The position numbers were made by a program, and so were the translations under genes. From the human T2T-CHM13v2.0 reference genome, Homo sapiens, in NCBI RefSeq assembly GCF_009914755.1, contig NC_060932.1: a stretch of DNA of 64,000 nucleotides. One strand, 5' to 3'. Under the pieces are notes generated by a model. It had not been told where the DNA came from, did no database searches, and saw only the letters and a program-made list of their open reading frames with translations. Shown one piece after another: positions 1 through 64,000 of this stretch; positions within the stretch are counted from its first letter, which is position 1; each line of letters opens with the position of its first letter.

Positions 1-378
1 GTGACCCTACAGCATTATAGCAAAAGGAGAAGCCAAAGAAAATAGGCCCAATTTTAAAGTAATATTTCCTGCCTCTTAGCATAATTTATTTTCCATATTG
101 GTTTCAACAAGGCTAAACTATTAGGTAGCTTTTGTTTTCATCATGTGATTTGTGAGAGCACAGATACCAATCTCAACATCTCTCACTCTATTATCTAATA
201 ACGTCAGAGTGTCTACCATTCTATTACTTCTCAAAAGTTACGAATATTTTGGATAAGCAGAAGGTGTAGGATAGGACACCTCTGATTTTATTCCATTCTA
301 CTGTTAATCATGTGCAGTATATTCTACGCTTCTATTATTGCGTGTTTCACTTCAGAATTGCCATTTATTAAAGTTCCT

Positions 379-1750
<1,372 letters not shown>

Positions 1751-1789
1751 AGCTACTCAGGAACCTGTTAATTATTTCATAATAATGTA

Positions 1790-2215
1790 ATAAACATTCA
1801 TGAACATACCCTATCAAGCAAGAGCTAGAACCTTGGCAATCATTTCCTTGACTCCTCCAGTTTGTGGCTATCATGATATTCAGCCCCAAGTTCATCATTT
1901 CTGTTTTTTCTTCTATACAGGTTTCTTATATGTATTTCTAAAAATCTTTGGTTATTTCATCTTTGTAAAAAGTCATTGTTCTATTTTTCCCACTAGTTCT
2001 ACATTGCATTCATATTGTTGTGGGTTGTGGTAATTCATTTATTTTGACTGCTGTATAATATTTTAGAGTTTGATTATATCACAGTTTTTAATCCACTCTC
2101 CCACAGAGAGATTGTTGGGGTTGTTTCCCTCTTTTGCCACTGTGAAAGTGCTGCTGTGAAGATTTTTGTGTATGTTTTCTGTTGCACATATGTAGGAACT
2201 TCTCGTGGATACATT
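1790..2215 (-). mobile_element. Ancient L1ME-type 3' end fragment
   Basis: Antisense L1 3' motifs, e.g. GGGTTGTTTCCCTCTTTTGCCACTGTGAAAGTGCTGCTGTGAAGATTTTTGTGTATG. Confidence 0.5.
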
Positions 2216-3348
2216 CCGTTCATATGTTAACTTTAGGAAAAATACTATAAGTATTTCCTATATACTATATACGATATACTATATATATCCTATATACCTA
2301 TATACTATAATTAGGAATAATAATAGTTTTAAGGCAATGACAGTTCAGTGTATTCACTGTATACTGTGGGAATGAAACGGTTCAAGAGCAAAACCTTAAT
2401 TAAAAAGCTGGAAAATTTAAACCAGGCAGCTGCTGGAAGGTACACTTGTTATTTTGACAAAAATATAATTATAGCATAAGTGTATTTTAAGTGAACTTAC
2501 TCGTATCAGAAATTTCTTTCTTTTCCTTTTTTAAAATGCCAAAACAATGTATAAAAGCTTCCTGCATCAGTGAAGGAAGGGCTTTGAAATAGGCAGGAAT
2601 GCTAGGTGTAGTTTATAGAGCAGGACTTAAAGAGCACAGGGTATTTTCATGGATAAAGTCTCCAGATTGCTACGTATTGTCAGAGAAAACTGTTGCTGTA
2701 GTGAAAACAAATTAGACTCTCTGAGCTCATCTAGGTCCTTAATGCTGCTGTTTAGGAATTATTTATTTATTGACAATTAATTAGTACCATGTGTCCTCCC
2801 ACTACATACATTTTTATCAGGAAATTAATTCCTTTTTGACTTTTATATCCAGAAATAATAAATGCCAAGTCTCTAAAATGTATTTCAAGATCTGAAATTG
2901 CTGCTTTTTTTCTTACTAGCTCAGAAGAATGTTTCCCTACTTTCTCTCTCTCATACATATTACTTTATAAATATCTCTTTTTAAAAATCTTTTTTATTAA
3001 ACATTGAAAAATCTAGACTTGATGATTCTCTGTCTCGGTGTAAATGACCGTTATCAGCAACAGAATACAACCAGGTGAATCATCATAAGAATTTCAGTCT
3101 TCACAGCCTGATAGTACTGTCCAATCAGTGTGTAGCTCCAGAAATGTAGGGGAGCCTTGTTAACCCAATCAGCTAGACATTTTACTCCACAAAATCTTAC
3201 AGATGGTTCTGATGTTTCAGCAGTCTCTTAGCATCTGTTTGAAACTTTCAAACTGCTTCTACCTGTTTTGCTTGAATCCTGTTTGTGGTTACCCTTGGCT
3301 ACACATCTGTAGACATTTGAGGATTGCCATTAAGAAATAGCTTTACAT

Positions 3349-3593
<245 letters not shown>

Positions 3594-4360
3594 TTATGTC
3601 TTACACTTATTCAGCACTAACATTACTTCTAGTGCAACTATAATTGAAGTGAAAAATAAACAAAAGCAACCAAATATGTATGAGATTATGGTAATCAGAA
3701 GAATACAGCTTATTAACCTCATTTTAGGTATGTTCATAAAATCTAGCACATAGAGCAAAATCCTGGTTTTCTATTGACTCTCCTTATAATTTCAGTTATT
3801 TTATATTAGAATAATGCTTTTTGACTATCTTCATCCATGTTAAGTGAAAAAATACAGTTATAGTTTTTGCTTTTGTTTTACATATAAGAAATAAAAAGGC
3901 ATAGAAAGAAGAATTAAAGAAACTCTAAAGAAACTGTAGCAAAATGTTAACAGCAATTGCTTTGGGCGTTATAATTTTAAATATAACTAAAAATAAATAA
4001 TGTGGCAATGAATTTTATGAAGATTTAGTAGATGGCCTCACAAATAAGAAACACTAAGTAAATAATAACTTATTATAATTAATTAATTATTATCAATTAT
4101 TACTGCTTCTTACTGCTTAGGCCTTTTCTTCTCTTCAGGATTTCACTCTGAAAGATTTCCTGATGTTTAATTACTATGTCAAAATGTACCAACTTTTCTA
4201 AGACTTATGTGTAATTGCTTTCCCAAAAGGTAAATACATTTCTACCATGAACACGTAGAATTGCTTTTCATCATTGTCATTGATTTCTTTCATATTGTCC
4301 TATTTGTAATTTCATTGGTTGTTATAGAAGTTTTTTAAAAAATTTAAACATTTACTCATC

Positions 4361-4757
4361 TGTATTAGTTTGCTAGGGCTGCCACAACAAAGTGTACCAT
4401 AAACTGGGTGGCTTAAACAGCAGGAATTAATTTCTCACAATTCTGGATTCTAGAAGTCCAAGATCAACGTGTCAGGAGGTTTGGTTTCTTCTGAAGCCTA
4501 GCTCCTTGGCTTGCAGATAGCTGCCTTCTCGCTGTGTCTTCACTGATCTTTCCTCTTTGTACACAATCCTTAGTGTCTCTGTCCAAATTTCCTCTTCTTA
4601 TAAGTATACTAGTTAGATTGGATTAGGACCCACCCCAGTGGTCTTCTTTTAATTAATCACCTCTTTAAAGGTCCTATCTCCAAATATAGTCACATTCTGA
4701 GATGCTGGGAGTTAGAGCTTCAACATGAATTTTGAGTGGATACAATTCAGCCCACAA
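4361..4757 (-). mobile_element. MLT1 (MLT1B/C-like) MaLR solo LTR
   Basis: TGTATTAGTTTGCTAGGGCTGCC ... CACATTCTGAG ... CAATTCAGCCCACA is the reverse complement of MLT1 LTR termini. Confidence 0.8.
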
Positions 4758-4877
4758 GATCATTTAATTATTAATCAAGGATAAATCAACATATTTTCAT
4801 GAGAATTTAGAGCTTCTGTTTCTTGGCCTGCTTTCTCTAGTTCGTAACCCCAACAATTTCATTGTTCTTGATTTCTT

Positions 4878-5020
4878 TTTGGTTTTAAAGAGACAGGGTG
4901 TTGCTATCTTGCCCTTGTTGGATTTTGAACTCCTGAGTTCAAGCAATCCCCCTGCCTCAGCCTTGCTAATATGCACTCCAGGCATATTATGCACTCCAGG
5001 CATGCACCACTGTGCCTGTC
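4878..5020 (-). mobile_element. FLAM/free left Alu monomer
   Basis: Single antisense monomer flanked by a perfect 15-bp TSD TGTTCTTGATTTCTT (4863-4877 and 5021-5035); small internal duplication of ATGCACTCCAGGCAT. Confidence 0.8.
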
Positions 5021-5460
5021 TGTTCTTGATTTCTTAAATGTAATTTATTTTTCAGCAGACAGTGAATGCTTTCAGTAACTTTTAAAAGAAGGATATTGAT
5101 GATGTTTTTTGAGAATGTGTCTATTTGAGACTTTTTCCTCATATTCCTCTTATCCCTAGGCATATATAATCTTTGAATTAGTAGTTTTCTTCAAAGTTTT
5201 GTAGGGAGCTAAGTGATTATTTCTTCTTTTGAAGGCACACTATAGTTAGAATAGTGCATATTTCCCATCTATAATACTTTATCATAACTATGGTGAAGAC
5301 TACCTTATTATTTCTCTTATAGGAATGAGTTTTACCACATGATGCTATGGCATATCTATTAATAATTATTTGTCTTTTTTATCGTCTTTTAGAATCTTAT
5401 AAAAATTTATGATTGTTGTAATTAAAATAACTTTTTTTGGCATGATTTGAATTTTCTTTC

Positions 5461-5815
5461 TGCTATGGTTTGACTGTGTCACCACCCAAATCTCATCTTG
5501 AATTCCCACGTGTTGTGGGAGGGACCCAGTAGGAGGTAATTGAATTGTGGAGGCACGTCTTTCCCATGATGTTCTCATGATAGCAAATAAGTCTCACGAG
5601 ATCTGGTGATTTTAAAAAGGGGAGTTTCCCTGCACAAGCTTTATTTGCCTGCTGCCATTCACATAAAATGTGACTTGCTCCTCCTTGCCTTCTGCCACGA
5701 TTGTGAGGCTTCCCTAGCCACGTGGAACTGTGTGTTCTCCATTAAACCTCTTTCCTTTGTAAATTGCCCAGTCTCAGGTATGTCTTTATCAGCAGCGTGA
5801 AAATGGACTAATACA
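5461..5815 (+). mobile_element. THE1 (THE1A-like) solo LTR
   Basis: TGCTATGGTTTGACTGTGTCACCACCCAAATCTCATCTTGAATTCCCAC ... GGACTAATACA; near 5-bp TSD CTTTC/TTTTC; ATTAAA at 5741. Confidence 0.9.
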
Positions 5816-7079
5816 TTTTCCTTTTAAAACATCCTTGTTTGTGTGTCTTTAATTACTTTCACCAATTTTTATAAGGTAATATCTATGAGAAGTGTGCTGT
5901 ATTTTTAGTGTGCTTAGCAGCCTCTAGTCCCTTGTATTTTGAAAAGAGGAAAATATTGTAGTCAGTTTAGTCTTCTTCTATTTCCATATTTCATTAAAGG
6001 TTTTAAGAGATTTACTTCAGCTGTACTCAAACTGAACTGTCAGTCCCAGATATGGTTCATGACTGTTGAAGGTTGGTTATGATTCTTTTCTTGAACTGTA
6101 TTTAGTCTTAGTTTTCAAGTCCTCTCTTTTAAAAAATATTTCTAAGTTCTATCTCAAGCTCACTCCTCTTTGATAATGCCATTGGCTCTGAAAGCCATCA
6201 TATAGAAATAAAGCCACTTTGTTAGTAACTTTCTTTGTAGTTTTTATAAATGTTTATTTTTTCCTAAAAACGGTAAACCTGTAAATACTTTCACTTTTTA
6301 TTTTCTTTGGACATTTTTCAGTGCTTTTTGGTTAAGAAGAGACAGAGAGAATGAGAGATTATTCTCTAGTCTTTTTCATTCATATTACTGAAAAGTATCT
6401 ACCTTTTGTTTCTGCTTCTCCCTATTACCTTTTTCTTCTACCTTAGCTATTCTTTCTGTTTGCCACTCAGTAAAAATATTCAGTTTTTAAAGAGAATATT
6501 ACTTTATTGACTTGGTTGCATTTTGAAATCCTTTTCAACATACTTCAGCATTTCAGCATTTTCCAGCTCTTAATAGACTTCCAACTTCAAGATTTTTAAT
6601 TTTTTTGTGGAAAAATATGTTTTCTTAGTTTCCATATTTCTGTCAAGTCTTTGTTTTTTAACAAAATAAAATCTTATATTTTCAAAATTATACCATTTTA
6701 TTGTTGCTTGTGAAAGTTAAACCTACAATCACTTTAATTTTAAGCAAGTTTTGCAGAGAATAGTCAAAGATCCTTTTTTAAAACATTTTTTACACATCCA
6801 AAATCTCTTGCTTGTACATCACTCTTTTTTATATCACTTTGTACCATACTCCTTTTTTATGGGCATGCTTGATTTCTGTAGCCAATGGTGGTAGGAAAAG
6901 CAGAAGAAATGGAGACATTATCTATAATTCTTTCATTATTAGGAAACTGCCACCATTAATTACTACTATCCCTACCTGTTATTACTAGTGAAAACGATTT
7001 TAAAACAATTGGAATGCTTACTAATATTTTGATGCCTTACAATTAATCACTACTTTCACTTGTCTTAGATAATCATTAC

Positions 7080-7215
7080 TGTGACTCTCTAAATCATGTC
7101 GTATTAGTATACTACCATTATTTTACAGGTTTTAGAAATTATGTTTAGATAAGTAATATGCCCATGATTTCACAACTGGCAGAAACTAGTACCCAAACCC
7201 AGGTGCTCTTACTTA
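7080..7215 (-). mobile_element. MIR fragment
   Basis: Degenerate antisense MIR core (CCATTATTTTACAGG...AAGTAATATGCCCATGATTTCACAACTGG...CAAACCCAGG). Confidence 0.45.
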
Positions 7216-7629
7216 AAATTAAGTAATTTTTTTATAGCTGGATACATGTCAAATATGCTTTTTGCTAGTTATAAGAAAAAGGGCTTGAAAGTTCCCACAC
7301 TCTAGGAACTTAGCTTATGTGGGGTAAAGGTTGGGAAGAGCAACAGCCTAAGACAACATCTCCAGTTTTTTATGGTAGTTCATACTTGAGTAGAATAGGA
7401 AGATCAAAGGCAGCTATTTATCCAGTGCTTTTTATTTATTCTTTGAACTAATATTTAAGTACCTACAACTTGCCAACTGCTTTATAGGCACTGAGGAGGA
7501 AGGTGGGGAAAAAGATGCTAAGGATCTCTATTCTTGAAGAACGTAATACTTACTGGTGACCTTAACTACAAGGAAAACTTGTTTTCAAACAAACCATTCT
7601 TAAACTAGGCCTTTTGTCTCACCTTGATT

Positions 7630-7679
7630 CTGCCCAATTGACTGCCCAATTGACTGCCCAATTTCTGCCCAATTGACTG
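7630..7679. repeat. Minisatellite, ~4 x 12-bp CTGCCCAATTGA
   Basis: Directly visible tandem units. Confidence 0.85.
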
Positions 7680-7859
7680 GCTGTCTCACTTCTTTTTAAT
7701 TAAGTTTGTGTGAAATCTGGGGCCTGATGACTATAAGTCAGAATCTTGATATTTAATGAATATTAATCTTGAAGTCTATTTTCTTTTTACTGCCTTGTGC
7801 TTGAAAATTCCAGTTTATTTGAATTTATGCTGAGGCTTAGAAAAAGAAAGAAAAAGAGG

Positions 7860-8255
7860 AGTATTGCCTAGAAGCAGAGTCTAAGACAAGAATTCAGGTG
7901 CATATGCTTTATAGTGGGAATGCACTTCAGGAATAAATTGTAAGGGAATGGAGTGAAGCAGGATAGAGAAAGAAGAACTAGTCAAGGGCATGGTTTCAGG
8001 TTAAGCCTAGCCATGGGGCTGAAGGACTCTGAATATAAATCCTTCCTCAGTTTTTTCTCTTATCTATATACCCCTATCAGAGCTATCCTTGGACTGAGGG
8101 TAACCTCCTACATGAGATGGCTATCATTTGAGGTTCTTTCTTTGGAGAACAGGGATACTATGTGCAATTAGCAGCCAGTATTCACAGCAGCTGGAAGATG
8201 AGTGCACTATCCAGATAAAGGAGATTTGGATAAGCCACCAACAATGTGTACATTA
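7860..8255 (-). mobile_element. ERVL LTR (LTR16/LTR33/LTR41 group), 3' LTR of a degenerate provirus
   Basis: Colinear similarity to 10897-11394 (AGAAGCAGAGTCTAAGACAAG ... CAGCAGCTGG ... ATAAAGGAGATTTGG); adjacent GTGTACCCTTT resembles a PPT on the - strand. Confidence 0.65.
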
Positions 8256-10896
8256 GTGTACCCTTTGTACCAGTCAGAGCCAGTTGCCTCTGATAATTAA
8301 ATTTACTCTATTCAGGCACAGGTCCTCCAGGATTCTGTGCTCACAATTTCTGTAAAAACTTGTCTCTGATCTTGTGACCATAACTGATACTTAAATATTT
8401 TTTTCCACTTTTACTGATTTGGGTGACATACCTGGTAGATTGACTCAGATCCTCATCCCTGCAGAGTCTGAGCTCCTTGTCATCATGTACTTATGGTTTC
8501 CCATTTATAGTTGCAGCGTGACTTGGGAATAACGAGTCACTCCAGTGGCTAACCTGAATGTCAAACATATCCTCCCATACCCATTTTGTAACAGATGTGT
8601 TACTTGCTCACAGTGATCAGGGTCAATTACTAATGCCAGTGTGATTATTATTATTTTTTCTGGCATAGGGATCACAGTGACCGGGCAGTAGCCATAGCTT
8701 TATGTGTCCCCTGTTGAAGCATCCCCCACTTTAGGAACCAGGATTTCTTGCTTCACAGAGCCTGAAGCAACAGTATGGCACAGATTTCCCAAGTGGATAA
8801 CTGGCAGTAATGGTTAGTGGTGCCACTCCTTCTTCTATCCCTTAGTTCTTAGATCTGTGAATTCTACGTATCGGGGGCATAGCAGCTTATGATAACCATT
8901 GAATTAAGGAATATACTGTGTCCTGAAGGATAGTGTCCGGTCCTGCAAGGTGTCCACTGTAAGCACAGTCTTAGCTACATGTTTAATGGGGCATTTTGCT
9001 ATCAGACTAAAGAGTTCTGGATGGCACAGTATGTGTTGGGATCAGTGGATCTCATAATTAGTGTTTTTACTGCATTAACACTACAAAGAAACATATTTCC
9101 TTTGCTTTGTCTTAAATATGTTATGTGGTATTCCATGTAGGTAAAGCAGGCAGTCTATGAGCACATGTATAAAGGCACTTGCTGAGGTGCTTTGGGCAGG
9201 AAAGGCAAACTCATACTTGGAATGCCTCTTTATGTCTGTGTGAATGAATTACTGGCCTTTACAAGGTGGAAGGTATCTAGTGCAGCCAACTTATCACCAG
9301 ATGTCCAGTTGTCTCCTTGAAGGGTGGAATCATGTTGAGGTTGGGGAGGGGTCTGTGATTGACAGATGAGGCATTCAGCAGAAGCAAGGATTATATACAT
9401 TATGTTAGGAGTAGAATATGCTGTTGGGCACATGCTTGCCTACATATCTGTCAGTGTGGCTTTATTCTACTTATGGAGGTGGGTGGAGTTGGTGAGGACA
9501 GAGACCAGCAGATATCTCAGGATGAATTCATTGGTTTTCTTGGTTATTTAATACCTCTTGTGTAGATCTTCTCTGGTACACATAAGTATGTAATGCAAGG
9601 ATCCACATACCCTCAGCCCACTCCCAAAGGTCCATCCACATGCCTCTTTATTAGAACTTCTTGTCCTCAATCTTCCAGCAGCCCCTGATCAATCAGCTAA
9701 GCTATTCACCACTATTCCTGTCCATATGTGTTATGACCTTAGGCTTCTTTTCTTTTTACACAAAATGGATAACCAGGTTGTGAACTGAAACTCCACTTAT
9801 TGGGAGGATTTCTTCTCATTACTTTATTTCAAGGCCAACACTGAATGAGGCTGCAGTGAAGAAGCACTCAATTTTTAGTTTACACTCACATACTGAGCTG
9901 ACCCATTCAATATCCAAGCTTGGCCTTTTTCTTTTTTCTTCAAGTGGATATGAACTTCAGAGGCAGCACTGATGCAATAGTGTTAAGTAACTTGGTTGTC
10001 CAAGTCACATGTTTGGGCATCTTCCTTGTCCCATCTGGACCTGCTCAACCCTAGGCCCAGATCAGCTACTTCCATTTTATTAGAAATGGAATACTGCTGA
10101 GTCTGTCTGGTCTTATGATTTGGTGGGTTTCATGATGGGTGCTTCTGGATTCGTGGTCACTTGAAGTCTTGAGATCAGATGTTCCATTTCTACCCTGACT
10201 ACATGACCTGAATGGTTTTCCACTTTGACAGTATGCTCTATTCTAGAACCCTATGGGTTTATGTTGTTCTACCACAGATATCTCTAGTACCATGGGTTAT
10301 ATGGGATTGTGTCATGTTCTGGACCAATTGCGAATCTCTGGTTTTGCTCTGGGCCCTACTCTGACAGGACCCTCACTTTACCATAGAAGATTTGCTTAGG
10401 CTGAGAATTTAGCCTTCTGTGAAGTTCTGTCAATGTTATAATTAAATTCTGTGACTAGTCTTCAGCTCTATCTTCTTTCTAACTTTAAGAGATGAAGAAG
10501 CCTTTAAACAATGCTAGAGAGGCCTTTTGACTCTCATACTTTGATTTATATTAGTGGATGACTTCTCTGACCTTGTCATTCTTAATTTGTAATGCATCCA
10601 TTTGGCATTCAGCAATGACCATCTAAAACTAGTCTTTACAATTACTGTTTCTCTCATACCTTTGAAATGATAGAGATACCACATAATCCAGTGCATCCCT
10701 TGCTACCTATAATCTATTCCAATTCGCTATAGGTGAAAATCTTAACAGTTGCATGGCCACTGTGTGGCAGGGACCACGGATATATTCAGTCCACTTACAG
10801 CAGTGATGGAGTGTTCATTTCTAGTTGGCCAGCAAGTAATCCAACTCCAGAATTTCCTTCCTAGTGTCTGTCTCTAGGTTCACTCCTGGCATTAAT
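8256..10896 (-). mobile_element. ERVL internal region, heavily deleted and decayed
   Basis: Lies between two homologous LTRs; the - strand start ATTAATGCCAGGAGTGAACCTAGAG (10872-10896) resembles the ERVL PBS/leader TGGTACCAGGAGTGG; no intact ORF. Confidence 0.6.
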
Positions 10897-11394
10897 TGTC
10901 TCAGGTCAAGTTCATTAGAAACAGAGCTTAAGACAGGGATTTCTGTACACATGAGTTAATGAAGGAATGTTCTTCAGGAAAAATCTTTAAGGAGGTGATG
11001 GAAGCAAGATAGGAATGAGAAAAGAGCTGAGGAAACATGTGGTCTCAGGTAAAGCCTTGCCTTGGCTAATCCTCGCTGTGTGTTTATGGGGAAGTGTGTG
11101 TTTTGGAGAGTTGTTTTTTGAGTGTAAATTGCAAGGCATTGTTTTTTCCTTTGAAGCAAGGGTGGCCAACTTTGGTATCGCCATATCAGTAGGTCATTAG
11201 CTCTGAACCATACCTGGGGAGGGAATAGCAGTGCTACTTTCCAGTGGAGGTGACTTCTGTTAGTTGAGGGGACCAGTTCTCTGCAGAAGGGAAAATGTTA
11301 GCCATTATTGTAGCCAACACTTATAGCAGCTGCGGGAGGGATTCATAAGACTGGTAAAGGGTATCTGTAAAGGACATTAACAGTCTGTACCATA
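10897..11394 (-). mobile_element. ERVL LTR (LTR16/LTR33/LTR41 group), 5' LTR
   Basis: TGTCTCAGGTCAAGTTC...AGAAACAGAGCTTAAGACAGGG ... TAGCAGCTGC ... GGTAAAGGGTATCTG ... TACCATA. Confidence 0.65.
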
Positions 11395-13237
11395 GGGAGA
11401 AACAAAAATTATGTGTATCTTCCTGAAATACTGTGGCTTAGGAACTCTCGACAGATTTCAGTGTTTTACCATATTATAAAAATTAACTCTTTTGTCTAAA
11501 GAGGGAGGTGGATATATTAATCATTGAGTAAGTTGGTGAGGAAAAATGTCAAAAAGAAAAATGGTCCTAATATAGCTGTTTACACGTAACTTTGTTAAAG
11601 AGGATGGACGTAGCAAAAGACAATTACTGAATGGATTCCATACTAGAAGGAAAACAATATTGAATGTTGGGAAATTTGCCAGTATCTTATTTAACAAGGT
11701 ATTAACATTTTTCTTTTCACTCACTTTTATTTCACTCCAGAAATCATTCTTTATAATTTAAGGTAATATTCCTAATCTAGTCTTTACTGTTTAAATATAG
11801 TCATTCAATTACATATGACCGTATATTACACAAATAGAAAAATTTCCAAGATTTGTATCTTGTAGAACAAAAGAATGAAATACTATTACATTTGAAGAAA
11901 ACATTATTCTTATGCAATGAGTATTTAATTTCAAAATATAATATATACTTGGTATTGATAATAAATTGTCAAACAAAATTCTTACTCCATCATGATCAGA
12001 GTCCCCAAGTCGTTGACAGCTCAGTAGATTTCCTCTGGTGCCTGTGCTGTTTGGAGTCCTGTTACAGAGGCTGCTAAATAAACTGTCTGATAGGAAGGAT
12101 CATCTTCCAATGTAGCTCCTTGGTGCCTGTTTAGTTCTCCAATGAATGCCAAAGATCAAATGCTGTGGTTTTGGTTGAGGGTGAAGAGACTGGAGCCATC
12201 CTAATTCTAATCTTTGTATCTTTTGTGGCCACCTATTCTTTTTGGATGACTATGACTTTGTACTTTTACCTTGTATTTATATTTCTGGCTACAACTCTTA
12301 AACGAACAGAGCTAAGAAACAGTCTTGGAGTTTAGTAGGTAAGTCATATATTTTTAATGTGAATGACTGAAATGTACCAGATCTGCTCTGTTGCACATGA
12401 TCTTCTTTATCTGAAAGTATATTTAGAATCCTATATGTTTCTTATCCAGTACTCACTACTGGATAAGACAACTAATTATTGAGTATAAGGTGCATTAGAT
12501 ATGTTTTCCTATGTTAAATCTATGATGTCCTTGAGTGGGGAGAGCTTTTTATAACTTTTAGATAAATGCTAAAGAATATCCTATTCACTTTGTTGGAGTT
12601 TTGGAAAAGTAACTTACAAATTCATGTGGTTTTTGCATTGTAAATTATTTTTGTCAAATCTAATGTGAATTTTTATATTCAGGCATAAAGGGAAAGGTGC
12701 TTAGAGAACAACTATTAATATTTATTTAAACTTTTCTTCATGAAGTAACATGGAAGATCAAAAGGGAAATGAAGTGACCAGCAATAATCAAACAGTTATA
12801 TATCTAGTTTTCTTTTTGATAATTCTTAGAGTTAAGGAAGTTGGTTTTAAAATGGTTGTGAATATTCTATTGGTATGTGGTACTATATTTCTATTAAGAA
12901 TTGTAAGCTATATGTTTTGCTAGTTATGTATAAAGTTGCTTTATAATTTTGATAATTCAGAAATATTTATACTGCCAATAAAACATGAAAAAAATCTGAT
13001 AATGTAGGAATGATTCCTTAAAATAAGAATAGAATAAGAAAAATAATATAAATGAAAAAAATTATATTCTATATAGTTAGAACAATGAGATTTCAAATAT
13101 ATGACTAAGAGTAGAGTATATTTTCTTCCTTGTCTTTATGTACTGAAAATAGTTTGATTTTAGTATTCTTATAGTTGCTAGCTGCAGACCAATTGTGTAT
13201 GTATAGATGTGTATGCCTGTGTCTATAGGAATGCTAT

Positions 13238-13240
<3 letters not shown>

Positions 13241-13284
<44 letters not shown>
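13241..13284. repeat. (CA)22 microsatellite
   Basis: Perfect CA run. Confidence 0.97.
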
Positions 13285-13286
<2 letters not shown>

Positions 13287-14004
13287 CAACTCAAAAGTTT
13301 AAGATTCAAAGAATGACACTTTTGGACTGAAATAAATTAAACCAAACAAATTATGTGCACTGATAAGCAAAATGGGACTTTATTCATATTATGATTTCAT
13401 TTGCTGCATTATTTTTGATTGCATTGCAAGGACATGTAGAATATGAAAATGAATTGCACTTTTAGAAAAATCATTAATTGTATGGTTCAGCCCTGTAAAG
13501 AACAAAAAAAAAAATTAGAACTAGCTAGATTGCATGTTTTTGTATCTCTCATGTGTAGATGCTGCAAATCGTACTCGGGCAGATGGGCATTTAGACCAAT
13601 CCTCCACTGCAGTTTCCGTATTCTTCTCCCTTACTCCAAGACGGGATAGACACTAATGACTTTTCCCCGAAAACATTACTTAGAGAGTGAAGAGGCTATT
13701 TTAACAGTAGGATTGTGATTGCAACTTCCAGCAAGATTGGATCCTGTTTTTTCTCTTATGTCAGAAAAGCTGGTTTGCCTGAGGGGAATTAGCATTAATT
13801 GAACTAAGAAGCAAGCTAGTGACAAAAGAAAATAGTATAGATATAATAGTGATGGACTCACATAGGGACTTGGGGGCTAATTTTAGCAATTTAATCATGA
13901 ATTAATTAAATACATTTTAAAATGATTTCATTTATTTGAAGTCTGAAACTAAGATCATAGGTAGTATTACAGTAGAATTAAATTTTGTAGTTACAAAGCA
14001 TTTT

Positions 14005-17000
14005 CTTTTTTTTTTTTTACTTTTTTTAAGATACAAGATGTACATGGGCAGGTTTGTGCTCAATTGCAGTATATCTCAGTGGGTATATTGCAACCAGGTT
14101 GCAAGCATGGTACCTAATAGGTAGTTTTTTGACCCAAACCTCGCTCTCTCCCTCCCGCCTCAAGTGCAGCACAGTGTCTATTGTTCCCATGTTTATGTCC
14201 ATGGGTGTTCAATATTTAGCCCCCACTTGTAAGTAAGACCATATGGTATATGGTTTTCTGTTCCTGCATTAATTTGCTTAGGATTATGGCCTCCAGCTTT
14301 ATTCATGTTGCTGCAAAGGACATGATTTACTTCTTTTTTATGGCTATGTAGTATTCCATGATGTGTATGTACCACATTTTCTTTATCCAATCTGTCATTG
14401 ATAGGCAATGGTTGATTCTCTGTCTTTGCTCTTGTGAACAGCACCGCCACGAACATGTGAGTGCATGTGTCTTTTGGGTATAATGATCTATTTTCCTTTG
14501 GTTATATACCCAGTAATCACATTGCTGAGTGAAATGGTAGCTCTATCTTAAGTTCTTTGAGGAATCTCCAAACTGCTTTCCACAGTGGCTGAATTAGTTT
14601 ACATTCTTACCAACAGTGTATAAGTGTTCCCTTTTCTCCACAGTCTCACCAAAAAAATCTGGGGTTTTTTTTGTTTGTTTTTTTACTTTTTAATAATAAC
14701 CATTCTGACTGCCATGAAATAGTAAGTATCTCAATGTGGTTTTGAAAATGCATTTCTCTGATGATTAGTGATGCTGAGCATTTTTTTTGTATGTTTGCTG
14801 GCTGCGTGTATGTCTTCCTTTGAGAAGTGTCTGTTCATGTCCTTTGCCAACTTTTTAATTTTTTTTTGCTTGTTGAATTGTTTCTGATGCATAGTTTGTG
14901 AATATTTTCTCCCATTCTGTATGTAGTCTGTTTACTCTGTTAATAGTTTCTTTTGCTATGCAGAAACTCTTTAGTTTAATTAGGTTCCATTTGTCAATTT
15001 TTGTTTCCATTGCAATTGCTCTTGGGGATTTAGCCAAAAATTCTTTGCTAAGGCTGAGTTGACAAGGGTATTTTCTAATTTTCTTCTAGGATTTTAATAG
15101 TTTGAGGTCTTACATTGAACTCTTTAATCCATCTTGAGTTAATTTTTGCATATGGTGAAAGGTCAGGGTCTGGTTTTATTACTCTGCATATGACTAGCCA
15201 GTTGTCTCAGCACTGTTTATTGAGTAGGGAGTTCATTACCCATTGATTGTTTTTGTCAGCCTTGACAAAGAACAGATGGTTGTAAGTATGAGGCTTTATT
15301 TCTGAGTTTTATTTTCTGTTCCATTGGTCTATGTGTTTGTTTTTACACAAGTACCATGCTGTTTTGGTTACTGTAGAATTATTGCATAGTTTGAAGTCAG
15401 GTAGTGTGATGCCTCCAGCTTTGTTCTTTTTGCTTAGGATGGCTTTGGCTATTCAGGCTCTTTTTTGATTCTATATGAATTTTAGAACAGCTTTTTTTTT
15501 CTAATTCTGTGAAGAATGACATTGGTAGTTTGGTAGGAATTTCATTGAACCTGTAAATTGCCTTGGCCAGTATGGACATTTTAACAATATTGATTCTTGC
15601 AATCCATGAGCATGGGATATTTTTCCATTTATTTGTGTAGACCCTGATTTGTTTTTATCAGTGTTTCATAGTTCTCCTTCTAGAACCTCCTTGGTTAGCT
15701 GTGTTCCTAGATATTTCGTTTTCTTTGTGGCTGTTGTAAATGGGATTGTGTTCTTGATTTGGCACTCAGCCTGGACATTATTGGTGTATAGAAATATGAC
15801 TAATTTTTTACATTGATTTTGTAATTTTTATCAGTTCTAGTAGACTTTTGGCAGAATCCTTAGGGTTTCCTAGGTATAGAATTATATCATCAGTGAGAGA
15901 GATAGATTGACTTCTTCTTTTCCTATTTGGATATCTTTTATTTTTTCTCTTGCCTGATTGCTCTGGCTAGGACTTCAGTAATATGTTGAATAAGAGTCGT
16001 GAGAGTGGACATCCTTGTCTTGTTCCATTTCTCAAGGAGAATGGTTCCAGCTTTTGCCTAATCAGTATGATGCTGGCTGTGGGTTTGTCATAGATGGCTC
16101 TTATTATTTTGAGACATGTTGTTTTGTTGCCTAGTTTGTTGAGGGTTTTTTTTTTTAATCATGAAGAGATGTTGGATTTCATCAAAAGCTTTCTCTGCAT
16201 CTATTGAGATGAACATATGCTTTTTGTTTTGAATTATGTTTATGTGGTAAATAATATTTATTGATTTGTGTATCTTGAACCATCCTTGTATCCCAGGAAA
16301 AAGCCTGCTTGGTTGTGGTATATTAACTTTTTGATGTGCTGTTGGATTTGATTTGCCAGTATTTTGTTGAGGATTCTTGCATCTATGTTTATCAGGGATA
16401 TTGGCCTGATGTTTTCTTTTCTCATGGTATATATGTCAGATTTTGGTATTAGGCTGATGCTGATTTCATAGAATAAGTTAGGGAGGAGCCTCTCACTTCT
16501 TTGTAATATTTTCATTAGGATTGGTATTAGTTCTTCTTTGTATAACTGGTAGAACTCAGCTGTGAATTCATCTGGTCCAGGGCTTTTTTTGGTTGGTAGG
16601 TTTTTTATTACTAATGCAATTTCAGAGCTCAATATTGGTCTATTCAGGGTTTCAATCTATTCCTGATTCAGTCTCGGGAGATTGTGTTTTTCCAGGAATT
16701 CATCTATTTCCTCTGTATTTTCTAGTTTTTGTGCATAGAGATGTTTACACTATTCTCCAAAGATCTTTTGTATTTCTGTGAGATCAGTTTTAATGTCATC
16801 TTTATCATTTCTGATTGTACTTATTTGGATCTTCTTTTTTTCTTTATTAATCTAGTTATCTATCAATCTTGTTTATTTTTTCAAGTAACAAACTCTTGGT
16901 TTCATTGATATTTTGTATGGATTTTTGCATCTCAATTTCATTAGAGTCTTCTCTAATTTTAGTTATTTCTTTTCTTCTGCTAGCTTTGGGATTGGTTCAT

Positions 17001-17960
17001 TCTTTTTGTTGTAGTTCCTTTAAGTGCAAAGTTAGATTGTTAATTTGAGATCTTTCTAACTTCTTGATAAAGGCATTTGTCACTTTTCTCTTAACTTTCC
17101 TCTTAACACTACTTTAGCTTCATCTCAGAGATTTTGGTAAGTTGTGTCTTTATTTTCATGAATTTGAAAGAATTTTTTTTATTTCTGCCTTAATTTCAGT
17201 GTTTACCTATGAGTTATTGAGGAACAAGTTGTTTAATTTCCATAAATTTGAGTAGTTTTTGAGAGGTCATCTTGATATTGATTTCTGTTTTTATTGCACT
17301 GTGTTCCAGGAATCTCTGTGGTATGTTATTTTTTTGAATTTATTAAGACATGCTTTATGACTGAGCACATGGTCAATGTTAGATTGTATTCCATGTGCAG
17401 ATGGGAACAGCGTATACTTTGTGGTTGTCGGGTGGAGTGTTCTGTACATGTCTATTAGGTCCAGTTGGTCAAGTGTCAAGTTTAAATCCAGAATTTGCTT
17501 GTTAGTTTTTTGCCTTGATGATCTGTCTAATACTGTCAGTGGGGTGTAGAAGTTCCTCACTATTATTGTGTGGTTGTCTAAGTCTTTTCGTAGGCCAAGA
17601 AGAACTTGTTTTATGAATCTGGGTGCTCCAAAATTGAATCAGATGTTGCATGCATATGTATTTAGAATACTTATTTCTTTTTATTGGATTGTACCCTTTA
17701 TCATTTTATAATGTCTTTGTCTTTCTTACATTTTAGTAGTTTAAAATCTATGTTATCTGATATAGGATAGCAACTCTGTTATCTGATATAGGATAGCAAC
17801 TCCTGCTCATTTTGTTTTCCATTTGGGTGGTAAATCTTACTACAGTGGTACAGTGGTAAATCTTAATTTACTTTGCGCCTGTGGGTGTTGTTACACATAA
17901 GCTGGGTCTCTTGAAGCCAGAGATGGTTGGAGCTTGTCTTTTTATCCAACTTGCTGTGTC
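14005..17960 (-). mobile_element. L1 (older primate, L1PA15/16-like), 5'-truncated, ~4 kb
   Basis: Poly-T, then 3'UTR and ORF2 remnants (track ORFs 16258-16632 [15 protein letters not shown]..., 17291-17560 endonuclease region); approximate TSD CAAAGCATTTT/CAAAGCACTTT at 13994/17962. Confidence 0.9.
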
Positions 17961-18368
17961 GCAAAGCACTTTTATGTACAAGTTTTAACTTACTAACGTG
18001 TCACAGAGAATACAAAACTTCTGTGTTTCAGATGTGACTTTTATACTGGAATGGCAACACAAAACATTTTTATTTGGAAGAAGCTGTCTTGTCTGCTACA
18101 CTAAATTGATTTTCAATTGTAACTGATTAATTTGTCAAGAAAAAGTTCACATGGCAATTTGAAAAGAGAGGATTAAAAAGAGGAAAGTTGGTGGCCTTTC
18201 ATAGTTTATGCACATAGTTTATGCCTGAAAGCATTCATTTGTTAAACAACCAAAGCACTGATTCTACTTATGGTAAATATGGCATATATCTAATACTAGC
18301 TACCATGAACATTAATTGAACATTTTAATTTATAGTTTGTTTGATTCGCCATCTTTCAATCCTGGTGA

Positions 18369-18586
<218 letters not shown>

Positions 18587-19339
18587 TAAGTTTTTTCTTT
18601 TAAATATTTATGTATAGGTAGAGACAATATCATTACATTGAACTTTGAGTTTTTCCCCTACAAATCTGCAACCTGTCTTCTTTAAAGTGTGGTAATAGCT
18701 GAGATACGGTGTTACATAAAATTTTACTCAGGATGGTTCATGAGTTACCAAACTTGATGGATAAGAAATCAGATAAGGGGTTAATTATCAATATACAAAT
18801 CTAGATTTACAAATATATTTTGCATTTAATGAAAACTGCGGACATGGCTAGTGCCTCAGAATCTTTTATTGAGCTATTTGCTTATTTTGTTATGAATAAG
18901 ATAGTTACAGTTTATTGAAATTCTTCAAATCAGTTGCATATTATAATGCTCACTTGTTTTTATTTTTGTCCTTAATCTTAAGCAGCTATTTGTTCATATA
19001 TATTATAAAAAACTGTTACTCAATATTTAACTCAATATTTAATATTGTATTTATTTTAAAAGTCCTCGTTTATCAATTTTTTGGAGTTGTGAAGCTTACA
19101 TTTTGCTTTGGAATATTTTTGTTTATTTTAGGATATGTATGTATATGCAGTTGTGTGTATTCTGGCCTTTAGTTTAATCTCAAAGTAGTTGTTGATCATT
19201 AATTCCCCATGAGATACACAATATTTAATATTTTTAAGTTTATCATACAATTATTATTATATTCTAATCAATTTGTTGTTTTTAGAATTACACCACTTAA
19301 TTGGAAAATCAGAATAATAGTCACCAGATCCAGAGATGT

Positions 19340-19750
19340 GTCAATACTCTATGTGATCTCACTATGTCTATTACAACTCTCTTCTCACTTTATTCCTCTA
19401 CGCTACATTCTCCTCTCTGTAGAAGCTGCAAAGCAAAAAGCTCATCTTTTCATTGTAGCTTCAGGTAGCCTTGTGACTCCATTCTGGACAAAGAGTATGT
19501 TGTCAGCTAGTGCAGCTTCTCTGGCTTTGACCTTTCTCCTTCCTAAGGAGAAATGTCTGAGCTGTAATATCCAAAATCCAGGATTATAGTGCAGTAAGTT
19601 ACAGAGAGTCTGGTGCCTTTTGGGCATCATTTAGTGCTACACCAGGCTTACACTGACTTCTTGTTGTACAGAGAAATAAATACCTCTCCTGTTTAAAATG
19701 TTTTATAGATTTTCTAGGACTTGCAGCCAAATGTAGTCTTAACTGATAAT
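19340..19750 (+). mobile_element. Old MaLR/ERVL LTR (MLT1J/K/L-like)
   Basis: 3' terminus GAGAAATAAATACC...TTGCAGCCAAATGTAGTCTTAACTGATA typical of old MLT1. Confidence 0.5.
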
Positions 19751-20127
19751 TAGGTTAACTTTTTGGGATGAGCTTCAAAAACATTTGCATACTATTGCTA
19801 AAACAGGCATGAGACATTGGCCTGGCATCTCCTTAGAATACGTTTTTGGACACAGTGAATACTGTTTTAACATTTAAAATCCCAGTCATGTCTATCATAA
19901 TGCTTTGTAGCTAGTAGAAAATTAAGATATATATGAAGGAATAAAAATTGAGTGAAACAATTTATAAATTATTGGGTACAGCTAGCCAACTTTCCAATTT
20001 TATTTTAATATTAATAGAAGGCATTGGATTATCATATAAAATCAGAAAAATTAAGTTAAGGAGGACCTTAGCAAAGAGATTGGCCGAGCTCATCTAATTC
20101 AGAACCTAGTTACTTAAAATTATTTTT

Positions 20128-20352
20128 ATTTCTCCTAGCTGAATAGTATAGGAAAACTTAACCATATATATGTACACATATATGTGTGTGTGTCTGTGTG
20201 TGTGTGTATATATATATATTTCTCCTAGCTGAATAGTATAGGAAACCTTAACCATATATATATATACGTGTGTGTGTATATATATACGTGTATATATATA
20301 TACACATACCAATACATACCTATACACACACACACACACACACACACATATA
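20128..20352. repeat. 90-bp-period local duplication with compound (TA/TG/CA)n microsatellite
   Basis: ATTTCTCCTAGCTGAATAGTATAGGAAA[A/C]CTTAACCATATATAT at 20128 and 20218, each followed by dinucleotide runs. Confidence 0.9.
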
Positions 20353-21249
20353 TGGGATTATAATATACAACAAAATAGTATACAGAATTATAAGATTATA
20401 CTGGAGTAGAACTAGAGGGAATCTTCATTTTCTAGTCTGAGCCATACATTTTACAAAGAAGGGGAAATAGAAGCCCTCTGGAATATATTCATTGAGCTTG
20501 TCATTCATTCATTTGTGTGAATGGGTTCAATCTGAAGTAGTTCTTTATAGCATAGCAATAGATATAGATAATTAAGGTTCGAATTAATTTTCAGGATCAA
20601 ATAAACTTAAATACTACAAGATAGATCATGAGAAACTAAAATGTTATAATTGGATACAGAGAGGGTCTTTTTCTGTTGCCTTGGAATTACATACTGAAAT
20701 CTAATGTGGGCAAGAAAGCATTAAGCATCTCATTGAAAAAAGTTCTGCCAGCAATTGGTCCCAATACTTTTCTCAGAGTTTTCTAAAAGGAAAGAAACTG
20801 ACAATTACCTTCAGCTCTTAAACCCACTGGAACCTTCACTTTCCGTAATATAAATGAGGACTGAGGAAAGGAAAGGGGTAAGAGAGCAATCTGAGTAATA
20901 AATCTGGAGCCTAGTGGAGAATGCAGAAGCTTTCTTCTCCCTTTTCCACCACTTTGGGGAGGGATGTACTATTTCCTCCCACCCCCCACTGAAGGCCAAA
21001 TGAAGGAAATCTCCAACAGAATTTTTTGTGGCAATTAGAGGAGCTAACAGAAAGGGGATGATAGCATTCTATTCCCTGGTCAGCCATCTACTTAAGCAGT
21101 AAAGTTACTGATCTATCTATCCCTATTCTTATTTCAACACAGAAAAAGATAATTGAAAAGAGGGTAGGTGGATGGGTGTCAGAGAGCAGCCTGTATTTCC
21201 ATTTGTGGGGTGGAAAGGAGTGTTTATCTAGTATTCATGATTGGCAAGG

Positions 21250-21626
21250 TTATATAGCAGGAACAAGCAAATCTAATATGTCAATGCTTAACATACAAAA
21301 GAGGTTTACTTTTTGTTCTTGTATATTTCACTGTGGGTAAGGGGGACTCTCCAGGGTAATTACTTGTTATGTGGTCTAGCAGTCCAGGGTCCAACATCTT
21401 GAAGCTTCACTGTCTAGTGCATGTGGGCAGAGGGAAGAGACTGGAGAATAGGGCATGGGCTTTTTACTACCTCAGCACAGAAATGATACACTTTCTTTAG
21501 GAACTCAGTGGACAGACTCTATCACTTGGCCCCTCCCTAATAGATGGAAATAAGACGTGCATTCCTCTGTGTGCCAGAAGGGGAGGAAAATATCATGTCA
21601 CAAGACTCCAGTAATATCTACCATAA
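21250..21626 (-). mobile_element. Old MLT1 (K/L-like) LTR
   Basis: Degenerate antisense MLT1 motifs ending ...CAGTAATATCTACCATA. Confidence 0.45.
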
Positions 21627-21824
21627 TGAATTTTCCATAGGTCTAATCAACATCATTGAAGATGGCTATGATTGAGCTATTCTAGATGTCATTATGGAAT
21701 GGGAAAGGGAAGTTCAACAGAACATAGTTGAAAGCACTGATTGGAGAAAAATAATAATATTCTCAAATTTATTGCCTATTGAACTGAGATGGCTCACTGA
21801 TCTGCACACATAAGGGAATGGCGT

Positions 21825-22070
21825 GTTTTGAGAGTGCAGGTTCTAGAGTACAACACACTGGGCCCAAATTTAGGCTTTGTTACTCCTTAGTGGTTCATCT
21901 TTTACTTAAGTACTCTGTTTCACTTTTCTTATTTGTACAAATGATATTGTAATAGAACCTTCTTCATGGAGTTGTTTGTGAGAATTAAATGAAATAGTGC
22001 AGTAAATCACCGTGCATAGTATTTAGCAAATAGTACATATTCAGTACATACTAACAGCCATTGTTATTGT
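21825..22070 (+). mobile_element. MIR
   Basis: TAATAGAACCTTCTTCATGGAGTTGTTTGTGAGAATTAAATGA core and 3' end. Confidence 0.7.
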
Positions 22071-22241
22071 TAGGCATTTGGGGGCTTAGGGAAAGGGTGC
22101 ATGCAAGTTGTTTGTGAGAATTAAATGAGATAGTGCAGTAAATCACCATGTATAGTATTTAGCAAATAGTACATATTCAATAAATATTAACAGCCACTGT
22201 TATTGTTAGCCATTTGAGGGCTTAGTGAAAGAGTGCATACA
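21970..22241. repeat. 136-bp tandem duplication (MIR 3' half plus flank)
   Basis: AGTTGTTTGTGAGAATTAAATGA... starts at 21970 and again at 22106; copies differ at scattered positions. Confidence 0.9.
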
Positions 22242-22544
22242 CTAGGAGGTAAACTAGAGATTAAAAAAAAAAGTATGTGGGAAAATATGACAAATTTTTC
22301 TTAATTCAACATTTCTTCTAGGGTCAAGTAAGGGAAACTTTACACATCCCAATGAGCAGAAATATTGTAAAATAATGTTTTTTTTTCCCTACAAAATAAT
22401 TTTAATACTTTGTGCCTGGGTTAGCAGCATCTTGTACTATGACATTCCTATACACACATAAGCATTTTATCCAAGTACAAATGTTAAAAACAGCATAACT
22501 TAAGCAATTGTCTGTACAAAGGTAAGTAGACATAGTAGGTTATA

Positions 22545-25500
22545 TTTTTTCTTTTTATATTTTGTTTTTATTTTTTATTTTATTTTAGATTCAGGAATTA
22601 CATATACAGGTTTGTTATATGGATATATTGCATAATGGTGAGGTTTGGACTTCTTGCCCATCACCCAAATAGTGACCATCATACAGAATAAGTAATTTTC
22701 AGGCCTCACCCCCCTCCTAAGCCCCCCATTTTTAGGGTCCCCAGTGTTTATTGTTTCTATTTTTATGTTTATGTGTACCTGTTGTTTAGCTCCCATTTAC
22801 AAGTGAGGACATGTGCTATTCGATTTTCTGTTTCTGAGTTATTTCACTTAGGCTAATGGCCTCCAGCTCTACCCATGCTGTTGCAAAGGACATGATTTCA
22901 TTCTTTTTGTGGTTGTATAATATTCCATGTTGTATATATACACCACATTTTCTTTATACAATCAACTTTTGATGGACACTTAGGTTGATCCCATGACTAT
23001 GTAATTGCAATTAATGCTATAACAAACATATGAGTGCATGTGTCTTTTTGATATAATGATTTATTTTCGTTTGGGTAGACACCCAGTAGTGCGATTGCTG
23101 GGTTGATGGTAGTTCTTTTTCAGTTCTTTGGGAAATCTCCATACTGTTTTCTACAGAGGTTGTACCAATTTACAATCTCACCAACACTGTATAAATGTAC
23201 CCTATTCTCTGCATCCTTGCCAACATCTGTTGTTTTTTGACTTTTTAATTATAACCATTCTGACTGGTGTAAGATGGTATCTCACTGTGGTTTTATTTTG
23301 CATTTCTCTGATGATTGGTGGTGTTGAGTATTTTTCCATGTTTGTTGGCTGCTTATATGTTTCTCTTTGAGGAATGTCTGTTCATGATGTCCTTTGTCTA
23401 CTTTTTAATGGGGTAGTTTGTTTTTCTCTAGTTGAGGTATTTGAGTTCCATGTAGATTCTAGATATTAGTCCTTTGTCAGAGGCATAATTTACAAATATT
23501 TTCTCCCATTCTGTAAGTTGTCTATTTACTCTGTTGATTATTTCTTTTGCTGTGCAGCAGCTTTTTAGTTTAATTTTATTATTTATTTTTCATTATGTTG
23601 TATTTGCTTTTGGGCTCGTAGTCATAAATTCTTTGCCTAGGCCAATGTCTGAAAGAATTTTTCCTAGGCTGTTTTCTAGGGCTTTTATAGTTTCAGGTCT
23701 TACATGTAATTATTTAATCTATCTTGAGTTAATTTTTATATATGGTGAGAGAGAGGGATTCAGTTTCATTCTTCTTAATGTGGTTATCCAATTTTTGCAG
23801 CACCAGTTATTTAATATAGTGTCCTTTACCCATTGTTTATTTTTATTGATTTTGTTAATGATCAGTTGGTTGTAGATACTCGGTTTTATTTCTGGGTTCT
23901 CTATTCTGTTCCATTGATCTATGTGTCTATTTTTATATTAATTCCCTGCTCTTTTATTTACCCTATTCTTGTAGTATAATTTGAAGTCAGGTAATGTGAT
24001 GCCTCCAGCTTTCATTTCCCTTGGATTGCTTTGGCTATTCAGGCTCTTTTTTGCTTCCATACGGCCTTTAGATTTTTTTTTTAATTTTGTGAAGAATTAT
24101 GTTGATATTTTGATAAGAATTACATTGAGTCTGTAGCTTAATTTGGGAAGTTTGGTCATCTCCATGATATTACCTCCTGCAATCCGTGAGCATGGGATAT
24201 TTTCCATTTGTTGATGTCATCTATGATATCTTTTATCAGTGTTTTGTAGTTCTCCTCGTAGAGATCTTTCACCTTCTTTGTTAAGTGTATTCCTAGGTAT
24301 TTTATTTTGTTGTGGCTATTGTAAATGGGATTGAGTTCTTTATTTGGGTCTCAGCTTGAGGTGATAATTTGTGTATAGAAAAGCTACTGATTTTGTGTAG
24401 GTTGATTTTGCATCCTGAAACTTTACTGAAGTTATTTATTAAGTCTAGGAATCTTTTGAGTTTTCTATGTGTAAAATCATGTCATCAGTGATCAGAGATA
24501 ATTTGACTTCCCCTTTTCCTATTTGGATGTGTTTTATTTATTTATCTTTTTCTTGCCTGATTGCTCTGGCTGAGAGTTCCAGTACTGTATTGAATATAAA
24601 TGGTGATAGTGGACATCCTTATCTTGTTCTGCTTCTTAGGGAGAATGCTTTCAACTTTTCCCCATTCACTATGATATTGGCTGTGGGTTTGTCATAAATA
24701 GCTCTTATTATTTTGAGGTATGTTTCTTCGATGCCTAGTCTGTGGAGGATTTTTATCATGAAGGGATGTTGGATTTTGTCAGAATTTTTTTTGACATCTG
24801 TTGAGATAATCATATGCTTTTTGTTTTTAATTCTCTTTACATGGTGAATCACATTTATTGAGTTGCTTATATTGAACCATTCTTGCATCCCAGGAATAAA
24901 GCCAACCTGATTGTGGTGTATTAATTTTTTTTGGTTTGCTAGTATTTTGTTGAAGATTTTTGCCTCTATGTTCATCAAGAATATTGGCCCGAAGTTTTCT
25001 TGTGGTATGTCTGCCAGATTTTGGTATTAGGCTGATGCTGGCTTCATAGAATGAGTTAGGGAGGTGCTACTCCTCAATTTTTTGGAATATATACAGTGGG
25101 ATTGGTGTAAGTTCTTCCTTGTATGTCTGATAGAATTTGGGGATGAATTCATCTGATCCTGGGCTTTTTTTATTGTTGGAAGTTTTTTTTTTGGTTAATG
25201 ATTCAATTTCATTATTCATTTCTGGTCTGTTCAGGATTTAATTTCTTCTGGGATCTTAGGAGGTTATATATTTCCAGAAATATATCCTAGGTTTTGTGGT
25301 TTGTATGTGTACAGATGTTCATAATAGTCTTTGAGGATCTTTTCTGTTTCTTTAGTATCAGTTGTAATGTCACCTTTATTGTTTCTGATTGTTCTGATTT
25401 GAGTCTTCTTTTTGTTTGTCCTGGTTAATCTAACTAGCAGTGTATCAATTTTTTTCATATTTTCAAAGAACCAAGTTTTTTTTTTTGTTTTTTTTTTTGT

Positions 25501-26195
25501 TTGTTTGTTTTTTTTGATGGAGTCTTGCTCTGTCGTCCAGGCAGGAGTGCGGTGGCGCGACCTTGGCTCACTGCAACCTCCGCCTCCTGGGTTCAGGCCA
25601 TTCTCCTGCCTCAGCCCCCAGAGCAGCTGGGACTACAGGTGTGTTCCACCATGCCTGGCTAATTTTTGTGTTTTTAGTAAGGATGGGGTTTCACCATGTT
25701 GGTCAGGCTGAGAACCAACTTTCATATTACTGATTCCTTGTATGATGTGTTTTTTGTCTCAGTTTCATTTAGTTCATCATTATTTTTTTTTTCTTCTGCT
25801 ACCTTTGGATTTGGTTTATTCTTGTTTCTCAGGTTGCTTCAGGTGTCACATGAGGTTGTTAGTTTGAGATCTTTCTATCTTTTTGATGTAGGCATTTAAT
25901 ACTGTACACTTTCCTCTTAACATTCTTTTTGCTGCATCACAGAGGTTTTGGCATGTTGTGTTTCTGTTTTCATTTTTCTCAAAAAGTTGATTTCTGTGTT
26001 AATTTTATTGTTTACCCAAAAGTCATTTAGGAGCAAGTTAATTAGTTTCCAGGTACTTGTGTGGTTTTGAGAGTTCTTCTATATATTGATTTCTAATTTT
26101 CTTCGACCATGGTCTGAGAAAATGCTTGTTATGATTTTGATTTTAAAAAATTTCCTGAGACTTACTTTATGCTAAATTTATGACCTGACACATGG
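22545..26195 (-). mobile_element. L1 (L1PA16/L1PB-like), 5'-truncated, interrupted by an Alu
   Basis: Poly-T, 3'UTR and ORF2 RT remnants (track ORF 24619-24978 ...[17 protein letters not shown]...[11 protein letters not shown]). Confidence 0.9.
25476..25710 (-). mobile_element. AluS, 5'-truncated, inserted in L1
   Basis: TSD AGAACCAAGTTT / AGAACCAACTTT (25467, 25711). Confidence 0.88.
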
Positions 26196-26214
26196 TAAAA
26201 AAATAAAATGGTTT

Positions 26215-26440
26215 TCATTATTGAGCACTTGCTGTGTGCTAGGCATTGTGTTAAGCACTGGACATATATTATCTCATTTAATTGTATTAATTATTCTTAA
26301 GAAAATTAATTTCTTATTCCCACTAATAGATCAGTAAACTGAAGTCATACAACTAACAGTCATAGAGTTAGAGCACTAACAGTCACAGAGTATCAAGTGT
26401 GCCTGACTCTAGAGCTTGTGGCTTGTGCACCGAACTATTC
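26215..26440 (-). mobile_element. MIR
   Basis: TTATTGAGCACTTGCTGTGTGCTAGGCATTGTGTTAAGCACT...ATCTCATTTAAT. Confidence 0.7.
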
Positions 26441-26607
26441 TGTCACACCATTTATTATTTAAAAGTTATTTTGGAAAAGCAAAATAAACTCCTTAAGATA
26501 ATTAATTAAATGATATTATCTCTCATCCAGTAAGGCAAATGAGTTGAGCTTTATATTCAGAATGGATTGATGCTAACCATACTATACTTTCTAAACAAGA
26601 CCAAATA

Positions 26608-26700
26608 ACAGCGCTTCCCAAACTATTTCCCTTCATAGCACACATAGAAAATGTTAATATACATCATATACTTGAATAAACATATGGGACTTGGAGATGT
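26608..26700 (+). mobile_element. hAT-Charlie DNA transposon end (may extend further 3')
   Basis: Charlie-type TIR CAGCGCTTCCCAAACT followed by CATAGCACACATAGAAAATG. Confidence 0.35.
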
Positions 26701-26782
26701 TTATATGAGGTTTGGTAATAATTTGTATTATAATTTTATTTATCATAATTATAAAAATAAAAATAAATACAAAGTCTCATGA

Positions 26783-27260
<478 letters not shown>

Positions 27261-30200
27261 TAAATTCATAAATATGATGTCTTTAAATTCTTTATGTTCA
27301 TTATCAGAAAAAAACTTTCCTTAAAAGGTGACAGAAATAGAAGATTACTGCCTTTTCTCTGATTAACAGAAGCACTATTTTTTTTCTATTATTCAGAATT
27401 TGGATAATATTTTTAAAAAATTGATTAAAGTGTAATATTTTAGTCTTTAACACCTCTTCCTTTTCTAACACTGGAAAATTGTATTATTGTGATAATGCAA
27501 TTGGATTTAGTATCATTTCAACTTATTTCTACAAGTGTTTCAATTATTTCACTTGCCCTTCAGTACATATAGATGTTGCTCTTTAGGACTCAAATAACAA
27601 ATTTCATAACTTTAGTTTCACTTTTCCAGATTAGGTTTTTTATTCTGAATTTATAAACTTTCTTAGAAAACAGTAATATTTTTAAAATGCAGTCCTTAAA
27701 ATTGTCTAAGAAGTTCATTCTGGTGCTCCAAAATGCCATGTTAATGTGTATCATCAACAAAATATTTTCAGATTACTTATCATAGCACTTTTTGTGAACA
27801 GGGACTACCTTCATAATGTAGCAGCAGAAAGTGAGTGATATTCTGATTCTACTTCCTTTTATAAAGCTGACAATAACAGGACTACAATGTCTTAGATTTT
27901 ATTAACACAATATTTTGATAATATCATTTAATGTGGAATTCATATCTACATGTAATGGCGTTTCTGAGAATAAAACAATTACTTGAATCTCAAGGTCTTC
28001 AGAATAAATCTTTGTCTTTACACTTCCTGTCACTGCACAGGTATACAGAGTTGTGCTGTATTTGCTTAACACCTTATTTGTTTTTCCCTTTTTGGTAACT
28101 TATTTTGGTACTTCTCTGCATAACAAACGATATTTGAACAGTCATTTCTCTTCAGAGACTCCAATTTTGCTACATACCTAAGCACAGGTACTAATGTCAG
28201 TAGATCCATCATCTGTCAAAGATTTGTGCTTTCATAAACTTTTGGATTAACGTTGTCTTTGTATAATCTGACATGGTAATATGCTTACTAATGCTATTCA
28301 AAAGAGAGACCTCTTAACATCGGATATTATTGAACAAGATGACAAGTGAATCTGTAATTGTAGGAAGTATTTTGGCTTTTACTATTAATTACACAATCTT
28401 ATAACCACATTTTTTGAAATTAATCTGACGCTTTTGTGACTCTTATTTTATTTTATTTTATTTTTTGCATTTTCAGGTGTTTTAAAATATTTAGAATGGC
28501 AGAGCTAGGTTCATATAGGATGAATATCTTGTCATGAGGTTCTGTGTCATTTACTTAGCACCACCAATAAACTGGAAATATATTTAGGTTAAGGAAAGGA
28601 AGAATTATTACATACACATTTTTAAAATGTGATATAATCCTTACTAAATGTTTAATATAAAAATTTGAAATTATGATTAAAATAAGTTTTTACTTAACTA
28701 AACTTTAAAATTTCAGTTAAATAAAAATGAAATCTGTTTTAAAAGGAAGTATTTAAGGAGATGCTAGCCAGTTATAGTTTCAGAAAATCAAATTTTCTAA
28801 ATATTATTAAGATTGTCTACATTCTTAAGGTTTTATAAATTGTGTCAACTGAAAAATAAGCATGTAATAAGCAAAATTGAAAATTCGGAAATAACATTCA
28901 TTTAATTTAATAATGAACATTTTGAAATACTCATAGAATACAAATATTATGTATTCTCATTATGATACAAATATTTTGAAAAATCTATTCTGAAAACATA
29001 AATGTTTATAATCCATTTTAAATATTGGCTTAAATAAATTATATTCAGTTACTCTTTGTCATCAGAACTAACCTTTTAAGTTTTCTAAGGCAAATAACTC
29101 ATTATAAAAGAATGCAAGGAGTTAGTCTTTGATTAATAGTTAAGGTAAAAAGCTAATAATGAATACATAAATACAATAATAAATGCCAAAGTAGCAATTG
29201 AGAGGAATTACAAAATTAGTTGTTCTACTTATGCTTCTGTGCTGTGAGATAATAATAATTATGATAATAACCTCGACAAAGATAGCATGTACTTCTAATG
29301 TTAGAAAAAATCTATGAAAACATCAAATTAAATAAAAAATAAAATTCCATTTTTATGCAAAACAAAGAATTTAATAATTAGAGTTAGGCTATGAAGTTAA
29401 GAGACTGGAATGGTTCACTGGGAAGGTCAGAGGTACCTGCTATTTGCTTTAGTTGGTATAAAACACTTTCTGGAGATGCCTGCTACTGAAAATTTATATA
29501 CCAAAATAATAATTACCATTGGTATTATGTCTTTCTAATAATTTTTAAAATGAAGATTATAATTTTAAGCCCATTATGTTTAATAATGTTCTGTTACAAA
29601 TTTGTTTTTGGCTTCATTTGTTTATTCATTCTTTGTTCATCATATAGCCAACATTTATTAGACATCTTTTGTAGTGCTAGGGATAATTTTCAACAGCTGG
29701 GATCACAGAGATTGTAACAGCTAAGTAATTCTTAATTTTTTTAGCAGTCTTGGTTGGATACGTATACATAAATTGGTTAACTAGATAAGGTTCTAGTATT
29801 ATAAATTTTGTATTTGAAACATTGTCTTAACTCATTGGTGATGATGAAAACTACAAGGTGAAAAACCTAGAAATCATCTTAGTTTTCCTTGAACTTGGAT
29901 TCTTTTGACTAGTCCAGAATGAACGTAAGGCAATACGTTCTTGTTCCTGCTTCTGTTTTATTAAAAAAATAAAATACAATATAGACTCTTTACTCTCTGG
30001 ATTTTTTCCTTTATGGTTCCTGAACTATAAACATTTTTTGTATTTTTTGTTTAAGTTCTAAAAAGGTCATGAATCTGTTCAGTATCTTTTTAAAGAATCT
30101 CCTCTTGAATTGGGAATGTGTTTAGTAGTCATTATTAATGATAATAGCATGAACAAATTCCCATGTGTTAAGATTAAACATACTTTTTAAAACAAGTTTG

Positions 30201-30781
30201 GTTAAATTTTTTTCATGGTTTTTGAGACAGTATTATGCAAATTAAGTAAAAAGTTATGGTTTTATGTGAATTTTAGTTTTTTCTTTGTAAAACTTTTATC
30301 ACTTATTAGAATATCAAAAACATTTATTTGAACCTATTAAATATGTTCACTTGATATAATTCATGAGGAACTTCTGACCATGTTTCCCTATATTTTGTTG
30401 AAGTGACGATCTATAAATAGCTACAAATGTAGTCCTATAGTGGTATAAGACATAGAAAAAACTAATATAAATATAAGCATTATCATTATTAATTTGGCAT
30501 ATATGTTAAGTATTTAACTGCAAATACTTTATACCAAAATTCATCATAACTATTTAACTGCAAGTACTTATTTTATGAAAAAATTTGTTATTTTTTAGTT
30601 TTCGCTTTTTGGATTATTTTTTCAGCTCTTTAATTAGCTTTAAGATTGATAGTTTCCCTGATATATGCATTTCATGTATGAGGAGTGTTCACATTGTGTT
30701 TAAGAACATAAGAACATAAGCCTTGGAGGGAGCCTGAAGAGCTACTGTTGATGTCCACCAGCCAAAGACAACCAGGAACAC

Positions 30782-31209
30782 TTTTTTTTTTTTTTTTTTT
30801 AAGACGGAATTTCGCTCCTGTCGCCCAGGCTGAAGTGCAATGGCGTGATCTCTGCTCACTGCAACCTCTGCCTCCTGGGTTCAAGCTAGTCTCCTGCCTC
30901 AGCCTCCTGAGTAGCTGGGATTACAGGCACCCACCACCACGCCCAGCTAATTTTTTTATTTTTAGTAAGAGACGGGGTTTCACCATGTTGGTTAAATTAG
31001 TCTTGAACTCCTGACCTCAAGTGATCCGCCCATCTTGGCCTCCCAAAGTGCTGGGACTACAGGCACCCACCACCACGCCCAGCTAATTTTTGTAGAAACG
31101 GAGTTTCACCATTTTGGCCAGGCTGGTCTGCAACTCCTGACCTCAGATGATCTGCCCGCCTCAGCCTCCCAAAGTGCTGGGATTACAGGCATGAGCCACC
31201 ATGCCCGAT
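30782..31209 (-). mobile_element. Three-monomer AluS (left-left-right)
   Basis: Left-monomer sequence occurs twice; one TSD AGGAACAC (30774-30781, 31211-31218) encloses the whole unit. Confidence 0.88.
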
Positions 31210-31759
31210 GAGGAACACGCTTCTAATAAAAAAAAAAGTTGGCTACAGCGAGGCAGGACACAAACCTTGTGAAACTGTGGGTTATCTCAATAAGAAGGAG
31301 TTAAGGGGCACTTATACAAGTTGGGCTTGTATTAGGTGATTTGAAGGAGGATTTTAAAAATGGGGTCTTTGTTGAGTTTGATGCTGTTAGAAAGTGGGGG
31401 CAGTTTGAGGATCTTAATTTTAATCTTGGAGATGGGATAAACAGAACAGTGGTAGAGTTGTTACTGGAGAAGAAGTAATAGTCACTTGTGGCAGTTAGGG
31501 GAGGGGAATGTTTGGTTATTTTTGGTTGCACGGCATCTTTGCCTTTATCTCTGTTCAGACATGATGATGGAGTAGTATTGTTTTTCCTTTGTTCTATAAT
31601 AGTTACAGTGAGCCTTTGGCTGATGTTGATATTCTGTGAAATTGTTTATGTGTACTAGGGGGTATCAGAGCCCAACTGGTAGCAACTAGGTCAGCTAACA
31701 GCCGATAGCTATAAGGACAGCTGTTTTTTTTTTTTTTCCACTAGTTTTAAATTCCTTTT

Positions 31760-31930
31760 CTCCTATTTACCAGCTATGTGATTTTAGGCAAAGTAAATGA
31801 CTTTGGGCTCAGTTTACACATCTGAAAAATGGGGATGATAATAATAGTACTTCACAGGATTATTTTGAAAAATGAATTAGTGGATACATGTAAAGTACCC
31901 ACAACTCAGTGCTAAGTTTAGCTAAACCAC
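31760..31930 (+). mobile_element. MIR
   Basis: CTCAGTTTACACATCTGAAAAATGGGGATGATAATAATAGTACTTCACAGGATT. Confidence 0.7.
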
Positions 31931-31936
31931 TCTTAT

Positions 31937-31995
31937 CACCACCACCACCATCACCACCACCACCACCAGCACCACCACCACCACCACTACACCAC
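31937..31995. repeat. Interrupted (CAC)n trinucleotide repeat
   Basis: Directly visible. Confidence 0.9.
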
Positions 31996-32640
31996 TGCAA
32001 TAATAAAAAAAATTATAGCATTCTTTATCACACACATTAATGGCATAATGTCTTCAAGCCCTCATACCCATTATAGAAATAGAATCTGCCATGTAGACTT
32101 TTATTAGTGATGGGAAAACACTGTCAAATTCTTTCTGTTCAGTGTTGTTTATTAAATATATTTATTTATTGGTCAATAGAACATATTTTTTCTACAAACT
32201 TTCTTTTTCCTCTATTCCAAATCTTACTCATTTTGCCCCTCAAGAAAAAAAAAACATAGTTAATGTTTATTTTTTTCTTACTTCCTACATCTAAAGTTCC
32301 ACAGAATTTACCTCCTAAATATATGTTGTTTCATTCTCTTCCACTGCTTTAATTCAGGACCTCATAATTTCCTACTTGGATTATTGGAATAATCCAATTG
32401 ATCTTTATAACACTAGATTTGTTCCTGGTCCCTAGGTTTAACCATAGGATTACAACCAGAATATCTGCTAATACAAAACATCTGATGATATCCCTTTTGT
32501 CTACAGGATAAAAGTTCAGAATGCTTGTCATGTTTTATAAGCCTTTTTCAATTTTTATCCAACTTTCATTTATGGCCTCTGCTGCCACTTCTGATTTTGA
32601 TCCCAATTTCAATTTCTACTTAACTATTTTCTGCATCTTA

Positions 32641-33027
<387 letters not shown>

Positions 33028-33079
33028 CTAGTATAATTTTTTTTTGTGGATACAAATGTGTAGATTCAGTTATATATTC

Positions 33080-33098
33080 TAGTGCCATCTAGTGGTAA
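33080..33098 (-). promoter_or_regulatory. Candidate CTCF binding site
   Basis: - strand TTACCACTAGATGGCACTA matches the CTCF core CCAC[C/T]AG[A/G][T/G]GGC[A/G]C; no repeat recognised around it. Confidence 0.6.
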
Positions 33099-33621
33099 CT
33101 ACTTTCAGATTTTTTTATTTTCTATATGATCTACCACTTTAAATGAAGTCTGACACTCTTCCTGCTTACTGTCATTACGTTAGCCATTAGATCTTTGGAA
33201 ACCATATTTACAAAGGTTTTTTTTAATGCTCTGACGTGTTCTGATTTCATAAACACACTTAAACTTTGTCACAACATGCAACTCAAAAGACTGTAGGATC
33301 AGGGGTAGAATGACATATTCAAAGAATTGCATTGATTTTTGGGTGTCTTTAAATTAAAACCGAAGGTGTTTGTTTTTTTTTTACATTTAGTTCTTTTGGG
33401 AAGTAAAATTAACTCTGTAGTTGTAATGCCAAGAACGAATTCTTTCTTTCTCTCCTACTGTCTTGTTTTCTCAAACTGTGACTGAGTTATTGCTAAATGT
33501 CAGACCCTACTTTAGGTATTCTTTACAATAATAAAGTCTCTGGATGAACAGCATTAGCAGTATGGCTACCCATTGCACATTTTTTTCTAGACTCTTGCTT
33601 AACTGTACAGTGGCCTGTAAG

Positions 33622-33803
33622 CAGTGATGTGCTGGTAAATATTTGACAACAAGCTTACCAAAGAAAAAAGACCTGATTTACTGCATTAGCCTGTTTCTGT
33701 GGTGTCAGTATCCATGGCTGAGTTTAAGCTACCAATGTGACATCACTGAACACAGAATTGGGAGGAGATGCTCATGATAGACTCTTGGCTCCAGCAGCCA
33801 CTG
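33622..33803 (-). mobile_element. MER63A-like non-autonomous hAT element
   Basis: TIRs CAGTGATGTGCTGG ... CCAGCAGCCACTG; internal AAGCTACCAATGTGACATCACTGAAC. Confidence 0.7.
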
Positions 33804-34019
33804 ATTAAGGAATTATGACTTGTGTTGTACTGTTCTATCTCTTATTTGAAATCACTCTCTCCTTGGCTTGTATTTCATCAGATAACCTGCACATATTTTT
33901 TGTTCCTAGACCACTTGTATCTATTGTAACCTTTTATTTACTTGTTTATAACAAGTTTGTTGTTAATTTACTAATGAGCGTAGATGTCTTAAAGAGTTCT
34001 CACTTGAGACAAGTCGGCT

Positions 34020-34523
34020 TTAGTTGACATTATGTTTAACTATATGTAACATAGATCTCATAACCACATGCTTAAATAAAGAAGTTTATGTTTTTCTCAT
34101 GTAAAAAGAAGTCTGGAGGTAGACAGCTCAAGGATGATGCTATGCTCAAGGAAGTTAACAGAGACCTGTCTTCCTCTTGCTTAATGCCCTGCTACAACAA
34201 TGTGTGGCTCTCAAACTCAAGATTAAAAGAGGGCTATTGTGTTATAGGTAGTAGCACCACATGACAGTTAAGTTGAAAGAATAAAGTATGAAAGGTGTAG
34301 GCCTATTGGGCTTATGTCTTTTCACTAAGAATGCGTAGCTTTGTAGAAACTGTACCTAATAAACTTCTATCTAAATCTTATTGGCCTGAATCACAGCCAT
34401 GAGAAAACCCAGAAAAGAAATTTGTCAGACCAGGCACACTGCTGCCCTGAATAAAATTTGGATTCTATTTGTAAGAAATTAGAGAGATTAGATATTCAGT
34501 AGGCAACCAATTGTGTTTGCCAC
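34020..34523 (-). mobile_element. Old MLT1 LTR
   Basis: GCTTAAATAAAGAAGTTTATG...AAGAAGTCTGGAGGTAG ... TAGGCAACCAATTGTGTTTGCCACA. Confidence 0.55.
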
Positions 34524-35499
34524 ATTCTGTTTGTCTTTGGTTCTTTTATGGATTTTATAAAGCTATTAATTCTTACTGCTATCTTGTCAACTTTCAGTTT
34601 AAGAGGTGTTATTTGAACTCTAAATCATGAAGTTCTGGGTGCACTAGAGCTGCTTTAACTGAACACAACTCTAGACTTAAAATGTTTTGGTAGATAGGAT
34701 ATCCTCCTTTTTACTCCTATGTTTCCTCCCTCATGGATGGAGCTGCTTTAAAATAATATTCCTGGCTTCCTCCTATCCCTCTTCTATTCTGCCCCTTAGG
34801 ATAAGGAAGTGAGCATAAGTAGCAATTTCTTTGTTTTTCCTCTTTCTCTTGGGAACAAGATGCTCACAGAGAGTGTACATTCCTGTTCCTGCCACAAGTT
34901 TTATAGAAACAGGCTGTAAAATAGTCTCAGACCAATGTAGTCTTTGCCTGGATGGGTATGTCTGTATGATTCTGAGTTTTTGTATTAGGAATCCCACTTT
35001 TTACATGGAGACCAATTCTACAATTTCTGTTTTGTCAGTAATAGAAGTAATATTTCATGTGTCGTCTACCTCTTTTTTCTGTTTCTGAATTAGGTTAGCA
35101 GTTGGCCAAGGGATAGTTTACTGAGAATTACTTTAAAAAAGCAGCTTGTTGCTGTTGCTTGAAACATGTGGCATGTGGTTTGTTGTTATCTCTTTCTAGC
35201 CTTAAATAGAACAAGCCCAACATCAGAATTATCATGTAAAATGTGATATTAAATATGCAATATTTTGATTTTTAATCTCAGGAAAGATTTTCATCTCATT
35301 AAGTGACTATTTTTGCTGTAAAACTGGAAATATTTTAAAGAAACCATATGACTACAGCATATATAAAGGTGCCAGAGTGCCTGTATTTCAGAAAGGAAAA
35401 ACACAATTTTCATAGAAACAGGGCTCAGAAGCATCATGACAGCTGATAAGAAAGCAACATACAGATTTTGGGGTCTGTCTATGTCACAGATTCTATGTC

Positions 35500-36040
35500 A
35501 ACAAAGAAAAGTTTAGGTTCAAGTAATAGAAACCCCAAATGAGGCTGGCATTAAAATTAAAGATAATTTATTTGTTTACCTCATTGAAACTTCAGAAGTA
35601 CATGAGTTGATTCAGGTGGGGATTGATCCTGAATCTCCTGTAAAGCGACCTAGAACCTAATTTCTTTATTTCTATTTTTAATTATCACTATGTGGATATT
35701 GACTCCATTTGGGGAAGGTTCTCTGACTTATGCCCTTAAATTGTCTTCTAGTGGCTGTGAGAGTTACATGAACTCTCAATCATGAAACAATAAATCTATG
35801 TCTCAGTGCTGTCAGACCAATGTCCTTAAGAGGCACTGTGATTGGACCAGCTTAGGTCATTGTGCTAGTCATTCTGAACAGAAATGGTACATTCTGATTA
35901 GCTCTGCTAATCATGGCTCAACCCTGAAGCAGTTGAGGCCAGTTCAATCAAAACCACAAAGCTTAGAATGGAGGAGACATTCCTTCCGTTTCAAGAAGAA
36001 AGAGAAATAGATGACAGAAAGCCAACAACAGACTTCATTA
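35500..36040 (-). mobile_element. Old MLT1 LTR
   Basis: TTTAGGTTCAAGTAATAGAAACCCCAAAT ... GATTGGACCAGCTTAGGTCA. Confidence 0.5.
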
Positions 36041-37966
36041 CAGTTGCTTCCAGAGTACATTTCCTATTTTCTTCATTCAAAAGACTAAGTAACCCTAAAA
36101 GTCACCTACTTTTAGCTTGTAATCTAACACATTTTTAGAGAATAGATTTAAATTAAAGGCTAAACAAGTAATTTCACAGTGTGAAATTATTTTCTATCAG
36201 TTACTTTTAAAATTGCTAAAGAAACTTTTCTATAAAAGTGTTAAAAACACGTAATTTGGAGGAATTTATGTTAAAAACATATCCACATTTAAAAGAAAAT
36301 TCTAACTGTGTTGTCTAATCTGGTGACTCATCATTCTCATGGTCTCAGACATGCCTCTTAGTTGATATCCCTCTTTTAATGTGGTGTTTAAAAAAGAACA
36401 CCATGTTTAAAATATGATCAGATCACATAGAAACACTTGTTGAAATTTAACAACCTTCTTTCACAAAGCTCAGCCTCACCAGCATCTGGTTGCATCTGCT
36501 TCCTCATCTTATTTGGGGCCTAGCTCCAGCAAGCACCACACTTTTTTTGTTTGTTTGTTTGTTTCTTTTGGTTTTTTGCTGGCTCTAATGCATCACTGGC
36601 AGAGGAAATTTCTATAGGAGTGTTGGGAAAGAAGCTGGCAAGAAGATGAGAGCTTTATTGAAGAGAGATTTACTTCAAGAGCAGAATTATTAAAAAGAGA
36701 TTAAATTTTTTTATTTCTATAGCTTTAGGGGTACAAGTGGTTTTTGGTGACATGGATGAATTGTGTAGTAGTGAAACCTGAGCTTTTAGTGTACCTGTCC
36801 CCTATATAGTGTATATTGTACCCAATAGGTGATTTTTTTTATCTCTCACTCGCATCTCACTCTCCCCAATTCTGAGTTTCCAATGTCCATTATACACTCC
36901 GTTTTATACCCATGGCTTAGCTCCCACTTATGAGTAAGAACATACAATATTTGGTTTTCCATTCCTGAGTTACTTCATGTAGGGTAATGGCCTCCAGTTC
37001 CATCGAAGTTGCTGCAAAAGAGATGATTTCCTTATATTTTATTGCTGAGTAGTATTCCATGGTATATATGTACCACATTTTCTTTATCCACTCATCAGAT
37101 GATGGGCACTTAGATTGATTCCTCATCTTTGCCATCGTAAATTGTACTGTGATAAACGTGTGCAGGTGTCTTTTTAATATAATGACTTATTTTCCTTTGG
37201 ATAGATACTCTCAGTAGTGGGTTTGGTGAATTGAATGGTAGATCTTGTTTTAGTTCTTTGAGAAATCTCTATACTGTTTTCCATAGAGGCTGTACTAATT
37301 TACATTTCCACCAGTGGTGTATAAGTGTTCCATTTTCAGCACATTTGTGCCAACATCTATTGTTTTCTGACTGTTTAATAATGGCCATTCTTGACTGGGG
37401 TAAGATGGTATCTCACTGTGATTTTAATTTGCATTTTTCTTGTGATTAGAGATGTTAAGAATTTTTTCATGTTTGTTGGCAACTTCTATATCTTCTTTTG
37501 AGAAATGTTTGTTCATGTTGTTTGTCTACTTTTAGTGGGATTATTTGGGTTTTTTGCTGATTTGTTTGACTTCCTTGTACAATCTAGATATTCATCCTTT
37601 GTTGCATATACAGTTTGTGAATATTTTCTCCTGTTCTCTAGGTTGTCTATGTGCTCTGTTGATTATTTATTTTGCTGTGCAGAAGCTTTTTAGTTTAATT
37701 AAGTCTTATTTATTTTTGCTTCTGTTGCCTTTGCTTTTGGGATAATAGTCATAAATTCTTTGCCAAGTCAATGTCCGGAAGAGTTTTTCCTAAGTTTTCT
37801 TCTAGAATTTTTATGGTTTTAGATCATATATTTAAGTCTTTAATCCATCTTGAGTTAATTTTTGACAAAGGTGAGAGATAGGGATCCAGTTTCATTATTC
37901 TGAATGTGGCTATCTAATTTTCGAAGCACCATTCATTGAACAAGGTATCCCTTCCCCAGTGTATGG

Positions 37967-38446
37967 TTTTTTTTTAAATCCAAACTTATATTTTAAAAAA
38001 CACCTTATGAAGAAGTAGGGTCGTCTGATTTTTTTAAATTTTTTGTTTCCGTAGGTTTTTGGGGAACAGGTGGTATTTGGTTACATGAGTAAGTTCTTTA
38101 GTGGTGATTTGTGAGATTTTGGTGCACCCATCACCTGAGCAGTATACACTGAACCCAACTTGTAGCCTTTTATCCCTCACCCCCTTCCCACCCTTTCCCC
38201 CTGAGTCCCCAAAGTCCATCATCCTCATGCCTTTCATCCTCATAGCTTAGCTCACACTTATGAGTGAGAGCATATGATGTTTGCTTTTCCATTCCTAAGT
38301 TACTTCACTTAGAATAATAGGCTCCAATCCCATCCAGGTTGCTGCAAATGCCATTATTACGTTCCTTTTTGTGGCTGAGTAGTATTCCATTGTGTGTGGA
38401 TTGTGTATATATGTATATATATATGTGTATATATACACACACACAC

Positions 38447-38514
<68 letters not shown>

Positions 38515-39110
38515 CCATATACATAACACAGTTTCTTTATCCACTCGTTGATTGATGGGCATTTGGGCTGGTTCCATATTTTTGTAATTGTGAATTATGC
38601 TGCTACAAACATGCACGTGCAAGTACCTTTTTCGTATAAGAACTTCTTTTCCCTTGGGTAGATACCCAGTTGTGAGATCAAATGGTAGTTCTACTTTTAG
38701 TTCTTTAAGGAATCTCCTGTTTTCCATAGTGGTTGTACTAGTTTACATTCCCACCAGCAGTGTAGAAGTGTTCTTTTTTCACTGCATCTACACCAACATT
38801 TATTATTTTTTTGATATTTTGATTATGGCCATTCTTGCAGGAGTAAGGTGGTATCACATAGTGGGTTTGATTTGCATTTCCCTGATCATTCATGATGTTG
38901 AGTATTTTTTCATATGTCTGTTGGCCATTTGTATATCTTCTTTTGAGAATTGTCTATTCATGTCCTTAGCCCACTTTTTGATGGGATTGTTTGTTTTTTT
39001 CTTGCTTATTTGTTTGAGTTCCTTGTAGATTCTGGTTATTAGTCATTTGTCAGATGTATAGATTCTGAAGATTTTCTCCCACTTTGTGGATTGTCTGTTT
39101 ACTCTGCTGC
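37967..39110 (-). mobile_element. L1PB1-like 3' fragment nested in older L1, with a probable 53-bp 3' transduction
   Basis: L1PB 3'UTR TAGGTTTTTGGGGAACAGGTGGTATTTGGTTACATGAG; TSD CAGTGTATG(G)TTTT at 37957 and 39112. Confidence 0.85.
38405..38520. repeat. Compound (TA)n/(CA)n microsatellite within L1PB
   Basis: Pure TA run ~38452-38499. Confidence 0.95.
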
Positions 39111-39544
39111 TCAGTGTATGTTTTGTTGGTTATAGGTATTTGGCTTTATTTCTAGGTTATCTATTCTGTTCCATTGGTCTATATGTCTACTTTTATACAA
39201 ATCCCATTCTGTTTTATTTACTGTAGCCTTATAGTTTAATTTGAAGTCAGGTAGTGTGATGACTCCAGCTTTGTTCATTTTGCTTTGAATTACTTTGGCT
39301 ATTGAGGCTCTTTTTTTTTGTTCTATGTGAACGTTAGGATTTTTTTTTAATTCTGTGAAAAAAAGGATGCTGATACTTTAATAGGAATTGTGTTGAGTCT
39401 GTAGATTGCTTTGAGCAGTATGATCATTTTAATGATATTGATTCTTCCAATCCATGAGCATGGGATGTTTATCCATTTGTTTGTGTCATCTATGATTACT
39501 TTCATCAATGTTTTGTAGTTCTACTTGTAGAGATCTTTCACCTC

Positions 39545-39913
39545 TGATATGGTTAGGCTTTGTGTCCCCACCAAAATCTCATCTTGAATTGTAATCCCCT
39601 GGTGTTTAGGGAGAGACCTGTTGAGACGTGATTTGATTTATGGCGGTGGTTTCTCCTATGCTGTTCTCTTGGTAGTGAGTGAATTCTCACGATATCTGAT
39701 GGTTTTATAAATGGTAGTTTTTCCTGTACTGACACACACTCACTCTTGCATGCTGCCATGTAAGACATGTCTTTTCTTCTCCTTCTGCTGTGATTGTAAG
39801 TTTCCTGAGGCCTCCACAGCCATGCAGAACTGTGAGTCAATTAAGCCTCTTTCCTTTTTAAATTACCCAGTCTTAGGTATTTCTTTATAGCAGTGTGAGA
39901 ACAGACTAAAGCA
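39545..39913 (+). mobile_element. THE1 (THE1C/D-like) solo LTR inserted in L1
   Basis: TGATATGGTTAGGCTTTGTGTCCCCACC ... GACTAAAGCA; perfect 5-bp TSD ACCTC (39540-39544, 39914-39918). Confidence 0.9.
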
Positions 39914-42250
39914 ACCTCCTTGGTTAAGTATATTCCTAGGTATTTTATGTGTGGTGAATCACATGTATTGACTTGTGTATGTTGAATCATCCTTTCATGC
40001 CTGGAATGGAACCTACTTGATTGTGGTGAGTTATCTTCTTGATATGCTATTAAGTTTGGTTTGCTAGTATTTGTTGAGGATTTTTGCATCTCAGTTCATT
40101 GGAGATATTGATCTCTATCTCTTTCTTTTTGTTGTGTCCTTTCCTGGCTCTGATATCAGAGTGATACTGGCTTCATAGCATGAGTCAGGTAGGATTCCCT
40201 CCTTAATCTTTTGATAGTTTCAGTAGTATTGGTACCAGATCTTCTTTGAATGTTTAGTAGATTTCACGTGTGAATTCACCTGGTCTTGAGCTTTTTTTTT
40301 TTTGTTTGAAAATTTTTTTATTGCTGATTCAATCTCACTACTCATTATTGATCCCCTGAGGGGATCATCAATTGTGCACGATTTTCTAGATGTTTGAGTA
40401 TCTAAGAACCTTTGTCTTTTAAATACGAGTTGAAAATATTGTCATGAATAAAATAAAAATTAATTTAGCATCTGATTCACAGAATCTTTTTGTTGTTTTG
40501 TATTTTAAGATCCAATTGTAATCTTAACTGGATAATAAGATTACAATTATTCTCATGAAAACCTTTTAGATCCCAATTTGGGTCCTCAAAAATTCGAATG
40601 CATGGGAAGTAGTTACAAAAGCAATAAACAAAAGAAAACATGTTAAGAGTAAAGAGTTAAAAATGAGGAAAATAGTACTGAAAGGAGAATAAACACTCTA
40701 AAAAGAAAGGGAGAAGGAAATTGGAGCCCTAGAAAGATCAGTAGAGAGTGAAGGGAAAGCACTAGTGGTATTAAAGGTGATACAAATGAAAGTCTGGGGT
40801 AGATGAATAAGAGGAGCTAGAAACAAGATGATTGATAGAGAAAGGCATTGGCACCAGAGTGTGCATTACAGTTGGAGGAACACCACCAAGAGAACTCACT
40901 GAGGGGGTAAAAGTGAATGGAAGGAAAAGTAAAGAGGAAGAAGGATTGCTATTAACTGCAATGTTTCTGAAATTTTCTTGACTTAAGAATAAAAATAAGC
41001 TGTGGGCAAATGGATTTTTTTTTCAGTTTGGTATGAACTGTGGGGTCTGTATGGTTGAAATTACTGGTTTTACATTCCTATGAAAATGAATTATTTTGAA
41101 TTTTTATTGCCTTTCTCTTTGAATAATCTACCAGTCTTTATTAGAAATCTGAGAGGTAAAAAAATCACATTCTCTGTCCACATCTTCCCCCCAATCTTTT
41201 CAAGACCTACATTTAATTCTAAAATAAAATGATAGAGGTGAATACCTATACAAATAGTGGAATGGTACTACCATATATTCCTAGACCCTCATTTAAACTT
41301 GCTGTTTGTGAGATCTAAAAACAGCACAGCACTTTTTAATCTTTTTCTACTCGTCTAACACTGGCCTTTTCTCAGTTTTATATAAAAGTATTTGGAAACA
41401 TTTAAATATAACTTTCAGAGTAGTAATATTAGTATCCAGATAACTGGCTTTTGCTAGGAAGGAATTTGTGTGGCCTTATTAAAATTCTTTTTAATTTTTT
41501 TTAAATCACTGAATGAGCATTGAGATGTTAATTGATAAATTAAAATGAGCAAAATTTGATTTAAACTTAGTGTCTAACCAACTTCTTAGTTAATGGAGCA
41601 CATTACTTTTTATTAAATTTGTACAAAAACTGCTGCTTCTTGAACCTTTGGGGAAACATTGCCTTTTTACTGAAGATTAAGAAACTTGTTAGTGAATAAT
41701 TGAAAAGAAGTTACAGAATAGGCCTGTTAAACTATTACTATACATTTTATGGTGAAAGCTTAAGCAGCACAATTATCAATAACAAGCACATAGTTATTTT
41801 AGAAATACTGCAATTCATATAGGAGAAGGTGATTTATAAATTTCTAAATCCACCAGTTTTAAGCGTAGTGCCCAGAAATGCCTTGGATGCAGCTTGCATT
41901 TGGTGTTCAGTATTGTGAGGCACTAATCAGCTAAGTACCATAATCCTCCTTACAGGGTACATTCTTACTTGACCTGGAGCTATATACAGCCACATAGTAA
42001 CAGCATTAAAGAATAACCTTTTTCTTAACAGGCCCATCACTAGAGGATTCTATGACTCCATCCTTTGAATGAGTGTTGTTTTTGTGTAATTTTTTAGTAA
42101 CTTAGTTTTGAAATAAAACAATTGTAAACAAGTAGAGACTTTCAAATCATCTGATTAAGGATGGCTCCTATGATTTTGCCAGGGCTAGAAGGATTAAATG
42201 AAAGCACTGCCTGGCACACTGTTGATGTATTTTTGTCAACATGATGCTTC

Positions 42251-42282
42251 ATGCTCGACAGATGTGCATTGGTTGAACAAAG
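42251..42282 (+). CDS. RIMS2: Candidate coding part of an alternative RIMS2 first exon (MLDRCALVEQ + AG)
   Basis: ATG at 42251; 10 codons plus 2 nt; donor AAG|GTAAAA. The phase-2 end matches the phase-2 start of exon 46891 (AG+G = Arg). Non-repeat context. Kozak context is weak and there is no expression evidence. Confidence 0.45.
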
Positions 42283-45200
42283 GTAAAATAATGAAAATAT
42301 ATTAAATCTTAATTGTGATATGTAAAAATTTATATATTTTTGTTTTTTTATAAATAGAAATTGATTTATTCAAAGCTTTTTGTAGGAATTATAGAAACGG
42401 GCCTTTGTTTTCATGTTTTACAGGATTATATACTTCTGTTAAATCCTTGATTTAATGTGTTTTAACAATTTAAAATTTTAGAATTTGGTTGCAATGTTAT
42501 GCTTAAACTGCATGGTTAGTTAGCATTGTGTAATTGTATTCATGAAGTATTACATTAGTTTATTTAGCAATATCCATGCTTTATAAAGATTTTTAAAAAC
42601 AAGTAGGTATTTTTTCAGGTTATTGATTTTTAAAGAGTGATTTACATATTTTTATTTATAAAGTAACAATTTTTTAATGATCTCTACTAATAATGCTTAT
42701 GAGTCAGGAATTTTCATATAGGTAGTACTTAATTTAATAATATAAAATTTGAATTTACAAAAATTAGTAATCTTCAAATTTTGCACTGTATGTCCAGTGT
42801 TGTCATAATTTTTAAAAATTGCATATTTCTACAGTTGAGTTAAAATATGTAAATATTACAGTGTAGGTTTCCATGTAATTTTTCACTGTTTATAAATGTT
42901 TTCAAATGTTCATTAGACTATATTTTCAGAGATTTGATGATTCTTTTATCAATATGGTCAGAATTATAGCTGGTATTAGTAACACAAATCACTTAAGATG
43001 GTAAAGCCTGTAAATATTAAAATGGAAGTTATGGTAAAAACATGATGAATTAATTTATGGCATGTAAACCCTGGATGCCTTTGGGAAATCTGGAAGTGAT
43101 TTTAATTGGGAAAGAAGCTTCTTTGGAGTTTTCCCATCAGTCAGTATGCTTTTTGGACATAGAATTTAAGGAGTCTAATTGGTAGGATTTCCTACGCAAA
43201 CTATTTTGCATAGTTAGAATAACATTTATAATGGAGCATCAGATGTGTTATACAAGCTAGAATATTTAGAAATAGATTGAATAGTCCACATGACAAACAA
43301 TTGTAAGCAAGGAATAGAAATGATACTTACTACAGTAGATTTAGGATGTTTAAAATGTGGTTTTCTATAAACTGGTTCTAATTAAGGACAGAATACTCTG
43401 GCAAAAGAGAAAGCAATTCTAACAACACAGGTGGCAATAAAGAGAAGTGAATCGATATTAGGTAAATATAAAGTGAATATAAATATATACTGATATTATA
43501 ACAGAAATAAGGATAATAGAATGCGTAGGAGTAAAGATTAAGGCACTATATGATGCCACAAATACATTTTATACTAAAGAAAGGCATAATTTTGGATTCT
43601 GCCTCTTAATTTCTCAGGGTCTTTGAAGGATTAAGTGAAATGTAAAATCCTAGACGAATCGTTCCTTTTCCTTTGTATTATAACAGATGAATTAAATACT
43701 GCTAAATGCCTTATGGTTCTGTAGAGAAATATACAAATTATCAATGATATTGCTTTATCTATTAAATATTTTCCACCTGATGATAATAAATGCTAAGGCT
43801 TGTTTATAAAGGCCAATAGCAAAGATATACAGTAGAAACACATTACTTGAATTTACACTGATTTTATTTAGTTCCTGAAAGGAATATACTATCTATGAAA
43901 TATAGAAGTTTAAAATTTAAAGGACAGTATATATGAAGTAATTCATAATATAGTTGGTAAAAATTGTTTGATAGAATATTTATTATTTTGAAATAATTGA
44001 TTGCAGGTTCTTCATTGTTTGATACATGTATTGTTAGAATGAAATCTTGCCTTGTTTCTCGCATAGTGTTAACATACTGTAAGGTACTATACCTTAAAGG
44101 GTATTCTTGAAAACCTAAGTCTTTGTAACAGTGACAGTAGTCATCCCAATTTCCGATTATAACCACTGTTCCATTTTTATAGTGGTTATAATCTTAAATC
44201 CAGTACAAATCGACATCTACAGTATGATTCACATATTTCTGGCAAATTTGATAATCTCTAGAACAATGTGATTGCTGGATTTAACATTGAATTCAATTTT
44301 CCTAAGGTATGATTTTTAAAAAGTACTTAGATGGCTTGCTAGTGACTAATTATTAATAGCCTTTCTCTTGGAACTGAATTCCATAATAGGAAGTAAATAT
44401 TCTTATTTATCTGTAAGATAAAATATAATCCCCTGTTATAAAGACTCATTGTATTCACTTTATACTCTACTTACTTTCAAAAATTCATGTTAATTCCTTA
44501 AGATAGGAATGAAATATTCCTTTTTTTAACTTCTATCCTAAAATACTCAGTTTAACATTAAATGTATTATGGGAAATCTTTAATGCATTAAGCTTTCATG
44601 TAGGCTTATTAACTTGATGAAGTTGTGGTATCAATATTGTAAAATCATAGTACCTAAGAAATGGAAGATGGTTTTAGAATCATTCACCCTCTTAAGAACA
44701 AGGAAGGTGTCTTAATCATTTCTGCATTCCTAATTTATAAGATAGTGTGTGGCATTTATTTCTTAACCTAATATATGTTTGTTAAAGTAATATATAAGTT
44801 AACATGTAAAATCTATGCCTCTCAATTTAAAGCACAAACTCCTAAGGATTTAATGGTTATATAGTTCGAAATAACTGGCTAATTACAAAAGTATGACTAA
44901 GAACTGTAGATTCCTTAAATCTAGTGTTCTCTTCATGATAGACTACTATCATGCTAGAGTTTTTTTAGTCAAATGTATAAAAGTAATGACAAAAGTGAAA
45001 TGAATGATGCACAGTGCACACACACATATACACAGAAACATAGGGTGTTGGGTACTATAAATTTTTTTGAATGTTTTGTTTTGATTGTAAATTTTAAACT
45101 GTAGGAATCTATGGTTTTATGTAACAATTGTAATATAAAAGATTTGTAATTAAGTCCTAAGTGTTTCATATATAAATGTAAATGCTAAAAAATATCACAT

Positions 45201-46890
45201 CCACTTTCTTAATTATAAAACATTTAAGGGATAGACTAATTTTTTCACTTTCTACAGTACTTATTCCTTTATAGTTCCAGGTTAGAGTTTATCCTGGCTT
45301 TGTACTTACATGAGATTTGAAAGGTAGAGGATATACAGAAGCCATTATTGTCAAGCATTAGTTGTTGGCTAGCAGATGGGCAGATATAAAAGTCTTAGTG
45401 GCTCCTGGGCAAACTCCTGTTAATTGGCCACCCTGATGCTGTAGGTGGTACAGGTAATTGCTGGCAGATTTCCATAGACTCCTGACATTCACAGCAGCTT
45501 TCTAGTGTCCATTTTGAGAACCCTTGTCTTTGCATCTTCAGGCTAAGATCATCAGCATTAACTTTCTTGGCCTTTATTCCTGTCGCCCATTCAACTGTTA
45601 TGTAGCTTCTGGTTCCTGAATTAAAACCCTTCCTACCTGGAAAACCTAGACTAACTTCTGTTTTCGTTAGTGAACCTAATTGGTAGATTGGCAGACTGTG
45701 TTCCAAATATGAGGGGAAAAGGGATTCTGTGACCCGGGGGAGATATTAGAGAAGAGTGCTGATTTTGCCAGGTTGGGTCATTCTACTGTATCCTTTATCT
45801 GCTCTTGCTTTTGGGCTAAGAAACCATTGACTAAGAAATTCACAACTGAACTGTTGAATCTTAGTCATCTTTAACTTCAGCTGACTTCACTCTTTCATTG
45901 TCTCCTGTTCATGTCCTGGCAAAATCCCCATAATAGTTTTCTAAACCTTTTCTGTTATCTTCAGGATTCTAATCCTATTGCTTTTCATGATTAATAGTTG
46001 ATATTATCTAAGTTTATTCCAGAGAAAAGGTTAGTGTGAATATTTTGTTAACAGGGTATCATGTCTTATTGCAAGGTTCACTAGGTTTTACCAGTGTTAG
46101 AAGGGTAAGTTGAGAAGGTAATAAGCAGTTTCTTCCTCTGAGACTATAAGGAAATATGAGGGGTCAGATGTGGAGACTTAGTAGAATAATATCACCAAGC
46201 TGTTCTTAATCTAAATGAAGATGGAATAAAAATAGCAGTTTTTTCTGATTTCTAGGATTTTTGTAATGAATAAATCATTATTATTTGTCTATTTTTATTG
46301 CTTATCTCAAGTTAGATCAATAAAAAAGGGTTGGAGACATGATGATAAAATGAAAATTTAGGTGAACCAATACTAGGAATGATCTAGAAGATGATGAATG
46401 AAAAATGATTTTTAAGAGCCAGCACTTAATTTTAGTCAGAAAGTATTCAACTCTTGAGCCAAATCAGTTTGGCTTCATTACATTTTCAGGTAACTTTCAT
46501 ATCAGCATGTTAGGTATAGAGAAGATGGAGGAAATATTTTTCTAAGCTGCTGAATAATAGTTGGTGGGTAGTGGAAGTGTACGTAGCAAACCAAGCAAGG
46601 AAATTAGAATAAATGCTAGTTTATAGCAGTGGAATATCATATTATCTAATTTTCAAGCATAAGCATATTCCAGATATAGTGTTGCAGGCACTTAATAACC
46701 ACAACAAAGTACTTATTTGAACTGAATATAATGAATACTACTAAAACCATTGTTACGCTATGCCTTTAAAATGAAATTTTAAAAAGGCAAAAGGACTACT
46801 TAGTTATCCATCAACCTGCCAGCAAATCAATGAAATGTAAAATTGATAAACTTTTGCTCTTCTCATTGTTCTTTTCCTTTGGTTACTTAG

Positions 46891-47816
46891 GAAAAGAAGC
46901 CCATCTGTGTCCAGAGATCAGAATAGAAGATACGACCAAAGGGAAGAAAGAGAGGAATATTCACAGTATGCTACTTCGGATACCGCAATGCCTAGATCTC
47001 CATCAGATTATGCTGATAGGCGATCTCAACATGAACCTCAGTTTTATGAAGACTCTGATCATTTAAGTTATAGGGACTCCAACAGGAGAAGTCATAGGCA
47101 TTCCAAAGAATATATTGTAGATGATGAGGATGTGGAAAGCAGAGATGAATACGAAAGGCAAAGGAGAGAGGAAGAGTACCAGTCACGCTACCGAAGTGAT
47201 CCGAATTTGGCCCGTTATCCAGTAAAGCCACAACCCTATGAAGAACAAATGCGGATCCATGCTGAAGTGTCCCGAGCACGGCATGAGAGAAGGCATAGTG
47301 ATGTTTCTTTGGCAAATGCTGATCTGGAAGATTCCAGGATTTCTATGCTAAGGATGGATCGACCATCAAGGCAAAGATCTATATCAGAACGTAGAGCTGC
47401 CATGGAAAATCAGCGATCTTATTCAATGGAAAGAACTCGAGAGGCTCAGGGACCAAGTTCTTATGCACAAAGGACCACAAACCATAGTCCTCCTACCCCC
47501 AGGAGGAGTCCACTACCCATAGATAGACCAGACTTGAGGCGTACTGACTCACTACGGAAACAGCACCACTTAGATCCTAGCTCTGCTGTAAGAAAAACAA
47601 AACGGGAAAAAATGGAAACAATGTTAAGGAATGATTCTCTCAGTTCAGACCAGTCAGAGTCAGTGAGACCTCCACCACCAAAGCCTCATAAATCAAAGAA
47701 AGGCGGTAAAATGCGCCAGATTTCGTTGAGCAGTTCAGAGGAGGAATTGGCTTCCACGCCTGAATATACAAGTTGTGATGATGTTGAGATTGAAAGTGAG
47801 AGTGTAAGTGAAAAAG
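46891..47816 (+). CDS. RIMS2: RIMS2 (regulating synaptic membrane exocytosis 2) large internal exon, 926 nt; linker between the Zn-finger and PDZ domains
   Basis: Acceptor CTTTTCCTTTGGTTACTTAG|G, donor AAG|GTAAGC; open frame (R)KRSPSVSRDQNRRY...YRSDPNLARYPVKP...RHERRHSDVSL...MLRNDSLSSDQSESVRPPPPKPH...EEELASTPEYTSCDDVEIESESVSEK(G), recognised as RIM2; phase 2 in, phase 1 out. Confidence 0.96.
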
Positions 47817-48119
47817 GTAAGCTTTCTAATCATACATTTTGCTGTAATTGATTAGATAAGCGTTTTTTTTAATAGATTGCATTTCTGAGTGAAAATTTAA
47901 TAGGTATTACTAGTAGCTTTATTTTAAAAGTCTTTTAATGGCATCGAACGTGTGAAGAAAATTTCGTGTTATAAAAAGTATCTTCTGTTGTTCATGTATA
48001 AGAACGACAGAATGATGTTCTATTGATTTTTAAAAATTGCCTTCTTGCTTTGTTTCTGAAAGTTTTCTTGTATCATTTGACAGCATATTTCAAAAATATC
48101 CATTAACTGTAGTTTTTAA

Positions 48120-49240
48120 AATAACATTTATTTTTTGTCTCCTTATAAAAGTAACAATATATTCACTATAAAACATCTGAAAAAGTCCTCAAAGCATAAA
48201 GAATGAAATGCAAGTTATCCATATTTCTTCCCCCAGATATAACCATTGTTAACCTTTTATTGTATTTTCTTTCTTTTTTTTCCTATGCATGTATGGTTTA
48301 TAGATTTATAAAATTGATATCATGCTATATATAATTTTGTATACTGATGCTTTCAATTGTTATCACATCATAAGTGATTTTTTTCAAGCCATTAGATGTT
48401 CTTTAGTAATACGTTTTAAATAGCTACACTAATATTCTATCATAAGATTATACCACAACTAAATATTTCTTTATTTGGGGCATTGCTGTGGCTTCCATTT
48501 GCCAATGTAAAAATTATAATGGTTATCTTTATACATACTTTTTGCCTACATCTCTTGAGTATTTCAAAAATATATATTTGTACTTTGGATTATTTTAAGC
48601 TTTAATTCAGATTACCAAATTGCTTTCCAAAAAGGTTGTAACATGCTTTACTCTTATCAGATGTACTTGAGTTTTCAGTCTCAATTCACCAAATCTTTGC
48701 CAATTGAATAGCCACAAAAATGCTCTCTTTGTCATTTTAATTTGAATTTGATTGTAAAGTTGAATGTTTTATATGTTTATCTGCATTTGATATCTTCTGT
48801 GAATTATCTGTTCATTCCTTTAATTCCTTCTGCCCATCTTTCTCTGGGTATTAGTTTTTCTATTATTGATTTATAAGCACTTTTTATATAGTTAGGATTT
48901 TACCCCATTTAACTATTATTTGCCAAATACATTTCTCATTTTAATGTTTATCTAGTATTTTAATTTGTTTATTTGAAACTGTTGAATTTAATGTATCTAA
49001 ACCTTTGTATTTGGTGATTTTTTTCCATTATTTTCATCTTTAAAAGCTCTTTATTCGCTTCCAAATCAATTAAGTATTTAACTGTATATTATCTCATTTT
49101 TAAATTATTTTTAACCATTAACTTTTTTAACATTCTGGAATTTATTTTGGTGTATGACAAAAATATACCAGATGGATGAGTATCATACCAACCTCCTACC
49201 CCCAATTTCCTTATACTATTTGATGAATAGTCCATTTTTT
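48120..49240 (-). mobile_element. Ancient L1ME/L1MC-type 3' fragment
   Basis: Antisense 3' end and ORF2 C-terminal motifs (ATTACCAAATTGCTTTCCAAAAAGGTTGTA; CTGGAATTTATTTTGGTGTATGA). Confidence 0.6.
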
Positions 49241-49244
49241 GTTT

Positions 49245-49860
49245 ATCGAATCAACAGGAATCACTAAGGGAATTCAAGAAAGGAGCTAGGTATGAAATGA
49301 TTATGGAATCATTTTATACTGTACCAAAATAATTAGTTAGAACACATTAATTGTTTCCATTCTGAATTAAAAATAAAAAATGTGATATAAAAATAACTAA
49401 CAAGAAATGAGGGGCCCACAGGAAGAGCCATAAAATTTTACTGAGTAACATAAGGAAGATGTGAGTAGCGGTTCATTTCATGTTCCTAATTAGGAAGGCT
49501 AAGTAGTATAAAGATGCAAGCTCTTTGCAGATAATCTCTTGGAGTTAATAACATTCTAGACATAATACCAGTTGGACCCTTGAAGTATTTTATTTCTAAA
49601 GTTAGTCTGGAAGAAACAACACTTGTAAGAATAATTAAGAGTAGTGAGGGAGAACTCACTTGACCAGATAGTATAATATGACAATAATTGAAAATGTGAT
49701 ACTGATAGAAAATTTGGACATATCGGTGAAATTCTAATATAATATATTAAAACTAATAAATGATAAAATATAAAATGCACAACAATCCAAGTGGGGAGAG
49801 ATAAACTATTCAACAAATAGGGTTGGGGAAATGCATATGAAGTTTTAAAAAATCACATTA
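49245..49860 (+). mobile_element. Ancient L1M ORF2 fragment in opposite orientation
   Basis: A-rich sense ORF2 remnants ending ...GATAAACTATTCAACAAATAGGGTTGGGGAAA. Confidence 0.5.
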
Positions 49861-51469
49861 GGGATATTTCATATTTGTTGCATTCAAATGATAAATACTA
49901 AGAAAAACTTGCTTATTAAAATATAGTTATCTATAAAGAGCAACTATCGATCTTAATTATTTTTTTTATGGAGTATATAGAGATTTTATTTTCCCTAAGC
50001 TGTAGTACTTCCTTAAGTATATTTAATAATCTTTAGTTTGGTCATTTTTCACATTTGCCAGAGTATATCATGATACTAAAAAATAAGAAAAAAGATAGTT
50101 TTGTTATCTTTGGTGGTTTGGTTTAGATTCTATCTGGTAGGTATTTCTATTATCCTTTGCTAAAGTAATGCCTTCACTTGTACCACATAAAAATGTAAAA
50201 AACTCAGAAATGTATCAATTCAGTGCTTGAAAGCTTTTTTATATGTGATATCTTTATTTTAGTATTCTGAAGTATCCACTTATAAAAGTCTCATATAAGT
50301 AAAAAGGTATATATGAGTTAAATTAAAATCCTATTTGAAACAAATTAGCAAAACTAAAACATTTATCAAATATAGAAAAAAATGGCTTTCACTTTTTTTT
50401 ATTCCAAAACTTGAACTTCTAATAGACGCTCTTGAAGATAGGCCTCTGTCTCATTTATTTAATCATTTGTTTCACAGAGGACAGTTTCTGCCAACATGTA
50501 TTTGGCAGAAAACTACACTTTAATTTGAATTTGGAAGAATAAACTTGAATGAAGTAATCTTTTTTCTGTTTGATATTTCCCCCAATAATTGAATTCAGTG
50601 AGGATAAATTGTAGCTGTTGAGACACTGGGATATTATGGGAAAGAGATTGAGTTATGTCTTGACTTTTCATCATTATAGTAGCATTTTTTTATTATTTGT
50701 GGAAAATTGGCAATTTGATTTGGGAATAAATTACCTTTAGAAGTATCTAACATTGTGATTCATCTTTGATAGTTAACTAATGTTAGAAAATTCTTCCTAA
50801 TAGTTAAAGAAATTTTGTTAGTGAATTTTAAACATGTTTTTCTGTATTTTTATATGGAGTGACATCATTCTGAGAACAAACCAACTTTTAAAAAATAATC
50901 ATCACTTTGCTTTATTATCCCTACACTAAATAACTCCAAAGAATGTGTTTTACAACTCAGATCTCTTTCTCCTTGTCTTTACTTTTCTGTTTTTTTCAAT
51001 TTTGTGCATAATCTTTCAAAAATATGCAAGGCAAATTTGCATCAAGTTATCTAATTTTAAAATGTTAACCAACACTTTATAAATAGCACCAGGGAACATT
51101 ATCATTGCAGAATAATTTTTTTTCGAGGTCCTAGTACATCATAGCTTCTACTACGTAGCAGAATCTTTCCTGGTCTATAAATAATAAAATTCCTTGGAAA
51201 TTGGTAGCGAGTTTATAATTTACTCTACCTAATTTTTTTTTCTCTGCTGTCCTTTTGGATATTCTGTTTCTTTTCTTCTTCTATCTTTAGCCTTATTGGT
51301 GTGTTAGTGACTTTGGCTCGTCTCTTACTTGTCACTTCGGATGGATTTCATTATTTTAAATATACAGAGTTTCACTCAAATTTATAATAGATGTCATTTC
51401 ATTCAGTATGTTCTGTTAAATGATGCTGCTAATTACAATGACTGGGCCATTGTTTGTGTAACAAAAACA

Positions 51470-51700
51470 GAGAGGTTTCATGGGAAGAGTATCAGTTTTG
51501 GAGTAAAAGAGGATGATCAAACCCTGGTTCTGTCCTTCACTATGTGATTTTGTTCTACCTTTTTAACCACTCTAGGTCTGTTTCTTTACCTATAAATCTG
51601 TAAATCAGGATAATAGTATCTTTATTGTTCAGTCATTGTAAGGATCAAATGAGACTGTGTATACACAATACTCATCATACAGTATTCAAATCATTTTTGG
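51470..51700 (+). mobile_element. MIR
   Basis: TTTCTTTACCTATAAA...GGATAATAGTATC...TTGTAAGGATCAAATGAG. Confidence 0.6.
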
Positions 51701-52310
51701 ATTACTTAATGTTCTGTGATAGTTAAGACTTCTATAGGACAACTCTCAAGAGCTTTGAATGAAAGTATAATTGTGGTCATACGGATGTGGTCATTTGTGT
51801 TGGTTTCACCTCTTCCAAGATCTGTCCTAAACTGAATGAAGCTTGTTTTCAGGGTGGAAAGAGTATGCTTAACTTGTTGAGATGTAATTTTGAGATGTAA
51901 TTCAGTGTCTCACTGAATACTGAACACCAATTTACTCATTTTTCTGCCAAGAACTCTTTCAGTGCCTATAATTTGCAAGGTGTTGGATTGGATCCAGTGG
52001 AAAATGTAGAAATGATTTACACATTTTTTCTATTCTGGAAATTGAAAATCTAAAATAACTAGCAATATAAGGCAATTGTACTAAACAGGTACCGTAGGAC
52101 TTCAGAGGAAAGAAGCATTAGTTGTATTTACTGATTTTTGCGCACTCTGTATGTCTTGTAACACTTTTCTTTTACTCAGTGTGATATAGTTTGCTTTTTA
52201 TAACACTAAATTGATCGCTTTCCCATACTTTCTGTTCGGTTAGGAAATTGCAAATTGATTTTTTTTCTTTTTCGTTTTTTGTGTGTTTGTTTTTTGCCTT
52301 TGGGCTATAG

Positions 52311-52316
52311 AAGGAG
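52311..52316 (+). CDS. RIMS2: Candidate 6-nt RIMS2 microexon (AAGGAG; adds Glu-Gly)
   Basis: ~65-nt AG-free U-rich tract, TGC at -16..-14, acceptor CTATAG|, donor GAG|GTAAGT; frame-preserving at phase 1. Confidence 0.6.
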
Positions 52317-52461
52317 GTAAGTCTTAGATTGCTAATGTCATAGTATTTCTGAATTTAAATATTTTGAACATTCTTCTCAAAGTTTAAAATATATTTTTTC
52401 ATAGCCTTAAAAAGTAATATTGGATTTGTAATTTGATTATTTTCTTATTGAGTAGTCTATA

Positions 52462-52730
52462 GCAGGTTTCTCAACCTCAGCACTATTAACATTTGAGGCT
52501 GGATAATTGTTGTGTTGCACTATCTCATGCTTTGTAAGGTATTTAACAGCATCCCTGGCCTCTACCTACTAGATGCCAGTAGCACCCCTAATCACAGTTG
52601 TGACAGCCAGAAATATCCCCAGACATTACAAAATATCTCTTGTGGGGCAAAGTTCACCATCTCCAACTCTCGTCCTCATCCTTATCCACTTCATTGGGTC
52701 TCCTCCCCACTTCACTTTCAGAACCAATTG
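52462..52730 (+). mobile_element. MER20 (hAT-Charlie)
   Basis: CAGGTTTCTCAACCTCAGCACTATTAACATTTG...AGCATCCCTGGCCTCTACCTACTAGATGCCAGTAGCACC. Confidence 0.8.
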
Positions 52731-53793
52731 AGAGGATCATAACCATCATTTTTTTAAAAAGAGTAGACTAGAATAGAGTAGAAAACATCAAAGTCAAGTT
52801 CACAGAGTAAGGGTAATTGTGTTTGGTAAATTTTTGTTTTGTTATAATGTAAAATATATATTTCTTTCTGTAGATTATGGCCAAAAATGTTTTAAAGTTA
52901 CTCACTTATATTAGAAGTTTGTGACTTACTTGATGCTCGTGTTTCACGTTTAGACCAAGAGAAAGGTCTAGAAATTGGTTTCAGTGGCGAATTAATATCT
53001 TGTATAATAGATTCTGAACTTTTCATTAGATATATTTTAATCTTAATATTATAATCCAGTGAAATTTTTCACTTTAATTAAATAGCCATGTTGTCAACCA
53101 TTTGCCCAACTGCACAAAAGATGCCCCATTTGATCTTCTTTAAGTTGAGGTCTGTTGTGGAGAGTTTTAGTTTCTTCTGTGTCTCATGGCCTAATCTGAC
53201 TATTTTTACCTGGTAGTTGCAGGCCTTTTTTTGTTTCTGTATAAAATTTTGTGTAAAAAGTGGCCTAGCAAATGTAAGAATACATGTGTTTAGTTTTCTA
53301 GCTATAAATTATGAAATGTTTGAATCAATTCTTACAGTTTTGAAATTAGCACAACACACTTTTACTTACTTTGTAAGATGAGAGGGTGAATGGAAATGGT
53401 GGTGGATTAATTTGTAGAGAAGACCTAGCATAGGAGGAAGGAAAAATAGACTACACCTTTCAGATAGAAGCGTTATCCTTTAAGCTTTTAAAACAAACCC
53501 AAAAGATGTCGGCTTTGTATTTGTCTGAGTTTAGATGTTGTAAGTATCATTAGTGAAATTTACTGACTTACATAATCTCATAATTTTTTATAATTTTTAA
53601 GTAATGAATTTATGTGTTTGTAAAGAAGATAGGCTGTTGAAGACAATATACATTAGCAGTGTGAGGAAAATATTAATTTATGGTATTTCAGACCAATTAA
53701 ACATCTAAGGAATTCTAAACCAATTGGACTCAAAAATTTTTAGGACAAATTCTAATAATAAGAATATGTTAAAAATTCTTAGCTAGATAACAA

Positions 53794-54092
53794 TTTTTTT
53801 TTTTTAATTTGAGACAGGGTCTCACTCTGTTATCCAGGCTGGAGTGCAGTGGCTAATCATAGCTCACTGCAGTCTTGACCTCTTGGGCTCAAGAAATCCT
53901 TCTGTCTCAGCTCCCCAAGTAGCTGGGACCACAGGCTTTCACCACCGAGCCCAGCTAATTTTTTTTATTTTTATTAGAGATGAGGTCTTACTATGTTGCG
54001 CAGGCTGGTCTTGAACACCTGGGCTCCAGCAATCCTCCTGCCTCAGCCTCCCAAAGTGCTGGGACTACAGTTGTGAGCCACCACTCCTGACT
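53794..54092 (-). mobile_element. AluJ
   Basis: GAGACAGGGTCTCACTCTG...TCATAGCTCACTGCAGTCTTGACCTCTTGGGCTCAAG (J diagnostics). Confidence 0.9.
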
Positions 54093-54319
54093 TGTAATAA
54101 AATTTACTAAGACTTTCACAAGTAAAAGTTTTTAAAAGTCAAAGATTGATTATTCTCTTATGTATTCACTCCACCTATCGGTAAAATAATCTTATGCTAA
54201 ATAATTATTCCAATTTTAATGTGAGTCTTAGGACTTTACCCTTGAATAAAAAGGACTCAATCACATTGATGTTACATGGATATAATAAATTCCTTTGTTG
54301 CTATATTAGGCATCATTAT

Positions 54320-54398
54320 AACTCCTGACCTCAGGTAATTGGCCTGCCTTGGCCTCCTGAAGTGCTGGGATTATAGCCATGAGCCACTGCACCTGGCC
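54320..54398 (-). mobile_element. AluS 5' fragment (~80 bp)
   Basis: AACTCCTGACCTCAGGT...GAGCCACTGCACCTGGCC; no tail and no TSD. Confidence 0.8.
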
Positions 54399-55117
54399 CA
54401 AATTTTAATTGAAAGTGAAGGCTGTTATGTTGGATTGGAATTCAGTAGAGGATGCCTAGATTTTAATATTTAGTAAAGCTTTAAACATTTGATGATTAAA
54501 TTTGTTCAATGGATAGAAAAATGTATACTTTTGTGGAGGATATATTATTATTATATTATTATTATTAATTGATGAGAGACATAAAAGAGCAAATGTCCTA
54601 ATGGTATTACAAATGGTGTATAGGGCATTTATAATTGACCTGAAAAAGCATTGAAATAGCAGATAAGTTGGGTTTAAGACTAATTCAATATTTCAAGAGG
54701 GATAGAGTAGATTCATTCATTCATTTATTCATTATTTCTTTCAGCTAAAATATATCAAATGTCAATAATATGTAATACTAGAGTATGAAACATGAAATAA
54801 GATAGCATTTTTTCTTGCTCTAGAATTCCAGCTTTGGGGTACAGGAGTAAAATCTTGGACTGTAAATTTAACTGCATATATGGTAGTTGCTTCATCCTAG
54901 AAAATTGTATCTGGGGTAGGCTTTTATTTTTGTTAGCCTGTGCTAGAAATATTACACAAGTGAAAGGATTTTAGAGTCAGTTTAGCAGCAAAACAACTTG
55001 ACTTCTTATTTAAGCCTCAACCTTTTGGGTATACAATGTACTTTTACTGCATGTGGGAGATTATCCATTTATTAGGAAGTGTCACTTGAGAAAATGATCA
55101 AATAATGCAGTTTAGAT

Positions 55118-56468
55118 CAGGGATAGATAAACTATGGTTTGTGGGCACAATTCAGCCCATCACTTTTCTGTATATCTCTTGTTTTTGAACTTGGAATGTT
55201 TTTTACATTTTTGAATGGTTAAAAAAACTTAAATATTTTGTGATATGAAAATCACATGAAATTTAAATTTTAGTTTATGTAAACTAAATTTTATTTAAAC
55301 ACAGCCAACCCAGTCATTTATGTATTGCCTATCGGTTCTTTCATTGATACTTTTTTTATGACAGAGTTGAGTAGTTGAGACAGATTACATGTTGTGCTCT
55401 CATTGCTTTGCAGTGCTGCTCAGCAACTACAAATTACAGTGACTTGTTTGTAACTCCACAGTGTTTTGAGTAGCATGCACACAGCCATGCTGTGGCATTT
55501 CATTAATTTTTTATTAACTGTGCACACATTATGTCATGTCAAGAAAGGATAAGGAAAGCGGACTTTGAATGTTACAGCTTTAAGACACCATGGAATGTGG
55601 ATCACATGTTACCAGATTAAACACCCATCACAGTATTATCAACTCACAGGAAAGCAAAGTCCAGAAAAATTTGAAAATTTAAGTCACCAGATTTGGTAAC
55701 TTTTCTTAATGAACTTAACCCAAAATTGTGAGACAAAAAAATAACTATTTTAAGAGAAACTTATACTGTGGTAAAGTTATTTCAACAATTAATGTTTGAA
55801 TCTTAACTAATGTCAAGCTGTTTTATATACTTTACTTGGTGTCAAAAGTTAAAACAAAATAGCAAGATCTCTGTCCCTGCAGAATTTTGCAGTAGAAATA
55901 TCTTCTAAGGTCAAAGTACAGTTCCAGCAATGTTTCTCAGACTTCAATGTGAATACAAAGAAACCTCCGTATTTCAAAATTTGTTTAATTGTGCAGTTGA
56001 GGACCTTCAACTAGAAATGACTAATCTGCAGTATAATAAAATGCCAAGCTTTTAGTAGAAGAATCTAGTAAAAACCTAGAAATGTATTAAAAGGGATAAA
56101 TATGCATAATTAGATTATATGTTTATCAATCGATATCAGTGTTTGGCAGTACCTATCTGTATGAAAAGAAAATTTTTGAAGATCAAATACCTCTTATTAC
56201 AGATCAGTGGTAGCAGATGAAATTTCAATGATAGGAAACACTAACATTGAACCCTAATTAAGTGAAATGTTATCCCCAAAATGTATAGGTCTATATTTCA
56301 AAAATTATAGTCAATTATTATTTTATATTTTAAGTTTCATCAATAAAAATTGTGGAAGTTTGTCTTCATTGTTGTTACTTAAGACCTACATAATAGCTTC
56401 AATTTTGCTCTTTTGCTTCTAAAATATTTGCTATCTGGCTCTTTAGAGAAAAAGTTTGCCAGTCCCTG
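55118..56468 (+). mobile_element. Cheshire/MER58-family hAT transposon, internally deleted, with transposase remnants
   Basis: TIRs CAGGGATAGATAAACT / AGTTTGCCAGTCCCTG; MER58B-like 5' arm; hAT C-terminal remnant SVFGSTYLYEK at 56136. Confidence 0.75.
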
Positions 56469-56759
56469 GATTACAGTACAGTATGCATTGTTCATTTTCG
56501 ATAAAGTTATCTTGAGATCAGTTGATATTTTCTAAAAATGAGAAAATAATCATTAATACTTTTTTAACTTTGAAAAACTAAAAAAATTAAGTTTTAAAAA
56601 TTAAATATTGTTATAATTATGCTTATAATTTTTCTGCTGGACATTTATTTTCTTCAGAATTTAAATTACTTTGCTTCACTTTTTAAGCAATACAATTTAT
56701 TATAGGAAATAAAATTATGTGTACTTACTGAGTTCTTATTTTCCTGTAATTCTTTGACA

Positions 56760-58170
56760 AGGTTTTTTTTTTTTTTTCATTTTTGAACATATTTTTAATA
56801 GCTGCTTTAAAATCTTTGTCTGCTAAATCCAACCTCTGTTCCACTGAGAGTCCGTATCTTAGCTCAGGCTACTATACCAAATTACCATAGACTGGATAGC
56901 TTAAAAAGCAGATGTTTATTTTTTACGGTTCTGGAGGTTGGGAAGTTTGAGATTAAGGTGCTGGCAGATTCAGTGTCTAGTGGGGGCCCTCTTTCCAAGT
57001 TGCAAATAGCTCTTTTTGCTGTATCCTTACATGATGTGGGAGAGATAATCTCTCTTGTGTTTCTTCTTATAAAGGTACTAATTCCATCATGAAGACTCCA
57101 CTCTCATGACTTCCCAAAAGCTTCACCTCAAAAACTATTGTATTGGGGATTAAGGCTTCAACACATGAATTTGGCAGGAGGGGCATGCAGACATTTAGTC
57201 CGTAGCAGTCAGTTTCTTTGAATGATTTTTTTCCTAGTTATGAGTAATGTTTCCCTATTTCTTTGAATGTCTTATAATTTTTGGTTGAAAATTGGGCATT
57301 TTAAGTGATGATCATGTAATAACTCTGGATTCTTACAGATTTTCCTGAGGATTATGTTTTCTTTTTTCTTTTCCTTTTTATAGTAACTTTCTTGGACTTA
57401 AAATGTAGAATTTGTCTCCCTGTGGTATGTGTCCCTCTGAAGTCTCTACTCTTTGGGTCATGATCCTAATTGTTAGCCAAAGATTTGGGTAGAAGTTGTG
57501 CTCAAATATCTTGAATTTGAAAGCCTCCACCTTATGCCATTTAATGTTTGTGTGGTATACAGACACATTTAAAGTTCAGCCAGTTCTCAACCCTTGGGTT
57601 TTACTTTCTACCGTGCTCTCTCAGGATCTCCCCTGTGTCTAAGAAGTGGTATAATTTCTTAGCCTGATATATGTGGAGAGTGTATTTAGCTTTTCTGAGG
57701 GTCTCTTATTTCCATGGTCTTCCTGTCAAATTTCTGACTGGTCTGCTTCACCCTTTGTTGGACCACGCCTTAGGCTAGAAAAATTGCTGGTTTTCTATTT
57801 CTTACTGGGTTTGCCTCTTTTAGCTGACAAAACCTTGGGTTTTCAGCTCCACCCCAAATCAAGTTTATGTCTTCTGGTAGCAAAAAAGCTGCTGGTTTTC
57901 CCAGCCATCCTCACGCTGATAGATTTATTGATCCTTTCAGTAGACCCGTCCTGTGTATGTACTCTGGTAGAAGAAAGTTATGGAAGCAACGCTAGGTAAG
58001 AAGGTAACATATATCTGTTGTTATTATCTGAAGCTCTAGAAGTTTTTCTCAATTTGATATCTGCTTTTGTTTGGTTTCCACAGCCATACAATTGTTGTGA
58101 CCAATTTTTCAAGACTTATACTTGATTTTTGTGAAGAGAAATAGTCAACACTTTGTGCCACTATCTAGAA
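56760..58170 (-). mobile_element. Ancient L1M 5' region, interrupted by MLT1A
   Basis: AATAGCTGCTTTAAAATCTTTGTCTGCTAAATCCAAC ... TATAATTTTTGGTTGAAAATTGGGCATT. Confidence 0.5.
56853..57207 (-). mobile_element. MLT1A-like solo LTR
   Basis: GTATCTTAGCTCAGGCTACTATACCAAATTACCATAGACTGG ... ACATTTAGTCCGTAGCA. Confidence 0.8.
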
Positions 58171-58179
58171 GTACCACCT

Positions 58180-58605
58180 TTTGCATGATTTTGTGAGTTT
58201 GGAATTCAGGCAAGGTTCAGCTGTGTAGTTTTTCTTCTTCAAATGATGCTATAGAGGTTAACACTGGTGGAATTTAGCTGGTGGTATGAGCTCATCTAGA
58301 GGGTCCAAAATGACTTCTTTTGCACATCTGGCACCTTAGCAGGGATGATTAGATGGGATTCTGAACCAGTGCACCTACTTTTGGTCTAACATAGCAGTTT
58401 CCCTATAAGGACTTCTTATATGATGGCTCAGGGCTCACAGAGATATAATTCTGAGACACCACTTATTCTGTCCTAGCTTTGGACTCATGTGGCATCACTC
58501 CTACAATATTCTATTTGGTATTAAAAAACAGTCACAGAAAATACAAGGAGAGGGGTCCACAGAAGGGCATGGATACTGGGAGACATGGTTTGTTCAAGGA
58601 CCATC
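58180..58605 (-). mobile_element. MLT1F/G/H-like LTR fragment
   Basis: GGAATTCAGGCAAGGTTCAGCTG ... GGGCATGGATACTGGGAGACATGG. Confidence 0.55.
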
Positions 58606-60309
58606 CAAAGAGCCCCGTTACCCAAAGGGCTTTAAAGCATGATACATACATCTTTTTTTCCCCTTATTCCCATGGATATTTTCACAAACCACTTCTCCAG
58701 ACATCCTTTTCTTCAATCTTGTGAATTTTTTTCCCTTGTTGGCCTATTAATTAGCCAAGCCATTTGCCCTGCCTATGTGTTTGTATATATTCTTACTTCA
58801 TGGCACCTTCTTTTTCTACACAAAGTGGATGGCCATCTGAAGCCCTGGCCTATTTTCTTCATTGCTTTCTTTCAGGGCCACTCTTGAATAGGGCTGTGGT
58901 ACAGCACCAGTCTACTTTTGGCTTTCATACACATGCTGAGCTATCCCATCAGTGAACCAGGCATGATGTTTGTCCTCCTTTGTCAGGTAGCCATAAGTGG
59001 CCCCTCATGTGGCCATAGATGTGAGCTGAGGGAGAGATGCCAATACAATATTAGTAGATGGCATGGAAGTCTGCGTTACCTTCATATGCATTTTACTCAT
59101 GCCCTCTGGTCCTACTGATGCTCAAATATGGATCACTACATCTGTCTTATAATGAATCATTGTTTGGCTTGTCCAACCTTTCAGTTTGCAGACCTAGCAG
59201 ACCCTAGCTTATGAGGGGCACTTCTAGCTGTTTGGTCATTGATGATTTATGACTAGATCTTTGCCCTCCACCAGGGCTAAGAGCATACCAAGAAGTAGTA
59301 TATAGGTTTCCACTGCAGACTACATGGCCTTGTTCCAGAACAAGTGTGTACATTGTGATTCTCCTAGTGAGACTTGCCATAAATTGTATATGGCTTCTTT
59401 TCCCACCATAGATGCTTTTAATACCATATAGTTTGTTATATCATGTGGCCCAAGTGGCAGGGTTGGACTTTATCTAAAGCGTCTTTCTGCTCTGGGTTCT
59501 ATTTTGAGCTGGAAGCCTTCTGTATTCTTGGCAATTGAGTCCAATCAATATTGCATAGTGTGGAATATGCTGCCTTCAGAATCCAAAGAGATGACCTACC
59601 ACGCGTTGTGCTTCCTTCTCATTGGTGGTAGGTACAAGAGGTAATAATTTGTCCTTTGTCTCAGAGGGGATGATCTGACCATTCCCATGACCACTAGGTC
59701 TCTAAAAATTTCTCTGGTGTTACAGGCCTCTGAATCTTTGTAGGATTTACCTTCTACCCTCTAAAGAGTATATGACTAAACAAGACTTCAAATATAATTA
59801 CTACTTCTTTCTCACCATATAGTGGACCAATATGATGTCCTGTGGAATGTCCCTATGGTCTCAGTCTTTTTGGACTGTATTATGATAGAAGGCAGGAGAA
59901 TTAGCATAACCCTGGAAAGAACTATCAGTATGTCCTTTTGTCCATCCCAGGGGTATGTGATAGTTCTGGTCCTTCTTGATAGGAATGGAAAAAAACATAT
60001 TTACCAGTTCAGTGTCTGCATATCATGTACTTGGGGCAGTATTAATTATTTAGGGAAGATGCAACATCTGGCATGTTAACCTGAGATGGGGCTACTACTT
60101 GATTGAGTTTATAGTAGTCCACTGTCATTTTTTAGGATGTATCAATGCACCTGCTTTTTTAGAGGGCAGACTGTTGAATTAAAAAAAGGAATATAATGTA
60201 GGCCATCACCTTTGTGCCCTTATTTTTTATGTAATTTTCACCAGTGGGAGATGGAATTTTCAGAGGCTTAGGCTTGACTTTCCCCATTATGGTAGTTCTT
60301 TTTGTTTGT

Positions 60310-61820
<1,511 letters not shown>

Positions 61821-61825
61821 TTGTT

Positions 61826-62025
<200 letters not shown>

Positions 62026-63499
62026 CCATTATAGTAGTTCTTAATTCCACAGGCCAAGGAACTAATGTAGGGGTTATTCTGAATACCAAGTATGTCTATA
62101 TGGAGACTGCTATAAATACCACTAAATGGAATCTGTGGAATTATTGAGCCTACCATGGGCCAGACTTGGGCCAGGACTCAATTTATTACTTATTTTCTAT
62201 ATAACCCCAATTTAAAAGTGGGGTTATGATGATACTGGGATTTTCAGTGTCACTGTCAACTAGGTACATTGTGTCCAATAGTTCTTAAAATGTGTGGGTT
62301 ATTTCCTTTCCTGTGTTTACTGTTACCTGAGAAAACAGCTGAATTCACTTTCCATGATGTTAGAGTTCTTCCTCCTGGCAACTCATCCTTTCTTTCAGTC
62401 ACAGGATTCCATGTCTGAAAACTGGTTTAGATCCAGAAACTATGCAAGGAGTTTTGTCTTGTTATTGGGGTGGTTTCCCTTAGCCTCCTGATTATCCATA
62501 ATTTTTGTTTTGATTATATAGATTGGGCATATCTTCATTAGTTGCGCATCTGTCTTGCCCCCAGGGACGCTGTGCTCAATGATCTTCTCCTTAGCAATGT
62601 GTATCCATACTCTGTGGCTACCACTCCTACCTTGACACTCATTATAATAATGGCATACTCACTATGTATTTGATTGCTAATAGCTGTCACCTGGCCTCTA
62701 TTTCAGGCTCCTCTTTATCTGATTGTTTTTGGGGAGCCCAGATAAGTAACAACATCTCTTACTGTCAGCCCTATCAGTAAGAGGAAAGCCAACACTGGTA
62801 TTCTCAATGATGCTGGTGTCTGCCTCAGCAGTGTGTTTCTTATTTCTTTAGCAAATGGAGGGGCATCTGAATCCTCAGATTCAGAGGGTTCAGGGGATCT
62901 AGTTTTAGGAATTTCAAGTACATGCAGCTAAGATGTCCCCATTCCATGCCTCAGGTTTCCCTACTTTCAGGAATCTGCCCTTAGTGTGGCAAACTTGCTG
63001 ACATTGAGAATTTTACTTTCTTTAGAGCATTGTTACCTTTATAATTAACACTTGGGCTTGATACTTAGCTGTTTATGCCCACTAGTTGCAGGAAATGAGA
63101 CTATATGCTTCCAAAGAAATCTATATACATATTTAAATTATATATTTTACTTGTCTATCTTTCTAGAATGTGAATTTCTTAAGCTCCTATTTGTACCTGT
63201 GGAACCTAGAACAGTTTCAAATTGTGTAATTATTAAGATGAATTCTAATATATGCCATATATACAATCATTTCATCAATTACATGTTTTTAAAGAAGAAT
63301 ATGTTGGTAATACCAAAAGAGCAAGATTTTAAAAAATAAGCTAATTATGGATAATGTTTATCATCCTATTTCAAATTCTACTGTACTTTAGCCAGCCATG
63401 CTTTTGTATTGGAGCTTAAGACTTGGTCTAAGCACATGGGGCCTCTAGATCTACTGACATTTTGGTTTGGTTCCTATTCTAAAATCTGCTGCTTTCAGA

Positions 63500-64000
63500 G
63501 CTGGCAGTGAATTAAGAGCAAATTGCCAGACACTTAGCAGCTTAAAACAACAACACATGTTTATTATCTCACAGTTTCTGTTGGTTAGGAGTCTTAGCAT
63601 GGCTAAGCTAGGTTTCCTACAGTTACAATCAAGTTGTCATCTGTGCTGCATTTCTATCTGGACACTTGATGCAGGGAAGAATCTGATTCCAAGTTTAATA
63701 AGATTGTTGGCAGAATTTATTTCCTTTTGACAAGAAGCTGCCATCAGCTCCCCCACATCTCCTAAAGGCTGTTAGTAGTTCCTAGAAGGTATCCACAGTT
63801 CCTAAAGGCTGCCTGCATTTCCTTTGTAACATGTGCTTTACATCATGGCTGCTTACTTCGTTAAGCCAGCAAAGAGAGTATCTAAAACAAGCTGACTAGC
63901 AAGGCAAAGTCTTATGAAACTTAACAGTGTCATGGGAGTAAGATCCCATCACCTTGCCATCCCCCTACCTTGTTTATGAGCAAGTCACAGGTCATATGAC
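63500..64000 (-). mobile_element. MLT1E/F-like LTR (runs off window)
   Basis: CTTAGCAGCTTAAAACAACAACACATGTTTATTATCTCACAGTTTCTG ... GGGAGTAAGATCCCATCACCTTGCCAT. Confidence 0.7.

What the first reader, a model, noticed from the sequence alone, without database searches (positions are those of the whole stretch)
52244..52322. Candidate 6-nt neuronal microexon of RIMS2 with an SRRM4-type layout
Seen: ...AATTGATTTTTTTTCTTTTTCGTTTTTTGTGTGTTTGTTTTTTGCCTTTGGGCTATAG|AAGGAG|GTAAGT. This gives a ~65-nt AG-free U-rich tract, a possible branch point (TTGAT, 52255-52259), TGC at -16..-14, a TAG acceptor, 6 exonic nt and a full-consensus donor. The upstream exon ends in phase 1 (G), so inclusion reads G|AA GGA G| and inserts Glu-Gly after ...SVSEK with no frameshift. 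Established: neuronal microexons regulated by SRRM4/SRRM3 are 3-27 nt, mostly frame-preserving, carry a UGC just upstream of the 3' splice site, are enriched in vesicle/synaptic genes, and are often missed by standard aligners. Inference: this is a real neuron- or islet-regulated microexon in the linker before the RIM2 PDZ domain. I cannot tell whether it is already annotated.
Basis: partly seen in the sequence, partly recalled or inferred. Interest (0 to 1): 0.8.

Follow-up and report, generated by a model that had tools for sequence, protein, structure and literature searches.

The report
Likely unannotated 6-nt RIMS2 microexon
A six-base stretch deep in a RIMS2 intron looks like a tiny alternative exon, and almost the same stretch sits in the matching intron of the sister gene RIMS1, so it is probably real and old, though no RNA evidence could be checked here.

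Summary
The sequence is exactly as described. A 65-nt AG-free, T-rich tract (52244-52308) with TGC at -16..-14 is followed by TAG|AAGGAG(52311-52316)|GTAAGT. It lies 4.5 kb into the 23.9-kb intron after exon 46891-47816, which ends in phase 1. Inclusion would insert Glu-Gly after ...SVSEK.

The layout alone is not beyond chance. My architecture filter passed 2 sites in about 248 kb scanned, and TGC occurs upstream of 49% of pyrimidine-rich AGs.

The new evidence is a paralogue. The homologous RIMS1 intron carries ...CTTTGGGATATAG|AGGCAG|GTAA, which would insert Glu-Ala in the same phase. The two sites are reciprocal best matches at 21/27, while controls reach 18 or less and 0 of 300 simulations reach 21. 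A 23-nt degenerate pattern of the shared block, built from the two sites, occurs only at these two sites in the whole genome. The annotated 12-nt RIMS2/RIMS1 microexon pair (EDKV) scores similarly (24/33).

Against this, 0 of 509 RIM proteins examined carry the insert, including 85 human RIMS2 entries. No RNA-seq, VastDB or ortholog data were reachable.

Verdict: about 0.6 that this is a real, ancient cassette microexon. SRRM4 dependence is plausible but untested. It is a new member of a known kind unless a microexon catalogue already lists it.

The parts
46891..47816 (+). Upstream constitutive RIMS2 exon (926 nt). It ends ...SVSEK plus one base (phase 1) with donor G|GTAAGC.
   Evidence: only frame offset 1 is open. 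The hub annotation agrees; 59% identical paralogous exon in RIMS1 at C6:73360023-73360784, ending in the same phase.
52244..52308 (+). 65-nt AG-free, T-rich tract (polypyrimidine tract and AG exclusion zone).
   Evidence: the previous AG ends at 52243; 39 T and 6 C of 65; no stable RNA fold (z = +1.22; 180 of 200 shuffles fold at least as well).
52255..52259 (+). Candidate branch point TTGAT. The branch A at 52258 lies 52 nt before the acceptor G.
   Evidence: it fits yUnAy. This is a prediction only and was not tested.
52295..52297 (+). UGC at -16..-14, a possible SRRM4/SRRM3 contact.
   Evidence: Baseline frequency is 29-49% at pyrimidine-rich AGs. It is not conserved in the RIMS1 copy, which has TTGTC at that place.
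52296..52320 (+). Block conserved with the homologous RIMS1 intron (21 of 25 identical): GCCTTTGGGCTATAG|AAGGAG|GTAA against GTCTTTGGGATATAG|AGGCAG|GTAA.
52309..52310 (+). Acceptor AG (TAG), the first AG after the tract.
   Evidence: TATAG is identical in RIMS1.
52311..52316 (+). Candidate 6-nt cassette microexon AAGGAG, which would insert Glu-Gly between ...SVSEK and Gly-Asp...
   Evidence: The RIMS1 counterpart AGGCAG gives Glu-Ala. The difference in the first codon is synonymous (GAA/GAG).
52317..52322 (+). Donor GTAAGT.
   Evidence: 8/9 with the exon end GAG. RIMS1 has CAG|GTAAAA (7/9).

Best explanation
Window 52311-52316 is most likely a genuine, evolutionarily old, frame-preserving 6-nt cassette microexon of RIMS2. 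It has a sister microexon in RIMS1 at T2T chr6:73,403,045-73,403,050. Both would descend from one microexon present before the two genes separated.

Proposed mechanism (inferred, not shown): the long unstructured U-rich tract places the branch point about 50 nt from the first AG (TAG). The near-perfect donor recruits U1 strongly. Because 6 nt cannot support ordinary exon definition, inclusion needs a tissue-restricted activator. The likeliest activators are SRRM4 or SRRM3 acting through the UGC at -16 in neurons or related secretory and sensory cells. Elsewhere the exon is skipped.

Inclusion adds Glu-Gly (Glu-Ala in RIMS1) to the acidic, Ser-rich linker 52-99 residues before the PDZ domain, without changing any other residue.

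Sub-odds: real spliced microexon in some cell type, about 0.6. SRRM3/4-dependent given that it is real, about 0.6.
For: 1. The anatomy is as described.

2. A relaxed in-frame scan of the homologous RIMS1 intron returned 2 sites. One has nearly the same 3' splice-site sequence, the same 6-nt length, the same phase and no stop.

3. The match is reciprocal. The RIMS2 27-mer (-15..+12) scores 21/27 at that site in 59,215 nt of RIMS1 intron, with the next best 17. The antisense strand and the rest of the window reach 17, 18 and 16. In 300 first-order Markov simulations the maximum was 20 (4 of 300) and none reached 21. The RIMS1 27-mer against the whole 23,906-nt RIMS2 intron scores 21/27 at 52296, with the next best 17.

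4. The 13 bases at -15..-3 match 11/13. Of 34,634 AG sites in about 530 kb, only this one reaches 11 and three reach 10. Among about 1,900 pyrimidine-rich AG sites the next best is 9.

5. In 98,051 sense-by-sense pairs of AG-N(3..27, multiples of 3)-GT sites, this is the only pair with an exon of 6 nt or more, at least 70% identity, and no multi-copy (Alu-like) status.

6. The pattern CTTTGGGMTATAGARGSAGGTAA occurs twice in the 3.1-Gb genome, at these two sites, both on the sense strand. The reversed control occurs 0 times. The pattern was written from the two sites themselves, so this excludes an interspersed repeat; it is not an independent test of homology.

7. Positive control: the annotated 12-nt RIMS2 microexon (EDKV, C8:104843903-104843914) finds its annotated RIMS1 partner by the same method at 24/33, against an antisense maximum of 20. 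So real RIM microexons do show this degree of paralogue conservation.

8. Both copies keep TAG exactly 6 nt before GT, and the first-codon difference is synonymous.

9. The layout fits published features. UGC is enriched just upstream of nSR100-regulated microexons, 65 of 72 are frame-preserving, and Rims2 is named among genes with nSR100-regulated microexons (PMC4387716, passages). [quoted passage not shown]
Against: No transcript evidence was available. The insert is absent from every protein examined:
- 0 of 120 best RIMS2 entries (85 human and 35 chimpanzee or gorilla, by my count of the listing).
- 0 of 120 hominoid RIMS1 entries.
- 0 of 120 RIMS2 entries from carnivores, pangolin, hippopotamus, manatee and others.
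- 0 of 150 cluster representatives, of which 107 showed the exon end.
In all, 0 of 509 distinct proteins. The same annotations do carry the 12-nt EDKV microexon, in 32 of 120 RIMS2 and 107 of 120 RIMS1 entries.

The layout alone is near chance expectation, and so is the UGC. The RIMS1 copy has no UGC within 62 nt and a weaker donor. The exon bases are only 4/6 identical between the paralogues, whereas EDKV is 12/12. I chose the 27-mer window after seeing the alignment. Ortholog conservation could not be tested.
Confidence: 0.6

Rival explanations
1. It is a chance pseudo-exon. A T-rich intronic tract happens to be followed by AG, six bases and a good donor. It is never, or only negligibly, spliced, and the RIMS1 resemblance is coincidence.
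For: The architecture filter passes another site in the same window (5772-5777, in a repeat). UGC is present at 29-49% of comparable AGs. None of 509 annotated or predicted RIM proteins carries the insert. My choice of comparison window was post hoc.
Against: The two sites are reciprocal best hits at 21/27 with nothing above 18 in controls, and 0 of 300 simulations reach 21. The 11/13 match is unique among 34,634 AG sites. The shared 23-mer pattern is unique to the two sites genome-wide. Both sites have the same length and phase and lie on the sense strand of homologous introns.
Confidence: 0.17
2. It is a conserved splicing intermediate or decoy rather than a coding exon. The last AG of the hexamer abuts GT (GAG|GTAAGT in RIMS2, CAG|GTAAAA in RIMS1). 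Splicing of the upstream exon (ending AAG) to that AG would regenerate a donor, so the long intron would be removed in two steps, as at a recursive splice site. Alternatively the unit binds U2AF and U1 to steer the choice between the two alternative exons downstream. Either way it leaves no trace in mRNA.
For: The AG|GT juxtaposition is kept in both paralogues. The introns are long, 23.9 and 50.6 kb. This reading would explain conservation with no annotated insert. Downstream there are two alternative exons, used in 81 and 39 of 120 isoforms.
Against: Both paralogues also keep a stronger TAG exactly 6 nt upstream as the first AG after the tract. A purely recursive site would not need that TAG, and the TAG would tend to produce the 6-nt exon. 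G at -3 (GAG) is a poor acceptor (recalled knowledge). The first-codon difference is synonymous, which hints at coding constraint. The 15 papers listed in my search for recursive splicing with RIMS1 or RIMS2 did not contain that phrase.
Confidence: 0.12
3. It is a real microexon controlled by factors other than SRRM3/4 (for example NOVA, RBFOX, PTBP or hnRNP H/F at the conserved GGG), or restricted to a rare cell type such as ribbon-synapse cells.
For: The UGC is not conserved in RIMS1, whereas the G-run in CTTTGGG is. RIMS1 has GCATG at -48. PMC12871342 reports 51 non-UGC against 180 UGC-containing human neural microexons (passages). Absence from annotation would fit rare use.
Against: RIMS2 itself has the UGC at a typical distance. 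Rims2 is named among genes with nSR100-regulated microexons, although which exon is meant is not stated in the text I could read (PMC4387716).
Confidence: 0.24

Closest known systems
SRRM4 (nSR100)/SRRM3-dependent neuronal microexons
   Same: Length in the 3-27 nt class, frame-preserving, host gene in the vesicle and active-zone network, UGC shortly upstream of the 3' splice site, long U-rich unpaired branchpoint-to-AG region, strong donor (PMC4387716 and PMC12871342 passages).
   Different: No expression or regulator data exist for this site. There is one UGC only, at a frequency expected by chance, and it is missing in the RIMS1 copy. The site is not found in any annotated isoform I could see.
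The annotated 12-nt RIMS2/RIMS1 microexon pair encoding EDKV, beside the zinc finger
   Same: Same two genes. A paralogous pair in homologous introns, with AG-free tracts of 73 and 107 nt, about 75% pyrimidine, and paralogue match of similar strength (24/33 against 21/27).
   Different: The EDKV exon bases and donor are identical between paralogues and the upstream 15 nt are poorly conserved (6/15). Here the 3' splice-site region is conserved (13/15) and the exon less so (4/6). EDKV has UGC in both copies and a weak donor (5/9). EDKV is annotated in 32 of 120 RIMS2 and 107 of 120 RIMS1 entries; this site is annotated in 0.
Vertebrate recursive splice sites in long neuronal genes (recalled from the literature; no paper read here)
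   Same: A pyrimidine tract followed by AG directly abutting GTAAGT. A donor would be regenerated after joining to the upstream exon end AAG. The site is intronic and conserved, and would leave no mRNA trace.
   Different: A stronger TAG lies 6 nt upstream as the first AG, so the expected product keeps 6 nt. The introns (24 and 51 kb) are shorter than I recall for classic cases. No lariat or nascent-RNA data were available.
Tandem (NAGNAG-type) acceptors (recalled)
   Same: Three AGs within 6 nt (TAG, AAG, GAG) could give 6-, 3- or 0-nt products, all in frame in RIMS2.
   Different: In RIMS1 the middle AG would give a 4-nt, frame-shifting product. So only the 6-nt and 0-nt options are shared by both genes.

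Membership tests
SRRM4/SRRM3-dependent neuronal microexon | Exon of 3-27 nt flanked by AG and GT | tested here: met
   6 nt, TAG|AAGGAG|GTAAGT.
SRRM4/SRRM3-dependent neuronal microexon | [quoted passage not shown] | tested here: met
   With the phase-1 upstream exon it reads GAA GGA and leaves the next codon intact.
SRRM4/SRRM3-dependent neuronal microexon | UGC motif shortly upstream of the 3' splice site | tested here: inconclusive
   Present at -16..-14. However, 66 of 225 pyrimidine-rich AGs in the window have one within -22..-3, and the RIMS1 copy has none within 62 nt.
SRRM4/SRRM3-dependent neuronal microexon | [quoted passage not shown] | tested here: met
   65 nt AG-free, candidate branch A 52 nt from the AG, fold z = +1.22. 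The branch point is predicted only.
SRRM4/SRRM3-dependent neuronal microexon | Deep sequence conservation of the exon and its flanks | tested here: inconclusive
   Conserved between the paralogues RIMS2 and RIMS1. No other vertebrate genome was available, so ortholog conservation is untested.
SRRM4/SRRM3-dependent neuronal microexon | Neural (or endocrine) inclusion seen in RNA | not testable with these tools
   No RNA-seq or EST resource was available. Supplementary tables were unavailable or uninformative.
SRRM4/SRRM3-dependent neuronal microexon | Inclusion depends on SRRM4 or SRRM3 | not testable with these tools
   Rims2 is named among genes with nSR100-regulated microexons, but which exon is meant is not given in the main text (PMC4387716).
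Annotated RIMS2 coding exon | Present in at least one deposited or predicted protein isoform | tested here: not met
   0 of 240 RIMS2 entries and 0 of 509 RIM proteins overall. Only the best 120 entries per search were visible.
Recursive splice site | Pyrimidine tract plus AG directly abutting a GT donor that is regenerated after the first splicing step | tested here: met
   GAG|GTAAGT. The upstream exon ends AAG, so AAG|GTAAGT would form. However, a stronger TAG precedes it by 6 nt.
Recursive splice site | Intermediate junctions, lariats or a saw-tooth profile in nascent RNA | not testable with these tools
   No such data were available.

The most novel reading that the evidence does not exclude
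RIMS1 and RIMS2 each hide a 6-nt microexon (Glu-Ala and Glu-Gly) at the same spot in the linker before the PDZ domain. Both would be inherited from a single ancestral RIM gene, conserved mainly through the unusual 3' splice-site sequence CTTTGGGNTATAG, and missed by RefSeq, UniProt and the microexon catalogues. The conserved G-run and the AG abutting the donor would let the same unit act either as a coding microexon or as a silent two-step (recursive-type) splice site, depending on cell type.
Probability: 0.2. Interest if true: 0.65.

Novelty: new member of a known kind. Interest (0 to 1): 0.45.

Why it matters
RIMS1 and RIMS2 encode the central scaffolds of the presynaptic active zone. They are disease genes for a cone-rod synaptic disorder and a cone-rod dystrophy (PMC7273530, passages). 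A conserved, unannotated two-residue switch between the zinc-finger and PDZ modules of both proteins would be a concrete, testable isoform difference. It would also add a paralogous pair to the neuronal microexon programme and give variant interpreters a deep-intronic site (T2T chr8:105,018,296-105,018,322) where single-base changes could matter. If a catalogue already lists it, the value is smaller: the paralogue comparison, and a reminder that RefSeq lacks it.

Tried and rejected

2. Irimia 2014 (PMC4390143): not held.

3. Supplementary tables.
- PMC4387716: 2 files held as text were searched, one file could not be searched, 0 hits.
- PMC7935315: 12 of 18 files searched, only two gene-expression rows for RIMS2.
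- PMC7821500: 7 files, 0 hits for the symbol; its tables may use other identifiers, so this is not evidence of absence.
Catalogue tables that I could not see may already list this exon.

4. Full-text searches.
- 'RIMS2' + 'microexon': 7 papers.
- Six-term microexon/SRRM set: 103 papers, 30 listed.
- RIM2 splice-site terms: 35 papers, 25 listed.
- vast-tools/VastDB terms: 143 papers, 30 listed.
- 'Rims2' + 'Srrm4': 10 papers.
- 'Rims1' + 'microexon': 13 papers.
- Micro-exon/nSR100 terms: 255 papers, 40 listed.
- Recursive splicing with RIMS1/2: 120 papers, 15 listed.
None of the listings or passages I read describes a 6-nt exon at this position. PMC8355340 and PMC10078954 (passages) concern circRNAs and other exons. 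PMC3464207 (passage) reports a Rims2 splicing defect in Srrm4-mutant mice without naming the exon.

5. blastn-short of the site against the RIMS1 intron found only short chance words of 12-22 nt. The paralogue site was found by the in-frame scan instead.

6. A strict scan of RIMS1 (GTRAG donor, 65% or more pyrimidine, 30 nt or more AG-free) gave 5 sites, none with a length that is a multiple of 3.

7. The first version of the all-against-all site comparison was swamped by Alu copies. It was repeated with a copy-number flag. The pairs still flagged 'unique' in the three control orientations look like diverged Alu pieces; that is my reading from a recalled Alu consensus.

8. RNA folding of 52231-52350 gave no structure.

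9. The cluster-representative search returned mostly intron read-through models (SEK followed by GK or GR) and no insert.

10. A DNA search of the genome with 52150-52400 hit only T-rich low-complexity stretches elsewhere.

Full report
OBSERVATION

The window reads ...GAAATTGCAAATTGATTTTTTTTCTTTTTCGTTTTTTGTGTGTTTGTTTTTTGCCTTTGGGCTATAG|AAGGAG|GTAAGT at 52244-52322. The previous AG ends at 52243, so the acceptor AG (52309-52310) follows a 65-nt AG-free tract with 39 T and 6 C. TTGAT is at 52255-52259 and TGC at 52295-52297, which is -16..-14.

The annotated exon 46891-47816 is open only in frame offset 1 and ends ...SVSEK plus one G. The hexamer therefore reads G|AA GGA G| and adds Glu-Gly without touching the next codon.

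The next RIMS2 exons are outside the window, at about window 71723 (GDMDYNW...) and 71910 (GDSQKGK...). The site lies 4.5 kb into a 23,906-nt intron. It is 52 or 99 residues before the Pfam PDZ match, depending on the isoform.

IS THE LAYOUT MORE THAN CHANCE?

Alone, it is not. The window's + strand has 5,439 AG-N(3-27)-GT sites. Twelve of them have a donor matching at least 8 of 9 consensus positions. Two of those also have at least 70% pyrimidine in -42..-3 and at least 40 nt free of AG. One is this site. The other is 5772-5777, inside a masked repeat.

The window's - strand and both strands of 59 kb of RIMS1 intron gave none. So about one false site appears per 250 kb. A TGC in -42..-3 is found at 111 of 225 pyrimidine-rich AGs, and within -22..-3 at 66 of 225. 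The 'SRRM4-type layout' is therefore compatible with a real microexon but does not demonstrate one.

ANNOTATION

The large protein database holds RefSeq, UniRef and nr entries for RIM proteins.
- Best 120 matches to the upstream exon (85 human and 35 chimpanzee or gorilla by my count of the listing): 81 continue SEK-GDMDYNW and 39 continue SEK-GDSQKGK. None has SEK-EG.
- A further 120 RIMS2 entries from carnivores, pangolin, hippopotamus, manatee and others: none.
- 150 cluster representatives, of which 107 show the exon end: none.
- 120 hominoid RIMS1 entries: none.

Overall 0 of 509 proteins carry the insert. Only the best 120 entries per search are visible, so mouse, rat, chicken and fish isoform sets were not seen.

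The same annotations do carry a 12-nt RIMS2 microexon (EDKV) in 32 of 120 entries. The pipelines can therefore place small exons in this gene, and their silence here counts against high inclusion.

THE NEW EVIDENCE: A PARALOGOUS COPY IN RIMS1

The window's genome is searchable. The upstream exon has a 59%-identical paralogue in RIMS1 at C6:73360023-73360784. That exon ends in the same phase with the same ...SVSEK|G.

I scanned the following 59 kb of RIMS1 intron for in-frame AG-N-GT units with a pyrimidine tract and a fair donor. This returned two sites. One, at C6:73403045-73403050, reads ...TTGTCTTTGGGATATAG|AGGCAG|GTAAAA. RIMS2 reads ...TTGCCTTTGGGCTATAG|AAGGAG|GTAAGT. Over 25 bases, 21 are identical. 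The RIMS1 unit is also 6 nt and in the same phase, and would add Glu-Ala. The difference in the first codon (GAA/GAG) is synonymous.

Tests of the match:
(a) The RIMS2 27-mer (-15..+12) slid along the RIMS1 intron scores 21/27 at this site, with the next best 17. The antisense strand reaches 17. The rest of the window reaches 18 and 16. In 300 first-order Markov simulations the maxima were 16-20 (20 in 4 of 300) and none reached 21.
(b) The reverse test is reciprocal. The RIMS1 27-mer against the whole RIMS2 intron scores 21/27 at 52296, with the next best 17.
(c) Using only the 13 bases at -15..-3, which my scan did not select on beyond pyrimidine content, the RIMS1 site matches 11/13. Among 34,634 AG sites in about 530 kb of RIMS1 and RIMS2 sequence on both strands, no other reaches 11 and three reach 10. 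Among about 1,900 pyrimidine-rich AG sites the next best is 9.
(d) I compared all 98,051 sense-by-sense pairs of AG-N(3..27, multiples of 3)-GT sites in the two introns. Nineteen pairs reach 70% identity. Fourteen are multi-copy Alu-like sequence and three are 3-nt sites at exactly 70%. The only single-copy pair with an exon of 6 nt or more is this one.
(e) The degenerate 23-mer written from the two sites occurs exactly twice in the 3.1-Gb genome, at these sites, both on the sense strand. The reversed control occurs 0 times. This rules out an interspersed repeat as the source of the likeness, but because the pattern was built from the two sites it adds no independent test of homology.

I chose the 27-mer frame after seeing the alignment. 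Allowing for that, I put the chance probability at roughly 10^-3 to 10^-2.

POSITIVE CONTROL

The annotated 12-nt RIMS2 microexon (GAGGACAAAGTG, C8:104843903-104843914) was put through the same sliding test. It finds its RIMS1 partner at C6:73287276 with 24/33, against an antisense maximum of 20. That partner is annotated in 107 of 120 RIMS1 entries. Real RIM microexons therefore do retain recognisable paralogue similarity of the size seen here.

The pattern differs, however. In EDKV the exon and donor are identical and the 15 upstream bases are not (6/15). In the 6-nt pair the 3' splice-site region is conserved (13/15) and the exon less so (4/6). Both EDKV copies have UGC (-24; -25 and -13), AG-free tracts of 73 and 107 nt, and weak donors (5/9).

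WHAT IT MOST LIKELY IS

The most likely reading is an old cassette microexon shared by RIMS1 and RIMS2. I put the odds at about 0.6.

Shown: the signals, the phase, and the paralogue conservation of the acceptor, the spacing and the donor.

Inferred:
- That it is spliced at all.
- That inclusion is tissue-restricted.
- That SRRM4 or SRRM3 act through the UGC.

The regulatory inference rests on published generalities. UGC is enriched just upstream of nSR100-dependent microexons, 65 of 72 are frame-preserving, and Rims2 is named among such genes without the exon being specified (PMC4387716, passages). Neural microexons have a longer and less paired branchpoint-to-AG region, and 51 against 180 of them lack UGC (PMC12871342, passages). 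My fold of 52231-52350 shows no stable structure, with z = +1.22.

The UGC is not kept in RIMS1, while the G-run of CTTTGGG is. Another regulator is therefore quite possible.

PMC7273530 (passages) says that one RIMS2 transcript contains a conserved neuron-specific microexon, citing Irimia 2014. I could not read Irimia 2014. That exon may be EDKV, this one, or another.

RIVALS

(1) Chance pseudo-exon, about 0.17. The evidence is set out above.

(2) A conserved non-coding splicing unit, about 0.12. The last AG of the hexamer abuts the donor in both genes (GAG|GTAAGT and CAG|GTAAAA), and the upstream exons end in AAG. Splicing to that AG would regenerate a donor and leave no trace in mRNA, as at recursive splice sites (recalled; no paper read). 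This would reconcile conservation with the empty annotation. Against it, both genes keep a better TAG as the first AG exactly 6 nt upstream.

(3) A real microexon with a different regulator or a very restricted cell type. This is a sub-case of the main reading.

NOVELTY AND LIMITS

Microexons in active-zone genes are a known kind. Within what I could search, this particular pair is not described or annotated. The searches are listed with their counts under 'tried and rejected'.

VastDB, GENCODE transcript tables, conservation tracks, RNA-seq and the supplementary tables of the microexon papers were out of reach. So 'new member of a known kind' is provisional.

Interest is moderate. This is a concrete, cheaply testable isoform difference in two disease genes, backed by an internal evolutionary control, but it is not a new principle.

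Noticed in passing
window 5772-5777 (+): This is the only other site in the window that passes the microexon-architecture filter (TCTCAG|GTATGT, 52 nt AG-free, TGC upstream). It lies inside the masked repeat 5561-5834 and upstream of the coding exon, so it is probably repeat-derived.
   Followed up: no
outside the window: about window 71723 and 71910 (C8:105037723 and 105037910; L030): Two alternative RIMS2 exons directly follow the intron that holds the candidate. One is a 66-nt exon (GDMDYNW...SL) and the other a 225-nt exon (GDSQKGK...HSDK). They are used in 81 and 39 of 120 isoforms, and neither continuation was seen together with the other directly after SEK. The junction after SVSEK is thus already a site of alternative splicing.
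   Followed up: partly
C8:104843903-104843914 (L016/L017) and C6:73287276-73287287 (L022): This is an annotated paralogous pair of 12-nt microexons encoding EDKV beside the RIM zinc finger. The exon and the first 6 intron bases are identical in RIMS2 and RIMS1, both copies have UGC upstream, and the AG-free tracts are 73 and 107 nt.
   Followed up: yes
window 52309-52316: Three AGs lie within 6 nt (TAG, AAG, GAG). In RIMS2 they could give 6-, 3- or 0-nt products, all in frame. In RIMS1 the middle AG would give a 4-nt, frame-shifting product.
   Followed up: partly
L011:2997-3001 (C6, RIMS1), 48 nt upstream of the RIMS1 hexamer: A GCATG (RBFOX-type word) sits upstream of the RIMS1 copy. No GCATG lies within 120 nt of the RIMS2 copy.
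   Followed up: no
window 52255-52304: The T-rich tract gives 87-95% matches to T-rich stretches on contigs C15, C14 and C6 of the same genome. These are low-complexity hits only; the flanks are single-copy.
   Followed up: no
proteins P0241-P0390: Many database gene models for RIM genes read through the donor after ...SVSEK into the intron (continuations GK... or GR...). This shows how often this junction is mis-modelled in automatic annotations.
   Followed up: no
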